Below are positions 1-64,000 of a stretch of DNA of 64,000 nt, in pieces. Made by a program: the position numbers and the translations under genes. Positions within the stretch are counted from its first letter, which is position 1, and the number at the start of each line of letters is the position of its first letter. Source of the stretch: Candidatus Zhuqueibacterota bacterium (GTDB lineage: Bacteria; Zhuqueibacterota; Zhuqueibacteria; Thermofontimicrobiales; Thermofontimicrobiaceae); the NCBI GenBank assembly GCA_049322915.1, contig JBMOPW010000016.1:103971-167970 (forward strand), read 5' to 3'. The notes below the pieces were generated by a model that was given only the letters and a program-made list of their open reading frames with translations, had not been told where the DNA came from and made no database searches.

Positions 1-437
1 TGAATCTGACAGAGCAGTTCGCCATCTTCTTCGTTCGTTATGCTCGTCCCGGACGTCTGAGCAATTGAAATCTCAGGCAATTTTGCAATGTTCGACAGGA
101 AGAGCTCTTTGGAAAACTGCTCCACAGCGTGATGCCATTGAAGGAAAATGAGGCCGGGATCGAACAGGTCAATCTCCTGAACCAGCACATCAGGAATATC
201 CAGCTTTTGCAGGGCTGTCAATCGGTTGGCGCCGTCAAGAAGGATGTGTTTGGTTGTCCCGGCATGGGTGGCGACAACCGGGGGATTTTTCAATCTGTTC
301 TCTTTCCGAAGATATTCGACGAGTCGTGCGGATCGCTCGGTGTCCGGCTCTTCATGAAAAATGATGTCTGAAATGGGGAGAATTTTGAGCTTTGGCAATT
401 CGCCGATTTTGAGCAGCTTATCATTTTTTAAATCCAC
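1..437 (-). CDS. ParB/Srx-fold protein, SbnI/SerK-like free L-serine kinase (3' end beyond window)
   Basis: Not in ORF track. Hand translation from GTG at 437 (RBS AAGGAGG just upstream): MDLKNDKLLKIGELPKLKILPISDIIFHEEPDTERSARLVEYLRKENRLKNPPVVATHAGTTKHILLDGANRLTALQKLDIPDVLVQEIDLFDPGLIFLQWHHAV... open to base 1. The LK-P--I--HE, P--V, DGxxR, VQEI and W-H pattern matches SbnI as I recall it. Confidence 0.75.
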   Translation of the reverse strand, partial: MDLKNDKLLKIGELPKLKILPISDIIFHEEPDTERSARLVEYLRKENRLKNPPVVATHAGTTKHILLDGANRLTALQKLDIPDVLVQEIDLFDPGLIFLQWHHAVEQFSKELFLSNIAKLPEISIAQTSGTSITNEEDGELLCQI

Positions 438-564
438 GTAGCCTCCTTGATGTCTGATGAGTTTGTTAGACCATGCAGTTATTCCGTACATCTTTCTGGT
501 TCTGATTTCACGGTAATGTGCAGTTGAATTTCCACGCTTCGATGCGCCGGGTTTGGCATAGAAT

Positions 565-597
565 AAAAAACCCACTTTATGAGTCGATAAAGTGGGT
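565..597 (-). terminator. Intrinsic terminator of proximal Trp attenuator
   Basis: Minus strand ACCCACTTTAT-CGACTC-ATAAAGTGGGT followed by TTTTT; perfect 11-bp stem. Confidence 0.9.
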
Positions 598-623
598 CGG
601 ATTCGGCTTAAATATTCCTTGAG

Positions 624-734
624 CTACACATCGAATTTGAGCAAATCCGCCACACCAATGGGTACACGCCACCAGCACCAATTGGAAATTGTCGACATAA
701 AACCAAGTAACTTTGTGACGATAAATTTGCTCAT
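624..734 (-). CDS. trpL: Trp-rich leader peptide (TrpL-like) MSKFIVTKLLGFMSTISNWCWWRVPIGVADLLKFDV
   Basis: ATG at 734 with AGGA RBS; TGG codons at 680-678, 674-672 and 671-669 (WCWWR); followed by antiterminator/terminator alternatives. Confidence 0.8.
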   Translation of the reverse strand: MSKFIVTKLLGFMSTISNWCWWRVPIGVADLLKFDV

Positions 735-764
735 GCGTAAATGTCCTGATTTAAAGTTTTTGTC

Positions 765-792
765 AATATACACAAAAATAATTCATTGTCAA
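765..792 (-). promoter_or_regulatory. Sigma70-type promoter TTGACA-N16-TATATT upstream of proximal leader
   Basis: Motif read directly; about 30 nt upstream of the leader ATG. Confidence 0.6.
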
Positions 793-874
793 GATAAATT
801 ATAGTAAATTTCAAACCGGAGGTGAAATGAGAATATCGATGATGTCCGGTTTGGATTCAGTATTCCCGATGAAA

Positions 875-902
875 TAAAAAACCCACTTGTGATAAGTGGG
901 TT
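875..902 (-). terminator. Intrinsic terminator of distal Trp attenuator
   Basis: Minus strand AACCCACTT-ATCAC-AAGTGGGTT followed by TTTT; same stem core as 565-597. Confidence 0.85.
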
Positions 903-928
903 GGAATTGCAAAGTTACCGTCGATGGA

Positions 929-1024
929 TCAGCGACATATTTCCGCCCCACAGATAATAATACGCCAGCGCCACTGGGCGCTGATGATTGCGTTCGTACG
1001 ATGTAATAAAGTGGAGCGAGCCAT
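929..1024 (-). CDS. Second Trp leader peptide MARSTLLHRTNAIISAQWRWRIIICGAEICR
   Basis: ATG at 1024; TGG codons at 973-971 and 967-965 (WRWR); followed by a homologous antiterminator/terminator; weak RBS (GGGG). Confidence 0.65.
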   Translation of the reverse strand: MARSTLLHRTNAIISAQWRWRIIICGAEICR

Positions 1025-1058
1025 TCGAAACCCCAATTGGTTTGATTTGACGAATTAA

Positions 1059-1158
1059 CCCTACTACGTCACTTAGAATTATTAGCACAATATATCGTAT
1101 TTTCTGGCAACTTAACATAAAATATATTGTGCAGAACTTGCTAAATGACGGAGTAGGG
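1059..1158. mobile_element. MITE-A, 100 bp, 13-bp terminal IR CCCTACTACGTCA, TTAA target duplication
   Basis: TTAA at 1055-58 and 1159-62; IR 12/13 match; three other 100-bp copies in the window. Confidence 0.85.
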
Positions 1159-1488
1159 TTAATTGCCAAGCACTTTATCAAGTTTCGATTTGATGTTTTG
1201 TTTAGGAACTGCGCCGACGATCTGTTCCACCACTTTTCCGCCTTTGAAAATCAGTAGCGTGGGGATGCTTCGAATGCCGTATTTAATGGCAACACTCTGG
1301 TTTCGATCCACATCGCATTTGGCCATTTTCACTTTACCGTCATAATCCTTTGAAAGCTCTTCAACGATCGGGGCGATCATCTTGCAGGGACCGCACCAGA
1401 CTGCCCAGAAATCAATCAAGACCGGCGTATCGGATTTAATAACTTCACTTTCAAAATTAGCTTCCGTAATCGTGACTAAATTGCTCAT
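1159..1488 (-). CDS. trxA: Thioredoxin
   Basis: WCGPC active site; 109 aa from ATG 1488. The ORF-track N-terminal extension is spurious. Confidence 0.97.
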   Translation of the reverse strand: MSNLVTITEANFESEVIKSDTPVLIDFWAVWCGPCKMIAPIVEELSKDYDGKVKMAKCDVDRNQSVAIKYGIRSIPTLLIFKGGKVVEQIVGAVPKQNIKSKLDKVLGN

Positions 1489-1691
1489 TGTCCAACCTCT
1501 TCCCGTTTGTTCATCCAAGTCAAAAAAATTGTGGCTAAAGATAAAAATAATCCAGTAAAATTGCAAGCAGAATTTTTTCGCCCGGGAAAATTGTCGGCGA
1601 CGTACGACGTCACCGCTTGCCGAACCTTCATCCCTGCAAATTCTGCGTTCCAGCCGTGTTCCGGAATGACCCCCCTGTCGCCGGGAATGCA

Positions 1692-3443
1692 TTAAATATT
1701 GAGCAGCTTTTTGATCCTTTTTACTTCGGTCATGGCCAGCGCCTGTTCGGCCAATGCCTCGGCTTCCTGCGCGGTGATGGAGCGGATGTACCGCTTCAAT
1801 TGCGGAATGAAGTAGGAGCTCATGCTCAGATTGCGATAGCCGAGTCCGATCAGCAGTTTGGTGTATTTGATGTCCCCGGCCATTTCCCCGCATATGCTGA
1901 TTTCTTTCCCGGCTCGCTTCGCTGCGAAAACCAGGTTTTTCAGCAGAATTAAAATGGATGGATGCAGCGGCTCATAAATTTTACTGACCTGCGCGTTGCC
2001 CCGGTCCACGGCCAGAGTGTACTGGATCAGATCGTTGGTGCCGATGCTGACGAAATCCACCTCCCGGTAAATGGCATCGATGACCAGCGCCGCTGAAGGA
2101 ATTTCGATCATGGCGCCGATGGGCATATCGCACTGGTGCTGTTTCCCCTCTTCCTGCAGTTCCTTTTTCGATTGGTTCAATAGTATTTTGACCTGTTTGA
2201 TTTCCTCGATGCTGGCAATCATGGGGAGTAAAATTTTGGCGGAGCCATGGACGCCAGCCCGGAGAATGGCCCGGAGTTGCTGTTTGAAAATTTCCGGCTG
2301 CTGCAGCGAGAGCCTGATGGCGCGCAAACCTAAATAAGGATTATGTTCGCTGAAGCGATGATCGCTTTTGTAGAATTGAGTCAGCTTATCCCCGCCCAGA
2401 TCCATGGTTCGAATGGTCACCGGCAGGGGATTCATTTTTTCGACGACGGTGCGGTAATGTTCGTATTGCTCATCTTCCGATGGGTAATCGTGCCGATCGA
2501 TAAAATGCATTTCGGTGCGATACAGACCAATGCCCGAGGCGAGAAAGGTGCGCGCTAATTCGATGTCTTCTTCGGAGCGGATATTGGCCAAAAAATTGAT
2601 CGTGTGTCCGTCTTTGGTGACCGAAGGAAGTCCGACCGCTTTTTTCTCGCGCTGTTTCTTTTCCCGCTGCTCCTTTATCGAGGCTTTGTACGACTGTAAT
2701 TTTTTAACACTGGGATTGATCGTCACTTCGCCGGTATTGCCATTCAAAAAAATGGGCATGGAAAGTTCCACATTCGATACCAGATTCGGAATGCCGGTGA
2801 CAAGCGGAATGCCGAGAGAGCGCGCTAAAATGGCGGCATGTGAGGTTAATCCCCCTTTCTCCGAGACGATCCCCTTGATGTGATTGGAATTGATATTGGC
2901 AGTTTGGGACGGCGTGAGTTCCGTGGCCACGATGATGAGGTCCATTCCTTCGAGCAGGCACTGCTGGCTGGACCCGATGAGGTTATCCAGAATTCGATGC
3001 CCCACATCGCGAATGTCCTGAATTCGTTCTTTGAGATAGCTGTCCTGGGTGGAAGAAAAAGTCAGGATCGATTCCTGCAGCACATCTTCCACGGCAGCCT
3101 CGACGTTGATGAGCTCTTCGACCAGTCTTTTTTGAATCTGCGCCATGAAGACCGGGTCATTTAAAAACAGGAGATGCGCGTCGAAAATGGCGCCCTCTTT
3201 GTGCCCGATTCGCTCCGTGATGTTCGCCCGAATTTCTTTGAGTTGCACGCGCGAAACCTCGATTGCCTGAGACAACCGGCCCAATTCTTCAGCGACCTGG
3301 GTGAATCGAATTGTCCGCCGCGTCACTTTGGGCGCGCTCCCAAAAATGCACGCCCGACCCCATGCTATTCCCGGCGAAATTGGGATGCCGAAAAAGGTGG
3401 ATACTTTTTTTACCATATCGCTCGATTTCCGATTATTTGACAA
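1692..3443 (-). CDS. ptsI: PTS enzyme I (PEP-protein phosphotransferase)
   Basis: GGLTSHAAILAR phospho-His motif, GIGLYRTE, IRTMDLGGDK, SIGTNDLIQY, CGEMAG; no GAF domain; alternative start at 3416. Confidence 0.95.
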   Translation of the reverse strand: MSNNRKSSDMVKKVSTFFGIPISPGIAWGRACIFGSAPKVTRRTIRFTQVAEELGRLSQAIEVSRVQLKEIRANITERIGHKEGAIFDAHLLFLNDPVFMAQIQKRLVEELINVEAAVEDVLQESILTFSSTQDSYLKERIQDIRDVGHRILDNLIGSSQQCLLEGMDLIIVATELTPSQTANINSNHIKGIVSEKGGLTSHAAILARSLGIPLVTGIPNLVSNVELSMPIFLNGNTGEVTINPSVKKLQSYKASIKEQREKKQREKKAVGLPSVTKDGHTINFLANIRSEEDIELARTFLASGIGLYRTEMHFIDRHDYPSEDEQYEHYRTVVEKMNPLPVTIRTMDLGGDKLTQFYKSDHRFSEHNPYLGLRAIRLSLQQPEIFKQQLRAILRAGVHGSAKILLPMIASIEEIKQVKILLNQSKKELQEEGKQHQCDMPIGAMIEIPSAALVIDAIYREVDFVSIGTNDLIQYTLAVDRGNAQVSKIYEPLHPSILILLKNLVFAAKRAGKEISICGEMAGDIKYTKLLIGLGYRNLSMSSYFIPQLKRYIRSITAQEAEALAEQALAMTEVKRIKKLLNI

Positions 3444-6384
3444 GTGCTAACTTTCGAGTGCAGGAGAATGATTCGGTTTTCAGCCGATACAAATACACGC
3501 CGGAGGCGACGCTGTTGCCGGCGCTGTCATTTCCATCCCAGGTGAGAGCATGGTGTCCGGCGACCATGCGTCCTTGCGCCAGTGTGGCTATTTTTTGACC
3601 GCGCAGATTGAAAATGCTCAATTCCACTTCGACCGGCTGAGACAGTTGAAAATGGATCTGCGTGGTCGGATTGAATGGATTGGGGTAATTCTGACTCAAT
3701 TGAAAGACAGTCGGCGCTGCAACCGTCGCGGCCGATTTCACCTCTGTTGCGCCGGACGTCCAGTTCAATATTTTCGATAACAAGGTCTGCGCAGTCTCCG
3801 GGTAAGGCCCGGAAATGCCTTCGAATCCAAACGCTAAATAGACGATGCGGTAATTGGCTGCGTCGTCCATGTAATGGATGGCTGCCGGCGACATCTGCGG
3901 AATGTATTTCAAAAACGTCGCTGCGCCCTGAATCGGCTGAATGCCATCCAGGGAGGTCTGATTGCCGGCGCCCCCGATATTCGATTCCATATACACGAAA
4001 AGTTTATCGCCGATGGGATCGCCGGCCACCCCCAACATTTTATTCGATTTCACCGTGTCGGAGACGAATGTCGCATGAAGGTAATTTGTGAAAAACAGGG
4101 AATCTTCCGGCGTCCCGTCGCCCATTAAATCGTAGCCGATGTTTTGACCGGATAAAATCAACCGACCGCCGGCGTCGAGATACCGGCTGATCTGCTGTTG
4201 TTCTTCCGGGGTCAAACTCGTCGTGCGGTCATCCCCGGTGAACCAGATCACGGTGGTGTATTGTTGCAGCGTCTCAGCAGTCGGAATGCCCAGGGCGTGG
4301 ACATCCCAGGTATCGGTGTAAACTTTGGCCAACGAGATGGGTTGATGAAAAAACGTTTCATACGAGTCGGCATTGTCGTCATCCACGAGCAGGGTGTTTG
4401 GGGCGCCGATTTTCACGTCGAATTTTTCCTCAGTCGAGTAGCCGTCTTCACCCCGTAACTCAAGTTCGAACGTTGCCAGATGGCCAATGCTTGCTTCATT
4501 GACAGAAAACGAGAACGGAATTGACAACGCCGATTGCAAATGCCCGAAACTTATGTCAGCGTATTGAACCGTAGCGAATTCAGCCGGGATAGCAATGTCC
4601 GAATCCAGCGTGGTCAGATGGGCACTAAAATTCCGGATAGGCACGCCCTCGTTGCTGATCAAAACACACAGCCGAACCGTTTCTCCCGGTTCAGCCAGGC
4701 CATTGCCATTCTCCAGCGAATCGACCACTTCATGCTTGAAATATTTTAACATGGGCGTGTTAACGAGCGTAGTCTGTTTCAGAATCCAACTATCTTTGTC
4801 CAATTGCATCGCTTCAACGGAGTCCGGAAAGATGAATTCAAATGTGTGGCTGGCCGACTCCACCGTCCTGACACATGTGGTTTCAGTCGCCGCCGTTGTA
4901 AAATACAGGTCCAGGGGCATGCGGAATAACGATGCGTCCGTCTGAATCTGATCGACGAATACGCTGACCTGATATTCGCCGGTCTCGGTTTTTTCCTGGC
5001 TCCAGCCATGCCGATAATGGGGATAATTTGGCTCATAGACCCATTGATGAAAGAACCAGTCCAGCGACGCCCCGTGCACCTGCTCGAATGCAGCCTGTAA
5101 ATCTTCAGTGGTGGCCGAAGAATAATCGAAACGATTCCGGTATTCCTGCAGGCCTTTCCAGAAATTTTCGTCCCCCACGACGTGGCGAAGCATGTGCAAC
5201 ACCCACGCGCCCTTGTTGTACACGATGTAGCCGTACACAATATCCGGATCGCTGATGTCGTGGCGGTACATGATGCCTTTCAATCCCAGGGCATTATTCT
5301 CATTGATCATGTAGCTGAAATAGCGCTCCTGGCCCTGAACATGGCCGTAATACAGGGCTTCGGAAAATACAGCAAAACCTTCGCTGATCCACGTGTGATG
5401 AAAATCTTTGGGAGTGATGCAATCGCCCCACCACTGGTGCGCCAACTCGTGGAGAAAAACCGATTCATAGGATTGATCGCCCAGGACCATGTACGGCTTA
5501 ACGCAGGTCAATGTCTGGTATTCCATGCCGCCCCAGTAACCGACGTACTCGGCCACACTGTATTTTTCATTCGGATAGGGATAGTCGCCGTAGTAGGAAG
5601 AGAGAATTTCAATCATCGAATTGGTGTTGCCGAAATCGTTCAATGCGTTGTTATAATGCTCAGGCAGGACAAAGTGCATGATATCCAGCGTGTCGTTCTG
5701 AGCGTTGATGTATGTGTCTTCAATGATCTGATAGTTCGTCGCTGTAAACGCGACAAGGTAGGTGGCAATTGGATTTCGCACCTGCCAGTGGAATGTCATT
5801 GTACCATCTTTATTGTCGATCTGTTCGATGAGCGCGCCGTTGGACGCAGCGACCAGGTTGGCCGGAACTGTGATGGAGATGTCCAGGGACTGGGGTTTAT
5901 CATCCGGCCGGTCTTTGCACGGCCACCAACAGCGGGCATAAAAGGGACAGCTCTCACTGGAGATGACGACCGGGCTGCGGCTTCGGTCAAAGGTCATGGG
6001 ATTGAAATTCGTCCCGGAGGATGGGTGTCCGTTGTAGAAAACGGTTACGGAAATGACTTCGCTGCGGGCGTAGACTCTATCTAATTGGATGAACAGGGAA
6101 TTGTCCGTGTGAGTGAAATTCGAGCCATTGCCGGCAACAGCAGTCACAGTCATGTTGTTGTATAAATCGAGAGTGAGTTGCGCAAGATTATCCGCCAGGC
6201 TCATCGCCTGGACGGTGACCGCGCCGGTGATTGTTTCATCATCCGGGTTTACTGCGATGTTGAGCTCGTAATATAAAACGTCGAAGTCATCCTGGTTTGA
6301 GACCATGGCATTGGTCTGGGCAGAAGAAAAAGCCAACGCCAAAAGACAAAGAGAACAGACGATTCGAATATTTGAAAAATTCAT
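3433..6384 (-). CDS. Secreted M1-family aminopeptidase with C-terminal FlgD-Ig/T9SS-like domain
   Basis: Signal peptide, GGMEY, HELAHQWWG...E, C-terminal LSQNYPNPFNP...WDG...SGVYLYRL; start ATG 6384 after GGGAGG. Confidence 0.9.
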   Translation of the reverse strand: MNFSNIRIVCSLCLLALAFSSAQTNAMVSNQDDFDVLYYELNIAVNPDDETITGAVTVQAMSLADNLAQLTLDLYNNMTVTAVAGNGSNFTHTDNSLFIQLDRVYARSEVISVTVFYNGHPSSGTNFNPMTFDRSRSPVVISSESCPFYARCWWPCKDRPDDKPQSLDISITVPANLVAASNGALIEQIDNKDGTMTFHWQVRNPIATYLVAFTATNYQIIEDTYINAQNDTLDIMHFVLPEHYNNALNDFGNTNSMIEILSSYYGDYPYPNEKYSVAEYVGYWGGMEYQTLTCVKPYMVLGDQSYESVFLHELAHQWWGDCITPKDFHHTWISEGFAVFSEALYYGHVQGQERYFSYMINENNALGLKGIMYRHDISDPDIVYGYIVYNKGAWVLHMLRHVVGDENFWKGLQEYRNRFDYSSATTEDLQAAFEQVHGASLDWFFHQWVYEPNYPHYRHGWSQEKTETGEYQVSVFVDQIQTDASLFRMPLDLYFTTAATETTCVRTVESASHTFEFIFPDSVEAMQLDKDSWILKQTTLVNTPMLKYFKHEVVDSLENGNGLAEPGETVRLCVLISNEGVPIRNFSAHLTTLDSDIAIPAEFATVQYADISFGHLQSALSIPFSFSVNEASIGHLATFELELRGEDGYSTEEKFDVKIGAPNTLLVDDDNADSYETFFHQPISLAKVYTDTWDVHALGIPTAETLQQYTTVIWFTGDDRTTSLTPEEQQQISRYLDAGGRLILSGQNIGYDLMGDGTPEDSLFFTNYLHATFVSDTVKSNKMLGVAGDPIGDKLFVYMESNIGGAGNQTSLDGIQPIQGAATFLKYIPQMSPAAIHYMDDAANYRIVYLAFGFEGISGPYPETAQTLLSKILNWTSGATEVKSAATVAAPTVFQLSQNYPNPFNPTTQIHFQLSQPVEVELSIFNLRGQKIATLAQGRMVAGHHALTWDGNDSAGNSVASGVYLYRLKTESFSCTRKLALVK

Positions 6385-6424
6385 CTCTGATCCTCCCTGG
6401 AAATAAGCAATTAAAATTTTTGAT

Positions 6425-6453
6425 AATATAAAGAAAATATTTAAAGATGTCAA
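6425..6453 (-). promoter_or_regulatory. Promoter TTGACA-N17-TATATT
   Basis: Motif upstream of the M1 peptidase start. Confidence 0.65.
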
Positions 6454-6672
6454 GGGAAAGAATTTTTCAGGGACCGGGTATGGCATTGAGAACAATCAAT
6501 GGGTTATCTCCGGAACTAAACATGAGTCGTGAGGGTTTAAATTTCACGTTGTTCATCAATCCGCCATGAATGGAGGATGAGTCAGAGGTCAGATTCGCTC
6601 CGCTTCGAAGAGCGGAGCTTTCGTTGCATGATACGCATTACCGGGCGTCGGCCCGTACCATCAGGAGTAAGT

Positions 6673-7611
6673 ATGAACAAGAGATTGCTTTTCACCACGA
6701 CGCTTTTATTGCTGTTATTATTCTCAATTGTCAATTCTCACGCCTCTTCACCGGGCACAGCCGGCTTTGAGTTTTTAAGAACCCACATCGGCGCCAGGCC
6801 ATCGGCCATGGGCGGCGCTTACGTCTCGCTCTCCGGCGATATTTATTCCATGTATTTCAATCCGGCTGGATTGGCTGGTATATCGGGACGCATGGCAACG
6901 GCGACCTACCTCAACCACGTGCTGGATTTCCAGTCCGGGTTTGCCGCCTACACCCAATCGCTGAAGAACATCGGGCAGGTGGCGCTTGGATTCAATTACA
7001 TGAACTATGGCGACTTTGATGAGACGACCGCCGCCGGTGAAAAAGTGGGCAGCTTCAGCGCCGGCAGTCTTGCCGTGATGGGTTCGGTGGGTCGCGTCAT
7101 CAATGACCAAATCAAAGTGGGCGCCTCGGTCAAATTTATTCGCTCCACAATTGACACGTACAGTTCCAATGCAGTTGCGCTGGATGCCGGGGCCATCTAC
7201 CATGTTCCGTTTGTGGAGGGATTGAACGTCGGCGTCGGCATTTTCAATGTCGGCCAGGCTATCACCGCGTTCGTGGATGAAAAGGACAACCTGCCCATGA
7301 ATTTTGTCATCGGCGCATCCAAATCCCTGGCCCATCTGCCGCTGATGTGGAGCGTGAGTGTCAATAAATATATCGACGATGATGTTCGCGTGAATGTCGG
7401 CGCGGAGTTCACGATGGCAGAGGGCTTTTATCTGCGGCTTGGCTATAATTCGCTGGGGAGCGATCAGAAAGTGGGAGCGGACAGCGATCAGTTTGCCGGC
7501 GTCTCATTCGGCCTGGGTATGGACTGGCGGCAGTACGAGCTTGATTATGCCGTATCTTCGTTTGGGGCCATCGGCTATCTGAATCGGTTGAGCTTCACCT
7601 ATGCCTTCTGA
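6673..7611 (+). CDS. UPF0164/PorV-PorQ-like outer-membrane beta-barrel protein
   Basis: Signal peptide, FL..IGARPSAMGGA, YFNPAGL, C-terminal Phe; ATG 6673 after AGGAG. Confidence 0.85.
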   Translation: MNKRLLFTTTLLLLLLFSIVNSHASSPGTAGFEFLRTHIGARPSAMGGAYVSLSGDIYSMYFNPAGLAGISGRMATATYLNHVLDFQSGFAAYTQSLKNIGQVALGFNYMNYGDFDETTAAGEKVGSFSAGSLAVMGSVGRVINDQIKVGASVKFIRSTIDTYSSNAVALDAGAIYHVPFVEGLNVGVGIFNVGQAITAFVDEKDNLPMNFVIGASKSLAHLPLMWSVSVNKYIDDDVRVNVGAEFTMAEGFYLRLGYNSLGSDQKVGADSDQFAGVSFGLGMDWRQYELDYAVSSFGAIGYLNRLSFTYAF

Positions 7612-7736
7612 CGATTCATGGAAATAGCCTTCCCGATGCTGTTTTTATCTAACAGACCGCATCTGTCCCGGTCGATTCTGCGGAACATGGGGCTGATTTT
7701 CACCGGCCCGAATTGAACATGATTGAAATCCAACCT

Positions 7737-7777
7737 GGCACGGTCAGCCTTCTCGTCGACCGTGCTGTTTTGTTTTT
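7737..7777 (+). terminator. Probable intrinsic terminator
   Basis: GCACGGTC...GACCGTGC followed by TGTTTTGTTTTT. Confidence 0.55.
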
Positions 7778-7822
7778 AAAGAAAAACGCTTCGATTGTCT
7801 GCTAACATTTTAATGACTTTTT

Positions 7823-9766
7823 ATGGGATCACATTCTGCCAAATCCAGAGACACACTATTCTTTGCAATATTATTTTTAATCCCCCTCCTCTTCTTCGTT
7901 GGTCTTGAAATTGGTCTGCGAATTTTCCATTACGGCCCGAACCTGGACCTGTTCATTGCTCTGCAAGAAAATCCTCTGTACCTGAAAATCAATCCGGAAC
8001 TGGGTCGCCGCTATTTCCCGAAGCTCAACGTCAAACCCGCGACGTCCTATGATGTTATGCTGCAACGCAAGCCTGCCAATGGATTCAGGGTGTTTGTCCT
8101 GGGCGGCTCATCGGCGTTTGGCTATCCCTATGGCCGAAACGCTGCCTTTCCCAAATTTTTGCAGGACAGGCTCCAAGATTATTTCACGCAGCGTCACGTG
8201 GAAGTGGTCAACCTGGCCATGTGCGCTGTCGGCTCGTACACAGTCCGCGATATTGGTCTCGAACTGTTGAACTATCAGCCGGATGTAATTCTCATTTACG
8301 CCGGGCATAACGAGTTTTATGGCGCATTGGGCGTTGGTTCCGCTGAGTCCCTCGGTCATTCGCGAAATTGGGTGAATCTCTATTTGAGCCTGCGGTCGTT
8401 CAAAACTTTCCTGTTGGTTCGGGACGGCGTCTTCAAACTCACATCCATGTTCGCGGGGAACGCGTCAGCTCAGGCCGGCAAACGGCTGATGGAACATCTG
8501 GCCGGCGAACAGATCATTCCCTACGACAGCGAGTTGTTTCGGACGGCGCACCGCATTTTTAAGGACAATATTCAGGATGTGATTGAGGCGGCGGAGCGAA
8601 AGCGAGTTCAGATTTACCTGGGCGATCTGGTGAGCAATGTGCGGGATCAGGCGCCGTTTCGCTCCATCTCGTCTGTGGCGACCGGAGGAACAGTTTCCGT
8701 CATAGCGGAGGCGGAGGCGCTGGAAGCCGCCGGGCAGATCGGGGCCGCGCTGGAAAAACTGAATCTGGCCATTCAATCCGATACTGCCAACGCCGATGCC
8801 TGTTTTCGCAAAGCGCGTTGTCTGGAAAAAACGGGCGAAATGAACGCTGCGCGTCAGTGGTATTATAGCGCCAGGGACTTCGATGCCCTGCGATTCCGCG
8901 CGGCTGAAGCGCTGAATGGCGTGGTGCGGCAATTCAACCACGCCAATGTGGTGCATGTCCCGGTTCAACAGACTTTCGAGCACAATTCTCCAGACGGATT
9001 CATTGGCGCATCGCTGATGCTGGATCATCTCCATCCCAATGTGCAAGGGTATTTTCTGATGGCGAAAATCTATTTTGAGTTGATGAAGCAGCATGTGCCC
9101 CTGGAACCGGCTGAAACGCCGGGCGCGGTTCAATCCGACTCGCTGTACTGGTATAATTCCGGCGTGACAGCGCTCGATCTGGCTGAGGCCAATTTCAGAA
9201 TGCAAATCCTGTTGGGCAGTTGGCCGTTCAAAGATGGCTTTGCGACGGTGAATTCGATCCAGTGGAATCCTCAAAATAAAGTGCATCAACTGGCAATGCA
9301 CATTGTGAAAGAGGAAAAGTCATGGGAGCAGGCTCACGTCGAGTTGGCTGAGCTGTATATCGAGCGTGGGCAATTGAGTCAGGCTGCTGAGGAGTACTTC
9401 TCTCTCGCCAAGATGACGCATTACAATGTGTCGCCATTTCTCCGACTCGGCCAGATCTACATGCAGCAGCGCAGGTTCCAATTGGCCCGGCAGTTCTTCA
9501 GCAAGTCGCTGGCCATTGAAAAAACGCTGCTGGCCTATCAGGGGCTCGGCGAGGCGTGTTTATATCTGAATCAATTGCAGCAGGGAATCGGTTACCTGGA
9601 GGCGGGATTGCGCATCAAACGCAACGACCCACTGAGCCTGTTCCTGTTATCAAAAAGCTATGTGAAAATGGGGGATAGGGAGCAGGCCAGAAGATATTTG
9701 ATGCAACTGAAATCCGTGCAGCCACAGTTCCCGGGAATCAAGTCCCTCGAGGAGCAGGCAAATTAA
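7823..9766 (+). CDS. Membrane-anchored SGNH/GDSL-like hydrolase with TPR repeats
   Basis: N-terminal TM, VLGGSSAFG, YAGHNE, DHLHPN, C-terminal TPR-like helices. Confidence 0.8.
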   Translation: MGSHSAKSRDTLFFAILFLIPLLFFVGLEIGLRIFHYGPNLDLFIALQENPLYLKINPELGRRYFPKLNVKPATSYDVMLQRKPANGFRVFVLGGSSAFGYPYGRNAAFPKFLQDRLQDYFTQRHVEVVNLAMCAVGSYTVRDIGLELLNYQPDVILIYAGHNEFYGALGVGSAESLGHSRNWVNLYLSLRSFKTFLLVRDGVFKLTSMFAGNASAQAGKRLMEHLAGEQIIPYDSELFRTAHRIFKDNIQDVIEAAERKRVQIYLGDLVSNVRDQAPFRSISSVATGGTVSVIAEAEALEAAGQIGAALEKLNLAIQSDTANADACFRKARCLEKTGEMNAARQWYYSARDFDALRFRAAEALNGVVRQFNHANVVHVPVQQTFEHNSPDGFIGASLMLDHLHPNVQGYFLMAKIYFELMKQHVPLEPAETPGAVQSDSLYWYNSGVTALDLAEANFRMQILLGSWPFKDGFATVNSIQWNPQNKVHQLAMHIVKEEKSWEQAHVELAELYIERGQLSQAAEEYFSLAKMTHYNVSPFLRLGQIYMQQRRFQLARQFFSKSLAIEKTLLAYQGLGEACLYLNQLQQGIGYLEAGLRIKRNDPLSLFLLSKSYVKMGDREQARRYLMQLKSVQPQFPGIKSLEEQAN

Positions 9767-10235
9767 TGTCTGTCCGAAAAAAAACTGAATTAGCTATGGG
9801 GGTAATATTTTGAAACTTCATTACGTCAGACCTCATCCCCTAAATCCCTTTTTACCCTGCGGGCAAGAAGAGGAATATCTGTTCTCCCTCTCCTTTTAGG
9901 CTTACCCTGACCCATATCTTTTTTAACGCAGAGACCGCAGAGACAGCAGATGTCCGCAGAGTTTTGGTATTGAAAAAAAACAGTTTGCAAACTTATGAAA
10001 CCAGGTATTTCCCTGGTTATTCTGGTCCTCTGTGACTATGGGTGAACATGATTTTCATTGTTTGATTGAAAATTATAAAAAATCACTCAGGCCAATTCAA
10101 CGCTGGTCTTTTCTCTGCGCCCTTCGCGACCTCTGCGTTTCATTTGATTGTAATATCCCCCAACGTATGGGTGTGGATTAGCCTGTTAGGAGCAGGCTCG
10201 GGTGAGGTCAATATTCGCAGTTGTCGGACAGACAC
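9766..10235. mobile_element. Composite repeat: element D (ends GTCTGTCCG) carrying element C (9899-10183)
   Basis: D ends TGTCTGTCCG/CGGACAGACA; C (285 bp) ends GGCTTACCCTGACCCA/TGGGTGTGGATTAGCC; homologous to 31110-31808 and 40967-41269. Confidence 0.8.
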
Positions 10236-10238
10236 GAA

Positions 10239-11630
10239 TCAAGGTTGTGCCAGCTTGGAATCTTTAATTGTCAGCAAATACTCAAACGCAGCATCATGTT
10301 CATTGGGGATGATTCCATCGAGAATCGCTTCCTCAATGGCTTTCTTCAATATCCCGACATGGGGGCCGGGAGCAATCCCGCAGATGGCCATGATTTCATC
10401 GCCGCGCACCGGGGATTGAAACGCTTTCATGCGATCCTTCTCTTCCACTTCCTGCAGCCGCTGGACCACATGATCGAAATTCTCCAGATGATTCTTGACG
10501 CGCTGCGGATTGCCCGAAGTAATATCAGCGCGACACAGGGTGAGCAGATCGTCGAGGTCGTCGCCGGCCTTGAATAACAGTCTGCGCATGGCCGAATCGG
10601 TGACGCCTTCTTCGGAAAGATTGATTGGCCGGAGATGAAGCCGCGTCAATTTTTGAGTGAATTTCAAATGCGTATTGGGCAATTTGAGCCGATGAAAAAT
10701 TTGTGGCAGCATCCGCGCGCCAATTTCGTCGTGGCCATGAAATGTCCAGCCGGTTCCTTCGATGAATTTCTTGGTGCTCGGTTTGCCGATGTCATGCACC
10801 AGAGCCGCCAGCCGCAACTCCAGCTTCTCGCTCACCTCTGCGACATTGTCAATGACCAGAAGCGTATGTTCATACACATCTTTGTGGTGATACCCTTCGC
10901 GCTGCTCCACCCCTTTCATGATGGTCAACTCCGGCAGGATATGTTGCAGCACCCCGATTTCGTCGAGCAATTTGAATCCAATGGATGGCCGGGTTGATTT
11001 CAGGATTTTGAGGAATTCATCCGTTATGCGTTCCTGGGAAATGATCTGCAACCGCGGCGCCATCTCGCTCAACGCCGCGCGCGTCTTCTCTTCGATGGTG
11101 AAATTGAGCTGGGTCGCAAACCGAATCGCTCGCATAATCCGAAGCGGATCGTCCTTGAACGTGACAATGGGGTCAAGCGGTGTGCGAATGAGTTTGCTAT
11201 TGAGATCAGCCTGGCCATTGAGCGGATCATACATCATTCCGAAGTTTTCTTTGTTCAGACCCAGGGCCATGCAATTCATCGTGAAATCGCGCCGCTGTAA
11301 ATCGCCGTCCAGGTCGGTTTGGGAGACAACCGGCTTCCGGGAATTCGCTTCGTAATCCTCGCTGCGCGTCCCGACGAATTCCAGTTTGTAGTCTTCGTGC
11401 TGAACCATGGCGGTGCCGAATTTTTCGAAAATGACCACATTGCGCGAGCGGAGTTCATTGGCCACTTTGCGGGCGAATTTGGGGCCGCTTCCAACCACGG
11501 CAAAATCGATGTCTTTGACAGGTTTATTCAAAATTTTATCGCGAACGAATCCGCCGACAGCCCATACAGACGTGCGTTCGCTATCTGCTATATCGCCAAT
11601 AATCCTTAATATCTGCTCGATGGTTTTCAA
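10239..11630 (-). CDS. cca: CCA-adding tRNA nucleotidyltransferase with HD domain
   Basis: VGGFVRD, DIDF, RRDFTMN, DDPLRIMRAIRF, HD-domain LVHDIGK. Confidence 0.9.
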   Translation of the reverse strand: MKTIEQILRIIGDIADSERTSVWAVGGFVRDKILNKPVKDIDFAVVGSGPKFARKVANELRSRNVVIFEKFGTAMVQHEDYKLEFVGTRSEDYEANSRKPVVSQTDLDGDLQRRDFTMNCMALGLNKENFGMMYDPLNGQADLNSKLIRTPLDPIVTFKDDPLRIMRAIRFATQLNFTIEEKTRAALSEMAPRLQIISQERITDEFLKILKSTRPSIGFKLLDEIGVLQHILPELTIMKGVEQREGYHHKDVYEHTLLVIDNVAEVSEKLELRLAALVHDIGKPSTKKFIEGTGWTFHGHDEIGARMLPQIFHRLKLPNTHLKFTQKLTRLHLRPINLSEEGVTDSAMRRLLFKAGDDLDDLLTLCRADITSGNPQRVKNHLENFDHVVQRLQEVEEKDRMKAFQSPVRGDEIMAICGIAPGPHVGILKKAIEEAILDGIIPNEHDAAFEYLLTIKDSKLAQP

Positions 11631-11794
11631 AAAGTAGTATTCCTTTTTAGATGAAAATTATCTTCAGCAATGATGTACAAATTTGCGCACCATCCGCAGG
11701 CGCCTGGTTCGATCCCGATGTGAGCGCTGTTTCCAATATAGCAGGGAAAACGATTGAATTGAAAAGACCATGTTTCCGCCAGAACATCTCCTCA

Positions 11795-12427
11795 TCAATA
11801 ATCCAGACTAAGGCCCACCTGAAACGCCAGTCCGCCCAGGTTTGAACCGGCAAAACCAGGGTTTCCGCCTTCGCCGGCGGAGTTGGCTTCGATCTCCCAG
11901 CCAATGGCCGCGTGCGGAATGAAGCGATAGTCGCCTCCAATTTCCAGGTAAAAACCGCTGCCTTTTGTCCTGGTATCGGTTGAGTTTTTGTTGGCAAAGA
12001 TTGAAATCCCGGCGGCCTCTTCAATATCAATGAAGATGAATCCCACGCCGGTGAAAAAACGCCATTTTCGGTTCGTATCCGAATACCGCCGGAGGCCAAT
12101 ATTCATGAAGGTCTCCTGCCAGTCAGCCTGGCCGGTCAGATTTGCGCCCTCAACAGTCACCGTCTTTCCGGCCGTGGTGAACGTAGCATACTGAAATGAA
12201 GCATAGGTGGAATGATAAAAACGTACACTGACCTGACCGGAATAATAGGTGTCCCATCGGCTGGAATACAGGTCGTTGAAATTATCCAATGAGACGCGGA
12301 AGTAGCCCACGGTGCCGCCAGTGATGACCCGTGGCATTGGGGAGAAAATCCAATCCTGTGTCCAGCCGGCGCTCGTCACAAGACAGGACATCAGCATAAA
12401 CATGAATAGCGTCAATTTTCGATTCAA
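11795..12427 (-). CDS. Hypothetical outer-membrane beta-barrel protein
   Basis: TTG 12427 after GGAGG gives a signal peptide; alternating strands; ends FQVGLSLDY. Confidence 0.6.
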   Translation of the reverse strand: MNRKLTLFMFMLMSCLVTSAGWTQDWIFSPMPRVITGGTVGYFRVSLDNFNDLYSSRWDTYYSGQVSVRFYHSTYASFQYATFTTAGKTVTVEGANLTGQADWQETFMNIGLRRYSDTNRKWRFFTGVGFIFIDIEEAAGISIFANKNSTDTRTKGSGFYLEIGGDYRFIPHAAIGWEIEANSAGEGGNPGFAGSNLGGLAFQVGLSLDY

Positions 12428-12506
12428 GGCCAATCCTCCAAAAAAGTTAATAAATCTGGCAACCTTTTTATTGGTAAACGTGTCATATAAACAGTACGCG
12501 AAATTC

Positions 12507-12761
12507 ATGACCGGAGGTGAAGCTGTGGTGTCCACATTTATCATTTTATTACTGGCAACTGCCATCATTTTTTGGAAGCCGCCATTTCAGATTTCAATAC
12601 AATTTAAAAATCTGGTTATTCCAATTATTCTGACTGTAATAATTACGCTATTGTTGCTGTTAGGTTCAATTTCCTGGAAATCTGAATCGCAACTCACCAA
12701 AACCCCTGCTCCTGAACCCTCATCATCGGAATCGTTTTCGCGACAGACCTCCGCCCACTGA
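12507..12761 (+). CDS. Small hypothetical membrane protein (2 TM)
   Basis: Two hydrophobic segments; GGAGGTG RBS before the alternative GTG at 12525. Confidence 0.45.
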   Translation: MTGGEAVVSTFIILLLATAIIFWKPPFQISIQFKNLVIPIILTVIITLLLLLGSISWKSESQLTKTPAPEPSSSESFSRQTSAH

Positions 12762-12806
12762 TAGGCTACAGTCCTCTGCTTCTCCGGAATTATCTATTGG
12801 GACGAT

Positions 12807-13208
12807 CTATTTCTTCGCTTCATTGATCAATGGTGATTTTCTCCTGAGAGAATAGATTCCTGCCACGAAAATCGCCCCGACACAATCGGCAATGATATCG
12901 CCGACATCGGCAAATCTCCCCGGAACAAATCCCTGGTGGATTTCATCGGTGACACCGTAACAGCAGGCGATGACCATCGCCAGCCAGATGGCATTCCTGG
13001 CGATGCTGGGCTGGCGTTGTACGAGGAGCGCGCGGGTCAATAACCAGCCGAGAATGGCGTACTCGACGCCGTGGGCGATTTTGTCCTGGGCAGAAAATCC
13101 CATATCCGGCACGGTGAGATAGGAAATGGATGACTGCACGAAGATCGCCGTCATCCAGGCAATGGCCGGAAAGGGATACCACAGAAAATGTCGGATGCGT
13201 TTTCTCAT
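12807..13208 (-). CDS. VanZ-family membrane protein
   Basis: DKIAH..EY, YGVTDEIHQGFVPGR..D..D motif. Confidence 0.9.
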   Translation of the reverse strand: MRKRIRHFLWYPFPAIAWMTAIFVQSSISYLTVPDMGFSAQDKIAHGVEYAILGWLLTRALLVQRQPSIARNAIWLAMVIACCYGVTDEIHQGFVPGRFADVGDIIADCVGAIFVAGIYSLRRKSPLINEAKK

Positions 13209-14752
13209 TCCATTTCAAACATCTGCTTCAATGCTGCGGGCAAGTATTTGTTGATGTCCCCGGCGATCATTCCCATTTCTGTCAATCGTTCCGAGGCAAT
13301 GTCGCCGGCCAGACCGTGCAGGTAAACGCCGACAAGGGCTGCATCGAGCGCGGAAAGTCGCAGGGCCATCAGCCCGGCGATGATGCCGGTCAGGACATCT
13401 CCCGAGCCTCCTGTGGCCATGCCAGGATTGCCGCTGGAATTGATGAATACTTTCCCGTCCGGCGCTGCGATGAGCGTGGGGCCGCCCTTCAAAACGATCA
13501 CTTTTCCCCATTGTTTGGCCAGGTCGCGCACGATCTGGAAGCGGTTCTTCTCAATATCGACGACAGGGATGCGGATCAATCGCGACAATTCGCCCGGGTG
13601 CGGCGTTAATACCATGGGGCCGGCGTATTTTTCAATGAGCGATGTATCGCTGGCGCATGCATTCAGTCCGTCGGCGTCCAGCACCATCGGTTTTTTCCGG
13701 GATGTGAGCAGCCATGCGATAAATTCGACGGTTTCGCGATGCGCAGAAAGACCGGGCCCGACGGCGAGCACATCCGCCCAATTCAATAAATCGTGCACCT
13801 GATCTTTGGCCTGCACACTGATGGACTGTTGATCCGTTTCAGCAAGGGGGACGGTCATCACTTCGGTCAGCTTCTGTTCGAGAATGGGATTGAGGCTGGC
13901 CGGCACTGCCAACTTCGTCAGGCCCGCGCCAATCCGTACGCAGGCCAGCGAGGCCAGCGTGGCCGCGCCAGTCATCCCGACCGAACCGGCGAAAATCGTC
14001 ACTTTGCCCATGTCTGTTTTGTGGGCATTCCAGGGACGCTCAGGAAGTCGGGAGCGGATATCCGCCGCATCGATGAGGAAAATGTCCTCGTGTAACTGCA
14101 AGCTGATCTCAGGCGGCACGCCAATATCCGCAACGACAATTTTTCCGGCAAAATCACGGGCCGGCGAGAACAGCAGCCCGGCCTTCAAATGGGCCATGGT
14201 GACGGTGACGTCGGCGTCCACGCAGACGCCGTGCACGGCCCCGGTATCGGTTTCCATCCCTGAAGGCAAATCGACCGAGACAATGGGAGCGTCATATCGA
14301 TTCATTGTCTCGATGAGGTCTCCGTAAAATCCCACCACCGGACCAGTGACGCCAGTGCCTAGCAGCGCGTCGACGACCAAGTCGATGCGGTGGAATTGAG
14401 GAATCTGGTCAATGGCGGAAATTTCGTGAATCTCGATGCCCATATTTTCCAGAATCGTCAGATTGATTTTAGCATCGCCCTGAATGGCCGCTTTGGTTCC
14501 GGCTAAAAAGACCGAGACCTCTGCGCCCAAATTGTGCAGATGCCGGGCGATGACATACCCATCGCCGCCGTTATTCCCCTTGCCGCAGAAGACGACGACA
14601 TGTTTATTTTCGATGCTGCCAGGCAGCGTCAGTATTTCTCGCACCACACTCTGCCCGGCATTTTCCATGAGTACAATGCCCGGTATCTGAACGGTGTGAA
14701 TTGTGGTTTTGTCGACCTGAGCCATACGCGAAGCCGTTAATACGATTTGCAC
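13205..14752 (-). CDS. nnr: Bifunctional NAD(P)HX epimerase/dehydratase
   Basis: LMENAG, CGKGNNGGDG, VDALLGTG, DLPSG, TPHPGEL, MATGGSGDVLTG; GTG start 14752. Confidence 0.95.
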   Translation of the reverse strand: MQIVLTASRMAQVDKTTIHTVQIPGIVLMENAGQSVVREILTLPGSIENKHVVVFCGKGNNGGDGYVIARHLHNLGAEVSVFLAGTKAAIQGDAKINLTILENMGIEIHEISAIDQIPQFHRIDLVVDALLGTGVTGPVVGFYGDLIETMNRYDAPIVSVDLPSGMETDTGAVHGVCVDADVTVTMAHLKAGLLFSPARDFAGKIVVADIGVPPEISLQLHEDIFLIDAADIRSRLPERPWNAHKTDMGKVTIFAGSVGMTGAATLASLACVRIGAGLTKLAVPASLNPILEQKLTEVMTVPLAETDQQSISVQAKDQVHDLLNWADVLAVGPGLSAHRETVEFIAWLLTSRKKPMVLDADGLNACASDTSLIEKYAGPMVLTPHPGELSRLIRIPVVDIEKNRFQIVRDLAKQWGKVIVLKGGPTLIAAPDGKVFINSSGNPGMATGGSGDVLTGIIAGLMALRLSALDAALVGVYLHGLAGDIASERLTEMGMIAGDINKYLPAALKQMFEME

Positions 14753-14881
14753 GATTCGTTCCTTTCTGATTCTGTTGAGATTGTGGCAACCAATTCTATT
14801 GAATAGACCTTCCCTCTGATTCGAACCGGGTTTCACCTCATCCGAATTGGCCTTGCAATCCCTGTTTGCAATACTACTTAA

Positions 14882-14981
14882 CCCTACTACGTCACATAGA
14901 TTTATTATCGTTATATAATGTATTTTGGATAGATGAAAAATTCAATATATTGTGATAAATTTGTTAAATGACGTTGAAGGG
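14882..14981. mobile_element. MITE-A copy 2 (100 bp, TTAA TSD)
   Basis: TTAA|CCCTACTACGTCA...TGACGTTGAAGGG|TTAA. Confidence 0.85.
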
Positions 14982-15109
14982 TTAACTTTATAAAGCTATT
15001 AAAATAGCATTATTTTTTTTTAGATTCAACCATTTTCTCCTTGCTTGTTTAAAATTTTTGATGTAATTTGTTGCAAAATTTTTTGACCTCCCGATTGACC
15101 CGGACGTGT

Positions 15110-15688
15110 ATGAGCGAAGAATTAGCTGACATTGAGTTAATAAACAGGGCATTAAAAGGCGATCAGCAGGCGTACAAACAAATTTTACTTCGCTACCGCA
15201 ATCCTTTGTATAATCTGTTGTATCGCATGGTTCACAACAAAATGGAGACGGAGGATCTGGTCCAGGAAGCGTTCATCAAGGCATTTGCGTCGTTAGCAAG
15301 TTTCAATGATGAATATGCGTTTTCCACCTGGCTTTACAAGATCGCCATCAATAATTGCATCGACCATTTTCGTAAACGAAAGCTCAAGACTTTTTCGTTG
15401 GACAAGCCCATCAGCTCCAAAGACGGTGAAATCCACCGGGAATTCCCGGATGCCGGAAATCGTCCCGATAAGACGTTATTGACGAAAGAGAAAGACAAGC
15501 TCATCGAGGATGCCATACAAAGCCTGCCCGAGAAATACCGCATCTCCATTATCCTCCGCCACAACGAGGATAAATCCTATGAGGAAATCAGCCAGATTCT
15601 CAACATCCCCCTTGGTACAGTCAAAGCCCGCATTTTCCGCGCACGTGAAATGTTAAAACGCCAGCTCAAAAATGTCATTTACCCATAA
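15110..15688 (+). CDS. ECF sigma-70 factor (SigW/RpoE-like)
   Basis: EDLVQEAFIKA, FSTWLYKIAIN, SYEEISQIL..PLGTVKARIFRAR. Confidence 0.92.
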   Translation: MSEELADIELINRALKGDQQAYKQILLRYRNPLYNLLYRMVHNKMETEDLVQEAFIKAFASLASFNDEYAFSTWLYKIAINNCIDHFRKRKLKTFSLDKPISSKDGEIHREFPDAGNRPDKTLLTKEKDKLIEDAIQSLPEKYRISIILRHNEDKSYEEISQILNIPLGTVKARIFRAREMLKRQLKNVIYP

Positions 15689-15728
15689 CTATAGCAAGTG
15701 TTAAATTTTTCTGTAAGGACAGGAGTGG

Positions 15729-16040
15729 ATGCTAACACAGGAAAAGCCGGCTATCGCCGATGATTTTGGCTGCTATGTTCGTTCGGGAAAAAAGAATTTT
15801 TTACAAAATTTGGATTGGATTTTGTCCTGGCGAAACGCGAAGGCTGTTTCCTCTTTGACATGAACGGTAAAAAGTATTTGAACTACCATTGCAATCGCGG
15901 CGTCTTCAATCTGGGGCGCCGAAACCAGGAGTTCATCGAAGCGCGTTTGGCGTGAGCGGAGGCGAGGCCATTGATTTCATTATTAAGTCAGCGCGTGACT
16001 TCACGGATCGGCCAGGGTTCGTCTCAGCGAAAGGTGTACC
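15729..16040 (+). pseudogene. Degraded class III PLP aminotransferase (ArgD/PatA-like) fragment
   Basis: RBS+ATG, frameshift in an A-run, then KREGCFLFDMNGKKYLNYHCNRGVFNLGRRN and, in another frame, FGVSGGEAIDFIIKSARDFTDRPGFVSAKG; internal deletion, no C-terminal half. Confidence 0.7.
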
Positions 16041-16187
16041 GATTCATCATCGAGAAATTGCTGCGCCGAAAATATGAATTTCGTTTACCGGAAAAAGTGA
16101 AATGGTAGATTGGCGGGAGGAGACCCTGAACGTTTCGTCGTCCGGTGTGGCGACCAATGCCTGGGTGGCTGATTGTAGTGGTGGCGT

Positions 16188-19100
16188 TTATTGAAAACTG
16201 ATACTCCAGCGGAATTTCCAGTGAGGTTCGTACGGGGCGGCATCACCCAGAACCGGGTGACTCAACCAGAATGGGAAATTCAGCCGAATCGTCCGGTTCT
16301 GCTCCAGTATTTGTTTGTGAATTTGCAGCCGCATCCCGGCGTCCATCAGCAGTTTTCCATCGAGATGATTCACGCGCGCGTACGCAGCATCGAAAAACAG
16401 GAGTAATTGAATTGCGCCGGCGTGTTTGCGGAACGGATTCGGCAGAAACCTATCGAATGTGTGATAAACGAGTTCCAGATTGGTGGCGATCAAAGCATCG
16501 CTGGTCAGTGGGTATTTCCCCTGAACAAGCCGGTTGGCATAGCCACATAAACTGGCGTCCCCCGGAAGATAATATTGAATCGCCTGCGGAAACGAACCGG
16601 GTGAGCGTAAATAATGATATTTGAACCGATCCACAGGATTCCCTTCGCCAATCCACAATTGATTCTGGATGGGAACATCGGAATCGCCATTCAGAATGAA
16701 TCCCGCTGAATTTCGAATGAGTATTTGCCACGATTTTTTTATCCTGAGGGATGAATATTTGTCTTCATAAAACAGATACGCGAAATTATAATCGCTCCCC
16801 AGATGCTTGTGGCTGAAAGCGATGGATACATTATGGCTCAACTGCGGCCGGTTGATACCCGTTCTCGTATAGTCGAAATAGAGCTGATTGATCCGGCCTT
16901 TGTCCCATGTCTGAATAGCGATGTCATTGCCGTTCACTCGATAGCGCCGCAAGGTATAGTCAAAGTCAGTCGCTTTGATGTGGCTAAACCCGAAACGATA
17001 GATGCGTTCCGGGGCTGCGTTGAAGCGTGGTGTGAAGTTATAATTGATATTTAAATTTACCTCGCGTCGGCCTTCCATATTTTTGACATAAATATGCCGC
17101 CAGAGATTATCGTTAATAGAATCCCACGGCATGGAAAAACCCAAATTATAGTCCAGCTTACGATTTCTTGTATTGTACCAGAATTGATTGCGCATCACAT
17201 AATATCGGTTCAGGTAACTGCCATTGACTTTCAACCCCAGTTTGACTCCATCCAGATCGTTGTACCAGAGTTGAGGCCAGAGAAATAGCGAGTAGGCATC
17301 GCGCGGCAGCATGTACATGCTGTAAAAATCCGGGTAAATGAATGTCTTAATCGTGAAGTTGCAGTTGTTGAGCCGGTTCAGATCGAGTATTTTATCGTCC
17401 GGATCCAACTGAATCTTTTTCACTTTTGTGGGTGTATTGAACGTGAAGACGTTTGTTTTTTCAAAACCCGGCCATCGCTGTCTGTATTTCTCCCCTGACG
17501 TGGTTGTAACCTCCACTTCCACCGGGCTAATGCCGGACGCCAGCCTGCTGACGATAATTTTTGTCTCCCAGGTATCATCTTCAAGTTTTTGGTAAGTATA
17601 ATCTTTGCAGGCATAATCGACATGGGCGGTCGAATAGAGCCACTGGTTGAACAGCCAGTCCAGATCCTGGCCGCTCACCTGTTCGGACACCGATTGCAGG
17701 CTTGTCGCATCGACATGTTTGAATTGCCAGCGGCGATAATATTCCTTCACGATGTTCCCAAAAATTTCCTCTCCGACGGTGTATTCCAACACAGAAAAGA
17801 ATTTTGCCGGTTTCGCGTAGACGTGAAATGTGTACAGGTAAAGATTATTCAATTCGTAACACGGGTAAGAGAGTGGCCTTTCAAATCCGCTGTAAAAATA
17901 ATTATAGAGTGAATTCATGTATGTATTGGCTGGAAAATTATAGGGTTGAAACTGTTTTCGGAAAAAATCAAGATTGGTGTGCATCGGTGGGGATTGGGAC
18001 TCCGGAGGGTACTGCTTGAGAAACTTGAGCGTCGTATAGGTGACAATCCCTTCGTCCAGCCAGCCATCGCTGAGTTCATTGTTAGCAACTGCTCCGTAAA
18101 AATACTGGTGAGCAATTTCATGCAGAATGAGATCGGTTCGGGGCGAGTTAATCAGAATGATTGTCGGATACTCCATCCCGCCATTGTCAATTTGCTCGCA
18201 GACGGTGATCTTCGGGTAGGGATAGGGACCGATGTTTTCCGTCAGCCACTTGAGGCTCAGTTTTGTATCTGCCAGGGCTTTACTTTTCCACGACGCCAGA
18301 GATTTTTCAGTATAATACACGTCGATTGCTATGCCATTCCAGGTATCGGTTTCATGGAGAAAATCCGGATTGCAGGCCCATGTGAAGTTATGGACATTCT
18401 CCGCGTGATAGGTCAATTCAAGAGTGCGGGTGGAATTGGCCGGGACATCATCATGAATGTCATCCCTGGCCGAATCGGATTCCTGAATTTGGGTAATAAT
18501 TTGAATGGCAGTGTCGTTTTGAAGCTTCATTTCCCGATGCACAAGTTCGCCGGTGGCAGCGACTTTGAACGTTTCCGGCACATTGATCGTGACGTCGAAC
18601 GTGCCGAACTCGCCATAAAACTCGCCAAGCCAATGAGACGGAATAGCGTTCCATCCGTGTTTATCATAGACGCAGACCTTAGGATACCAGTGGCAGAATT
18701 CGAACTGGTTCCCGGCGTAACCCCCTTTGCCTCTATTGTCTGAGTATCTTCTGATTTTCGATTCGAATTTCAGGGAAATGGTAGCTGAGTCCCCCGGCGG
18801 AATGGCCGGCGAATAGCTGAGTTTCAAAATAGTCCCATCGTAAAGAAGTTTGAGGCAATCGATTGAAACCTGCTGCCCGCCCAGTTCCATCCCGACCAAA
18901 TAGACTTTAATCCAGCCGTGAGCCTCTTCGCTTTTATCGCGAATGAGAAAATTCGAATCGATCTCCCGCGATTTGATGGATGTGTCAGTGTAGGCGTTTG
19001 CATAGAGATGGAAATAGATTTCCGAAAGCGAGTCGGGAGAATTGTTGTGGTAAGAAATGAGTTGATGGCCTGAAATTTTTTTCTGTGAGGGGAATAGTTG

Positions 19101-19214
19101 TACATAAATCGTATTATCAACCTGTTGTTGCCAATAATCACTCTGGCAGTATATCTCTTTTGCCATGAATGAATACAGCAATACGAAGAAGGTAATGACG
19201 GAGTATTTTTTCAT
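16188..19214 (-). CDS. Exported M1-family peptidase with long C-terminal (probable beta-barrel) region
   Basis: YWQQQVD, WYPKVCVYD, GGMEYP, HEIAHQYF...WLDEG; aromatic alternating C-terminus ending WSISFQ. Confidence 0.85.
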   Translation of the reverse strand: MKKYSVITFFVLLYSFMAKEIYCQSDYWQQQVDNTIYVQLFPSQKKISGHQLISYHNNSPDSLSEIYFHLYANAYTDTSIKSREIDSNFLIRDKSEEAHGWIKVYLVGMELGGQQVSIDCLKLLYDGTILKLSYSPAIPPGDSATISLKFESKIRRYSDNRGKGGYAGNQFEFCHWYPKVCVYDKHGWNAIPSHWLGEFYGEFGTFDVTINVPETFKVAATGELVHREMKLQNDTAIQIITQIQESDSARDDIHDDVPANSTRTLELTYHAENVHNFTWACNPDFLHETDTWNGIAIDVYYTEKSLASWKSKALADTKLSLKWLTENIGPYPYPKITVCEQIDNGGMEYPTIILINSPRTDLILHEIAHQYFYGAVANNELSDGWLDEGIVTYTTLKFLKQYPPESQSPPMHTNLDFFRKQFQPYNFPANTYMNSLYNYFYSGFERPLSYPCYELNNLYLYTFHVYAKPAKFFSVLEYTVGEEIFGNIVKEYYRRWQFKHVDATSLQSVSEQVSGQDLDWLFNQWLYSTAHVDYACKDYTYQKLEDDTWETKIIVSRLASGISPVEVEVTTTSGEKYRQRWPGFEKTNVFTFNTPTKVKKIQLDPDDKILDLNRLNNCNFTIKTFIYPDFYSMYMLPRDAYSLFLWPQLWYNDLDGVKLGLKVNGSYLNRYYVMRNQFWYNTRNRKLDYNLGFSMPWDSINDNLWRHIYVKNMEGRREVNLNINYNFTPRFNAAPERIYRFGFSHIKATDFDYTLRRYRVNGNDIAIQTWDKGRINQLYFDYTRTGINRPQLSHNVSIAFSHKHLGSDYNFAYLFYEDKYSSLRIKKSWQILIRNSAGFILNGDSDVPIQNQLWIGEGNPVDRFKYHYLRSPGSFPQAIQYYLPGDASLCGYANRLVQGKYPLTSDALIATNLELVYHTFDRFLPNPFRKHAGAIQLLLFFDAAYARVNHLDGKLLMDAGMRLQIHKQILEQNRTIRLNFPFWLSHPVLGDAAPYEPHWKFRWSISFQ

Positions 19215-19368
19215 TATCCCTCTGGTGACAGGTTTAATGTGCATTTTGGTCAATTCAGGGTGAAAGATCGTTTATCACGAAAAATTCGAACGAGTTATCC
19301 GGAAAGTCGCTGCACGATTTGTGAAAAACGAATTGAAGAAGTTCGGTCAAAAGTAAAGGAATCGCAAT

Positions 19369-20361
19369 TCAATTGAAATGCTCAACGGCGTAACGGAGCT
19401 TAATCGGGTCAATGGGAACCACACCAACTTCTTCACACACAGCGCCAGCAGCGTAGTTGGCTAATGTAATCGCCTCTTTTAAACTGGCGCCAGAAGCCAG
19501 AGCTAACGTAAGGGTGCTGATGACAGTATCGCCTGCTCCCGAAACATCGTGTACTTTTCTCGCTTTCGTCGGGGCTAATGTGAACTCACCGGAAGATTCC
19601 AGCAGACACATCCCGGCTTCACCCAATGTGACTAATACAGCATTGCATTGCAACTTACTCATCAATTTGAGGCAGGACTCCTTGAGAATTTCTTCGGATA
19701 TAATGCGTACTCCCAGCGCTGCTTCGATCTCTTTCCGATTCGGTTTGAAGAGCGTGACTGTCTTGAACGCGAAGAAATTTTCAAATTTCGGATCGACGGT
19801 AACGATCGTTTTTTGGGCGTTCGCTTCCTCAATGGCTTGGGTGATGATGGATTTAGTCAATAAGCCCTTATTGTAATCCTGAAAAATCAGGGCATCGGCC
19901 TGACGCAACGTCTCGCGCACCGCCTGGTTGACTTTCTTTGCAATCGCCGTATCAACTGGATGTCTGGATTCCCGATCAGCCCGAACCACATGCTGGTCAT
20001 TGGCGATGATTCTGGTCTTTATCGCTGTCGGTCTGGATGGGTCTTTGATAATAAATTCAGTTGGGAAACCCAGTTTTTTCAACTGGGATAATAACTGTTC
20101 ACCTTCCTGGTCGTCGCCAATGATCCCGATGGGAATGGGAGTGGCGCCCAACGAAAACAAATTATTCGCAACATTGGCTGCTCCACCTAAACGAGTGAAT
20201 TCTTCGGAAATTTCAACGACAGGTACCGGCGCTTCGGGCGAAATTCGATCGACGATGCCCCACAGGTATCTATCGAGCATCACATCGCCCAGCACGATTA
20301 TTTTTTTGTCTTTAAAAGAGTTAAAGAACGAATCCAGTCGGGGAGAGTCAATGGTTATCAT
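19369..20361 (-). CDS. rfaE1: D-glycero-beta-D-manno-heptose-7-phosphate kinase (RfaE domain I)
   Basis: GDVMLDRY, RISPEAPVPVV, GGAANVA, DVSGAGDTV. Confidence 0.93.
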   Translation of the reverse strand: MITIDSPRLDSFFNSFKDKKIIVLGDVMLDRYLWGIVDRISPEAPVPVVEISEEFTRLGGAANVANNLFSLGATPIPIGIIGDDQEGEQLLSQLKKLGFPTEFIIKDPSRPTAIKTRIIANDQHVVRADRESRHPVDTAIAKKVNQAVRETLRQADALIFQDYNKGLLTKSIITQAIEEANAQKTIVTVDPKFENFFAFKTVTLFKPNRKEIEAALGVRIISEEILKESCLKLMSKLQCNAVLVTLGEAGMCLLESSGEFTLAPTKARKVHDVSGAGDTVISTLTLALASGASLKEAITLANYAAGAVCEEVGVVPIDPIKLRYAVEHFN

Positions 20362-20385
20362 GTAAAATCCTTACGCGAATAATTC

Positions 20386-20414
20386 AATATATAAAATTAA
20401 ACCTGCGATGTCAA
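20386..20414 (-). promoter_or_regulatory. Promoter TTGACA-N17-TATATT
   Basis: Motif 25 nt upstream of the rfaE1 start. Confidence 0.65.
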
Positions 20415-20488
20415 TTAAAATTTAACAAATTTAAAAATAAAAAATTATTCTTATTGCGAATGAATTGCTATTAGACATTATTGTTGAA

Positions 20489-20983
20489 TCAAAGGTCAAT
20501 AATGCGCGCCGAGTGCGTGGTGACATCCCAGATGGCGACGGTGCTTTTGCCAGTGAGCCAGCCACCGCATTCCCCGGGATTAATGACCAATGCTCCGTCA
20601 GGATTCAATTCAATGAGAGCTGTATGGTCATGGCCATAAATGAGGACGTCGTAACCCTTCAGAATTTTCTGGTCCTCTAAAAACATGGCGTCATGAAGAA
20701 TAATAACCTTTTTATTATTAATGGTCATTCGATGCGGCGGTTGAAATACATGGCCGTCGAAGGCGCGATACAATCCCAAGATTTCTCCATCATTATTGCC
20801 GAGGATAATTTTAAAGGGACAGTGAAGTTTTTTTATCTCGCGAGCCGTGAAAGGCGCCACCACATCCCCGGCATGAATGACAAAATCCATTTCAGCGTCG
20901 TTGAACAACTCGATGGCCGCGCGTATTTTCGGCATATTGTCGTGGCTGTCGGACATGATCCCGACTTTTCTCACATTTTCCAT
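20489..20983 (-). CDS. Metallophosphoesterase (MJ0936/YfcE family)
   Basis: SDSHDN, HAGD, GNND, GHDH, INPGECGG. Confidence 0.9.
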   Translation of the reverse strand: MENVRKVGIMSDSHDNMPKIRAAIELFNDAEMDFVIHAGDVVAPFTAREIKKLHCPFKIILGNNDGEILGLYRAFDGHVFQPPHRMTINNKKVIILHDAMFLEDQKILKGYDVLIYGHDHTALIELNPDGALVINPGECGGWLTGKSTVAIWDVTTHSARIIDL

Positions 20984-21363
20984 AGCAGTCTCAGATGAAT
21001 CGTTTGGCTATTCCAAATTTATGAATGAGTTGACTCTAAAAAGTCATAAAAAGCGTTGATATGTTGGTTGCGATATCTTTTCCACATTATAAATGCCGTG
21101 GCTATTCAATTGAAAAAAGTAAAGGTTAGATAACCTGAATATCCCCTTTACGCTGCGCGCCGCCCCTGTTTCGGCAGTTGAATCACGAGGAGAATTTCAA
21201 TGCATGATACCTGATCTTCCCCAATTTCCTCCGCATTGGAGCGATTGCTTTTTGCCTTCCGCCTGTTTTCGAAAATCGTCACGGGTCTCCATTGTCAGTA
21301 GCCTGATGTAAAGCATGATGGGGAGCGATGCCGCCAAAATCGGCGCCAGAACTGCGGGCATCA

Positions 21364-24309
21364 TCAATGCAATTTGAATTCAATAGGAACAGTGAAAATC
21401 TGACGTAATAGATTCCGGTCGATGAATTCGATTTCACCAAAAATGACAAATCCTTCCGGGGCAATTCTTGGACTCTTCTCCAGCGTAAATTCACACTCCT
21501 TCTGAATGAGCGGATAGAGCTTGAAAATCCGTTCATTATCCTGGTATATTTTAATGGTGATCGTGTCCTTCAGCAAATATCTCTCCAGCAGGGTGAAGGT
21601 CCATTGCGTATTTTTGTATGGATCTGTAAATGCCGGGACCATTTCCAGCGTATAGGAGTCATCGTACAGCGTGCTAAGACTGATTTTTATTTCATTCTCA
21701 TGAAACGCCTCCTTGTACACTGCCGTACCGCGCGAATTGTATATGTTCACCGCAACGTCTGTCATTTGCAAAAATGACGCTTCATCGATTCGAATGAAAA
21801 ATTCAGCGGAATTCGCGCCGGCTTCGATAGAAAAATCATAGGTAAAAATATCGCTAACCCGCGTGATATTCTCCTGATTTCTCTGGAAGCCTGAAATTTT
21901 ACCGCGGCTGAAGCCATGAAACGGCACGTTGAATAAATTTGTCACCTTGAAATAGCCGTTTGGTTCCTGACCCACTTCGAAATGAAAATTGGATATCAGG
22001 GTCGGCTCAACCATGAAGCCGCAGAAAGCGATTTCCAGATTGTAGGTGGATGTCTCACGATTCATGAAATCAGCGTAAATGGCAATCTCCCAAATACCCG
22101 GCGTCAGGGCATCCTGGGGTATCTGCCTGATCTCTTCGTTTTCTTCGGCTGAACTGATGGCGCCGATATGAACATATTGTGACCCATCCGGCTTGAAGGC
22201 GAAACATTCGACGTCACAAAATGCGCTCCTGGCTGGCGAAACTGCGATACTGGCCGAGGTCGCCCCTGTTGGTACAAGAATGAAATATCGCTCCACCTGT
22301 CCGGCTGGCAGTTTCTGTTCAAAGAATTTGTGTTGGTATCTGTTGCCCTGATCGAAGATGAACGGCACGATAACCGTGTTCAGCAGCTCGAATTCCGCGC
22401 ATTGTTTTGCGGATTGCCCGGGCTGCTGATTTCGAAAACCGTAAATTTTTCCGCAATACAGTCCTGGTTTCGTAAGCTGTTTTTGATCGTATCTCACCTC
22501 GACTTCAGCGGCGTTCTCGCCTTTCAGATAGATTGAATTCTTTGTTGCTGAAAGCCAGGGATGCGAAGATTTGAGATGGAACGATCTGAAAAAATCAGCA
22601 CTGGAATCTGCATCCACCTCCAGGTTAAATCGTGGACGAATCATGAATTTCTGAAGGTCGCGATCCGCCGGAAAATAACCAGCCGCTCGCCAGAATGCGG
22701 TTTCGCCTTCGCCGTCCATCAGGCCCGGGCTTTCCGTGGTCACTGAATACGTCACAATCGCCTCGTCTCTGTGGTCGTTCGAATAGTAGTTCAACCATTG
22801 GAACGCCTGATTCATTTGAATCAGCCCGGCGCCCTGATCCAGAAAGCCGTAATCATCGAGGGCGAGTGCAGTATTTTTCAATGCGCGTTTGAGCAGAAAA
22901 TTGTGAATCAGAAGTTTCGGCTGAGACTGACTCGCAGCGCTCCACAGAATGGCTGCCGCGCCGGCGACCTGAGGCGCTGCCATGCTCGTTCCGCGCATGA
23001 CGTCGCTCTGGGAAAATCTGGGAACAGTCGACGACGCCAGTCCCGGGGCAACGGCATCTGGTTTGTTCAATTCACCGCCTCGGGCGCTGAAATAAAAAAT
23101 CATGTCACGGCTGAGTTCTGCCCCGTACAGATCATGCGCGCTGGTCCTGTTCAGCAGTGCGCCAACGGTGAAGGCCAGATTTGAAGCAGCCGGCGTGCCC
23201 ACCGTGGAAATGCCCGGCCCTTCGTTGCCGGCGCTGACGCTGACAAAAATGCTGTCATTGTACGCCAGCAGATTGTCAATCAACTCGTCGATCTGGCTTT
23301 GGCCTTCCCGAACCGAACCAATGCCGTAACTGATATTCACAATGGCCGGCGACTTATGGTCACGGGTATAGCGTTCGACAAAATCGATGGCTTTTTTGAT
23401 ACTGCCGCTGACGGTGCAGCCGCCTTTAAATGTGCCATTGCCTATTTTTAGACTGACGATTTGTGCCCCGGGCGCGATGCCGTTAAATCCTTTCTCGCCA
23501 TTGATTTCAAATCCGGCGGCGATTCCTGAGACGTGAGTGCCGTGTCCGTCATCGTCGAAGTGGAACGACACTTTCATTTCATCGGGAAGAATATTGATGG
23601 CAAAATTCATGGGTCGATAATGATACTTTTTATCGCCGCCGCGCAACTGAAATGAATCGAATTGAACATGGTAATCCCGAATCGGTTTTTCATCATCGAC
23701 GTGGCCGTCGCCATCGGTGTCGACAAAGGCGATCCAGATGAGGGAATCCGCGGTCTCGCTTTCAAACACCAGGACTCCGAACGTATCATCAAACTGCCCG
23801 TTGTTGTTGATGTCGCGAACTTCAGAATTTTGGAAATTGTGCTCGTCGAGATAGCCAATCAGAAATTCATTCTCGATGGGCTTTATCGATAGGCGTTGAT
23901 AATTGTACAAGCGCAGCCCGGAAGGATGTTGAATGTAATATTCCTGACCTTCGGCGCCAGGCTCGCCGGGATAGAGCGTCACATCACCCTGACCGGAAAA
24001 ATCCTGCACATCCATGACTTTTACCAACCCTGTCGATGTTTTCGTGAGACCGGCTACGCCCATGTCCACGCCGCTATCCAGAATGAATATCGTACACCCC
24101 CGGCCATCGAAATCCGGATGCTTCTCAATGAACTGCTTCGCGCCAATAGTGCTCGTGGAGAGGTAACTCCAATCGAATGGATCGGCGGATTGTCCCCAGA
24201 CAGGCGCTGAAAATTGAGGCGCCACGAGAGTGAAAAATGTACCAAATGCGACTGCGAATCCTCTGATGCGATTCTGAACGAACATGGTGAACTCCCTGTT
24301 GCGATGCAT
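21364..24309 (-). CDS. S8 serine peptidase, tripeptidyl-peptidase II-like, with signal peptide
   Basis: DGRG..IFILDSGVD, HGTHVSGIAAG, SAGNEGP, GTSMAAP; long insert between Asp and His; start may be 24285. Confidence 0.88.
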   Translation of the reverse strand: MHRNREFTMFVQNRIRGFAVAFGTFFTLVAPQFSAPVWGQSADPFDWSYLSTSTIGAKQFIEKHPDFDGRGCTIFILDSGVDMGVAGLTKTSTGLVKVMDVQDFSGQGDVTLYPGEPGAEGQEYYIQHPSGLRLYNYQRLSIKPIENEFLIGYLDEHNFQNSEVRDINNNGQFDDTFGVLVFESETADSLIWIAFVDTDGDGHVDDEKPIRDYHVQFDSFQLRGGDKKYHYRPMNFAINILPDEMKVSFHFDDDGHGTHVSGIAAGFEINGEKGFNGIAPGAQIVSLKIGNGTFKGGCTVSGSIKKAIDFVERYTRDHKSPAIVNISYGIGSVREGQSQIDELIDNLLAYNDSIFVSVSAGNEGPGISTVGTPAASNLAFTVGALLNRTSAHDLYGAELSRDMIFYFSARGGELNKPDAVAPGLASSTVPRFSQSDVMRGTSMAAPQVAGAAAILWSAASQSQPKLLIHNFLLKRALKNTALALDDYGFLDQGAGLIQMNQAFQWLNYYSNDHRDEAIVTYSVTTESPGLMDGEGETAFWRAAGYFPADRDLQKFMIRPRFNLEVDADSSADFFRSFHLKSSHPWLSATKNSIYLKGENAAEVEVRYDQKQLTKPGLYCGKIYGFRNQQPGQSAKQCAEFELLNTVIVPFIFDQGNRYQHKFFEQKLPAGQVERYFILVPTGATSASIAVSPARSAFCDVECFAFKPDGSQYVHIGAISSAEENEEIRQIPQDALTPGIWEIAIYADFMNRETSTYNLEIAFCGFMVEPTLISNFHFEVGQEPNGYFKVTNLFNVPFHGFSRGKISGFQRNQENITRVSDIFTYDFSIEAGANSAEFFIRIDEASFLQMTDVAVNIYNSRGTAVYKEAFHENEIKISLSTLYDDSYTLEMVPAFTDPYKNTQWTFTLLERYLLKDTITIKIYQDNERIFKLYPLIQKECEFTLEKSPRIAPEGFVIFGEIEFIDRNLLRQIFTVPIEFKLH

Positions 24310-24374
24310 TGACTTTTCAAATGGATGTTCCTGAGCGCGATTTACTGACCTGTCCGGCGGCGCGCCGGCTGGCT

Positions 24375-24722
24375 TCAGGTGATGCGAACCCGGTAACCCA
24401 AAGCGGTCAACTTCCCGTTGATCAGATTGCGCTTATCGCCCTGAATTTCGATGACATGGTCTTTGACTGTCCCACCACTGCTACAGGCCTGCTTCAATTG
24501 TCGCGCCAACGCCTCCAGAGTCGCCGTGGTGTGTTGCAAGCCTATAACCTGCGTGACGACTTTGCCCTTCCGGCCGCTCCTATCCAGTTTCAGGGTGACC
24601 TGTTGTCGCTCGGGGGGAATGTCCACTCCGGGTTCAGGGCGCGAACTCGCATTCTTTTCATCAATGAATTGACGCGTTTCCGGATCGGTGGAATAGACCA
24701 ATTTTGAATTATTGTCGGGCAT
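24375..24722 (-). CDS. yciH: SUI1/YciH translation initiation factor
   Basis: LVYSTD, GRKGKVVT, CSSGGTVKD..IEIQGD. Confidence 0.92.
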   Translation of the reverse strand: MPDNNSKLVYSTDPETRQFIDEKNASSRPEPGVDIPPERQQVTLKLDRSGRKGKVVTQVIGLQHTTATLEALARQLKQACSSGGTVKDHVIEIQGDKRNLINGKLTALGYRVRIT

Positions 24723-25057
24723 ACTTTCCTGAATGATAGAACCTCCGGCCTGAACAATGGATTGACCTGCCTCTCCATGAGAATTCCATGTCATTTCGGA
24801 GAACATGAAAACTCAAAGCGTAAGGCGGAGCAATATAGAAAGCCAAGTTTAAAATAGCAAGAAAAAATTTTGTATGTGTGTAAAACATCACTTTTAAAAA
24901 ATTCGGGAGACGGCTTTCTGTTTTGAACTGCGGGATTGAGCATCGATTCAGGAAAGTCAGGTTCCGGGTTTGAGCGGTAGAGTCAAATCCGGTGCGGCAA
25001 AATGGTATAAAATTCTGCCTGTACGATTCGATTCAAAGGGTGCATGTTAAAAAAGAC

Positions 25058-25086
25058 TTGACTATTTGAAATGGTTTTGATATATT
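25058..25086 (+). promoter_or_regulatory. Promoter TTGACT-N17-TATATT
   Basis: Motif 50 nt upstream of ATG 25137. Confidence 0.65.
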
Positions 25087-25136
25087 TGCGGACGTTTTTT
25101 TTAACGACAACAAACAAGAATCAATGGAGGTTCGAA

Positions 25137-25925
25137 ATGAAAATCAACTCGAAAGTGCTTCTGCTGGTGGTGGTGTTGCTGGTCGTTTCTATGCCAGTCC
25201 TGGGACAGAACAAGTTAGATAATGTCCGACTTTTTCAGTCATTCTTTTATGATGCTCCTATTGCAAAGACCGGTTATGCCGAAGCTGGTCTTGAGTACGC
25301 TGATTACGATGGCATGAGCAAATTTGGCATCGGTGGTCAGGGTGGTTATCCGATCAACGAGAAAATTGAAGTTGGCGCGTCGTTGCAATTCCTCAGTTTG
25401 TCTCCGGAAGAAGGGGATGGACAGTCGGGGATTTCCGATCTGGGCGCTTATGGTCGTTACAATCTGATAAAAAATGGCAAAACCAATTTTTCCGCCGGCG
25501 CTCTTGTCACATTGCCCATTGGCTCGGAAGACATCGGCCAGGGGAACCTGAATTTTGGCGCATTCGGCGCTGTGAGACATGCGTTGGACAATGGGATGGT
25601 CATCGTTGGAAACGCCGGTCTGATTTTTTACGAAGTCACGAAAGTGGAATATGATTTCGATTTTTCAACTGGCGATTACACAACCGAGGAAAGCACATCC
25701 TACGAGAACTACCTGAATTTGAGTGGAGGCGCTATTTACCCTGTCAATGAATTGCTCAATATCGTCGGTGAATTGACGTTCCGCAGTGAAGGCGATTATA
25801 TGATGCTGAGCGGCGGCGGCGATTATCTGATGGGAAATGGCCACCTTCGCGGCGCGCTGGGCATTGGCCTGGACAATGGCGCTCCTGATCTGATGATCAT
25901 GGGCGGCTATCTGATCGCGTTCTAA
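25137..25925 (+). CDS. Hypothetical outer-membrane beta-barrel protein
   Basis: GGAGG RBS, signal peptide, Gly/aromatic strands, C-terminal Phe. Confidence 0.75.
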   Translation: MKINSKVLLLVVVLLVVSMPVLGQNKLDNVRLFQSFFYDAPIAKTGYAEAGLEYADYDGMSKFGIGGQGGYPINEKIEVGASLQFLSLSPEEGDGQSGISDLGAYGRYNLIKNGKTNFSAGALVTLPIGSEDIGQGNLNFGAFGAVRHALDNGMVIVGNAGLIFYEVTKVEYDFDFSTGDYTTEESTSYENYLNLSGGAIYPVNELLNIVGELTFRSEGDYMMLSGGGDYLMGNGHLRGALGIGLDNGAPDLMIMGGYLIAF

Positions 25926-25947
25926 TCGACGTGTAAATTGTGACTAT

Positions 25948-25985
25948 AAAAAAAGGGTTGCAGCGTTTGCTGTAACCCTTTTTTC
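25948..25985. terminator. Bidirectional intrinsic terminator
   Basis: A-run, GGGTTGCAGC-GTTT-GCTGTAACCC, T-run, between convergent genes. Confidence 0.85.
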
Positions 25986-26013
25986 ATTTGAAATCAATTC
26001 ATTCAGGAAACTG

Positions 26014-26418
26014 TCATTCAAATTTTTCGTCGTGCACCAATTCGATCGGCGGCTTTTGCTGCACGGTGAATGCGATTTTGAAATTCAAATCCCGTACCAG
26101 TTGGGAATCAGCGTCCATTACTTTGAACCAAAAATTATTCTCACCTGTCCTGGTCAGCAATTCAACGTCGGGCTTTAACTCGATCCATTCGGAGGGATTA
26201 TAGACCTCAATTGTATTCACAAATATTTTTGCATGTGAAAAGCCAGATGGTTTTTGAATTTCTTTGATGGTGATTTTTTTGATCCCGTCAATTTCTTTGG
26301 TCATCATTCCCAGACCGTAATTGTTCAGGTAGATAGTCTCGGTTTTCTTGCAACCGGATACAAGAATCAGGGCCAGGGTTAAAACCATTATCCATGTACG
26401 TCGCCATTGAAATTTCAT
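26014..26418 (-). CDS. Hypothetical lipoprotein
   Basis: AGGAG RBS; lipobox LVSGC. Confidence 0.7.
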   Translation of the reverse strand: MKFQWRRTWIMVLTLALILVSGCKKTETIYLNNYGLGMMTKEIDGIKKITIKEIQKPSGFSHAKIFVNTIEVYNPSEWIELKPDVELLTRTGENNFWFKVMDADSQLVRDLNFKIAFTVQQKPPIELVHDEKFE

Positions 26419-26472
26419 AGAATGCTCCTGTCTCAATGAAGTTTGCACGCTCTCGTTCGTCACTCTGTAAAA

Positions 26473-26832
26473 TTAAAATGAAAACTGAGGGGGCAAGTCA
26501 ATCCGTTTTTGATAATTCATTTCACTCGTTGAAATATAAATGCTGCTGTTGTAAATTCTTTTGCCTTTGTAGCGCAGGTAAATCGAAATGCCCGCCGGGA
26601 TGTTCTCCTTTTTTGATAGCGCCCCGTTTTCATCGGTTTCGAAAATGCCATCGCTTCGTTCTTCTCCGGTGCGGGACACACGATGCACCACCTCAAACTG
26701 CTCATTTTTTAGCGGTATATCATCTTTGTAAATTTCGTAGGTAATTTGCCTCGGCTGTTCGTCATTGCAGCCGACAATTACCCATAGAATGAATAATGAA
26801 ACTAATGCATGAACCTTTCTCCACTTCCTCAC
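26473..26832 (-). CDS. Hypothetical lipoprotein
   Basis: Basic N-terminus, hydrophobic stretch, IVGC lipobox. Confidence 0.65.
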   Translation of the reverse strand: MRKWRKVHALVSLFILWVIVGCNDEQPRQITYEIYKDDIPLKNEQFEVVHRVSRTGEERSDGIFETDENGALSKKENIPAGISIYLRYKGKRIYNSSIYISTSEMNYQKRIDLPPQFSF

Positions 26833-27350
26833 GTCCTTTACCCCTGCTCATTTAAAATGACAACTCATCCTTTTATTAGGTGATTCATTTGCATTGCGTC
26901 TGCGTGGTCTGTACTAATGATTATATCGGTCAATTATTAAAAAAATGGAGCCTGCCGATGAACAATATTTGTTACCGGTATTCATTTTTTTTTATTTTAA
27001 AAAACAGAATGTTGAGTCTTTCGACCTGATGTTACGCAGCAGTACAGTAGAAATTACTGAAAACAGGTGTCAAAGGTTACGGAATGTAAATTTCGCGTGA
27101 ATCTGACTGACGAAAAAATGAGTGAGTTCATGAAGGATCGAGTCGAAGTGGTATGTCCATTACTGGAGGATGAATCGGAATCGTGGGTGATGGCAACGGC
27201 CGGATTTCGCCCGCTCAAAATTCAGATGGAATCGCGTCGGGCCAAATGACGGGTACATTCAGGAACTGCCATTGTTTTTGTGACGATGAACGAATGCAGC
27301 CGAGGGAACAGATACCTGGAGTTGCGCCTCCAGGCATCTGTTTTCACACG

Positions 27351-30300
27351 TTATTTTTTAGAGGATAAGCCTTTGGATGTCCGATCTTCCAATGGCGGAG
27401 CCGGCGTCATTTTCGGCGGTTTCGTTTTCAGCAAATTAAGCACTTCCTGAACGACCTTCTCGATCTGGGGATCGCGTCCCTGCACCAGAATATTGGGATC
27501 GTCCCAGACTTCGAAGTCAGGGGAGACGCCTTCTCCTTCCCAGAACCAGTGTCCGTCGTTGTCGTAGAGTCGGGCGCCTGGCACGGTAATGCCGCCGCCA
27601 TCAATTAATTGATGACCGGTCGCAGGCCCGACCAGAATTCCTAAAGTGCGCTCGCCGACTATGGGGCCGGCTTTCAATTCCTGGAACGCCCAGGGCAAGC
27701 CATCGCCGCCGGAACCAGCCCAGCCATTGATCAGCATGCCTTTGGGTCCGGTGTTGGTCTTGATCGGATGGGTATGATCTTTTCCATAGCGCCAGTGCAG
27801 GTTGTACACCACGGGTCGCTGGAGCAATTCCAGAAAACGATCGGCCAATTGGCCGCCGCCATTGAATCGCTCGTCAATGATAAATCCTTTTTTATCGAGT
27901 TGGCCGTAATACATGCGCACCAGTTCCAATTGGCCACGGCTGGATGTGTTGGACATATACACGTAACCGAGTTGTCCGTTGGAAAGTTTGTCCACCAGTT
28001 TGCGGTTCGTCTCTATCCATTCCAGATAGCGCAGGTTGCTCTCTTCGTACTGGCTCAGGCATTTGACCACGTGTTGTTTGCCATCATCTTTTTTGCCGGT
28101 GCGGCTGATGGTCAGAGAAATTGTCTTTCCGGACAGTCCCTCGAACCCAGCGTACGGGTCTTTCTTTGGATCCAGATTCACGCCATTCACGGCCAGAATG
28201 CAATCACCCACTTTGACATCGACTCCAGGCTGGTCGAAAGGAGAGCGAACCTCCGTATCCCAGACGGCCGGGGTCACAATGCGCTTAATCCGATACTGGT
28301 CATCCTTCAATTCCCAATCGATTCCCAGATAACCGGTGCCGCAGGGCTTCACGCTTTCGACATCGCCGCCGAAGGTGTAGGTATGGCCGGCGCTGAGCTC
28401 CGCCGCCAGATTCGATTGAATGTTGCCCACATCCCAGCGAGTGCGGGCGTCCTCAATCAACGCGCCGTACCGCTTTCGGAGACCTTCCCAGTCCACGCGA
28501 TGCATGTTGGGATCATAGAAAAAGTCCCGGTAGCGGCGCCAGGTATCCGCGAAAATTTGCCGCCATTCCTCGCGGGGCACGAGGTTCATCACCAGCCCGT
28601 CCGTCGGAATCGGTTTATCGATTTTTTGATCCGGCTCCGGTTTGATGATCCCATAGGAGCCTTTGCATTTCACTAACAGCGATTTCCCATCAGCCGTGAC
28701 CACAGCATCATCCACGCCGGACATTATTGTCTTGTCTTCCCGTTTTTCAAAATCAAAGCACATCAACGACGAAGACTCTTCGCCCGAGCCGGTACTGGGA
28801 TGTTTCAGGTAAGCAAGCTTGCCCTCGAATGCCGCCAGGCCTCCGATATTCCCGGCTTTGGACGGCAGAATGACCAGTCGGCTTTCCAGGTTGTCGAAGT
28901 CCACTTTTACGACCACCCCGGACGAATCTTTGTCCGATTTCTCGCCCTCTTTTTTACCGGCCGGTTCATCCTTCTTTTTAGATTTCTCATCGTCCTTCCC
29001 GGGCTTCTTTTCGTCTTTCTTCAACTCGTCGTTTTTGACCTGAAGCAGCGACGGCGCATCTTTGGTCAAACTGAGCGACGCGATCTGCGTGGAATTGGGA
29101 TAGACCCAGGTGCCATCCCCCATATCCGAATAGGCAGCCCCGAAATTGCGATTGGTGAGGTAGAACAGGTATTTGCCGTCAACGCTGAACGCCGGGTAGA
29201 AATCTTCATAAAATCCACTGGTTACCTGGTGCGATTTACCATGTTCGACGTCGTAAAGGAATACGGCGTTATTGGCATTGTTCATGCCCTGGGTGAAAGC
29301 GATCCACTTCGAATCCGGCGCCCAGGCAATGGGGAAGCTGAAGCGACCTGAATGATTCAGATCCCAATTGGTATGGCCAGCCGCGACAACTTTCTTGCTC
29401 TCAACATCCAGCACGGAAATGGTATTGGTCTCATCGATGAAGGCAAGTTTTTTACTGTTCGGCGACCAGTGCAGCGTGTAGCCAAATCCCTTCTTCCGGT
29501 CGGTCAATTGGCGCGGCTCGGAATTGCCGTCACTGGCAAGGAGATAGATTTCGTATTCCCCGTTCCGATCGCTCCAGCAGGCGATGGATTTTCCATCCGG
29601 CGACCAGGCCGGAGAGTGATCAAACGCGCCGCTGTTTTTTGTCATGTTCATGACATAGCCCTCCCGAACCGGGACGTTGAATAACTCGCCGCGCGCTTCG
29701 AATACAATGCGCTTTCCCTCCGGCGCAGCCGTCATGTTGCTGATATCGTCGTTGACGTATTTTATTGTTGGCATTTCCACAGAAAGATCGCTGACGACAT
29801 GGACCTGCACCGGCTGATACTGATGGTTGTTGGCATCCATCAGGTACAGCGTTCCTCCCACTTCAAATACGAGATCGCGATTGCCGGCGGCCAGATAGGA
29901 AATATCGAAGTCATCAAACTTGGTGATCTGGGAGGAGGTCTTCTTTTTGGTGTCGTAGGCCCATATGTTCAGCCGCATTTCTTTGCCCTGATCCGACAGG
30001 AAGTAAATTGTTTCTCCCACCCAGGCCGGCTTGCCATCTGTGGCGTGGTTATTCGTGATATTTTCAGCGGTGTTATTCCGCAAATCATAAACGATAATGT
30101 CCGAAGCCAGTCCCCCGCGATACCGCTTGAACGGGTAGTTCTCCGTAATCTTCGTGATATACGCCAGATAATTTCCATCGGGCGAATAGCTCGCCAGTTC
30201 TCCGTACGTCACTTTCAATTTCTCCGCGAGACCACCCTCCTTGCTCACACGAAAAAATTGATTGAGCCGCTGAACCCCATTCTCCCTGGCTGAGGCGAAC

Positions 30301-30662
30301 AGAATATGCTTCCCATCCGGATGCCAGTCGACCATGCGATCCGAGACTGAGGGATAGGTCACCCGCGTGGGGACGCCGCCCAGGGACGGCATCACGTACA
30401 CATCCTGGTTGCCGTTGTAGCTGGCAGTGTAGCCGATAAATTTTCCATCGGGCGAAAATCTCGGCCAGGATTCCTCACCGGGGGAGTGGGTCACCTGAAT
30501 GGCCGTCCCGCCGGTTTTGGGCATGATCCAGATATCGCCGCCGTACACGAACGTGATTTGCGTATCGGATACATCCATGTAGCGCATCAGTTTGGCATTG
30601 ATCTGGCCGAACGCATTGCTGATGAAAGACAGAATAACAATTAAGAATAATGCTTTTTTCAT
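27351..30662 (-). CDS. Tricorn-like S41 protease
   Basis: Signal peptide, PD40 propeller repeats (PRFSPDG), KRYRGG, PDZ, DERFNGGG, GSGGD nucleophile motif. Confidence 0.93.
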   Translation of the reverse strand: MKKALFLIVILSFISNAFGQINAKLMRYMDVSDTQITFVYGGDIWIMPKTGGTAIQVTHSPGEESWPRFSPDGKFIGYTASYNGNQDVYVMPSLGGVPTRVTYPSVSDRMVDWHPDGKHILFASARENGVQRLNQFFRVSKEGGLAEKLKVTYGELASYSPDGNYLAYITKITENYPFKRYRGGLASDIIVYDLRNNTAENITNNHATDGKPAWVGETIYFLSDQGKEMRLNIWAYDTKKKTSSQITKFDDFDISYLAAGNRDLVFEVGGTLYLMDANNHQYQPVQVHVVSDLSVEMPTIKYVNDDISNMTAAPEGKRIVFEARGELFNVPVREGYVMNMTKNSGAFDHSPAWSPDGKSIACWSDRNGEYEIYLLASDGNSEPRQLTDRKKGFGYTLHWSPNSKKLAFIDETNTISVLDVESKKVVAAGHTNWDLNHSGRFSFPIAWAPDSKWIAFTQGMNNANNAVFLYDVEHGKSHQVTSGFYEDFYPAFSVDGKYLFYLTNRNFGAAYSDMGDGTWVYPNSTQIASLSLTKDAPSLLQVKNDELKKDEKKPGKDDEKSKKKDEPAGKKEGEKSDKDSSGVVVKVDFDNLESRLVILPSKAGNIGGLAAFEGKLAYLKHPSTGSGEESSSLMCFDFEKREDKTIMSGVDDAVVTADGKSLLVKCKGSYGIIKPEPDQKIDKPIPTDGLVMNLVPREEWRQIFADTWRRYRDFFYDPNMHRVDWEGLRKRYGALIEDARTRWDVGNIQSNLAAELSAGHTYTFGGDVESVKPCGTGYLGIDWELKDDQYRIKRIVTPAVWDTEVRSPFDQPGVDVKVGDCILAVNGVNLDPKKDPYAGFEGLSGKTISLTISRTGKKDDGKQHVVKCLSQYEESNLRYLEWIETNRKLVDKLSNGQLGYVYMSNTSSRGQLELVRMYYGQLDKKGFIIDERFNGGGQLADRFLELLQRPVVYNLHWRYGKDHTHPIKTNTGPKGMLINGWAGSGGDGLPWAFQELKAGPIVGERTLGILVGPATGHQLIDGGGITVPGARLYDNDGHWFWEGEGVSPDFEVWDDPNILVQGRDPQIEKVVQEVLNLLKTKPPKMTPAPPLEDRTSKGLSSKK

Positions 30663-31109
30663 GATACCTCCATAACCTATGTTATTGTTCAATGCTGCGC
30701 GTTGCCTCAGAGCGAGCCTGCGCAACCATGATTAAATGCAATCTGCGGACTTTTCGCTCAACGATTCCTTTTATTGCTCATGCGTTCGGCTCGGACTCAC
30801 GAAGGGCCACGTGCAGCGTCCTGTTCCGGTAAAATGAACAGTCCAATAGCCTCGAACCAATGCGGTGAAGTATCGTGGAATGCATGTGAGAAAAGGTCTG
30901 AATTCAGAACAGTGTTCAGGAATGTATGACAGCAATATAACAGTAAATTTTGAAAACGCAAGTTTTTTCTTCTCTGTTGAATAGTATTCTGAGTATGAGG
31001 CCATCCTCTATCCCTGCATTGATATGGGTGTGTGAACAGCGTGGCTGTGGGTAAAACGTTCCAGGGCAAAAATACTGCGGTAAGTGCTTGTGACGTTGCC
31101 GAATAAATA

Positions 31110-31808
31110 GAGTCTGTCCGAAAACTGCTAATATTGACCTCACCCCAACCCTCTCCGAAAAGGCTTACCCTTACCCACATCTTTTCTAACGCAGAGGTCG
31201 CAGAGACCGCAGAGGTACGCAGAGTTTTAGTATTGAAAAAAAGCTTTCTACAAACTTATGAAACCAGGTATTTTCCTGGTTATTCTGGTCTACTGTAACT
31301 CTGGGTGAACATGATTTTCATTGTCTGATTGAAAACTTTACAATCACTCTGGCCAATTCAACGCTGGTCTTTTCTCTGCGCCCTTCGCGACCTCTGCGTT
31401 TCATTTGATGTGTTAACCCTCCTACGTCACATAGATTTTTTATCGTTGTATATTGTATTTTTGATAGATGAAAAACTCAACATAGTGTGATAAATTTACT
31501 AACCTGAATTATTCATGAACTTGCTCAGAATTTGAGTCAACATTGAGATTTTCAATTAGCTAAAGGCTAAGCTATTTTGAAACTCAGTTTTTATACGTTT
31601 ATTCCAAAAAGAGCACCATTCAGGTTAGCCAGCCTCCTCTAAAAATACTATGAATAATGCAGGCTAAATGACGTTGCAGGGTTAATATCCCCCAACGTAT
31701 AGGTAAGGATCAGCCTACAAGGAGAGGGAGTTTAGGGGATGAGGTCTGACGGGATGAGGTTTGAAAATATCACCCCAATAGCTAATTCAGGTGTTTTTGG
31801 ACAGACAT
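31110..31808. mobile_element. Four-level nested MITE stack D[C[A[B]]]
   Basis: D about 31110-31808; C 31162-31715; A 31417-31681 (TTAA TSD); B 31503-31663 (CTAA TSD). Removing B plus one TSD restores exactly 100 bp of A. Confidence 0.85.
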
Positions 31809-31896
31809 AAAATAACTCGCGCCGGTGTATGGTTTGAAAACACGGCGGCCAGGCAGAAAGCCTGGCCTGCCATAGAAAGGAATTGGGAAGCGCGTG

Positions 31897-32916
31897 TCAA
31901 AACGCAAATCCTACAGAAAAGCGCTGGACGCTCTGCAGCCGGCCAAAGTCCGTGTAGGCATAATCGAATGTGCCGGCGTAATCGCCCATTTTGAAGTTGA
32001 CGCCGAGTCCGGCCGAAAAGCCTTCCTGCATTTCAGCTTCCTGGGCTGTGTTGTAACCGGCGCGGATGTACAGCATCTCTCTGAGCGATGTTTCAGCGCC
32101 GACGATGAGCGCTTCGGATCGATCGTTCGTTTTGACAAATTCAACGCATTCGACGAGGTCAACGGCATCGCCGAATGGATCCCAATGATAACTCAGGGCA
32201 AAACGAAACGTCATGGGCAACGGGTACGCTGTCGTTTTCAGGTTCACATCAACCGGTTCCACATTCCCGGCATCGGGATAGGCATTGTATTGGCCATACA
32301 GACCAGAGCCGCCGAAACTCATTTCCGGTCCGAAGTTGGCCATGTTCATCGCCAGGGTTAAGCCATTCAGCCCAATGGTGTAAATCGTCCCCAGATCGAT
32401 GGCAAATCCGCTGGCGTTCATGTCCCATATTGTCTCCCGAATCATATTCACTTTGATGCCAAAGGAAAACCGGTCGGTCATGTTGCGGGCATAGGTGATG
32501 CCAAAGGCGAAATCCGAGACATTGAAAAAAGTGCCGGTGCCCTGCGGCTCTTCGACAGTCGTCACTTCCATCGCGTCCATGGTGAGCGCGGTGAGACTGA
32601 CGCCGAAGCTGCCCCAGGAGTCGCTTTTGTACACGACTCCGACGAACGAATGATTGATGTCCGAAAACCAGTTGGCATAGGAGAACATCACCTCGCTTTG
32701 AGGCATGCGGGCAATCCCGGCCGGATTCCAGTAGAGAGAGGATGCGTCATTGGCCAGCGCGGTGAAGGCGCCGCCCATTCCCTGTGCGCGCGCGCCCACG
32801 CCGATTTTCAAAAATTGGGCGCCGGATGTGCCGCGCTTGGAGAACTGCGCCTTAGCCATGCCGGAAAAAATGACTGCAGCCATGATGGTAAAGATGAGTG
32901 CTTTTTTCATATTCAA
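31897..32916 (-). CDS. UPF0164/PorV-PorQ-like outer-membrane protein
   Basis: GTSGAQFLKIGVGARAQGMGGA, YWNPAG, C-terminal Phe. Confidence 0.88.
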   Translation of the reverse strand: MNMKKALIFTIMAAVIFSGMAKAQFSKRGTSGAQFLKIGVGARAQGMGGAFTALANDASSLYWNPAGIARMPQSEVMFSYANWFSDINHSFVGVVYKSDSWGSFGVSLTALTMDAMEVTTVEEPQGTGTFFNVSDFAFGITYARNMTDRFSFGIKVNMIRETIWDMNASGFAIDLGTIYTIGLNGLTLAMNMANFGPEMSFGGSGLYGQYNAYPDAGNVEPVDVNLKTTAYPLPMTFRFALSYHWDPFGDAVDLVECVEFVKTNDRSEALIVGAETSLREMLYIRAGYNTAQEAEMQEGFSAGLGVNFKMGDYAGTFDYAYTDFGRLQSVQRFSVGFAF

Positions 32917-33085
32917 AAATCCTCCATTCGAATCAGATGAACGTGGCGATGTGGCGCCTGGGGCCGAACCGTTCGGCGTTTGACTTCACTGAGCCAATGC
33001 CGCCGGCGCGAATGAATTCACTGTTACGAACACCGCTCGGATGTACGGCTCGGTTCAAATACGGCGCTGCATCGCTGGTTGCGTG

Positions 33086-35842
33086 TTATCGAATAATGGC
33101 AAATTTGCCAATGTATTCGCCCAGACTCGGGGCATCCACGTGGAAAATATAAACGCCTGAAACTACTTTCTGGTCATTATGAGTGAGCAAATCCCACCAT
33201 TCCCAGCCGGGTTTATCACTCTCCAAATGTTCGTTGTGCTCAATGGTCCGCACGTGATCGCCAGCCAGCGTGTAGACCCGGATGGTGCATACTTCCGGCA
33301 GATTGATGAACTGCAGGTTCGAGTAATCCTTGCTGCGCTCCCACGTATTGCGAACGATATAGGGATTGGGCACCACTTTCACATCCTTGAGCATGGCTGC
33401 ATCGGCAGAAATTTTCTCGGCAATGGTGGTAAAATTATACGTATCCGCCGGGGTGAGTGGCTTGGTCAACTCAAATTTGTACACATCGCCAATCTGCGGC
33501 CGGACTTCCGCGGAATCCGGGATTTGCACGACAAATTGCAGTGTGAAACCGGATTTCCATGAAAGGGTCGCTGTATCGAAATAGTCCTCTTTGACTTTGA
33601 TTTCATCTCCGTTTGTGAGCAAATTCCGCATTGCCGGAGTTGTGTCCAGAGGGCTGCTCGTGAAAATGAACGTGGCGTTTGCTTTGTACGAAGTATCCAG
33701 TTCAACCCGCCAGATTTCGAACGGCAGGACGAGATTGGCCGGATAAACCGTGGTATCGCCTGCGGCGGTGAAGCGCAGTTCATAATCGACCGGGAAAGGC
33801 TTGATCCCCGCAAAGTTGCTGAATGACCAATTCGTCGCCGGAGAGTTCAGCCAGCCGTTGCTTTTCAATGCGCCTTCGGTGACCTCATCGGTGATGCTGA
33901 GATAGACGCCGTTGACGTAGACCGATTCGCCGCTCAGCATGGTCGAACCGGAGAGTACTTCTTGCTGCGAATTCAGATCGAAAACAGAAAATGTTTTTTG
34001 CCCGTTGTTATTCTGAAACCGTACCTGGTACTCCGTGTCGATCACGTCTGAAGTTATCGGAGAGAGCGAAACCTGAGGCATGTCGCAACTCGCGTTTCCT
34101 GCCGTATGAGAAACCGGCAGCGTTGCCGGCCGCTCGTATCCAATTTTATAAAAACCGGGACGAACCGAACGCCTGTTTTTATTAAGGATCAAGCCGCATT
34201 CCAGGCTTCTCAGGCCCGCGGTGCCCTGATCATAGGTGGTAATTGCGTAGTGGTATTCCGCTCCGTTTATCACATCGGTGTCGGTGAACATGTGGACGAG
34301 CCCGGTGTCATCGCCGAGATATTTGTCATCCGGGTGATATTCATCGTAGCCGTCATCAGGATTGATGGGCGATCCGTCGCCGATGCCATCGATGAGGTCC
34401 CATTGCGCGATGAGTTGCCATTCGGTGGTAGGATCGGCCGGATTCCAGTTGCCCAATGCGCCGATGCCGGTTCGGCTTTTATACAACCGATACCCTTCAA
34501 AATCCTGTATGTTGGTGACCGGGTCCAGCGCGGTTTCGGCTTTATCGTCCCAGACAATCAGCACTTTGCCGTCGCCGGGAATCAATGTCATTTCCGGTTC
34601 CGGAGGCGGTGACGGACTGGTCCAGTTTTCATTATACATTTGCTGAGCTAAATCGCTCGCCGCCTGCAGGCTGGTTAAATCGCGGGCGCAGATGATGCCG
34701 ATGACAACGCGCGCCGTATCCCCGGGGTTCAGCGTGAATGGCCCGGTGGGCATGCAGAATCGCTTATCTTCAGGACTGGAGTCCAGATCAAAGGTGCCAT
34801 TGGCCGCCATCACATCGTAACGCTCCACATCCGTTCCCGGGTCGACATCGATGGTGAAAATGCGAAATGCGGTCAAGCCCAGTTGCTCGCCGGTTGTCGC
34901 GTCGATGGGACTTTCGAGAAATACATAACCGAGATAGCCGGCATTGGTGGACCAGCCCGCTTCCCGGCCATCATTGTCGTAACAATAGCCCAGATTGCGG
35001 CTTTCATCGAAGCCGACCATGTCATCGGACGAATCGCCAAGATCCGGATCGACGACGACGCTCAGATAGGTATCCTCCAGCGCCTGGTCTGAAACGTTTA
35101 TAATGTCATAGGTCAGAAATGCAAAATTCTGATTGAAAAAATAATTCCATGAATACCCCTGCTGGATGATGTGGACTCCCAGCACATCCGCGCCTGCATC
35201 GAATTTATAGGTCTGATCCGCATCGCTGAACCAGGCGTAGCTGTCCTGCACCGACACGGTGACCGGCTTGTAATCGTTGCCGGCTTCGGCCCAGGTCATC
35301 ACTGTGTCCGCATCGGCAGTGGCCGGATCGCCATCCGGATCCAGATGATAATAGCCCATCGGCCAGTCAGGCAGACTATTTTCTTCAATCAGAGACGGAT
35401 AGTCAGTGCTCAACAGGACGCGAACGCCTTCCGAATTGAATTCATAATTATGAGTTGGATCGTATTCAAATCCCGGGACCATTTCGCTGGTACCGCTATT
35501 GGGATTGTAACCCACGGAGACCAATTTGTTGCCTCCTTTGATGGCGCCAATCCAGACGCCGGCGCCAAAAATATAGGCCTGCCCGGATCCTTTGGGCCAC
35601 ACGCCGCCGGCCGTGCCGGTACTGGCTTCGTACCCATGAATACCATAGTTGGTCACCGGCAGGTAGATCAATCCCACATCGTGATACCTCAGATCGAACA
35701 TATTGTCCGGGTATGTCTGTTTTGAAAGCGAATTTTTGGAATTGACTTTTCCAATCCCGGCAGGTGAATACACGGCATCGAAAAGAAGTTGCGCTGCGCA
35801 GATGAACACGATGAGCAGCCACTTCTGAGGATTATGTTTCAT
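33086..35842 (-). CDS. Large secreted protein with C-terminal T9SS-like sorting domain
   Basis: Signal peptide, YIFGAGVWIG, DFEGYRLY, C-terminal VKVVPNPY...LQFINLP...SGVYIFHV...KFAIIR. Confidence 0.85.
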   Translation of the reverse strand: MKHNPQKWLLIVFICAAQLLFDAVYSPAGIGKVNSKNSLSKQTYPDNMFDLRYHDVGLIYLPVTNYGIHGYEASTGTAGGVWPKGSGQAYIFGAGVWIGAIKGGNKLVSVGYNPNSGTSEMVPGFEYDPTHNYEFNSEGVRVLLSTDYPSLIEENSLPDWPMGYYHLDPDGDPATADADTVMTWAEAGNDYKPVTVSVQDSYAWFSDADQTYKFDAGADVLGVHIIQQGYSWNYFFNQNFAFLTYDIINVSDQALEDTYLSVVVDPDLGDSSDDMVGFDESRNLGYCYDNDGREAGWSTNAGYLGYVFLESPIDATTGEQLGLTAFRIFTIDVDPGTDVERYDVMAANGTFDLDSSPEDKRFCMPTGPFTLNPGDTARVVIGIICARDLTSLQAASDLAQQMYNENWTSPSPPPEPEMTLIPGDGKVLIVWDDKAETALDPVTNIQDFEGYRLYKSRTGIGALGNWNPADPTTEWQLIAQWDLIDGIGDGSPINPDDGYDEYHPDDKYLGDDTGLVHMFTDTDVINGAEYHYAITTYDQGTAGLRSLECGLILNKNRRSVRPGFYKIGYERPATLPVSHTAGNASCDMPQVSLSPITSDVIDTEYQVRFQNNNGQKTFSVFDLNSQQEVLSGSTMLSGESVYVNGVYLSITDEVTEGALKSNGWLNSPATNWSFSNFAGIKPFPVDYELRFTAAGDTTVYPANLVLPFEIWRVELDTSYKANATFIFTSSPLDTTPAMRNLLTNGDEIKVKEDYFDTATLSWKSGFTLQFVVQIPDSAEVRPQIGDVYKFELTKPLTPADTYNFTTIAEKISADAAMLKDVKVVPNPYIVRNTWERSKDYSNLQFINLPEVCTIRVYTLAGDHVRTIEHNEHLESDKPGWEWWDLLTHNDQKVVSGVYIFHVDAPSLGEYIGKFAIIR

Positions 35843-35961
35843 TCTTATGCCTCCTTAAAATAGTCGCGTACGATTCAATCGAAACGCGATGCATTGTCTG
35901 TGCGAACCAACCATCGCGCGGCCTGTGCCAGCGATGGCTGAATCAGGGACTTTCCATTCCA

Positions 35962-38900
35962 TTAAAAATAGACTTCGAAGCCAATCCAGAAGCGACGTCC
36001 TCGCATGAAATTCGTCTTCCGATCGTAATTGTCATTGATGTAGCGGAGATAGGCGTTGTAATATTCATCCGGGGTGACCAGGCCGTCCTGAGCGCCAACA
36101 GTGTCGCCAAAATCACCATCCCCGTTCAAATCGACCGGGTCGGATAGCTGAACCAGTCCTTTTTCATTGTAAGGCTGGGGGTTCCATTCGTTGATGCCCA
36201 TGTCCGCCGCAGCGCCGTATTCCGGGTCTTCGCCTTCAACAAAGGTGGTGGAACCGGGAGCGTACACCTTGCCGTCCCAGTAGGGACTTCCTGTGCGCGG
36301 ATAAACGCTGGTGGCGCGACGCTCATTGAACAGGTTTTCAATTTCGACGAAGAACGAATAATTGGCGCCCCAGAATTTGAAATCCTTGTTGAGTCGCGCA
36401 TCGGTTCGCATGTACCACGGTTGACGTGCGCCGTTGAATTCACCCACCTGATTTCCCCGGGCGTCCTGGCGGGTGTATGGCTTGCCGCTATGGTATCGCC
36501 ACAGCAAATTGGCGCCAAAATTTTCCAGCAGATTGATGCCGAGAATTTTGGGGCCGGCATTGTCCGCCAGCCGATAATCGAAAATGAGGCTGGCTGTATG
36601 CCGCTGATCAAAGTCCAGCCAGTAATCGACCTGGGGATACTCGCGCATCTCACCGGTGTAGGGATCCGGCGGCCCATTGGTCACCAACGAATAATGCTGG
36701 AATTGGGTTGAACTGGTACCCCGCGCCCAGGATAACGCGTAGTTGATGTCCAGACTGAAGTTCTGGCTGTAGCGTTTTTTCAGAGAGAATTCAAGGCCAT
36801 AGGCTTTGCCGTATTCGGAATTGGTCAGTACCGAATAATTTGCCGGAATGGCCGGCACGAAACGAATCCCTTCGATGTCATATAAATCCTTGTAATAGCC
36901 AGTCACATCCAGGCTGAAGTTTGTGGAAAGCTGATGGCCGACTCCAAACTCCCACGCTTTGGTCTTTTGCGCGCCCAGATTGGGATTGCCAATATTTTGA
37001 TTGCCCCGGCGCAACAGGCGCGTGGGCATCACCACAAAATCGTACAGGCTATTGAAGCGCGGCTGTTCAAAGAACCAGCCGTAGTTGAAATGCATCACCG
37101 TGGCATTGGAAATGGGGTGGGAGATTCCCAATCGCGGACTCACCTGCCATTTCACTTCAGCATCGTTCCACACGGCTTCGTCGCCGGTGTCCAGAGTATT
37201 CTCCCGAACCTGCGCATCCGGATCCACATAGTCAACACGCAGTCCGGCATTGATGACCACTCCCTGCCATTCCATTTTATCCAGAACATAGGCCGCTCCG
37301 GTTTTGGGATGATAGGTATAAATGTCGATGAAGGGCACGGCGTCGTAGGGCAGGGAATTGTAGTCCTTTTTCATGGAGTTGAGGAAAAATTCCGCTCCCA
37401 TTTTGAGCTGATGATTCATCGTAACCTGGCTGACCAGATCGATTTTCGTGGCAAAATATTCACTCTCGTATTTCCGGATGCCCCAGCGGGTGTCGCCTCC
37501 GCCGCGGAATACATTGGCCAGACCGTAAGGATTATCCCAGGGATAACGCGGCGTGTTGGAATAACCGAATTGCCGATACGAAAATTGATCCCATAATCCA
37601 TCGCCATCGCTGTCCCGATTATCAATGGGCACGAATTCGTAATCTTCCCACCAATTTTCGAATAGCGAAAGGAACCTGTCATCCATGTCGCGGGGACTGC
37701 GTTTGGCCTGGTTATCGTAATTGCTGAAATAGGTCATGTTGAGCGTGTAAAAAGTCTTGGAGCTGAGTGTGTGCGTCCAGTTGAGTTTGTACTGCTCGCT
37801 TTTCTGCATCCGGGAATTGAAATGGTCCAGCATTTCGGTGCTGGGATTGTAGGACCAGCCCAGGGCGTCGTATCCTTCCTCCTGGGTTGAATAGCGCCAG
37901 TCCCAATCGTAGTTGTCATATTGATCCCGCGCTTTGAATCCGCCCAGCATCAGTTTCATATCTGTATTGAAATTGTAGGTCAGTTTGAACTGCGCGCTGT
38001 ATTGCTGTTCCTGGTTGTGGGGATACCAGCCCAGATTGTTCCCGGCCGGATCGAGCACGGTGTACCCCGGTCCATTATTGTACACAATATTATTGATGGC
38101 ATTTTTATAAGCATCAGTGCCATCTTTCGGATAATAGACCTCGTCGTACATGCCGCGACAATCTGTTGTGAATAACCTCGCTGAGACGTAGAACTTCATT
38201 TTTTCGATGACCGGAACCGGGCCGCCGAAGCTCAATTCATACGTATTGTCGTTGGCCGAAAATGTGCTTTCGCCGAAGGGCTCGTCGGTGGTGTATCGTA
38301 ACTGACCCGAATATTTTGCGCCTCCTTCTTTCGTCACTAAATTGACAATGCCGGACATGGCCTGGCCGAACTCCGCGCTGAAACCGCCTGTCAACAGCAC
38401 GATTTCATCGATGGCGTTCCGGTTAATGGTCGCGCCGACAATCCCCTGGAGCGGGTCGCGCACCGTCATCCCGTCGACCATGTAATTGAGTTCGGTGCTG
38501 CGGCCGCCGCGGATATGGTCGTCGACCACGCCGGCCTGCAAGCTGATGGCATCCTCAAAACTATCGATTTTGGGCATGAGCGACACCTTGTCCCCGGTGA
38601 TTTCCCGATTCGATGAGGTCGCATCTCTGCGCACCATCGGTCGCTCCGCTGTAATCGTGACAGTTTCTCCCAGTTCCATGACCTCGCTGCGCAGCTCGAA
38701 ATTGACCGTGGTTGTCATATCCTGAACCGACTGCACATCAATATTTTCAATATCTTTGTAACCCAGATACCTGGCGATTACCGTGTATTTTCCGACCGGT
38801 ATGTTCAGGATGAAATACTCGCCATTGGCATTGGTCGCTGCCCCCATGCTCGTCCCTTTGATCAGCACGCTGGCGCCGGGTAGCGGTTCTCCTGTATCTT

Positions 38901-38997
38901 TGTCAATCACCCGGCCGGCAATTTTCCCGGTCACGCCGGCGAAGAGCAGCGCTGGAATCATCAGGACAAAGCAAACAAAAAGTCCTTGTTTTTTCAT
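35962..38997 (-). CDS. TonB-dependent receptor
   Basis: TGKIAGRVID carboxypeptidase-regulatory-like domain, plug IRGGR..E..YMVDG, GGFSAEFG.AMSGIVN, SPRLGISHP, C-terminal Phe. Confidence 0.93.
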   Translation of the reverse strand: MKKQGLFVCFVLMIPALLFAGVTGKIAGRVIDKDTGEPLPGASVLIKGTSMGAATNANGEYFILNIPVGKYTVIARYLGYKDIENIDVQSVQDMTTTVNFELRSEVMELGETVTITAERPMVRRDATSSNREITGDKVSLMPKIDSFEDAISLQAGVVDDHIRGGRSTELNYMVDGMTVRDPLQGIVGATINRNAIDEIVLLTGGFSAEFGQAMSGIVNLVTKEGGAKYSGQLRYTTDEPFGESTFSANDNTYELSFGGPVPVIEKMKFYVSARLFTTDCRGMYDEVYYPKDGTDAYKNAINNIVYNNGPGYTVLDPAGNNLGWYPHNQEQQYSAQFKLTYNFNTDMKLMLGGFKARDQYDNYDWDWRYSTQEEGYDALGWSYNPSTEMLDHFNSRMQKSEQYKLNWTHTLSSKTFYTLNMTYFSNYDNQAKRSPRDMDDRFLSLFENWWEDYEFVPIDNRDSDGDGLWDQFSYRQFGYSNTPRYPWDNPYGLANVFRGGGDTRWGIRKYESEYFATKIDLVSQVTMNHQLKMGAEFFLNSMKKDYNSLPYDAVPFIDIYTYHPKTGAAYVLDKMEWQGVVINAGLRVDYVDPDAQVRENTLDTGDEAVWNDAEVKWQVSPRLGISHPISNATVMHFNYGWFFEQPRFNSLYDFVVMPTRLLRRGNQNIGNPNLGAQKTKAWEFGVGHQLSTNFSLDVTGYYKDLYDIEGIRFVPAIPANYSVLTNSEYGKAYGLEFSLKKRYSQNFSLDINYALSWARGTSSTQFQHYSLVTNGPPDPYTGEMREYPQVDYWLDFDQRHTASLIFDYRLADNAGPKILGINLLENFGANLLWRYHSGKPYTRQDARGNQVGEFNGARQPWYMRTDARLNKDFKFWGANYSFFVEIENLFNERRATSVYPRTGSPYWDGKVYAPGSTTFVEGEDPEYGAAADMGINEWNPQPYNEKGLVQLSDPVDLNGDGDFGDTVGAQDGLVTPDEYYNAYLRYINDNYDRKTNFMRGRRFWIGFEVYF

Positions 38998-39651
38998 GGT
39001 GTTACTTCCTCCTCAAGTTAATGATAAATTGAAAGACCCACTCGATTTAAAATAACAGCCGATTCAATCAACCTGGCTGCACCTGAATTTTCATCCGGCA
39101 CCTCCTTCCTTTGGACTAAATCCTGAATTGGCAGAATCCATTTATGCCTGAGCGCAATGTGCAGAACTGATGGCCATGCGTCTGCTGTGCGGCTGGCGCG
39201 CCAAATCATTCGGTTTGTCACCCATCATCGCGGGCATTGTTACTATTCAGGCATGTGTTCTTGCCTCAAAGGCTCCAAGTCACGAAGCTACCGAAGATGC
39301 CAACTGATCGTTCGGGATATTTATCTCGAACCTCCCGGCCGTTGCCTGCGCTGGAACCATATCCAGCGCGATCAGAAAAACCAAATTCGGTTTTCAAAAT
39401 CGACTATTTTAGATAGATCTTTTTCTTTGTGCCCTGGAGATTTTGCAGCTGAATAGTAAATAGAAAATAACAGAAATTACTTGTTTTTCAATACCCTGAA
39501 AGGGGCATTTCCATGGATAAATCGGAAGAAATTGGAAGGGGTTAGCGATTCGTATGACCCATTTGGGGGATAAGGAAAAGGAAAAAATGAGGAACAGCCG
39601 GGCCTGTGGAAAGGGAGCCCGGCTTCGGCCAATTTCCATCACCGGGTCGGA

Positions 39652-40485
39652 CTACTTCGGTTCGGTCGGTCGGAGATTCTGTTCTTCCAAAAGCTGATCC
39701 AGATGGTCGATGAGAGCGTCCAGGGCCGGGAGTATTTTCGAGTCCGTCGAATTGAGCCGGGCGATGATGTTATTCACATCCAACTCAAAATTGACGGGCT
39801 TGAGGTGACATTCGTCGGCGATAATTTTCACCAATCTCTTTTCACCGGGATGAAGCATCGAATTCACGGCGAAAAGGATGTCGAAGTAGCTCTGGAAAAA
39901 AGCAGCCGATCGGTGATTCACGCTGATGAGATCGATGCGACGAATGGCCTTTTCAATCTGGTGGTAATAGGAGCACATGCTGTCCCGCAGCAGTGGGTAA
40001 TTTTTCCGGATGATATTCCGCTTCAATGCCTGAGGATAGGGGATGCTGACTTTTTTCTGCAACGCTGCCAGTGCGCCGTTTCTATCGAACAATATTCGGG
40101 AATTCAGCACATTGAACCAGATGCAGGTTGTGTAACCGAGGCTTGCCTGATGCTGAAAAACGACGCGTTCCATTTCACCGCGAATCCAGTTCAAATTGCG
40201 ATACATGATATCAACAGCCGTATTCGTATCCCGCAGGTAGCCTTCGTCGCCGGTCTCCCAGTACTGGTTGTTGTATTCCATGTGATCGGAAAAATTGCGG
40301 AGTAGTGATTTTCTCTTCTCCAGCGGCAACATGGTTTCGCCGTAGATGTACAAATCAATATCAGAATTTTTATCGGCGAACTGTATCGCGCGTGAGCCGG
40401 CGAGCAGCACGGCCCCGACTTCTTCGTGCGCTGCGAATTGCGAAGTCAGTTGCAATAAGATTTCATCGACTGCGGCCATCGACAT
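39652..40485 (-). CDS. Nucleotidyltransferase-fold protein (DUF4037-like)
   Basis: LAGSRA...D..SDIDLYIY pol-beta motif; HPGEKRL. Confidence 0.8.
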   Translation of the reverse strand: MSMAAVDEILLQLTSQFAAHEEVGAVLLAGSRAIQFADKNSDIDLYIYGETMLPLEKRKSLLRNFSDHMEYNNQYWETGDEGYLRDTNTAVDIMYRNLNWIRGEMERVVFQHQASLGYTTCIWFNVLNSRILFDRNGALAALQKKVSIPYPQALKRNIIRKNYPLLRDSMCSYYHQIEKAIRRIDLISVNHRSAAFFQSYFDILFAVNSMLHPGEKRLVKIIADECHLKPVNFELDVNNIIARLNSTDSKILPALDALIDHLDQLLEEQNLRPTEPK

Positions 40486-40501
40486 TCTCCTTTTTTCTTA
40501 G

Positions 40502-40662
40502 CCTGCATTATTCATAGTAGTTTTAAAGGAGGCCGGCTAACCTGAATGGTGCTCTTTTTAGAATAAACGTATAAAAACTGAGTTTCAAAATAGCTTAGCC
40601 TTTAGCTAGTTGAAAATCTGAATGTTGACTCAAATTCTGAGCAAGTTCATGAATAATTCAGG
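40502..40662. mobile_element. MITE-B, 161 bp, IR CCTG(A/C)ATTATTCAT, TTAG TSD
   Basis: TTAG at 40498-40501 and 40663-66; reverse-complement homolog of 31503-31663. Confidence 0.85.
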
Positions 40663-40674
40663 TTAGCTGAATAA

Positions 40675-40902
40675 TTACTCGCCTGACAGGTCATCACAGA
40701 TGGTTTCAATTTCATCGCGATAGCTTTCCGGCGCCTCTAAATGGCCCCAGCCTTTCTGCAGTTGAAACAGCCCATCGTAGGCCAAATCGTGATAGGATTT
40801 TATCACGTGAGGGATGTTTCGTTCTTTCAGAATCGCTTCCAGAAGGCGGGCCTCGACCTCATTGTCAAAATAGATGATTATTTCAAATCGTTCGTTTTCC
40901 AT
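40675..40902 (-). CDS. Small DUF2007-like protein
   Basis: NEVEARLLEAILKERNIPH...YDGLFQ..KGWG; AAGGA RBS. Confidence 0.75.
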   Translation of the reverse strand: MENERFEIIIYFDNEVEARLLEAILKERNIPHVIKSYHDLAYDGLFQLQKGWGHLEAPESYRDEIETICDDLSGE

Positions 40903-40966
40903 GGCATTGTCCTTTTCCTTTTCATAGTGAAAATGTTTTCATTACATGGGGCTCTTACCTGAATTC

Positions 40967-41373
40967 GAATCTGTCCGTAAGCTGCTATTATTGACCTCAC
41001 CCCAACCCTCTCCGAAAAGACTTACCCTTACCCATATCTTTTCTAGCGCAGAGGTCGCAGAGACCGCAGAGGTACGCAGCGTTTTGGTATTGAAAAAACG
41101 CTGTTTGCAAACTTATGAACCCAGGTATTTCCCTGGTCATTTGGGTCTTCTGTGACTATGGGTGAACATGATTTTCATTGTTTGATTGAAAACTTTACAA
41201 TCATTCAGGCCAATTCAAATCTGGTCTTTTCTCTGCGCCCTTCGCGACCTCTGCGTTTCATTTGATTTGTTAACCTTACTACGTCACATAGATTTTTTAT
41301 CGTTGTATATTGTATTTTTGATAGATGAAAAACTCAACATATTGTGATAAATTTACTAAATGACGTTGCAGGA
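40967..41373. mobile_element. Truncated composite: D-left + C-left + complete MITE-A (41274-41373)
   Basis: Colinear with 31110-31681 but without B; the right parts of C and D are absent. Confidence 0.8.
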
Positions 41374-42504
41374 TTAATAGCCGGAGACCTTTTTAAGATA
41401 CGAGGAGTCCCCGGTCTCGAGAATCTCGATGATGATGGACTCCGTGGTTTTCCCGACGCCTTTGACGTGCTGGAGATTGCCCCGCAGCGAGGCAATCGGC
41501 TGCTTCAATTGGGACAGGGAATAGGCGGCAAAGCCGAACGGCGAAGTTCGGTTCTGAATTTTGCAATAGTAATCGATGTGTTCCAGCAGCACAACCACCA
41601 GATCGTTTTCGCTGAGCATGTCTTTGAACAGCGCCGCCGGCATGCGGACAGGGATGTTGCTATTTCGCGCCAGATTGAAAAAAGTCTGGTGAATGGAATT
41701 GTAATACTCAGGCCGGGCCTGGCCCCACGGATCACCGCCGGGATAGATATGCGCGTATTCAGCCTCGACCTGCGGGAAATGGCGACGGATCGTCTCGAGA
41801 AAAAACTGTTTCTGACGGCCATCTTTGAGGGTCATGCCGCTGAAAAGCACGTAATCGACTCCCACCTGTTTCGCTCGCTCCAGTACCTGTGACATGTGTT
41901 CCGGCGTATCGGTGATGAACGGGATCACCGGCATCAGAAACAGACCGCAGGGGATGCCGGCTTGCTTGATGCGCTCAATAGTCTCGAGACGCCGCTGCGG
42001 CGAAGGTACCCCTGGCTCGAATATCCCGCTGATCTTTTCATCGAGACTGGAGAAACTGAAATTGACGATCGCCCGGCTCTGCCGGTTTATTTTTTGAAGA
42101 ATGTCCAGATCCCGCTCAATCAGCGTCGACTTGGTCAGGATATGCGCAGGCAGATGGAATTCGAAAAGAAGCTCCAATGCCTGGCGCGTGAGTTTGTACC
42201 TGGCCTCGATGGGCTGATAGCTATCGCCCACACCGCCGCCAACCATCATATAGCATTTCTTCAGCGGGATCCGTTTGCGGGACGGGTCCAGTTCTCGCCG
42301 CAGCAGGCTCATGGCGTTGACTTTGACGGCCACGTCCTCGCCGAATTCGCCATCGACACTGTACTTCTCAGCGCGGCCATCGCAGTAGACGCAGTTGTGC
42401 GCACAGCCGCGGTAGAAATTCATGCCATAGCAGGAGAGAAACCACGAATCGATTTTTTTATGTTTTCGGAGAATCGATTTTGCTTCAATTTCATGAATAG
42501 TCAC
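41374..42504 (-). CDS. SplB-like radical SAM protein with C-terminal HhH domain
   Basis: YRGCAHNCVYC, DSYQPIE, ILTKS; C-terminal LQHVKGVGKTTESIIIEILETG. Confidence 0.85.
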   Translation of the reverse strand: MTIHEIEAKSILRKHKKIDSWFLSCYGMNFYRGCAHNCVYCDGRAEKYSVDGEFGEDVAVKVNAMSLLRRELDPSRKRIPLKKCYMMVGGGVGDSYQPIEARYKLTRQALELLFEFHLPAHILTKSTLIERDLDILQKINRQSRAIVNFSFSSLDEKISGIFEPGVPSPQRRLETIERIKQAGIPCGLFLMPVIPFITDTPEHMSQVLERAKQVGVDYVLFSGMTLKDGRQKQFFLETIRRHFPQVEAEYAHIYPGGDPWGQARPEYYNSIHQTFFNLARNSNIPVRMPAALFKDMLSENDLVVVLLEHIDYYCKIQNRTSPFGFAAYSLSQLKQPIASLRGNLQHVKGVGKTTESIIIEILETGDSSYLKKVSGY

Positions 42505-43312
42505 GGCGTCGGTGTACCCTCTTTTTATAGGTGTATTCGTCGACGTTCAGAATGTCCATCACGCGGATGGGTTCGGTTTTCACAAGATTGCGGCATGCGC
42601 GATAGGCGATCCAGTATGAATTTTTATCACCGCTCCCCACCAGTTCCCGGACGATATCGAAGACCGCTTGCGGCAGTCGCCGGGCTAAGTCGCTGAGGTT
42701 ATTGCCCACAGCCGTGCGGGGATACGGCGATGTTTCGCGGAACATCGTTCGCAGGATGCTGAGTGGATATTCCGGCTGCTTATAAAACCACTGGTTCTCC
42801 TGCACCGGCCGCAGTGATTCAGCCACGAATCGCCGCAGATGAGGGTCCTCTGAATCAGCCAGCCCGGTCAGAAAGTGGTGCATCTCGTCCGGGTATTTTT
42901 TGATCAGTTTCCGAAAAAACATCTGGGCGAATTCGCGCACGTCCCAGCTTTCAGAAGAGGCCGCAGATTCGAAGTAGGGCAGCACCGGGCGATAATCTTC
43001 TATGCCGCAGAATGAAATCAACCCCAGTGCAACACCGGCGTTCCAAAAATCAGCGCTCTGCCGGAACAGCGTCGTTGCGATGGGCAATATCGGCGCGTCA
43101 CTTTCAGCCAGTCGCCTGTAAAGAACATGGCTCATTGTTTTGATAGTATGAACCCGGCCGTAGGAAATGCGCTTGTTGTCCGGAATGGATTCGTAAAGCT
43201 GAATCAGCGTGGCCCTGATCGTCTCGTTCGCTGCCTGGAACTGGCCGGCGAGCAGCGGTTGAACGATGTCGGCTGCAATGGCAGTTTCAATTGCCGGGGT
43301 CAGCAGATTCAC
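42491..43312 (-). CDS. HEAT-repeat DNA alkylation repair (AlkD/AlkC-like) protein
   Basis: WDVREFAQ, LRRFVAESLRP, YPRTAVGNNLSDL; GTG start after GAAGGAA. Confidence 0.7.
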   Translation of the reverse strand: MNLLTPAIETAIAADIVQPLLAGQFQAANETIRATLIQLYESIPDNKRISYGRVHTIKTMSHVLYRRLAESDAPILPIATTLFRQSADFWNAGVALGLISFCGIEDYRPVLPYFESAASSESWDVREFAQMFFRKLIKKYPDEMHHFLTGLADSEDPHLRRFVAESLRPVQENQWFYKQPEYPLSILRTMFRETSPYPRTAVGNNLSDLARRLPQAVFDIVRELVGSGDKNSYWIAYRACRNLVKTEPIRVMDILNVDEYTYKKRVHRRRDYS

Positions 43313-43445
43313 GGGGTGTTCCTTCTGCAAAGTAAAAATCCAACTCGTGGCCTGCGGTCAACGGAATCCGGCTTCACATTGAACTGGAATTCCAGTTCAG
43401 ACAGAAAGCGACAGACGCAATGAGACGCGGGAGCCACGGATAATG

Positions 43446-43593
43446 GTAGCCGTTCACCGGTTCCGGGTTCAGCGTTCCCTGTTGGGGTTTTGGATATGGT
43501 TGCGCGAAACATTTTTTATGCTCAAATAGTCCGTCATCAACTGAAGGTTATCGTTTACCTTGAACCCTGAACGATGAGCCTGTGAACGGTTAC
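43446..43593. repeat. ~148-bp element bounded by imperfect 18-bp inverted repeats
   Basis: GTAGCCGTTCACCGGTTC ... GAGCCTGTGAACGGTTAC, with an inner GGGTTCA/TGAACCC pair. Confidence 0.6.
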
Positions 43594-44085
43594 GATGAAT
43601 GGATTAAATGGCATTGGAAATATAGAAAATTATTTGGAAGAATTCAACAGATAAAATTGAACAAAGTAAACTTCCAAACAAGACATAGAACACGGATGAC
43701 GCGGATGTACACGGATTTGAATTTATTTCAAATTTAAACAAAGAGAGTATCAGATGATTCAATATAAGACTTCCTCACCATTTAAAGAGGCTCTCTATTT
43801 GATTCTGAAATCATTTTTCCGCAATAAAATCGTGAACAAAATTACGGTTTCCAGTTGGTAAAAATTCAGAAGTGGGCTGAATCCGAATCACCGGGTGCGC
43901 GGCTGAGTATGCTGCGGTGAAGAACTTTTTCGATGAGACCGTCGTTTCATTATTGCCCGTGACAGGCGCACGGTGAGCCATCCGAAACCAGGAAGCAGTT
44001 GGCAAATCACTGATGAATCGGGATTCCCGGCTGATTGCTCAATCGCCTGGCATGGTGTTTGGCTGAAGAATAACCCTGGAACCCA

Positions 44086-44874
44086 ATGATGAAAAAAGTC
44101 ATCTCCGCGAGCAGGCGAATTGATATGGTGGCATTCCAGCCTGACCAGTTTGTGAGTGTCCTAAATGAAAAATGCCCGCCCGATACCGTGCACACGCTGG
44201 TCATCTGGACGAAAAATCCTGAGAATTTATTCAGCTACAAACCATTAACTGAAAAAGTCCGGCAATACGATCAGTTATTTTTCCATTTCACCGTGACCGG
44301 CATGGGCGGCTCGTCGCTGGAGCCGCGCGTACCAGCGCCTGCCCGGATGATGCACCATTTGGAAAAGCTGGTGCAACTGGCCGGCCATCCGCGTCGAATC
44401 CGTTTTCGGTTCGATCCCATCGTTCATCTGATCATGCCCAACGGCAAGCGCTACACCAATCTGAACTGGTTCGAAAAATTCGCGCCGCGCATCCACGAGA
44501 CTGGCGTTCGCTATATTTCCATTAGCTGGATGTCCGTTTACAAAAAAGTAGCCTCGCGACTTCGGCGCGCCGGCATTCAGCCGGAAACAGTGTCGCCGTC
44601 GATGTGGCAGCACGATTACGACACGGTGATGAACATCAGAGAAAAGTACGGCTTCACCATCCACGGCTGCAGCGTGCCCAATATGCCGCGCTCCCGCTGC
44701 ATCGATGGATTTCTGCTGAGCGAACTGCACCCAAACCGGGAACCATGCTCCACGCGAAACGCCAAAGGTCAGCGCACGGATTGCGGCTGCACCGAAAGCC
44801 GGGACATCGGCTGGTATTACCAGTGCCGGCACGGCTGTCTGTATTGCTACGCGAACCCGGCCAGTATCGAGTGA
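44086..44874 (+). CDS. DUF1848-family protein
   Basis: VISASRR.D, WTKNP, RFDPI, GQR..CGC..SRDIG.Y..C.HGCLYCYAN. Confidence 0.88.
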   Translation: MMKKVISASRRIDMVAFQPDQFVSVLNEKCPPDTVHTLVIWTKNPENLFSYKPLTEKVRQYDQLFFHFTVTGMGGSSLEPRVPAPARMMHHLEKLVQLAGHPRRIRFRFDPIVHLIMPNGKRYTNLNWFEKFAPRIHETGVRYISISWMSVYKKVASRLRRAGIQPETVSPSMWQHDYDTVMNIREKYGFTIHGCSVPNMPRSRCIDGFLLSELHPNREPCSTRNAKGQRTDCGCTESRDIGWYYQCRHGCLYCYANPASIE

Positions 44875-45034
44875 TAGTTCGTCCGGGCATCGCGGATTTG
44901 GTGCCGGTTGTATTTCTTCCGTGCGCGGGGATTCGCGCTGCGGCCGATTGGCGACATCGCACGGCGTTTTGTTGGAGCAGCGCTCAGTCGTCCCTGTTCC
45001 TCGGCGGGAATGCCTGATGGGACAAAATTTTTTA

Positions 45035-45063
45035 TTGACTTTGATAAGTGATTTGTTTATATT
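45035..45063 (+). promoter_or_regulatory. tRNA promoter TTGACT-N17-TATATT
   Basis: Motif ends 16 nt before the tRNA. Confidence 0.7.
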
Positions 45064-45079
45064 CAGGCACAAAAAAATA

Positions 45080-45153
45080 GGGCGATTAGCTCAGTTGGTT
45101 AGAGTGCCGGTCTCACATACCGGAGGTCACTGGTTCAATTCCAGTATCGCCCA
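45080..45153 (+). tRNA. tRNA-Val(CAC), CCA not encoded
   Basis: Acceptor GGGCGAT/ATCGCCC, D-arm AGCTCAGTTGGTTAGAG, anticodon arm CCGGT-CTCACAT-ACCGG, T-loop GGTTCAATTCC; followed by CAA. Confidence 0.95.
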
Positions 45154-45159
45154 CAACCG

Positions 45160-45197
45160 AAAGCCTCTCGAATTAAAACGGGAGGCTTTTTTATTTT
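45160..45197 (+). terminator. Intrinsic terminator after tRNA
   Basis: AAAGCCTCTCG...CGGGAGGCTTT followed by a T-run. Confidence 0.8.
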
Positions 45198-45452
45198 GGG
45201 GACTTGGTTAGTATCCGACAAGTGTTTCTTTGACCTTTTTGGGCAGTATAAAAAACGCGGATGATCCACCAAACTGAAGCCGACCGCGCTGCACAAATGA
45301 TACCGATCGACAGTGAAATGAATCCGCTGAGATCAGCGTCATCCGTGCGGAACGTCCGCCATCTTTCAGGAGGGACATCCGCGTTCTATTCTTTTATGCT
45401 GATTCGTTCGGGCAAGTGATTTTATGGTGGAAAATGTAAGCCATACAGGATT

Positions 45453-46433
45453 TCATTGGCCATGCCGATTCGAACAAGAATCCGGCGCGGATGAATTCGC
45501 CTCAGCGGTCGATTCGCGAAATGGATTTTCCCGGGTGAAGTCCGGCAGATAGTGATCCTGACTCTCAAATTCCTGGATGAACGCATTTTCCAATCCGAGA
45601 TCGATCGCGTAGTCCACGATGGAATCGTACTCCTCCGGCGTCAGCGTTCGGTTGATATCAGGATAGTTGTGGGCGTTGTATTGCGGTGAATACTGGGACA
45701 TGATGCTGAGTTGAATGTCGGGCGAAATTGCGGCCAGCGTTTCGAGACAACGCCGGCTGTTTTCCAATTGGCCGGGCAAAATCAGATGCCGAACCAACAG
45801 ACCCTGCGTGGCAATCCCGTCCTCGTCGAGCATCAGGTGGCCGACCTGCGCCAGCATTTCTTCCAGCACGAAAGGGATGACCTGGCTGTAACTGTCCGCG
45901 CCGGAAAAACGCGCCGCGGCGTCATCGTCCATGTATTTGATATCCGGCAGAAAGATGTCCACCAATCCGCGGATTTGGCCGAGCGCATCGACGGAATCAT
46001 ATCCGTTGGAGTTATACACCACTGGAATCGCGAGGCCTTTCTTTCTGGCGGCGGCAATAGCGTCGGCCATGGGAAAGATCATGTGGGAGGGCGAGACAAA
46101 ATTGATATTGTGAGCGCCCTCAGATTGGAGCTGCAACATGACGGCGACCAGCGCATCGACCGACAACTCGCGGGGCTGGCTGTGTTGAAATTCCTGGCTG
46201 ATCTGGTAATTCTGGCAAAACACACAGCGCAGATTGCACCCGGCAAAGAAGATCGTACCTGACCCATTCGTGCCGGAGATGGGAGGCTCCTCGCCAAAAT
46301 GCAGCCCGGCATGAGAGACCAGAATGCCGGCGCCGATCCGGCAAAATCCCAATTCTCCGTCAATCCGATTCACCCGGCACAGCCGCGGACAGCTTTCACA
46401 ACGCTGCAATTGCTTTGTCAATGATCCGATCAT
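45453..46433 (-). CDS. Radical SAM protein, PflX-like
   Basis: C..CPRLC.VNR, HFGEEPPISG..GSGTIFF.GCNLRCVFCQN, LLVRHLILPG. Confidence 0.9.
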   Translation of the reverse strand: MIGSLTKQLQRCESCPRLCRVNRIDGELGFCRIGAGILVSHAGLHFGEEPPISGTNGSGTIFFAGCNLRCVFCQNYQISQEFQHSQPRELSVDALVAVMLQLQSEGAHNINFVSPSHMIFPMADAIAAARKKGLAIPVVYNSNGYDSVDALGQIRGLVDIFLPDIKYMDDDAAARFSGADSYSQVIPFVLEEMLAQVGHLMLDEDGIATQGLLVRHLILPGQLENSRRCLETLAAISPDIQLSIMSQYSPQYNAHNYPDINRTLTPEEYDSIVDYAIDLGLENAFIQEFESQDHYLPDFTRENPFRESTAEANSSAPDSCSNRHGQ

Positions 46434-46561
46434 ATCGCCAAGTCACGCATTTCATTCAATCTCTTATGTTGATTTTACGTTACCCGTCCCTCGCTGGCAG
46501 ATGCCTGAACCCAACCATGATGGGATCCCCTCTCCGGCCTATCGATGCGATGAAACAGAAC

Positions 46562-47569
46562 TCAACGACGCCCGATAGCCCAGTCGATTAAATGCAGGGC
46601 TGCCGGCCAATTCTCCTCAAAGGTCGGTTGAATTTCATCCTCCGGCAGTTCGAAACCGGGACTGCTGCTCGCCGGCCTCAGTTCGATTGTGAACGAGGGT
46701 GTGGAAAGCAGCGCGTACAGCCAGTCAGTCGTGTCGCCGCTGGAAAGGTACAGCGTGGATGCCTGACCCGGGCTGTAATATTTTCCATGCACCGCACGGA
46801 TTTTATCCGACAGCGCCACTGCCAGACCGTTCATCAGCGCCTTATCCGGGGCTGGCGAATTGGTGTAGCCCCACGGATAAAGAATGAGCTGACTGTAGCT
46901 GTGATAGCTGATGAGCGCGGTCGGTTTCTGCGCTTCTAAAAAATTCCGCACCGCCTGAGTCTCCGGCTCGGAAAACGGAGATGGCCCGCGATAGATATCG
47001 GAATAGGTATCCCCGGACGAACCCGGGCCGCCCCATTGATAGCTGTAATTTCGATTCAGATCGACGCCATAGGTGCCATCGCCGTTGTTGCGCCGATTCT
47101 TTCGCCACAGCCGGTCTGTAATGACGGAATGCTGATGCCCATCCGGATTGACCATGGGCACGATCCATATTTCCGAATTGGCGACCAACTGCGCCAGGGC
47201 AGCATCGGTGGCCTGCTGCTCAAGCAATTTTTTGGCGATCAAAAAAGGGATGTCCACGGAAATCCATTCCCGGGCATGGTGAGCGCCGAGTAAAATCACA
47301 ACAGGTTCGTCTTCATCCTGCTGCGCGTGATCACTTATTTTTATCGCCCAGAGTTGCCGATTTTCCAGAGATGGACCAAGCGAGGTTACCATAGCGTAAT
47401 CCGGATACTGGCCGGCCAGGGCGTGAAGGTCAGTATCGATTTCGGCGTACGTGTGGTACAATCCTGCGGTCGGATCCTGCGGCGTACCATTGTCGCAGAT
47501 GCTGCCCGATATCACCATTAAGCCGCCTGTCAGCAGAAGCAGGCGCAATGTCCATGTGAAAGTCTTCAT
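46562..47569 (-). CDS. M14 zinc carboxypeptidase (carboxypeptidase T-like), lacking propeptide
   Basis: HHAREW, WRKNR, GVDLNRN, SYHSY, GDTTDW, FTIELRP; signal peptide directly before YHTYAEI. Confidence 0.92.
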   Translation of the reverse strand: MKTFTWTLRLLLLTGGLMVISGSICDNGTPQDPTAGLYHTYAEIDTDLHALAGQYPDYAMVTSLGPSLENRQLWAIKISDHAQQDEDEPVVILLGAHHAREWISVDIPFLIAKKLLEQQATDAALAQLVANSEIWIVPMVNPDGHQHSVITDRLWRKNRRNNGDGTYGVDLNRNYSYQWGGPGSSGDTYSDIYRGPSPFSEPETQAVRNFLEAQKPTALISYHSYSQLILYPWGYTNSPAPDKALMNGLAVALSDKIRAVHGKYYSPGQASTLYLSSGDTTDWLYALLSTPSFTIELRPASSSPGFELPEDEIQPTFEENWPAALHLIDWAIGRR

Positions 47570-48015
47570 GGCTGTTTTTCCTCCATCGGCTGCGCATTCG
47601 TTTCGATGATTGTGACGGTGAATCCTTCAGCCTTGAGGCGCTCGATATAAATATCAAAGGCGCGAGCGATCACTGTATCGCCTTTCACCTGCCAGAAGTC
47701 AATCCCGGTATTGATGATTTTTTGCACATCGCCGGAGTCCCGGGCAATGACGTAAATCAGCCGCTGCACCAGGTCTGATTCGGCTATCGGTGAAGACGGC
47801 AGAGAAAGCGCGCTGATCATACTGTCCGTTCGAATCACGACATAGTCCGGCTCCTGCACGATGATTTTCGCGCCGGCTTTCCGGAGTTGGTCGACTTGGT
47901 CCGGGTCGGAATAAGCCACTCTCCTCAATTCCGTTGTCTGCGCTTGTTGCGGTGGTTTCGAATTGCAGGTCGCCAGAAAAATCGCTGCCACAAGTATGAA
48001 GTAAAATTTAGCCAT
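47566..48015 (-). CDS. Lipoprotein resembling an M14 propeptide/activation domain
   Basis: LATC lipobox, two internal repeats, ATGA overlap with the M14 gene; the functional call is inference. Confidence 0.7.
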   Translation of the reverse strand: MAKFYFILVAAIFLATCNSKPPQQAQTTELRRVAYSDPDQVDQLRKAGAKIIVQEPDYVVIRTDSMISALSLPSSPIAESDLVQRLIYVIARDSGDVQKIINTGIDFWQVKGDTVIARAFDIYIERLKAEGFTVTIIETNAQPMEEKQP

Positions 48016-48205
48016 CGTTGACTCCTTCTGTTTTGAGATTCATCCTGAAGGGTTATAACTGAGAAATCGGTTGTGGCGGAATGACTCCGCCGATAGTCAA
48101 TGAAAATTATACTGCCCCGCTGCTCATTATCCCGCGGTTCGGTCCCGGGTTCCTCTGTCGCTGTGAAAAAATTTCTGGGGTAACGCCGGACTTCTCCACC
48201 GGGAT

Positions 48206-49357
48206 TTATTGGAACGTAAGTCGCACATTCACGATTTCAGGAGAATTGCCAATGCGCACCGGCGGACCCCAGGTGCCGACGCCGCATGAAACGTAATAAT
48301 GGGTGTTCCCTTTTTTCAAATAGCCCATGCTGACTTCGTAGACAGCGCCGGTGATATAATTCAACGGCCATAATTGCCCGTGATGCGTATGCCCGGAAAT
48401 TTGGAGATCGACGCCATTGGCTTCGGCCTCGCTGAGCTGAAACGGTTGATGATCCATCAAAATGATCGGCAGATTTTTATCGACAGGAGCCAATAGCTCT
48501 GTCAGTGGCTTGCGGCCCTTGCCGGAAAAATGGTGAGCAGACCGATCCTCCCGACCGACGATGTAGACGCTGTTGGCGATGAGCGCGGCACTGTCCCGCA
48601 GCATCACGACCCGGTGTTTTCCCAGGTAATCGCTGGCAGCATCCACGCCGCCAATATACTCGTGGTTGCCGGTGATGGCGTAAACACCGTAACGCGACTG
48701 TATTTTCGTCAGCGCTTCTCCGAGGTTCTGTTTGACAACCGGCCCCAGATCTTCATCCACGATATCCCCTGAAAAGAGGACGATATCCGGTTGGAGCGAA
48801 TTGATAATGTTCACAATGGTGCAAAAGCGTTTCCGTCCGATGATGGTGCCCAAATGAATATCGGACGCAGCGACAATATTCAGCCCCTTGAAATTCGCCT
48901 GTTTGGGAATGACCAATTCGATGGTTTTAATTCGAGGGTGCAGGGCGTTGAGCAGTCCCAGAACGAGCAGCGCCAGCACCCCGGTGACAGAGGCAATCAG
49001 GGTGATTTGCTTTGCCCTGGCCATGTTTTTAATGAGCGATGGAAGAAATGGCAGCCAGAAATTGATGAGACGGACGAGGTCGACAAGGACGATGATGAAT
49101 AAAAAGTAGAGCATGGCCGCCAGCCAGAAAGAACCGATCCATACAAAAATATCACTGACAATACACAGGCAGACGCGTTCCATGAAGCGTCCGGCGATGA
49201 ACGAAAGAGCCAGGACGAGGAACACGATGAGGTAGGGTGTCCGCCATCTGGACTCTGCCGGCAAACACTGCCAGCCCCGGATGAAAATGTAGTAATTAAT
49301 CAGTCCGTAGATCAGGAAGAAGATGGTGAAAAAGATAATGAAGCTGATGGTTCTCAT
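48206..49357 (-). CDS. Membrane-bound metallophosphoesterase (YkuE-like)
   Basis: Four TM helices, SDIHLG, GDIVD, GNHE, HQP, SGHTH.GQ. Confidence 0.9.
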   Translation of the reverse strand: MRTISFIIFFTIFFLIYGLINYYIFIRGWQCLPAESRWRTPYLIVFLVLALSFIAGRFMERVCLCIVSDIFVWIGSFWLAAMLYFLFIIVLVDLVRLINFWLPFLPSLIKNMARAKQITLIASVTGVLALLVLGLLNALHPRIKTIELVIPKQANFKGLNIVAASDIHLGTIIGRKRFCTIVNIINSLQPDIVLFSGDIVDEDLGPVVKQNLGEALTKIQSRYGVYAITGNHEYIGGVDAASDYLGKHRVVMLRDSAALIANSVYIVGREDRSAHHFSGKGRKPLTELLAPVDKNLPIILMDHQPFQLSEAEANGVDLQISGHTHHGQLWPLNYITGAVYEVSMGYLKKGNTHYYVSCGVGTWGPPVRIGNSPEIVNVRLTFQ

Positions 49358-49682
49358 GGGTTCAGACGGAATAGTAAAATTTTGGCGACTGAATGGAGAA
49401 TCGGCTCAGTGAGTTAAATGTCTCCAGTTCTTCGTTCGATAATATTTGGTTGAGGTCGCAGTCGCATTCTACACCCGGGATAGCCACTCCCGGTGATCTG
49501 CTGAATGTCGCGGTACAGGATGCTGCTGCAGCAATGCCCTGATTTGTCGCTCAAATTTTATGGGCTGCGTCGGTCATCTCCGTGAATTGCCGGCACGATG
49601 TCCGTAAAAACGTGTTAAATAATACACATATATTTTTACAAATGCAAGGCATTTATGCCCAGGCATTGCAATGAGATTCCGC

Positions 49683-49711
49683 TTGCATTTTTCAGGACAA
49701 TTTAATATATT
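49683..49711 (+). promoter_or_regulatory. Promoter TTGCAT-N17-TATATT
   Basis: Motif upstream of the ferredoxin/aor operon. Confidence 0.6.
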
Positions 49712-49788
49712 TGTGCCCTTCGCGGCTGTGAATAATCTATTAAAAAATTTAGATGTTAACGTATGACTGACGTCATGGAGGTTAATGC

Positions 49789-50172
49789 ATGAGAATTAAA
49801 GTGAATAAGAGTGCCTGCACCGGGTGCCGGCTGTGTCGACAGATATGTGCGATTCACCATTTCAATGAAATTAACCCGAGAAAAGCAGCGCTCAGGATCG
49901 AAGCGAAATTCCCTGAGCCCGGTACGTTCCGTCCTCGAGTGTGCACACAATGTGGCAAGTGCGCTGAAGCCTGTCCTGAGAACGCGATCTACGAAAAAGA
50001 TGGCATTTATTTTATTGATGAGGACAAATGCACGCGCTGCCTGGTCTGTGTCGATGCCTGTCCGTTTGGCGTCATGTTCGTCCATGAGGATGTCAGCATT
50101 CCCATCAAATGCGATTATTGTTTCAAATGCACGGATCTGTGCAATACAGGTGCGATTGTCCGGGTGGATTAG
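49789..50172 (+). CDS. Poly-4Fe-4S ferredoxin subunit (AorA-like)
   Basis: Four CxxC-based cluster motifs; upstream of AOR. Confidence 0.92.
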   Translation: MRIKVNKSACTGCRLCRQICAIHHFNEINPRKAALRIEAKFPEPGTFRPRVCTQCGKCAEACPENAIYEKDGIYFIDEDKCTRCLVCVDACPFGVMFVHEDVSIPIKCDYCFKCTDLCNTGAIVRVD

Positions 50173-50383
50173 CACGGCATCGCATCGGATGATGCAAGAT
50201 GAATTCACTGAAGTGTATCAATTATCAGCCTGAATTTCTGGCCCATCGCGCGATGCCTTTGAGGATGAGTTCTGCAACAGTGCGATGCAGAGATGACATG
50301 AAACCTGCCTCCCTGCATGGTTACGATGGAAGCGTCAGGTGCGCTTGTGAAATTCAGATGATCACAAATAGAGGAGAAGCGTT

Positions 50384-52297
50384 ATGTATGGTTTTGCCGG
50401 ACACATGTTGCGGATCAATTTGAAAACAGGAAAAATAGATAAACAACCGCTGCCGGAACAATTTGCAAAAGAATGGCTCGGAGCGCGCGGCATGGTTGCA
50501 AAAATTTTGTACGACGAGGTGCCGCGGAATGCGGATCCATTAGGCCCTGAAAATAAATTCATCGTGGCGCCGGGCGTGCTCACTGGCACATTTGTAGCGG
50601 CCGGCTCGAAGTGCGGGTTCGGCGCGATTTCGCCGGCGACCAATGGCCATGCCGACGCCAGCGTGGGCGGCCATTTGGGTCCGGAGTTGAAATTCGCCGG
50701 CTATGACCTCATCGTATTCGATGACGTGTCCCCAAAGCCGGTCTTTTTATTCATCGAAGACGAGCGAGTCGAATTGCGCTCAGCCGAACACCTCTGGGGC
50801 AAGGGCTCCATCGATACCGAGAAGCAGTTGAAAACTGAACTGGGCGATGATTTTGAAATTGCTACCATCGGGCCGGCCGGGGAAAATGGCGTTGTCTTTG
50901 CCTGCATCACCCACGATTTCGGGCGGAACGCCGGCCGATGCGGCATTGGCGCTGTGATGGGTTCGAAGAAAATCAAAGCCATTGCCGTGAAAGGCACGCA
51001 TTCGTTCCCGGTTTACGACTTGAAATCACTGACTGCACAGACCGAAGCGATTATTCAGCGCACCAAACCACATCCGAACATGGCGCCTTGGCAGAAATAC
51101 GGCACTGCTCTGTTTGTGGGCTGGTCCAATGACCAGGCCGCCTTTCCAACGAAAAATTTCCAATCGTCCTATTTTGACAAATGGCCGACAATCGACGGGG
51201 AGAAGTTAGTCGAGGAATGTGTCGTGTCGGATAAAGCCTGCTTCGGCTGCTGGATGAATTGCGGCAAATATTCCAAGGCAAAAACCCGGCACGGCGACAT
51301 TTACATCGAAGGGCCTGAATACGAGACAATTGCCCTCATCGGCGGTAGCTGCGCCATGACCAATATCCACGATGTGACGTTTGGAAATTACCTGTGCGAC
51401 AATCTGGGCATGGACACGATCAGCGGCGGCAGCGTGGTGGCCTTTGCGATGGAATGTTATGAAAAAGGCATCATCACCAGAGATGACCTGGAAGGACATG
51501 AGATGCGCTGGGGCAGTATCGATGATTTCGAATTTTTGCTGAACAAAATTGCCAATCAGGACGGGATCGGAAGGATATTTGCCAAAGGCACTCGCGGCGC
51601 CGCGGAAATTTTGGGCAAAGATTCCATCAAATTCGCGATGCAGCAGAAGGGGATGGAGAGCAGCGGCTACGAATCGCGCTGGGCGCCTTCCATGCTTTTG
51701 TCGTTCATGACCGCCGACATCGGCGCGCATCACAACCGAAGCTGGAGCATCACCGTGGATCTGGAACTGGGCCGCGACGAAGTGAAGGGCAAGGCCCCTG
51801 TGGTGGTGTATCTGCAGCACATTCGGCCGCTGTACGACGCGCTCAGCATTTGCCGCCTGTTCTGGGGCGAACTGGACGTGATGCCAAATGAGTACGTCGA
51901 ATCCTTGAATTACGTCACCGGCTGGAATACCACCGAAGAGGCATTGATGCGTATCTCCGAGAAAATCTGGAACCTGACGCGAGCGCATTATCTCCAGCGG
52001 AATGGCGGCCCTGGCCGCAAACACGATATACCGCCAGCCCGCTACTACGAAGAACAAATACCCGATGGCCCGGCAAAGGGAAAGGTGCTGTCGCTTGAGC
52101 AGATCAATCTCATGCTCGACGAATATTACGCAGCGCGCGGCTGGGATAAAAATGGTAATCCCACAGAGGCGCTGCTCCTAGATCTGGGACTGGATTCGAT
52201 CGTGGACGATTTGAAAAAGATCGGCCAGCTCGGTGCGCCGTTGCCCAACGGGATTCCCAAAGTTCGCGGCCAGAAATTGAAGCCCAAAGCCATGTAG
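50384..52297 (+). CDS. aor: Aldehyde:ferredoxin oxidoreductase family (tungstopterin)
   Basis: MYGFAG.MLRINL, IGPAGEN, GR.G.GAVMGSKKIKAI, C.GC..NC, EGPEYET, GMDTIS, YYAARGWD. Confidence 0.95.
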   Translation: MYGFAGHMLRINLKTGKIDKQPLPEQFAKEWLGARGMVAKILYDEVPRNADPLGPENKFIVAPGVLTGTFVAAGSKCGFGAISPATNGHADASVGGHLGPELKFAGYDLIVFDDVSPKPVFLFIEDERVELRSAEHLWGKGSIDTEKQLKTELGDDFEIATIGPAGENGVVFACITHDFGRNAGRCGIGAVMGSKKIKAIAVKGTHSFPVYDLKSLTAQTEAIIQRTKPHPNMAPWQKYGTALFVGWSNDQAAFPTKNFQSSYFDKWPTIDGEKLVEECVVSDKACFGCWMNCGKYSKAKTRHGDIYIEGPEYETIALIGGSCAMTNIHDVTFGNYLCDNLGMDTISGGSVVAFAMECYEKGIITRDDLEGHEMRWGSIDDFEFLLNKIANQDGIGRIFAKGTRGAAEILGKDSIKFAMQQKGMESSGYESRWAPSMLLSFMTADIGAHHNRSWSITVDLELGRDEVKGKAPVVVYLQHIRPLYDALSICRLFWGELDVMPNEYVESLNYVTGWNTTEEALMRISEKIWNLTRAHYLQRNGGPGRKHDIPPARYYEEQIPDGPAKGKVLSLEQINLMLDEYYAARGWDKNGNPTEALLLDLGLDSIVDDLKKIGQLGAPLPNGIPKVRGQKLKPKAM

Positions 52298-52409
52298 GAT
52301 GTTGTCGACGCTCCTGAGAAACATGCGGAACGCCAGAGAGAGAAAGAACAGGCAATTTTACCTGATAGTAATTTGAAAGTAATATCTTCCCACCAGTGAG
52401 AAAGGCGAG

Positions 52410-52649
52410 ATGGTTATTTACCTGAAATCAGGCGGCAAACTGCGGGAAAAATTGAAACCCGATGTTGATCAGTACACCCGGCGCATCGAAATCCGGGAGG
52501 GAATGTCATTGCAGGAAATCCTTGCTGAATTTGATATTCCCAAAGAGCACATCGCGTTTGCCTTTGTGGATGGCCGATTCAAACGATTGGATTATCGTCC
52601 CGTGAACGGACAGACAATCACGCTGCAACCCCCGGTATCCGGAGGGTGA
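52410..52649 (+). CDS. MoaD/ThiS-family sulfur carrier
   Basis: 79 aa ubiquitin-like protein ending PPVSGG. Confidence 0.9.
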   Translation: MVIYLKSGGKLREKLKPDVDQYTRRIEIREGMSLQEILAEFDIPKEHIAFAFVDGRFKRLDYRPVNGQTITLQPPVSGG

Positions 52650-53215
52650 GCCATTTGGATTTCGTCTCGACATTATTCATCGCATTGGCCCTGGCAATTG
52701 ACGCCTTCACTGTGGCGCTGACATGCGGCCTGATCATTGGTCGCATAACCTTTCGCCACACCTTTCGCATTGGTTTTCATTTTGGCCTGTTTCAATTTTT
52801 CATGCCGATAGTGGGTTGGCTGGCCGGTACGACTGTGCACGGATTGATTGCCTCGTTCGATCACTGGATCGCGTTTTTGCTGCTCGCCGGCATCGGCGGC
52901 AAAATGATTCGCGATGCCAATTCTATTGGCGAGACCAGGATAAAATCTGACCCTTCGAGAGGATGGAGTCTTGTGCTTTTCTCCATTGCCACCAGCATCG
53001 ATGCGCTGGCCGTGGGATTGAGCTTGGGGCTGCTCCATGTTTCCATCTTGTTTCCGGCCGTAGTCATCGGCGTGACCACCCTGCTGCTTTCCACCCTGGG
53101 AATTAACATCGGAAATCGATTGGGCAATGTCTTCAAAAAGGATGTAGAAATCGTCGGGGGCGTCATACTCATTGGAATCGGGCTGCGCATCCTGTATGAG
53201 CATCTCCTCGGCTGA
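52646..53215 (+). CDS. mntP: Manganese efflux pump MntP family
   Basis: ALAIDAF, FG.FQ..MP..GW, ATSIDALAVG. Confidence 0.9.
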   Translation: MSHLDFVSTLFIALALAIDAFTVALTCGLIIGRITFRHTFRIGFHFGLFQFFMPIVGWLAGTTVHGLIASFDHWIAFLLLAGIGGKMIRDANSIGETRIKSDPSRGWSLVLFSIATSIDALAVGLSLGLLHVSILFPAVVIGVTTLLLSTLGINIGNRLGNVFKKDVEIVGGVILIGIGLRILYEHLLG

Positions 53216-53481
53216 GCATGCGCTGCGGATTTCGTGACGTTCTGAACCGAATGAATGTCAGGCCTGCTTCCGGTCTGCAAAGCCATTTCCTTCCATATAT
53301 TATCATTTCATTGTTGCGAACCAGAAAATCTCCTGAGGCGCTTCCATTGATTTCAGGAGCATTTCGCGCCCGATAGAGTGGGATGTTGGACGCAACTTCC
53401 GACCGAAAAAATTCAACCCGCGAGTGGGTCTTTCTGTTTAACCTTCTGATTTTGAAAAACTAAAACTGGCCGCTTGAATTG

Positions 53482-53497
53482 TGGCATTCATCTTGCA
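53482..53497 (+). promoter_or_regulatory. Sigma54 (-24/-12) promoter
   Basis: TGGCAT-TCATC-TTGCA with exact GG-N10-GC spacing, 35 nt before ATG 53532. Confidence 0.75.
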
Positions 53498-53531
53498 GGG
53501 AACACAGGCAAATAACCTGGAGAAGAACTCT

Positions 53532-53924
53532 ATGCGCCTGGCGATGGCTGCTTATTACAACAGGGTTGCATCACTTTTTGAGGCATCCGATCGGTTTGAA
53601 ATTGTCGATATCGAAGGGGGCGGCATTGGGGAGAGAAAATCGGTCGCCATCACCAACAATGAAGTGCTGGCGATGGTTGAACTGCTCAAGGAGCATCACG
53701 TAGGTGTGCTGATTTGCGGCGCTATCAGCGGCTGTACATTTCAAGCGGTTGAATTCAGCAGCATCAAGGTGTTTCCCTGGGTGACCGGGGAGATGGAAAA
53801 AGTCCTGAGCGCATACCTCGCCGGAACGATGGATAGCTGCCTGATGCCTGGCTGTATGGGCCGGCATGGTCGCAGAATGGGAAGGTCCGGTGGGCGCAGA
53901 GGATTCAGGAATATGATTCATTGA
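53532..53924 (+). CDS. NifB/NifX (MTH1175-like) family protein
   Basis: MRLAMA...RVASLFE, VLICGAIS, Gly/Arg-rich tail after MPGC. Confidence 0.8.
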   Translation: MRLAMAAYYNRVASLFEASDRFEIVDIEGGGIGERKSVAITNNEVLAMVELLKEHHVGVLICGAISGCTFQAVEFSSIKVFPWVTGEMEKVLSAYLAGTMDSCLMPGCMGRHGRRMGRSGGRRGFRNMIH

Positions 53925-53955
53925 TTTTATTCATGAACAAAAAAAAGGAACAGAA

Positions 53956-54321
53956 ATGAAAGTAGCAGTGACAGCAGTCGGTCCTGATTGGGACTCAAAG
54001 GTCGATCCCCGCTTCGGCAGGGCGCAATATTTTCTTTTCATCGATATCGAGACAATGAAGCTGGAGTCGTTTCAGAATACCGGGAAGGATTCCATGCATG
54101 GCGCAGGCATTCAATCCGGCCAATTGATGAGCGACAAGGGTGTGTCCGCAGTGATCACCGGACAGGTGGGCCCGAATGCATATCAAACGCTGTCTGCAAC
54201 CGGCATAAAAATCTACAAGGCCGGTGAGATCACCGTGAAAGAAGCGATTGAAAGTTACAAGAAGGGTGGGCTCTCTGAATCATCAGAAATGGGGCCGGCG
54301 CACGGCGGAATGCGAAGTTAA
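53956..54321 (+). CDS. NifB/NifX family protein (Orange-protein-like)
   Basis: MKVAVTA...VDPRFGRAQYF, GAGIQ, VITGQVGPNA, AH.G C-terminus. Confidence 0.9.
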   Translation: MKVAVTAVGPDWDSKVDPRFGRAQYFLFIDIETMKLESFQNTGKDSMHGAGIQSGQLMSDKGVSAVITGQVGPNAYQTLSATGIKIYKAGEITVKEAIESYKKGGLSESSEMGPAHGGMRS

Positions 54322-54408
54322 ATCAACCAGTCAGAATTGAGCGCTTTTTCTGCCGGGAAGTATTGTCAATGTTACGTTAATTTTAATCACACTACGGAGG
54401 TGACTCAC

Positions 54409-54633
54409 ATGCCAGGAAGAGATGGAACCGGGCCAGGAGGCCAGGGGCCTGGAACAGGCGCTGGAGGTGGAAAAGGCGGCGGCCGCGGACGCATGGGTGG
54501 TTCGCGACCAGGCGCCGGACCTTCAGGGAATTGTGTTTGTCCTTCATGCGGCGCTGTTGTTCCCCATCAGCGCAGCGTTCCGTGCTACGAAATCGATTGC
54601 CCGAAATGTGGCTCAAAAATGGCGCGGCAATAA
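54409..54633 (+). CDS. Small Gly-rich DUF5320-like protein with Cys-rich C-terminus
   Basis: GGAGGTG RBS; MPGRDGTGP...GPSGNCVCPSCG..VPH...PC...CPKCG. Confidence 0.8.
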   Translation: MPGRDGTGPGGQGPGTGAGGGKGGGRGRMGGSRPGAGPSGNCVCPSCGAVVPHQRSVPCYEIDCPKCGSKMARQ

Positions 54634-54682
54634 AAAATAATAAACCATGATTCAATGAAAAATATGGAAGGAGGTGGTATCG

Positions 54683-55018
54683 ATGCCAGGTGGAGATAGA
54701 ACCGGTCCGTTGGGATTGGGACCGAGAACAGGGCGCGGCGCCGGCTATTGCGCCGGATCTGCGCTGCCGGGATATGCCAATCCCTGGCCTGCCGGCGGTT
54801 ACTGGGGCTTCGGACGCGGCGGTGGTCGCGGCCACAGACACATGTACTACGCGACGGGTTTGCCCTATTGGGCGCGATTCACCGGGGCTGCTTTTGCCCC
54901 GCATGAACCGGAGTCCGAGCTTCAAATCCTGAGGGAGCAGGCTGATTATTTTCAAAACATGCTCAAGAACATTCAGGACCGAATGAATGACATTGAAGCG
55001 AAACTTGAGAAAAAGTAA
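54683..55018 (+). CDS. DUF5320-family protein
   Basis: MPGGDRTGPLGLGPRTGRGAGYCAG, C-terminal coiled coil. Confidence 0.88.
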   Translation: MPGGDRTGPLGLGPRTGRGAGYCAGSALPGYANPWPAGGYWGFGRGGGRGHRHMYYATGLPYWARFTGAAFAPHEPESELQILREQADYFQNMLKNIQDRMNDIEAKLEKK

Positions 55019-55335
55019 GTTGAATTAGCTGGTCTCGAAAAATTTAGAGGTTAGGGCTAAGATAAAACGATTCGTCATTGGGCGCTGGGAATGTCCATAC
55101 ATGATGAATCCAACTCAAATCCTCCTTATTTGGTGCTTAGTCTTAACCTCTTTTTTTAAGGAAAGCATCCGTTATTAATTAACTCCTGCAGAAAATTTTA
55201 TTTTGAAAACGATAAAATTTTTCTTATCTTGGGGATTCATTTTCCTCACATGAGGCTGAATCGATTCCAATTCTAATGGGTAAGAAAACATTAAAACGGG
55301 TCGGGTTCATAATTCACGATGACAGGAGTTAATGC

Positions 55336-56295
55336 ATGAGAAGAGTTCTGGTGACAGGCGCCGGCGGGCAAATTGGCTCTGAACTGACAATTGTTTTACG
55401 GCAACGATATGGTGATGGCCACGTAGTTGCGTCCGATATCAATCCCAATGTAGACCAGGGGCTGCGCGATTCGGGTCCCTTCGAAATCTTCGATTGTCGC
55501 GATTCAAAAGAACTGGCGACGGTCGTACAAAAATATGGCATTACAGACATTTACCACCTTGCGGCGCTTCTCTCTGCAGTGGCGGAGAAGAATCCCCAGC
55601 GCGCCTGGGATGTGAATATCAATGGTCTCTACAATGTTCTGGAAGTTGCTCGCGAACATCGCTCCAGCGTTTTTACTCCCAGTTCCATTGGCGCCTTCGG
55701 GCCCACGACCCCGGTCAACGACACGCCCCAGGATACAATTCAACGGCCTCAAACCATGTACGGAATCACCAAAGTGGCCGGCGAGTTGCTATGCGATTAC
55801 TATTTCAAAAAGTATGGTGTGGATACGCGCGGCGTGCGCTATCCCGGAATAATTTCGTACAAAACCCTGCCCGGCGGTGGCACCACGGATTACGCTGTGG
55901 AAATCTATTACGAAGCCATCAGGAAGAAACGATACACCTGTTATTTGAAGGCTGGAACCTATCTGGACATGATGTACATGCCGGACGCAATCAGAGCCGC
56001 AATCGATTTGATGGAAGCCGATCCGGCGAAACTCGTTCACCGAAATGCATTCAACGTATCAGCCATGAGCATTGCGCCGGAAGACATCGCTGCCGCCATT
56101 CAGCGCACCATCCCGGAATTCACCATCGATTTTCACATCGATCCAATTCGCCAGGCCATTGCAGATTCGTGGCCGAACACTATGGATGATAGCGTCGCGC
56201 GGCATGAATGGGGCTGGAAGCCAGACTTTGATTTGGAATCGATGACAGAGGAAATGCTCGTGAATCTGGCGCAGAAAATTCAACCTGCGGAATGA
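55336..56295 (+). CDS. L-threonine 3-dehydrogenase (SDR/epimerase type)
   Basis: GAGGQIG, HLAALLSA, PSSIGAFG, YGITK, PGGGTTDYAV. Confidence 0.9.
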   Translation: MRRVLVTGAGGQIGSELTIVLRQRYGDGHVVASDINPNVDQGLRDSGPFEIFDCRDSKELATVVQKYGITDIYHLAALLSAVAEKNPQRAWDVNINGLYNVLEVAREHRSSVFTPSSIGAFGPTTPVNDTPQDTIQRPQTMYGITKVAGELLCDYYFKKYGVDTRGVRYPGIISYKTLPGGGTTDYAVEIYYEAIRKKRYTCYLKAGTYLDMMYMPDAIRAAIDLMEADPAKLVHRNAFNVSAMSIAPEDIAAAIQRTIPEFTIDFHIDPIRQAIADSWPNTMDDSVARHEWGWKPDFDLESMTEEMLVNLAQKIQPAE

Positions 56296-56330
56296 TTCAA
56301 CATGCGTAATGGAGAAGTGAAAAGGAAAGT

Positions 56331-57200
56331 ATGGCGATAGATCGGATTGAAGCGACTTATGCGTGCGTGACCTGCGCGATTGGAAGTCTGGTGACATTGT
56401 TCGAAAAAGGCCTTGTCCCTGAGGCGAAGAAGGACTTGACCATGCGGGCGGTGCTGAAGTATTTCAGCGATTTGGAGTACAAACAATCTCCGCCGCGCAT
56501 TGGCAAAGAAATGCATCGCGTCATTCGGGAAGTCATTGGCAATGATGACCCATACAAAGAGGTGAAAGCCCATTTCAATCAATTTCTCCTGGATCAATTG
56601 CCGGAATTGAAACAAAGAGTGATCGCTGCGGACGATCCCTTTCAATTAGCGCTGCGGCTGGCCATTGCTGGCAACATCATCGATTTCGGGCCCAACGAAA
56701 AGTTTGATATCGATGCTACAATGGAAAAGGCGAAATCCGTTTCCCCGGCCATTGATGACTCCGAGGGACTGCGGCGCGCAATTTCCGGGGCAACGTCGAT
56801 TCTGTACCTCGGCGACAATGCCGGCGAAATTGTGATGGATCGGCTCTTTTTAGAAACGATCCGGCATCCGAATGTCTATTTTGCCGTGCGGCATTCGCCG
56901 ATCATCAATGATGTCACGTTTGAGGACGCGCGGATGGTGGGAATTGACCGCATGGCCACGGTGATTTCCAACGGAGACAATGCTCCGGGGACGATTCTGG
57001 AAAATACATCTGCAGAATTTCAGGAGTTGTTCAATGGCGTCGATCTGATCATTTCCAAAGGCCAGGGCAATTTCGAGGGCCTGAGCGTATGTCAGAGAAA
57101 TATCTATTTTTTATTGATGGTGAAATGCGACCATGTGGGTTCCTTTCTGAAGGTGAAGAAGGGCGATTTTGTAGTGAAAAAGGGGAATGCTGTTAAGTGA
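56331..57200 (+). CDS. ARMT1/DUF89 damage-control phosphatase
   Basis: C..C, DPY, AIAGNIIDFG, DNAGE, PIINDV, ISKGQGNFE. Confidence 0.9.
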   Translation: MAIDRIEATYACVTCAIGSLVTLFEKGLVPEAKKDLTMRAVLKYFSDLEYKQSPPRIGKEMHRVIREVIGNDDPYKEVKAHFNQFLLDQLPELKQRVIAADDPFQLALRLAIAGNIIDFGPNEKFDIDATMEKAKSVSPAIDDSEGLRRAISGATSILYLGDNAGEIVMDRLFLETIRHPNVYFAVRHSPIINDVTFEDARMVGIDRMATVISNGDNAPGTILENTSAEFQELFNGVDLIISKGQGNFEGLSVCQRNIYFLLMVKCDHVGSFLKVKKGDFVVKKGNAVK

Positions 57201-57412
57201 TTTTTTATTTTTCATAAATTAAGCGGTCAGCCTACAGCGATCCGCGCTCGGCTAAAGAAATAACACTGCGTTAAATACATGCAGTTAATTCAATTAAAAA
57301 ATGAAAAAGTTTGCCAGGCTTATCTGATTGATTTTTTTAAGAGCTGAAAGCTGACAGCGAAGCGCTCAATTTTGGTTTTTATAATGCACACGTACCATCG
57401 AGGAATAAATAA

Positions 57413-57610
57413 ATGCCTACTTATGATTTTAAATGCAGTCACTGCGGTTATTCGTTTGAGGTGTTTCGGAGCATCACAGATGAATCGGAAGTGAAATGCC
57501 CGCAGTGTGGGGAGTAGGTCGACCTGGTCATTGGTAAAGGATCTGGTATTATTTTTAAAGGGAATGGCTTTTATACAACGGATTATAAAAAGAAAAACAG
57601 CATCTCATGA
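57413..57610 (+). pseudogene. FmdB-family zinc-ribbon gene with in-frame TAG (57515-57517)
   Basis: MPTYDFKCSHCG...KCPQCGE*VDLVIGKGSGIIFKGNGFYTTDYKKKNSIS; not in ORF track. Confidence 0.8.
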
Positions 57611-58083
57611 AATCATCGAGCCAGAAGAAAATTGAAAATATAAAGACGTGGATTCGGTTAGGATTTTCCCTGCCGAACCACGCTGAGATAAAAGTACGGG
57701 AAAGCGACGGGGCAGCAGTCGCGGATCGCAAGACAATCATCGAAATCCTGTTGGATCATGGCGATCCCAGGCAATTTGAAATTGATGTCCCCCTTGAAAG
57801 TGTGTCGCGCCGGCATGTTTACAAATTGATCGAGCAGGAAGTGGAAACCAGGGGAGAAAAACGATCCGTGATGGGCAAGGTCATTCGCTTCTTTGCCTGG
57901 TGGTTCGGATTTTCGAGCCTGTACGCCACGTTTGCGGTTTGTCCATTTTGTGGGCAACTCGGCTGCCCGGTCGGCATGGGCAGCGCCGGATTTGTTGGGG
58001 GATTTTTCGCATTGCTCATGCAGGACTGGAAAAACATGATTGGTTATCTGCGGACGCGATTTTCGCGCGTCAGCAAAGCCTGA
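57607..58083 (+). CDS. Hypothetical membrane protein with CPFCGQLGCP motif
   Basis: ATGA-coupled to the upstream gene; two hydrophobic segments flank the Cys motif. Confidence 0.7.
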   Translation: MKSSSQKKIENIKTWIRLGFSLPNHAEIKVRESDGAAVADRKTIIEILLDHGDPRQFEIDVPLESVSRRHVYKLIEQEVETRGEKRSVMGKVIRFFAWWFGFSSLYATFAVCPFCGQLGCPVGMGSAGFVGGFFALLMQDWKNMIGYLRTRFSRVSKA

Positions 58084-58158
58084 AAGCTGAACCAGCTAAC
58101 TTGGGTCGTTACAAAAAAATTCTGGTATAATTTTGATAAAAGGAAATTGGAGGAAATT

Positions 58159-59025
58159 ATGAATCAACATGGTGGACAATCGGCTAATGATCGATTATTG
58201 CAGCAGCAAATTCAGGATCAGGCTATCAAAGATAACATGGCCCGGATTAAACATAAAATTGTCGTAATGAGTGGAAAGGGCGGCGTCGGGAAGAGCACGG
58301 TTTCGACCAATCTGGCATTTGGTCTTTCAAAAGAAGGGCGGAAAGTTGGATTGCTGGACACGGACATTCACGGCCCGTCATTGGGAAAAATGTTGGGCAT
58401 TGAGGGGCAATTTTTGAAACCGTCCGAAAAAGGAATGGGACTGCTGCCGGTGGAAGTGGCGAATATCAAAGTGGTTACCATGGCATCGCTGTTGCAGGAT
58501 GCGGATGCGCCGGTCATTTGGCGCGGTCCTCTGAAAATGGGCGCCATCAAGCAGTTTCTGGGTGAGATTGAATGGGGCGATCTGGATTATCTCATCATCG
58601 ATTCGCCGCCGGGAACCGGGGACGAGCCGCTGAGTGTGTGCCAACTCATTCCCGAAGCGGCAGGTTCCATCATCGTGACCACGCCCCAGGACGTAGCGCT
58701 GATCGATTCCCGCAAGACGGTGAAATTTTCCCAGGCGTTGAAAATTCCTGTGCTGGGCATTATTGAAAATATGAGCGGTTTAAAATGCCCGCATTGCGGT
58801 AAAGCGATCAACCTGTTCAAAATTGGCGGTGGTGAGAAAGCGGCCGCCAATATGGGGATGGACTTTCTGGGAAGGATCCCCATTGAACCGGACATTGTGA
58901 TTGCCAGCGATGAGGGTCGGGCTTATATCAATGAAAATGGAAATCAGGAAGCGGCTCAAAGCATGCAGGCTATCGTTCAAAAAGTGATGCGGAAGGTTGA
59001 AAAAGCAAACCATAGCGGGAGTTAA
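58159..59025 (+). CDS. mrp: Mrp/NBP35 (ApbC) Fe-S carrier ATPase
   Basis: [36 protein letters not shown]. Confidence 0.95.
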
Positions 59026-59030
59026 ACTGC

Positions 59031-59870
59031 ATGAAAATCTCTGTAGCCAGTGGCAAAGGCGGCACCGGCAAAACAACCATCGCGGTGAATCTTGCGCTGT
59101 CCATTGGCAATAATGTCCAGGTCATCGATTGCGATGTGGAAGAGCCCAATGCGCATATTTTTTTGAAGCCCGTGATAGATAAAGTTGAATCGGTTGGGGT
59201 GCCCATCCCTGAAGTGGACAAATCCCGATGCACATTCTGCGGCAAATGCAAAGAAGTGTGTCAGTACAATGCGCTGTTCGTGATTAAAGACAATATCCTG
59301 GTTTTCCCTGAATTGTGCCACTCGTGCGCCGGCTGCTGGCTGATTTGTCCGCAGCAGTGCATTTCACAGACTGAAAAAGTCATCGGGGAGATCGAACAGG
59401 GCAGATCGGATCATATCGACTTCATCCACGGTCGCCTTCAGATTGGGGGCGTGCTGGTACCTCCATTGATTCGCGCGGTGAAAAAACGGATGGATCCCCA
59501 AAAAACCGTGATCATCGATGCGCCGCCGGGCACTTCCTGCCCGGTCATCGAGGCCATCAAAAAAACGGATTTCGTCATTCTTGTCACTGAGCCCACGCCG
59601 TTCGGACTTCATGATTTGAAATTAGCAGTGGAGATGGTTCGCCTGCTGCACATTCCTTTTGGCGTGGTGATCAATCGGGCGGATATTGGCAACGACGCCA
59701 TCGAAGTCTATTGCCAAGCGGAACAAATCCCGGTATTGATGCGGCTGAATCACGACCGCAACATTGCTGAGGCCTATTCTGAAGGCACGCCATTCACGCT
59801 GGTCTTTCCTGAATACAGGGAAAAATTCAGAAAACTCTATGCGGATATTCAGCGGAGGGTCGCGCCATGA
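59031..59870 (+). CDS. MinD-like P-loop ATPase with inserted 2x[4Fe-4S] domain
   Basis: SGKGGTGKTT, DCDVEEPN, CTFCGKC..VC, CHSCAGC..IC, DAPPGTSCP. Confidence 0.92.
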   Translation: MKISVASGKGGTGKTTIAVNLALSIGNNVQVIDCDVEEPNAHIFLKPVIDKVESVGVPIPEVDKSRCTFCGKCKEVCQYNALFVIKDNILVFPELCHSCAGCWLICPQQCISQTEKVIGEIEQGRSDHIDFIHGRLQIGGVLVPPLIRAVKKRMDPQKTVIIDAPPGTSCPVIEAIKKTDFVILVTEPTPFGLHDLKLAVEMVRLLHIPFGVVINRADIGNDAIEVYCQAEQIPVLMRLNHDRNIAEAYSEGTPFTLVFPEYREKFRKLYADIQRRVAP

Positions 59871-60739
59871 AAGAACTGACAATTATCAGCGGCAAAGGCG
59901 GCACTGGCAAAACGAGCATCACAGGCTCTTTTGCAGCATTGGCGAAAAATAAAGTGATGGCCGACTGCGATGTGGATGCGGCGGACCTCCACCTGATCCT
60001 CAAACCTGAAATAAAACAGCGATCGGATTTTTCCGGAGGTAAAGTGGCTTCGATCAATCCGGATGCCTGCACCGGTTGCGGAAAATGTGTGGAAGTGTGC
60101 CAGTTCAATGCCATCAGCGACGATTTTGTGGTTGACCCTGTCTCCTGCGAGGGCTGCTCGGTCTGCGTTCATTTTTGCCCGGTCAATGCCATTGACTTCG
60201 ACGCAGTGGTCAACGGCGAATGGTATATTTCAGAGACGCGATTCGGGCCGATGGTTCACGCTCGGTTGGGAATTGCCGAAGAGAATTCCGGCAAACTGGT
60301 CTCTGTGGTGAGGCAGCAAGCCAGACAGTTGGCTGAACAACGGGGATTGGAATTAATTATCGTTGATGGGGCTCCGGGAGTCGGCTGCCCGGTCATTTCT
60401 TCGCTCACCGGGACGCAGGCTGTACTCATTGTCACGGAACCGACTCTGTCCGGCATGCACGATTTGAAGCGGGTTGTCGAACTCTCCAGGGAACATTTCA
60501 ACATTCCGACCTATGTCTGCATCAATAAATTTGATCTTAATGTGCGAGTGAGCGACCAGATTGAGTCATTTTGCAGGGAGCAGAATATCGTGCTGGTTGG
60601 CAAAATTCACTACGACACTGTATTCACTCAGGCGATGATCCACGAAAAAACAGTCGTGGAGTACTCGCGCGGTGAGGTGACGAAAGATCTCCAGGCCATC
60701 TGGGATCGACTCAAGGCAGATTTAAATCTGAACGAATAG
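59867..60739 (+). CDS. MinD-like P-loop ATPase with inserted 2x[4Fe-4S] domain (paralog)
   Basis: SGKGGTGKTS, DCDVDAAD, two ferredoxin motifs, ENSGKLV, DGAPGVGCP. Confidence 0.92.
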   Translation: MKELTIISGKGGTGKTSITGSFAALAKNKVMADCDVDAADLHLILKPEIKQRSDFSGGKVASINPDACTGCGKCVEVCQFNAISDDFVVDPVSCEGCSVCVHFCPVNAIDFDAVVNGEWYISETRFGPMVHARLGIAEENSGKLVSVVRQQARQLAEQRGLELIIVDGAPGVGCPVISSLTGTQAVLIVTEPTLSGMHDLKRVVELSREHFNIPTYVCINKFDLNVRVSDQIESFCREQNIVLVGKIHYDTVFTQAMIHEKTVVEYSRGEVTKDLQAIWDRLKADLNLNE

Positions 60740-60750
60740 AGGATTTTCAA

Positions 60751-61233
60751 TTGTCGGGTAAAATTGAAGTAACGCCCATTGGTATTATTCGTACTCCGTA
60801 CACGGAGCCTCGCGACATCCCCATTCAGGGTACCTTCAAAGCGGATGTCGAAGGCTGGATTGAGCTTGCGCCGGAATATGAACAAGGATTGAAAGACCTG
60901 GGTGGTTTCAGTCATGTGATTCTCATTTATTATTTTCACCGGACGCGCGAAGTGAAATTGCAGGCAAAGCCGTATCTCGAAGATGCAGAGCATGGAATCT
61001 TTGCCATTCGCAGTTCGAACCGGCCCAATCATCTGGGACTATCGATCGTTAAAGTGGTTCGGATTGAAAAGAATGTATTGTTTTTCAGCGAAGTGGACAT
61101 GCTGGACGGTACGCCGCTGCTGGATATTAAACCCTATTGCCGCTATTTTGATTCGCGGGAAAATACAGTGTGCGGCTGGATAGAGAAACATTTTGAAAAT
61201 AATCAGGTGCCCGAGCGAACCATCCTTCATTGA
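60751..61233 (+). CDS. trmO: TsaA/TrmO-family tRNA methyltransferase-like protein
   Basis: PIGIIRTPY, FSH...YYFH, GIFA.RS..RPN.LGLS, LDGTPLLDIKPY. Confidence 0.88.
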   Translation: MSGKIEVTPIGIIRTPYTEPRDIPIQGTFKADVEGWIELAPEYEQGLKDLGGFSHVILIYYFHRTREVKLQAKPYLEDAEHGIFAIRSSNRPNHLGLSIVKVVRIEKNVLFFSEVDMLDGTPLLDIKPYCRYFDSRENTVCGWIEKHFENNQVPERTILH

Positions 61234-61501
61234 AAAGCGTTGAATGATTGCACCTTTTAAATTCGGCACGTGTGAATGGTCTGCCGGTAATAAAAACCGT
61301 CGACCCGTTCTGCATTTCACTCAATTCCTGACCTTGTCGAGTTGAGAAAGTCAAATAAAAAATCGCATTGCTGAAAATTCGATCACCGAGATGCCGGAAC
61401 GAGAGTAATGTTCCGTGAACAGCAAATCTTCCACTGCCAGGACACTGAATTATTAATCCCTGCAAAGGACTCGAACAGCAATAAACCAACAGGAGAAGCG
61501 T

Positions 61502-61897
61502 ATGAAAGTTGCAATTTCAACAGATAGCGGTCATGTATCAGCTCATTTCGGACGATGTCCGGAATTTACAATTTGCACGATTGAGGATGGCAAGGTAGTC
61601 CGAAAAGAGATAATAGCCAATCCGGGGCATCAGCCGGGATTTTTGCCGCAGTTTTTTGGAGATCAGGGAGTCCATGTGGTAATTGCCGGCGGCGCCGGTC
61701 AGAGAGCGCAATCGCTATTTACTGAAAAAAACATACAGCTTATTTTAGGCGCTGTTGGCACGATTGATCAGGTTCTGAATGAGCTTTGCCAGGGCACATT
61801 GGTTGGCGGTGAAAGCCTCTGTCAGCCAGGCGTTGGAAAGGGCTATGGCGTAGAAAAAGATGAATGCGATCACGGCGGTGATCATCACCATCATTAA
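61502..61897 (+). CDS. NifB/NifX family protein with His-rich tail
   Basis: VSAHFGRCP.F, NPGHQPGFLP, IAGG.G.RA; ends CDHGGDHHHH. Confidence 0.9.
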   Translation: MKVAISTDSGHVSAHFGRCPEFTICTIEDGKVVRKEIIANPGHQPGFLPQFFGDQGVHVVIAGGAGQRAQSLFTEKNIQLILGAVGTIDQVLNELCQGTLVGGESLCQPGVGKGYGVEKDECDHGGDHHHH

Positions 61898-61937
61898 ACC
61901 GAATTCTCTTTGAAGGAAAATTTTAGGAGAACACAGT

Positions 61938-62180
61938 ATGCCCACCTATGTCTATCGATGTAACACCTGCGGATTTGAATTTGAAAAGTTACAGTCGATG
62001 ACCGACGCTGCGCTCACTGCATGTCCGCAGGCAGGTTGCTCCGGATCCGTCTTGAGGGTGATAACCGGCGGCGGTGGCTGGCTGATGAAAAGCAACACCA
62101 GTCACAGCGGCCAGCACGAAACCTGTTGTTCCAAAGGCGAACCGTGCGACCATCCCAAAAGATGTTGTGAACATGATTGA
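61938..62180 (+). CDS. FmdB-family zinc-ribbon protein
   Basis: MPTYVYRCNTCG..FE...CP..GC; Cys/His-rich tail. Confidence 0.88.
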   Translation: MPTYVYRCNTCGFEFEKLQSMTDAALTACPQAGCSGSVLRVITGGGGWLMKSNTSHSGQHETCCSKGEPCDHPKRCCEHD

Positions 62181-62192
62181 TTGTTGATGCAA

Positions 62193-62224
62193 TAAAAAAG
62201 GCTACCTTGTGGGGTAGCCTTTTT
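62193..62224. terminator. Bidirectional intrinsic terminator
   Basis: A-run, GGCTACC-TTGTGG-GGTAGCC, T-run, between convergent genes. Confidence 0.85.
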
Positions 62225-62246
62225 CGTTGTAAATTTCTCTACATTG

Positions 62247-62951
62247 TTATAAGTTCGTACTACGGTATTTATCCCACAGCTTCATAATGGCTGGAATATA
62301 ATTTCGGGTCTCTGAAAATAATATTCCATCGGCTTTGTCCTTTTTAATCCACAGAGAAGCTTGTTTCTCGCCCCCGTTGTAAGCGGCCAGCCCGCCATCA
62401 ATCCCGTAATAGGAAATGAGCGTTGAAAGATATCTGCAGCCCATCCGAATGTTGTAGATTGGATTGGTCAATGTTTCATCGGCGCTTGTCCAGACGATGT
62501 CCTCGTATTTAGCGAGGTACACACCCGTTGCCGGCATAATTTGCATCAATCCGATCGCACCGGCCGGTGACACGACATTTGGATTCCAGGTCTGGGCCGA
62601 TTCGTGAGTGATGGTCGCGCAAATCAGATCAACATCCAGATTGGTATATTTCAGGCTCAGGTTATAAATCTCATTGGCCAGATCATATTTATCAACCGAC
62701 GAAATTTCCTTATTATAAATGTCGACGATGGACATTATTTTCTGGATGTTGTATTGCCGCTGACTATCCACGCTCATGGCAGCGCGAAGATTATTCACCG
62801 CGTGCTCAAGGCTCATCATTTTTTGTTTGGTTTCATCCGTCGTATCGAAATACTTATAGGTGAAACCAATGACTGTAATCGATATAAGAACAATCAGAAG
62901 AATTTTCAACGGAAGTTGAATATATCGATATAGTGGGATGTCTTTTCTCAT
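62247..62951 (-). CDS. Lytic transglycosylase (SLT domain), membrane-anchored
   Basis: ITHES, SPAGAIGLMQIMPAT, AAYNGG, ETRNY. Confidence 0.92.
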   Translation of the reverse strand: MRKDIPLYRYIQLPLKILLIVLISITVIGFTYKYFDTTDETKQKMMSLEHAVNNLRAAMSVDSQRQYNIQKIMSIVDIYNKEISSVDKYDLANEIYNLSLKYTNLDVDLICATITHESAQTWNPNVVSPAGAIGLMQIMPATGVYLAKYEDIVWTSADETLTNPIYNIRMGCRYLSTLISYYGIDGGLAAYNGGEKQASLWIKKDKADGILFSETRNYIPAIMKLWDKYRSTNL

Positions 62952-63528
62952 CGTGTTATCTCCTTTATCTTAAACAAATAATTTCAATGTTAGCAACAAC
63001 CTACGAACCGCAATTTTTGTTTTTAAAAACTTTGATGTTAAACGTAGTATTTTTTATTAAGTTTCATTTAAATAGGGAAATTTCGTTTTCAATGTTCAAT
63101 GAGCATTAACTTGCAAATATAGCAATCCTTTCTTTGTTAGCTTAATGTATCTTTTTTTAGACAATGTCAATGTGATTCAAATCAAATTTTTTACTTGAAA
63201 ATAATATGTGTTACAAACTAATTATAAAATTAACAATCGAATGAGTGTTAATAACTATTAAGTGCTTATAAACAAAGAAACAATCTTCTGAATTGAACAA
63301 TTTTTAACAATGTGCGTCACAATAACTTTAAATTTTCATGGTGATTTTCCACCGCGATAGCGACGTCATGGACAAGTCGCCACAGAAAGCCTGATGCGGG
63401 ATTTACTCCTGCCAGTGCAATCTGATGAGGCAGACTCGGGCCCGGCGCATCCAGTGGAGGCCAGAAAGATGGTTTGCGCATCATTCAGTTGGACGAAATT
63501 TTACCTCAGTCGGTTACGTTGCCTGTGT

Positions 63529-64000
63529 TCAAGAGCGAATGGGCTGCACCATATTTTCCGGTTTTAAAATGTGGTCCAACTGCTCACGGGAAAGGTATCC
63601 TTTCTCTAATACAATATCGTACACTTTTCTCCCGGAGCTTAGCGCTTCTTTTGCAACTTCGCTACTTTTTTCATACCCAATGTAGGGATTCAGTGCCGTC
63701 ACGAGGCCGATGCTACTCTCCACCAAATCCCGAGCGTGCTGTTTGTTGGCTGAAATGCCTTTCACCGTTCGTTCGCTCAGAACAATGCACGCCTGGCGCA
63801 GATGATTGATACTGCTGAACAGCGAATAAGCAATGATCGGCTCCATGACATTCAATTGAAGCTGCCCTGCTTCAGCGGCCATAGTCACAGTCACATCATG
63901 GCCGACCACTTCGAATGCCACCTGATTCACCACTTCGGGAATGACCGGATTCACTTTGCCCGGCATGATGCTGCTGCCCGGTTGCATGGGCGGCAGGTTG
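63529..64000 (-). CDS. aspA: Aspartate ammonia-lyase (C-terminal part; 5' end outside window)
   Basis: QPGSSIMPGKVNPVIPEVVNQ, AEAGQLQLNVMEP, LNPYIGYE. Confidence 0.9.
   Translation of the reverse strand, partial: NLPPMQPGSSIMPGKVNPVIPEVVNQVAFEVVGHDVTVTMAAEAGQLQLNVMEPIIAYSLFSSINHLRQACIVLSERTVKGISANKQHARDLVESSIGLVTALNPYIGYEKSSEVAKEALSSGRKVYDIVLEKGYLSREQLDHILKPENMVQPIRS

Follow-up and report, generated by a model that had tools for sequence, protein, structure and literature searches.

The gene at the left end of the window (the whole stretch of 64,000 nucleotides that was analysed) and the one that follows it beyond the edge probably form, in an uncultured bacterium, a two-gene operon encoding a predicted free L-serine kinase and a TrpB2-type tryptophan synthase, which is controlled by tryptophan attenuation and serves indole salvage by way of O-phosphoserine. 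All features described below are on the minus strand and are numbered as in the window, except where contig C16 is named.

The predicted kinase gene and its product

The first 145 codons of the kinase gene occupy positions 1..437 of the window. The ORF call starts with a GTG at 437-435, and a ribosome-binding site, AAGGAGG (442..448), can be read in the sequence 4 nt upstream. The reading frame crosses the left window edge and ends 417 nt beyond it (G000:C16:103553), giving a product of 284 amino acids. The original prediction had placed a minus-strand gene between position 437 and the window edge and had listed SbnI-like motifs for it (HE, DGANR, VQEI and W-H). The gene was confirmed by its start codon and ribosome-binding site, and all of the motifs were found in the translation: HE at residues 28-29, LDGANR at 67-72, VQEI at 86-89 and WHH at 101-103. 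Among the 120 matches listed, all homologues of the protein were either unnamed or called "hypothetical protein".

The protein matched the NCBIfam SbnI model NF033589 with an E-value of 5.6e-18 over model positions 7-252 of 254, and the SerK model NF053625 with an E-value of 1.1e-9 over positions 21-243 of 244. The equivalog cut-offs were not reached with either model (SbnI, 65.2 versus 350 bits; SerK, 37.8 versus 380 bits). Judged by sequence, the protein is the representative of a separate, distinct subfamily of SbnI/SerK kinases and an ortholog of neither; being so far under the two cut-offs, it could also differ from them in substrate. When a profile of the kinase family was compared with the PDB, SbnI chains were matched with E-values of approximately 1e-20 and SerK/1vk1 with E-values of 1e-5 to 3e-8.

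An AlphaFold model of the kinase (pLDDT 84) was used for Foldseek searches. The top match was SbnI (5ujd; E 2.8e-16, TM-score 0.79 on the target), with an alignment of 273 columns that covered the 254-residue target in full length. SerK (5x0b) was likewise matched over its full length (E 5e-15). The protein thus has the two-domain architecture of the free L-serine kinases, an N-terminal ParB/Srx-like domain followed by a C-terminal domain. With ParB, Noc and sulfiredoxin only some 80-96 N-terminal residues could be aligned, at E-values of 4e-4 or weaker, and no match to these proteins extended beyond the N-terminal nucleotide-binding domain. A Pfam scan at E-values up to 0.1 returned no family, and neither an HTH nor a ParB domain. 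A role of the gene product as a ParB partition protein had been considered and was dropped, as neither the Pfam scan nor Foldseek supported it.

Residues important for catalysis are retained. E29 of the HE motif was aligned with E30 of SerK and E20 of SbnI, where the equivalent Glu is the catalytic base, and it was invariant in 16 diverse homologues; the titles of PDB entries among the Foldseek matches include the E30A and E30Q mutants of SerK. The segment D68-G-A-N-R72 was aligned with D58-G-V-H-R of SbnI and D-G-H-H-R of SerK, and D68, G69, N71 and R72 were invariant in the 16 homologues. D58 of SbnI is the Asp of the DGxxR nucleotide/Mg motif, for which there is reportedly mutational evidence. 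A C-terminal PSG-TR motif also aligns in the three proteins. Searched with profiles and structure over its full length, the ORF therefore grouped with SbnI and SerK, as the original prediction would have it, and not with ParB CTPases or sulfiredoxins, and it kept the catalytic residues. From its sequence and modelled structure we infer that the 284-residue protein is a free L-serine kinase.

The TrpB2 gene and conservation of the gene pair

A gene for a TrpB2 protein of 454 amino acids, identified by profile matches, was found downstream of the kinase gene at C16:103507-102143, outside the window. That a trpB2 gene might lie there had been part of the earlier proposal, which is thus borne out on this point. 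The gene has the same orientation as the kinase gene, begins 45 nt 3' of it with a ribosome-binding site of its own, and is followed by a terminator. Its product scored well above the curated cut-offs of the TrpB2 models (NF009057, 770.3 versus 366 bits; TIGR01415, 676.5 versus 518.85 bits), whereas the TrpB1 model TIGR00263 gave only 155 bits against a cut-off of 392. The nearest solved structures were the TrpB2-type chains 6hul, 4qys and 6hte, with E-values of 1e-139 to 1e-123. Prediction of a complex between TrpB2 and the kinase gave a score of 0.00, which counts neither for nor against the proposed pairing.

The arrangement proved to be conserved. Among 59 loci encoding kinase homologues in other genomes of several phyla, 53 have a TrpB2 gene immediately downstream on the same strand. 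Four of the remaining six end at a contig edge, and two have room for a TrpB2 gene but lack it. In a sample of 151 genomes from the phylum of the source organism, 25 genomes had a high-scoring kinase, and 24 of them had TrpB2 as well; whenever coordinates were available for both genes, they were adjacent on one contig. TrpB2 is far commoner than the kinase in this sample (100 versus 25 of 151 genomes), which indicates that TrpB2 does not as a rule require the kinase. The literature searched contained no paper that connects TrpB2 with a serine kinase.

Tandem leader peptides and terminators

Two leader units precede the kinase gene. The proximal one consists of a 36-codon ORF taken from the ORF list (624..734; MSKF...NWCWWRV...) and an intrinsic terminator (561..598) with a 12-bp stem at 598-569, a 6-nt loop and a T-run. 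The Trp codons of the leader (680-678, 674-672 and 671-669, encoding W-C-W-W) lie inside a hairpin at 685-655. Its stop codon is located 25 nt before the terminator, whose hairpin has a calculated energy of -14.9 kcal/mol. A Sigma-70-like promoter (765..792; TTGACA, 16 nt, TATATT), matching the consensus at 11 of 12 hexamer positions, precedes the ORF, and this promoter block is conserved in the relative L002. The proximal unit thus has the layout of a leader attenuator, in which clustered regulatory codons and then an intrinsic terminator come ahead of the first structural gene.

The distal unit comprises an ORF of 31 codons from ATG, also from the ORF list (929..1024; ...AQWRWR...), in which just two codons specify Trp (973-971 and 967-965, in W-R-W), and an intrinsic terminator at 873..902 with a 9-bp stem at 902-880 and a T-run, which is conserved in L002. 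It can be read as a weakened duplicate of the proximal unit; its counterpart in L002, the closest relative, encodes WWWW, and the two units stand in tandem in both the window and L002. The claim that two leader-plus-terminator units precede the kinase gene was therefore correct, with the qualification that the distal one is weaker. The distal unit has no clear promoter of its own and is situated 30 nt after a repeated palindromic element.

To estimate the background, the own genome was scanned on both strands (12.5 Mb) with a detector requiring at least three TGG in six codons, a stop within 30 codons, and a hairpin with a T-run. It reported 39 places, approximately 3 per Mb. Of these, only the unit on C16 was judged to have a clean stem followed by a T-run, so the proximal unit is far from what chance would produce. 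With the Rfam Trp_leader model RF00513 the leader region of the window gave scores of 19.0 and 17.3 bits, under the gathering score of 41, and it is not placed in that family.

Related loci were analysed where at least 250 nt of upstream sequence was available (55 loci). In 37 of these, belonging to several phyla, a leader with at least three Trp codons in six and a strong terminator preceded the kinase gene, and the leaders of the relatives contained up to five consecutive Trp codons. The survey of homologue neighbourhoods that had been suggested with the original prediction thus showed that the Trp-codon leader, like the kinase-TrpB2 pairing, recurs across phyla. The 18 loci without a Trp-run leader were mostly from Zixibacteria and Ignavibacteria; an Rfam scan at the gathering threshold of 20 loci without such a leader detected no element. 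Conserved across phyla are the Trp run and its spacing from the stop codon, as well as the terminator and a segment within the ORF that is complementary; the rest of the peptide varies. The idea that the Trp-rich peptides are RiPP precursors was abandoned, because it had no support from the Pfam scan or Foldseek.

Predicted antiterminator

An alternative pairing was predicted for the proximal unit. The 5' half of the putative antiterminator (642..657) lies within the leader ORF, 12 nt past its final Trp codon; from there to where the stop codon ends is 18-34 nt. The same sequence is present in L002. The 3' half (587..604) and the 5' arm of this unit's terminator overlap. The energy predicted for the duplex of 657-642 with 587-604 was -16.3 kcal/mol, a value reached by 1.5% of 200 shuffles that kept mononucleotide, not dinucleotide, composition. 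When the full leader of the window was folded, the minimum-energy structure contained the proximal terminator together with most of the upstream helix; it is just the extension of that helix that competes with the terminator. A ribosome that did not stall would be predicted to cover the 5' half.

Similar pairings were predicted across the leader units. The segment after the Trp codons was complementary to the 5' arm of the terminator beyond 95% of the shuffles in 34 of 39 leader units. With a ribosome modelled on the Trp codons at least 60% of the terminator arm was paired in 31 of the 39 units, versus 4 with the ribosome on the stop codon. Between phyla, antiterminator and terminator change together (AGTGGG/CCCACT in one group, GCAGCGGG/CCCGCTGC in another).

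Tryptophan and phosphoserine genes in the genome

In the own genome, which is 96.3% complete, trpA, IGPS (trpC) and trpE had no match; trpD was matched at just 30 bits, and no hit to TrpB1 passed the cut-off. Of the trp-pathway genes, TrpB2 alone was found. In the phylum sample, trpA exceeded the cut-off in 5 of the 25 kinase genomes versus 87 of the 126 others. With trpA, trpC, trpD, trpE and TrpB1 undetected, indole salvage is more likely than de novo synthesis. This bears on the original prediction that the kinase supplies O-phosphoserine to TrpB2 as a route to tryptophan. The supply itself is supported by homology, by the TrpB2 gene downstream and by the conserved pairing; as a general tryptophan route it does not hold up as well, because the rest of the trp pathway is absent and indole salvage fits better.

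SerA, SerB and SerC were searched for in the own genome, and every match stayed under threshold; SerA-like dehydrogenases (scores of 245 and 178 bits) are present, as is a class-V aminotransferase. In the phylum sample, where the genomes concerned belong to only about four related families, strong SerC_1 matches were found in none of the 24 genomes with kinase plus TrpB2 versus 55 of the 76 with TrpB2 only. SerC_1 was also under its cut-off in all 43 kinase genomes of other phyla, but this says little, since the base rate in Gemmatimonadota is only 13 of 121 genomes; the kinase is carried by only two of those 121. For this reason the absence of SerC_1 was rejected as a cross-phylum test of a missing phosphoserine pathway.

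Discussion

We propose that the operon would work as follows. When charged tRNA-Trp is scarce, the ribosome would stall on the Trp codons of the leader, the segment after these codons would be left free for pairing with the terminator's 5' arm, and RNA polymerase would read into the operon. When tryptophan is plentiful, the ribosome would pass this segment, the terminator would form and transcription would end. The kinase would convert free L-serine to O-phospho-L-serine, which TrpB2 would join with indole to give L-tryptophan. Because trpE, trpD, trpC, trpA and TrpB1 are undetectable, the indole would have to be external, and the module would be an indole-salvage route making its own activated serine. 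Induction by tryptophan starvation is read from the leader sequences, and use of O-phosphoserine by this TrpB2 is expected by analogy with its relatives. A further-reaching version, which is about as likely as not, is that kinase and TrpB2 constitute a self-contained pathway, induced by tryptophan starvation, which is the sole route to tryptophan where trpA-E are missing, the kinase having been retained for want of another adequate source of O-phosphoserine.

Other explanations of the two proteins were weighed. SbnI is named a bifunctional transcriptional regulator/O-phospho-L-serine synthase (PDB 6nr6, NCBIfam NF033589), and the N-terminal domain of our protein has the ParB/Srx fold; it might accordingly act chiefly as a ParB/SbnI-type regulator or DNA-binding protein for TrpB2 or other genes, instead of as a metabolic kinase. 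This is very improbable in view of the invariance of the catalytic Glu and the DGxxR Asp in 16 diverse homologues and of a Pfam scan devoid of HTH and ParB domains. Moreover, the conserved attenuator already accounts for regulation, and a gene so strictly paired with a single enzyme gene (53 of 55 loci with room for it) is more readily understood as encoding a pathway partner than a regulator. A kinase acting on another small molecule, or a gene pair making a product other than tryptophan, such as a beta-substituted amino acid formed when O-phosphoserine reacts with a different nucleophile, seems unlikely. TrpB-family enzymes do accept other nucleophiles, and the kinase is far under the equivalog cut-offs of both characterised kinases. 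In addition, a preprint reports a SerK-like protein that binds CTP, not ATP (bioRxiv 10.1101/2025.10.10.680097), from which it appears that the use of nucleotides and substrates varies within the fold. Nevertheless, the leaders are specifically rich in Trp codons at 37 loci of several phyla, the TrpB2 protein exceeds the curated cut-offs and is close to solved TrpB2 chains, and the residues common to SbnI and SerK, including the C-terminal PSG-TR, are kept.

As to the leaders, the Trp-rich ORFs could in principle be small functional peptides or chance ORFs, and the hairpins could merely end upstream transcripts. This would agree with the distal unit, which has just two Trp codons, lacks a clear promoter and lies near a repeated palindrome, and with Rfam Trp_leader scores of 19 and 17 bits, under the gathering threshold of 41. 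We regard this explanation as extremely improbable, because Trp run, stop distance, terminator and complementary segment are kept across phyla in peptides that vary elsewhere, and because a near-consensus promoter stands ahead of the proximal leader.

The proposed attenuated salvage operon has several known counterparts. SbnI (Staphylococcus aureus, S. pseudintermedius; PDB 5ujd, 5uje and 6nr6) has the same full-length two-domain fold with HE and DGxxR, and its operon follows the same logic: the gene of a free-serine kinase stands beside that of a PLP-dependent beta-replacement enzyme consuming O-phosphoserine, which is used by SbnA in the staphyloferrin B pathway. In contrast to SbnI, which shares approximately 21% identity with our kinase, the partner here is TrpB2 instead of SbnA, a Trp attenuator takes the place of iron/heme regulation, and tryptophan, not a siderophore precursor, is the predicted product.

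The family of TrpB2 to which the present enzyme belongs includes the stand-alone proteins of T. maritima, S. solfataricus and T. kodakarensis. Indole salvage by TrpB2 was reportedly described by Hiyama et al. in 2014, and Busch et al. are said to have found in the same year that TrpB2 enzymes prefer O-phosphoserine. Unlike those stand-alone enzymes, the present one is predicted to be co-transcribed with the supplier of its substrate and is the sole trp-pathway gene found. Indole salvage by TrpB2 is also mentioned in PMC11085991, and an earlier neighbourhood analysis describes trpB2 outside trp operons as having no conserved neighbourhood (PMC1854888).

SerK (T. kodakarensis TK0378, PDB 5x0b-5x0k; P. 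furiosus PF0380, PDB 1vk1) shares the fold and the catalytic Glu, but its identity with our kinase is only about 16%. According to the SerK paper, the enzyme, which is archaeal and ADP-dependent, converts free L-serine to O-phosphoserine and serves cysteine synthesis and serine catabolism; the paper states that bacteria have no clear-cut homologues, and it never mentions tryptophan (PMC5120207).

With attenuators of the E. coli trpL type the leader shares a short ORF with Trp codons, a hairpin containing these codons, a predicted antiterminator and an intrinsic terminator, with 1:2, 2:3 and 3:4 pairing. It differs in that its sequence is unrelated and under the RF00513 gathering score, that a salvage pair and not a biosynthetic operon would be controlled, and that two units stand in tandem, here and in L002.

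If the further-reaching version is true, O-phosphoserine made by the kinase would be the physiological substrate of stand-alone TrpB2, and the small SerK/SbnI family of free-serine kinases would add a third role to those in cysteine and siderophore synthesis. The link may then extend to other organisms that have both SerK-like genes and TrpB2, Thermococcus among them. If the operon works as proposed, the annotation of the kinase homologues, now unnamed or hypothetical, would also improve. The operon offers a concrete and easily tested answer to the question of where stand-alone TrpB2 obtains O-phosphoserine and why it prefers it. The findings also suggest that uncultured tryptophan auxotrophs, which are widespread (KSB1, Gemmatimonadota, Zixibacteria, Ignavibacteria and others), live on indole that their neighbours release.

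Layout of the operon

The original prediction of a minus-strand gene running from position 437 to the window edge, whose product would supply O-phosphoserine (OPS) to a TrpB2, was borne out as far as the genes are concerned. Gene 1, coding for the SbnI/SerK-like predicted free L-serine kinase, starts with a GTG codon at 437-435 preceded by the ribosome-binding site AAGGAGG, continues past the left window edge and ends at C16:103553 (minus strand, 284 codons; C16 is contig JBMOPW010000016.1, of which the window covers 103971-167970). After a spacer of 45 nt the same strand carries gene 2 (C16:103507-102143, 454 codons), which has its own ribosome-binding site and is followed on its 3' side by a G+C-rich hairpin with a T-run. 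Because the genes are co-oriented, lie this close together and are followed by such a hairpin, they form a two-gene operon. The window contains the first 145 codons of gene 1 and the control region; the rest of the operon lies outside.

The product of gene 2 scored above the cut-offs of models NF009057 (770 bits) and TIGR01415 (676 bits), and the TrpB1 model gave 155 bits only. The nearest solved structures are the TrpB2-type chains 6hul, 4qys and 6hte. By sequence comparison gene 2 can be assigned to TrpB2.

Family and fold of the gene 1 protein

The gene 1 protein has no Pfam match. It matched the NCBIfam models for SbnI (NF033589, E 5.6e-18, model positions 7-252 of 254) and SerK (NF053625, E 1.1e-9, positions 21-243 of 244), with both scores far under the equivalog cut-offs. 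In the PDB the sequence by itself hit nothing but SbnI chains and 1vk1, a SerK homologue from Pyrococcus; a profile made from 16 diverse homologues found PDB SbnI at E about 1e-20 and also recovered SerK (5x0b). The AlphaFold model of the protein (mean pLDDT 84) matched, over its whole length, the folds of SbnI (E 3e-16, TM 0.79 on target) and SerK (E about 1e-15). ParB, Noc and sulfiredoxin folds covered only the first ~80-96 residues (E about 1e-3). Since the SbnI/SerK match is full-length and these matches are N-terminal only, the protein does not group with ParB CTPases or sulfiredoxins. Residue E29 aligned with E30 of SerK and E20 of SbnI, D68-G-A-N-R aligned with the DGxxR motif, and a C-terminal PSG-TR motif is common to all three proteins; none of these residues varies across the family alignment.

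At E values up to 1e-5 the protein has 344 homologues, from KSB1, Calditrichota, Latescibacteria, Gemmatimonadota and others; among the matches listed (120 of the 344), all 120 were unnamed or called hypothetical. The protein represents a distinct, unannotated subfamily. A second, more distant SbnI-like group (~242 bits on the family profile, ~31% identical), not adjoining TrpB2, was seen at locus L060 (4001-4843), where it is flanked by DegV genes and an ABC exporter, and in genomes G064, G121, G144 (unpublished) and G097.

Conservation of the gene pair

Scanning one genome per species yielded 59 loci encoding a relative of the predicted kinase, and in 53 of these TrpB2 was directly downstream on the same strand (partial genes at contig ends counted in). 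Four loci (L006, L015, L032 and L043) end at the kinase gene. TrpB2 was absent despite room in two, the Anaerolineales homologue of L060 (31% identical) and L055 of a Zixibacteria genome; in the latter the genes after the kinase homologue (1699-2571, 44% identical) encode a glyoxalase-family protein and an isochorismatase. The kinase-TrpB2 spacer, usually about 25-150 nt, is 430-560 nt long in locus L004 and genomes G095 and G136, where it may contain an inserted element.

Among 151 sampled genomes from the phylum to which the organism belongs, 25 had a high-scoring kinase, and 24 of these also had TrpB2; the two genes adjoined on the same contig wherever coordinates for both were listed. TrpB2 was much commoner than the kinase (100/151 genomes), therefore it mostly occurs without a kinase partner.

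The control region and its counterparts

Upstream of gene 1 the minus strand carries two tandem leader units. The proximal unit has a near-consensus promoter (TTGACA, 16 nt, TATATT; 792-765), a leader ORF of 36 codons (734-624) with Trp codons in the order W-C-W-W at 680-669, a predicted antiterminator 5' segment (657-642) complementary to 604-592, and a predicted terminator hairpin with a 12-bp stem and a T-run (598-569). At minimum energy the full leader folds into the terminator, a Trp-codon hairpin (685-655) and a second helix; when the terminator 3' arm is left out of the fold, the second helix reaches into the terminator 5' arm. The proximal leader is thus predicted by folding to have the classic 1:2 / 2:3 / 3:4 arrangement. 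The Rfam Trp_leader model scored below threshold in this control region. The distal unit comprises a leader ORF (1024-929) with only W-R-W as Trp codons, where the corresponding unit of the closest relative (L002) has WWWW, and a predicted terminator hairpin (902-880). The blocks conserved between this region and that of L002 are promoter, Trp codons, antiterminator and terminator.

A palindromic element of ~110 nt (1054-1164), which folds at -44.5 kcal/mol, lies 30 nt upstream of the distal leader ORF and adjoins the thioredoxin gene at its stop codon. The genome has at least 10 further copies of near full length and 83-95% identity, which gives the element the look of a MITE-type repeat. The neighbouring minus-strand genes, judged by eye from their translations, are thioredoxin-like (1159-1488), PEP-utilising enzyme I-like (1692-3443) and M1-type peptidase-like (3433-6495; 1020 aa, with a C-terminal type IX secretion-type sorting domain).

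The related loci were searched for leaders with at least three Trp codons in six, a stop at most 30 codons away and a strong terminator. Of the 55 loci with 250 nt or more available upstream, 37 had such a leader, some with up to five Trp codons in a row; the background of the detector in the organism's own genome was about 3 places per Mb (39 in 12.5 Mb). The segment after the Trp codons was complementary to the terminator 5' arm, above 95% of mononucleotide shuffles, in 34 of 39 leader units. With the ribosome modelled on the Trp codons, this arm was at least 60% paired in 31/39 units; the number dropped to 4/39 when the ribosome was placed at the stop codon. Between phyla, antiterminator sequence and terminator change together. 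The remaining 18 loci, mostly from Zixibacteria and Ignavibacteria, had neither such a leader nor an Rfam element; the kinase-TrpB2 loci L049-L058 and L041 of these groups are of this kind. In locus L016 (3480-4830) the leader peptide (…HHWFWYWYYH…) has many codons for Phe and Tyr as well as Trp, and leader and terminator are followed by a type II chorismate mutase gene (Pfam CM_2, E 1e-25), the kinase gene and TrpB2. This attenuator looks like one that senses aromatic amino acids more broadly.

Source of phosphoserine and proposed role of the operon

Strong SerC_1 matches were found in none of the 24 TrpB2 genomes with the kinase and in 55 of the 76 without it (100 genomes of the phylum sample), a contrast resting on about four related families. 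Nor did SerC_1, the only SerC form searched for, exceed the cut-off in any of 43 kinase genomes of other phyla; its base rate in Gemmatimonadota is only 13/121 (unpublished genome G210 included). The SerA-, SerB- and SerC-like matches in the organism's own genome were all sub-threshold. These data are compatible with kinase genomes being devoid of the usual OPS source.

Searches of the organism's genome, 96.3% complete, for trpA, IGPS (trpC) and trpE found no match; trpD gave one of only 30 bits, and TrpB1 none above the cut-off. The 14 control genomes all matched in each of these searches. Since TrpB2 is the only trp-pathway enzyme found, the gene content suggests that indole is salvaged from outside the cell. 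The trpA match exceeded the cut-off in 5/25 kinase genomes of the phylum sample compared with 87/126 others (unpublished genomes G144 and G088 included), a contrast that is descriptive only, given the relatedness of the genomes.

A literature search from which subscription journals were largely excluded found no paper containing both TrpB2 and 'serine kinase', and none among those listed that joins TrpB2 with ParB, SerK, SbnI or sulfiredoxin; with those journals largely outside the search, an earlier publication of the link is possible. The available text of the SerK paper (PMC5120207) never mentions tryptophan and states that no clear bacterial homologues were found. As far as their accessible parts go, Merkl 2007 (PMC1854888) describes trpB2 outside trp operons as having no conserved neighbourhood, and the GapMind 2026 paper and a survey of the ParB-CTPase fold mention SbnI/SerK with no tryptophan connection.

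The originally proposed OPS route to tryptophan, with a predicted kinase and TrpB2 under tryptophan control, is supported by sequence homology and fold, by the conserved gene order and by a Trp attenuator that is likewise conserved. Because the rest of the trp pathway was not found, it is better seen in a narrower predicted role, in which the operon would serve indole salvage in an organism without the rest of the pathway.
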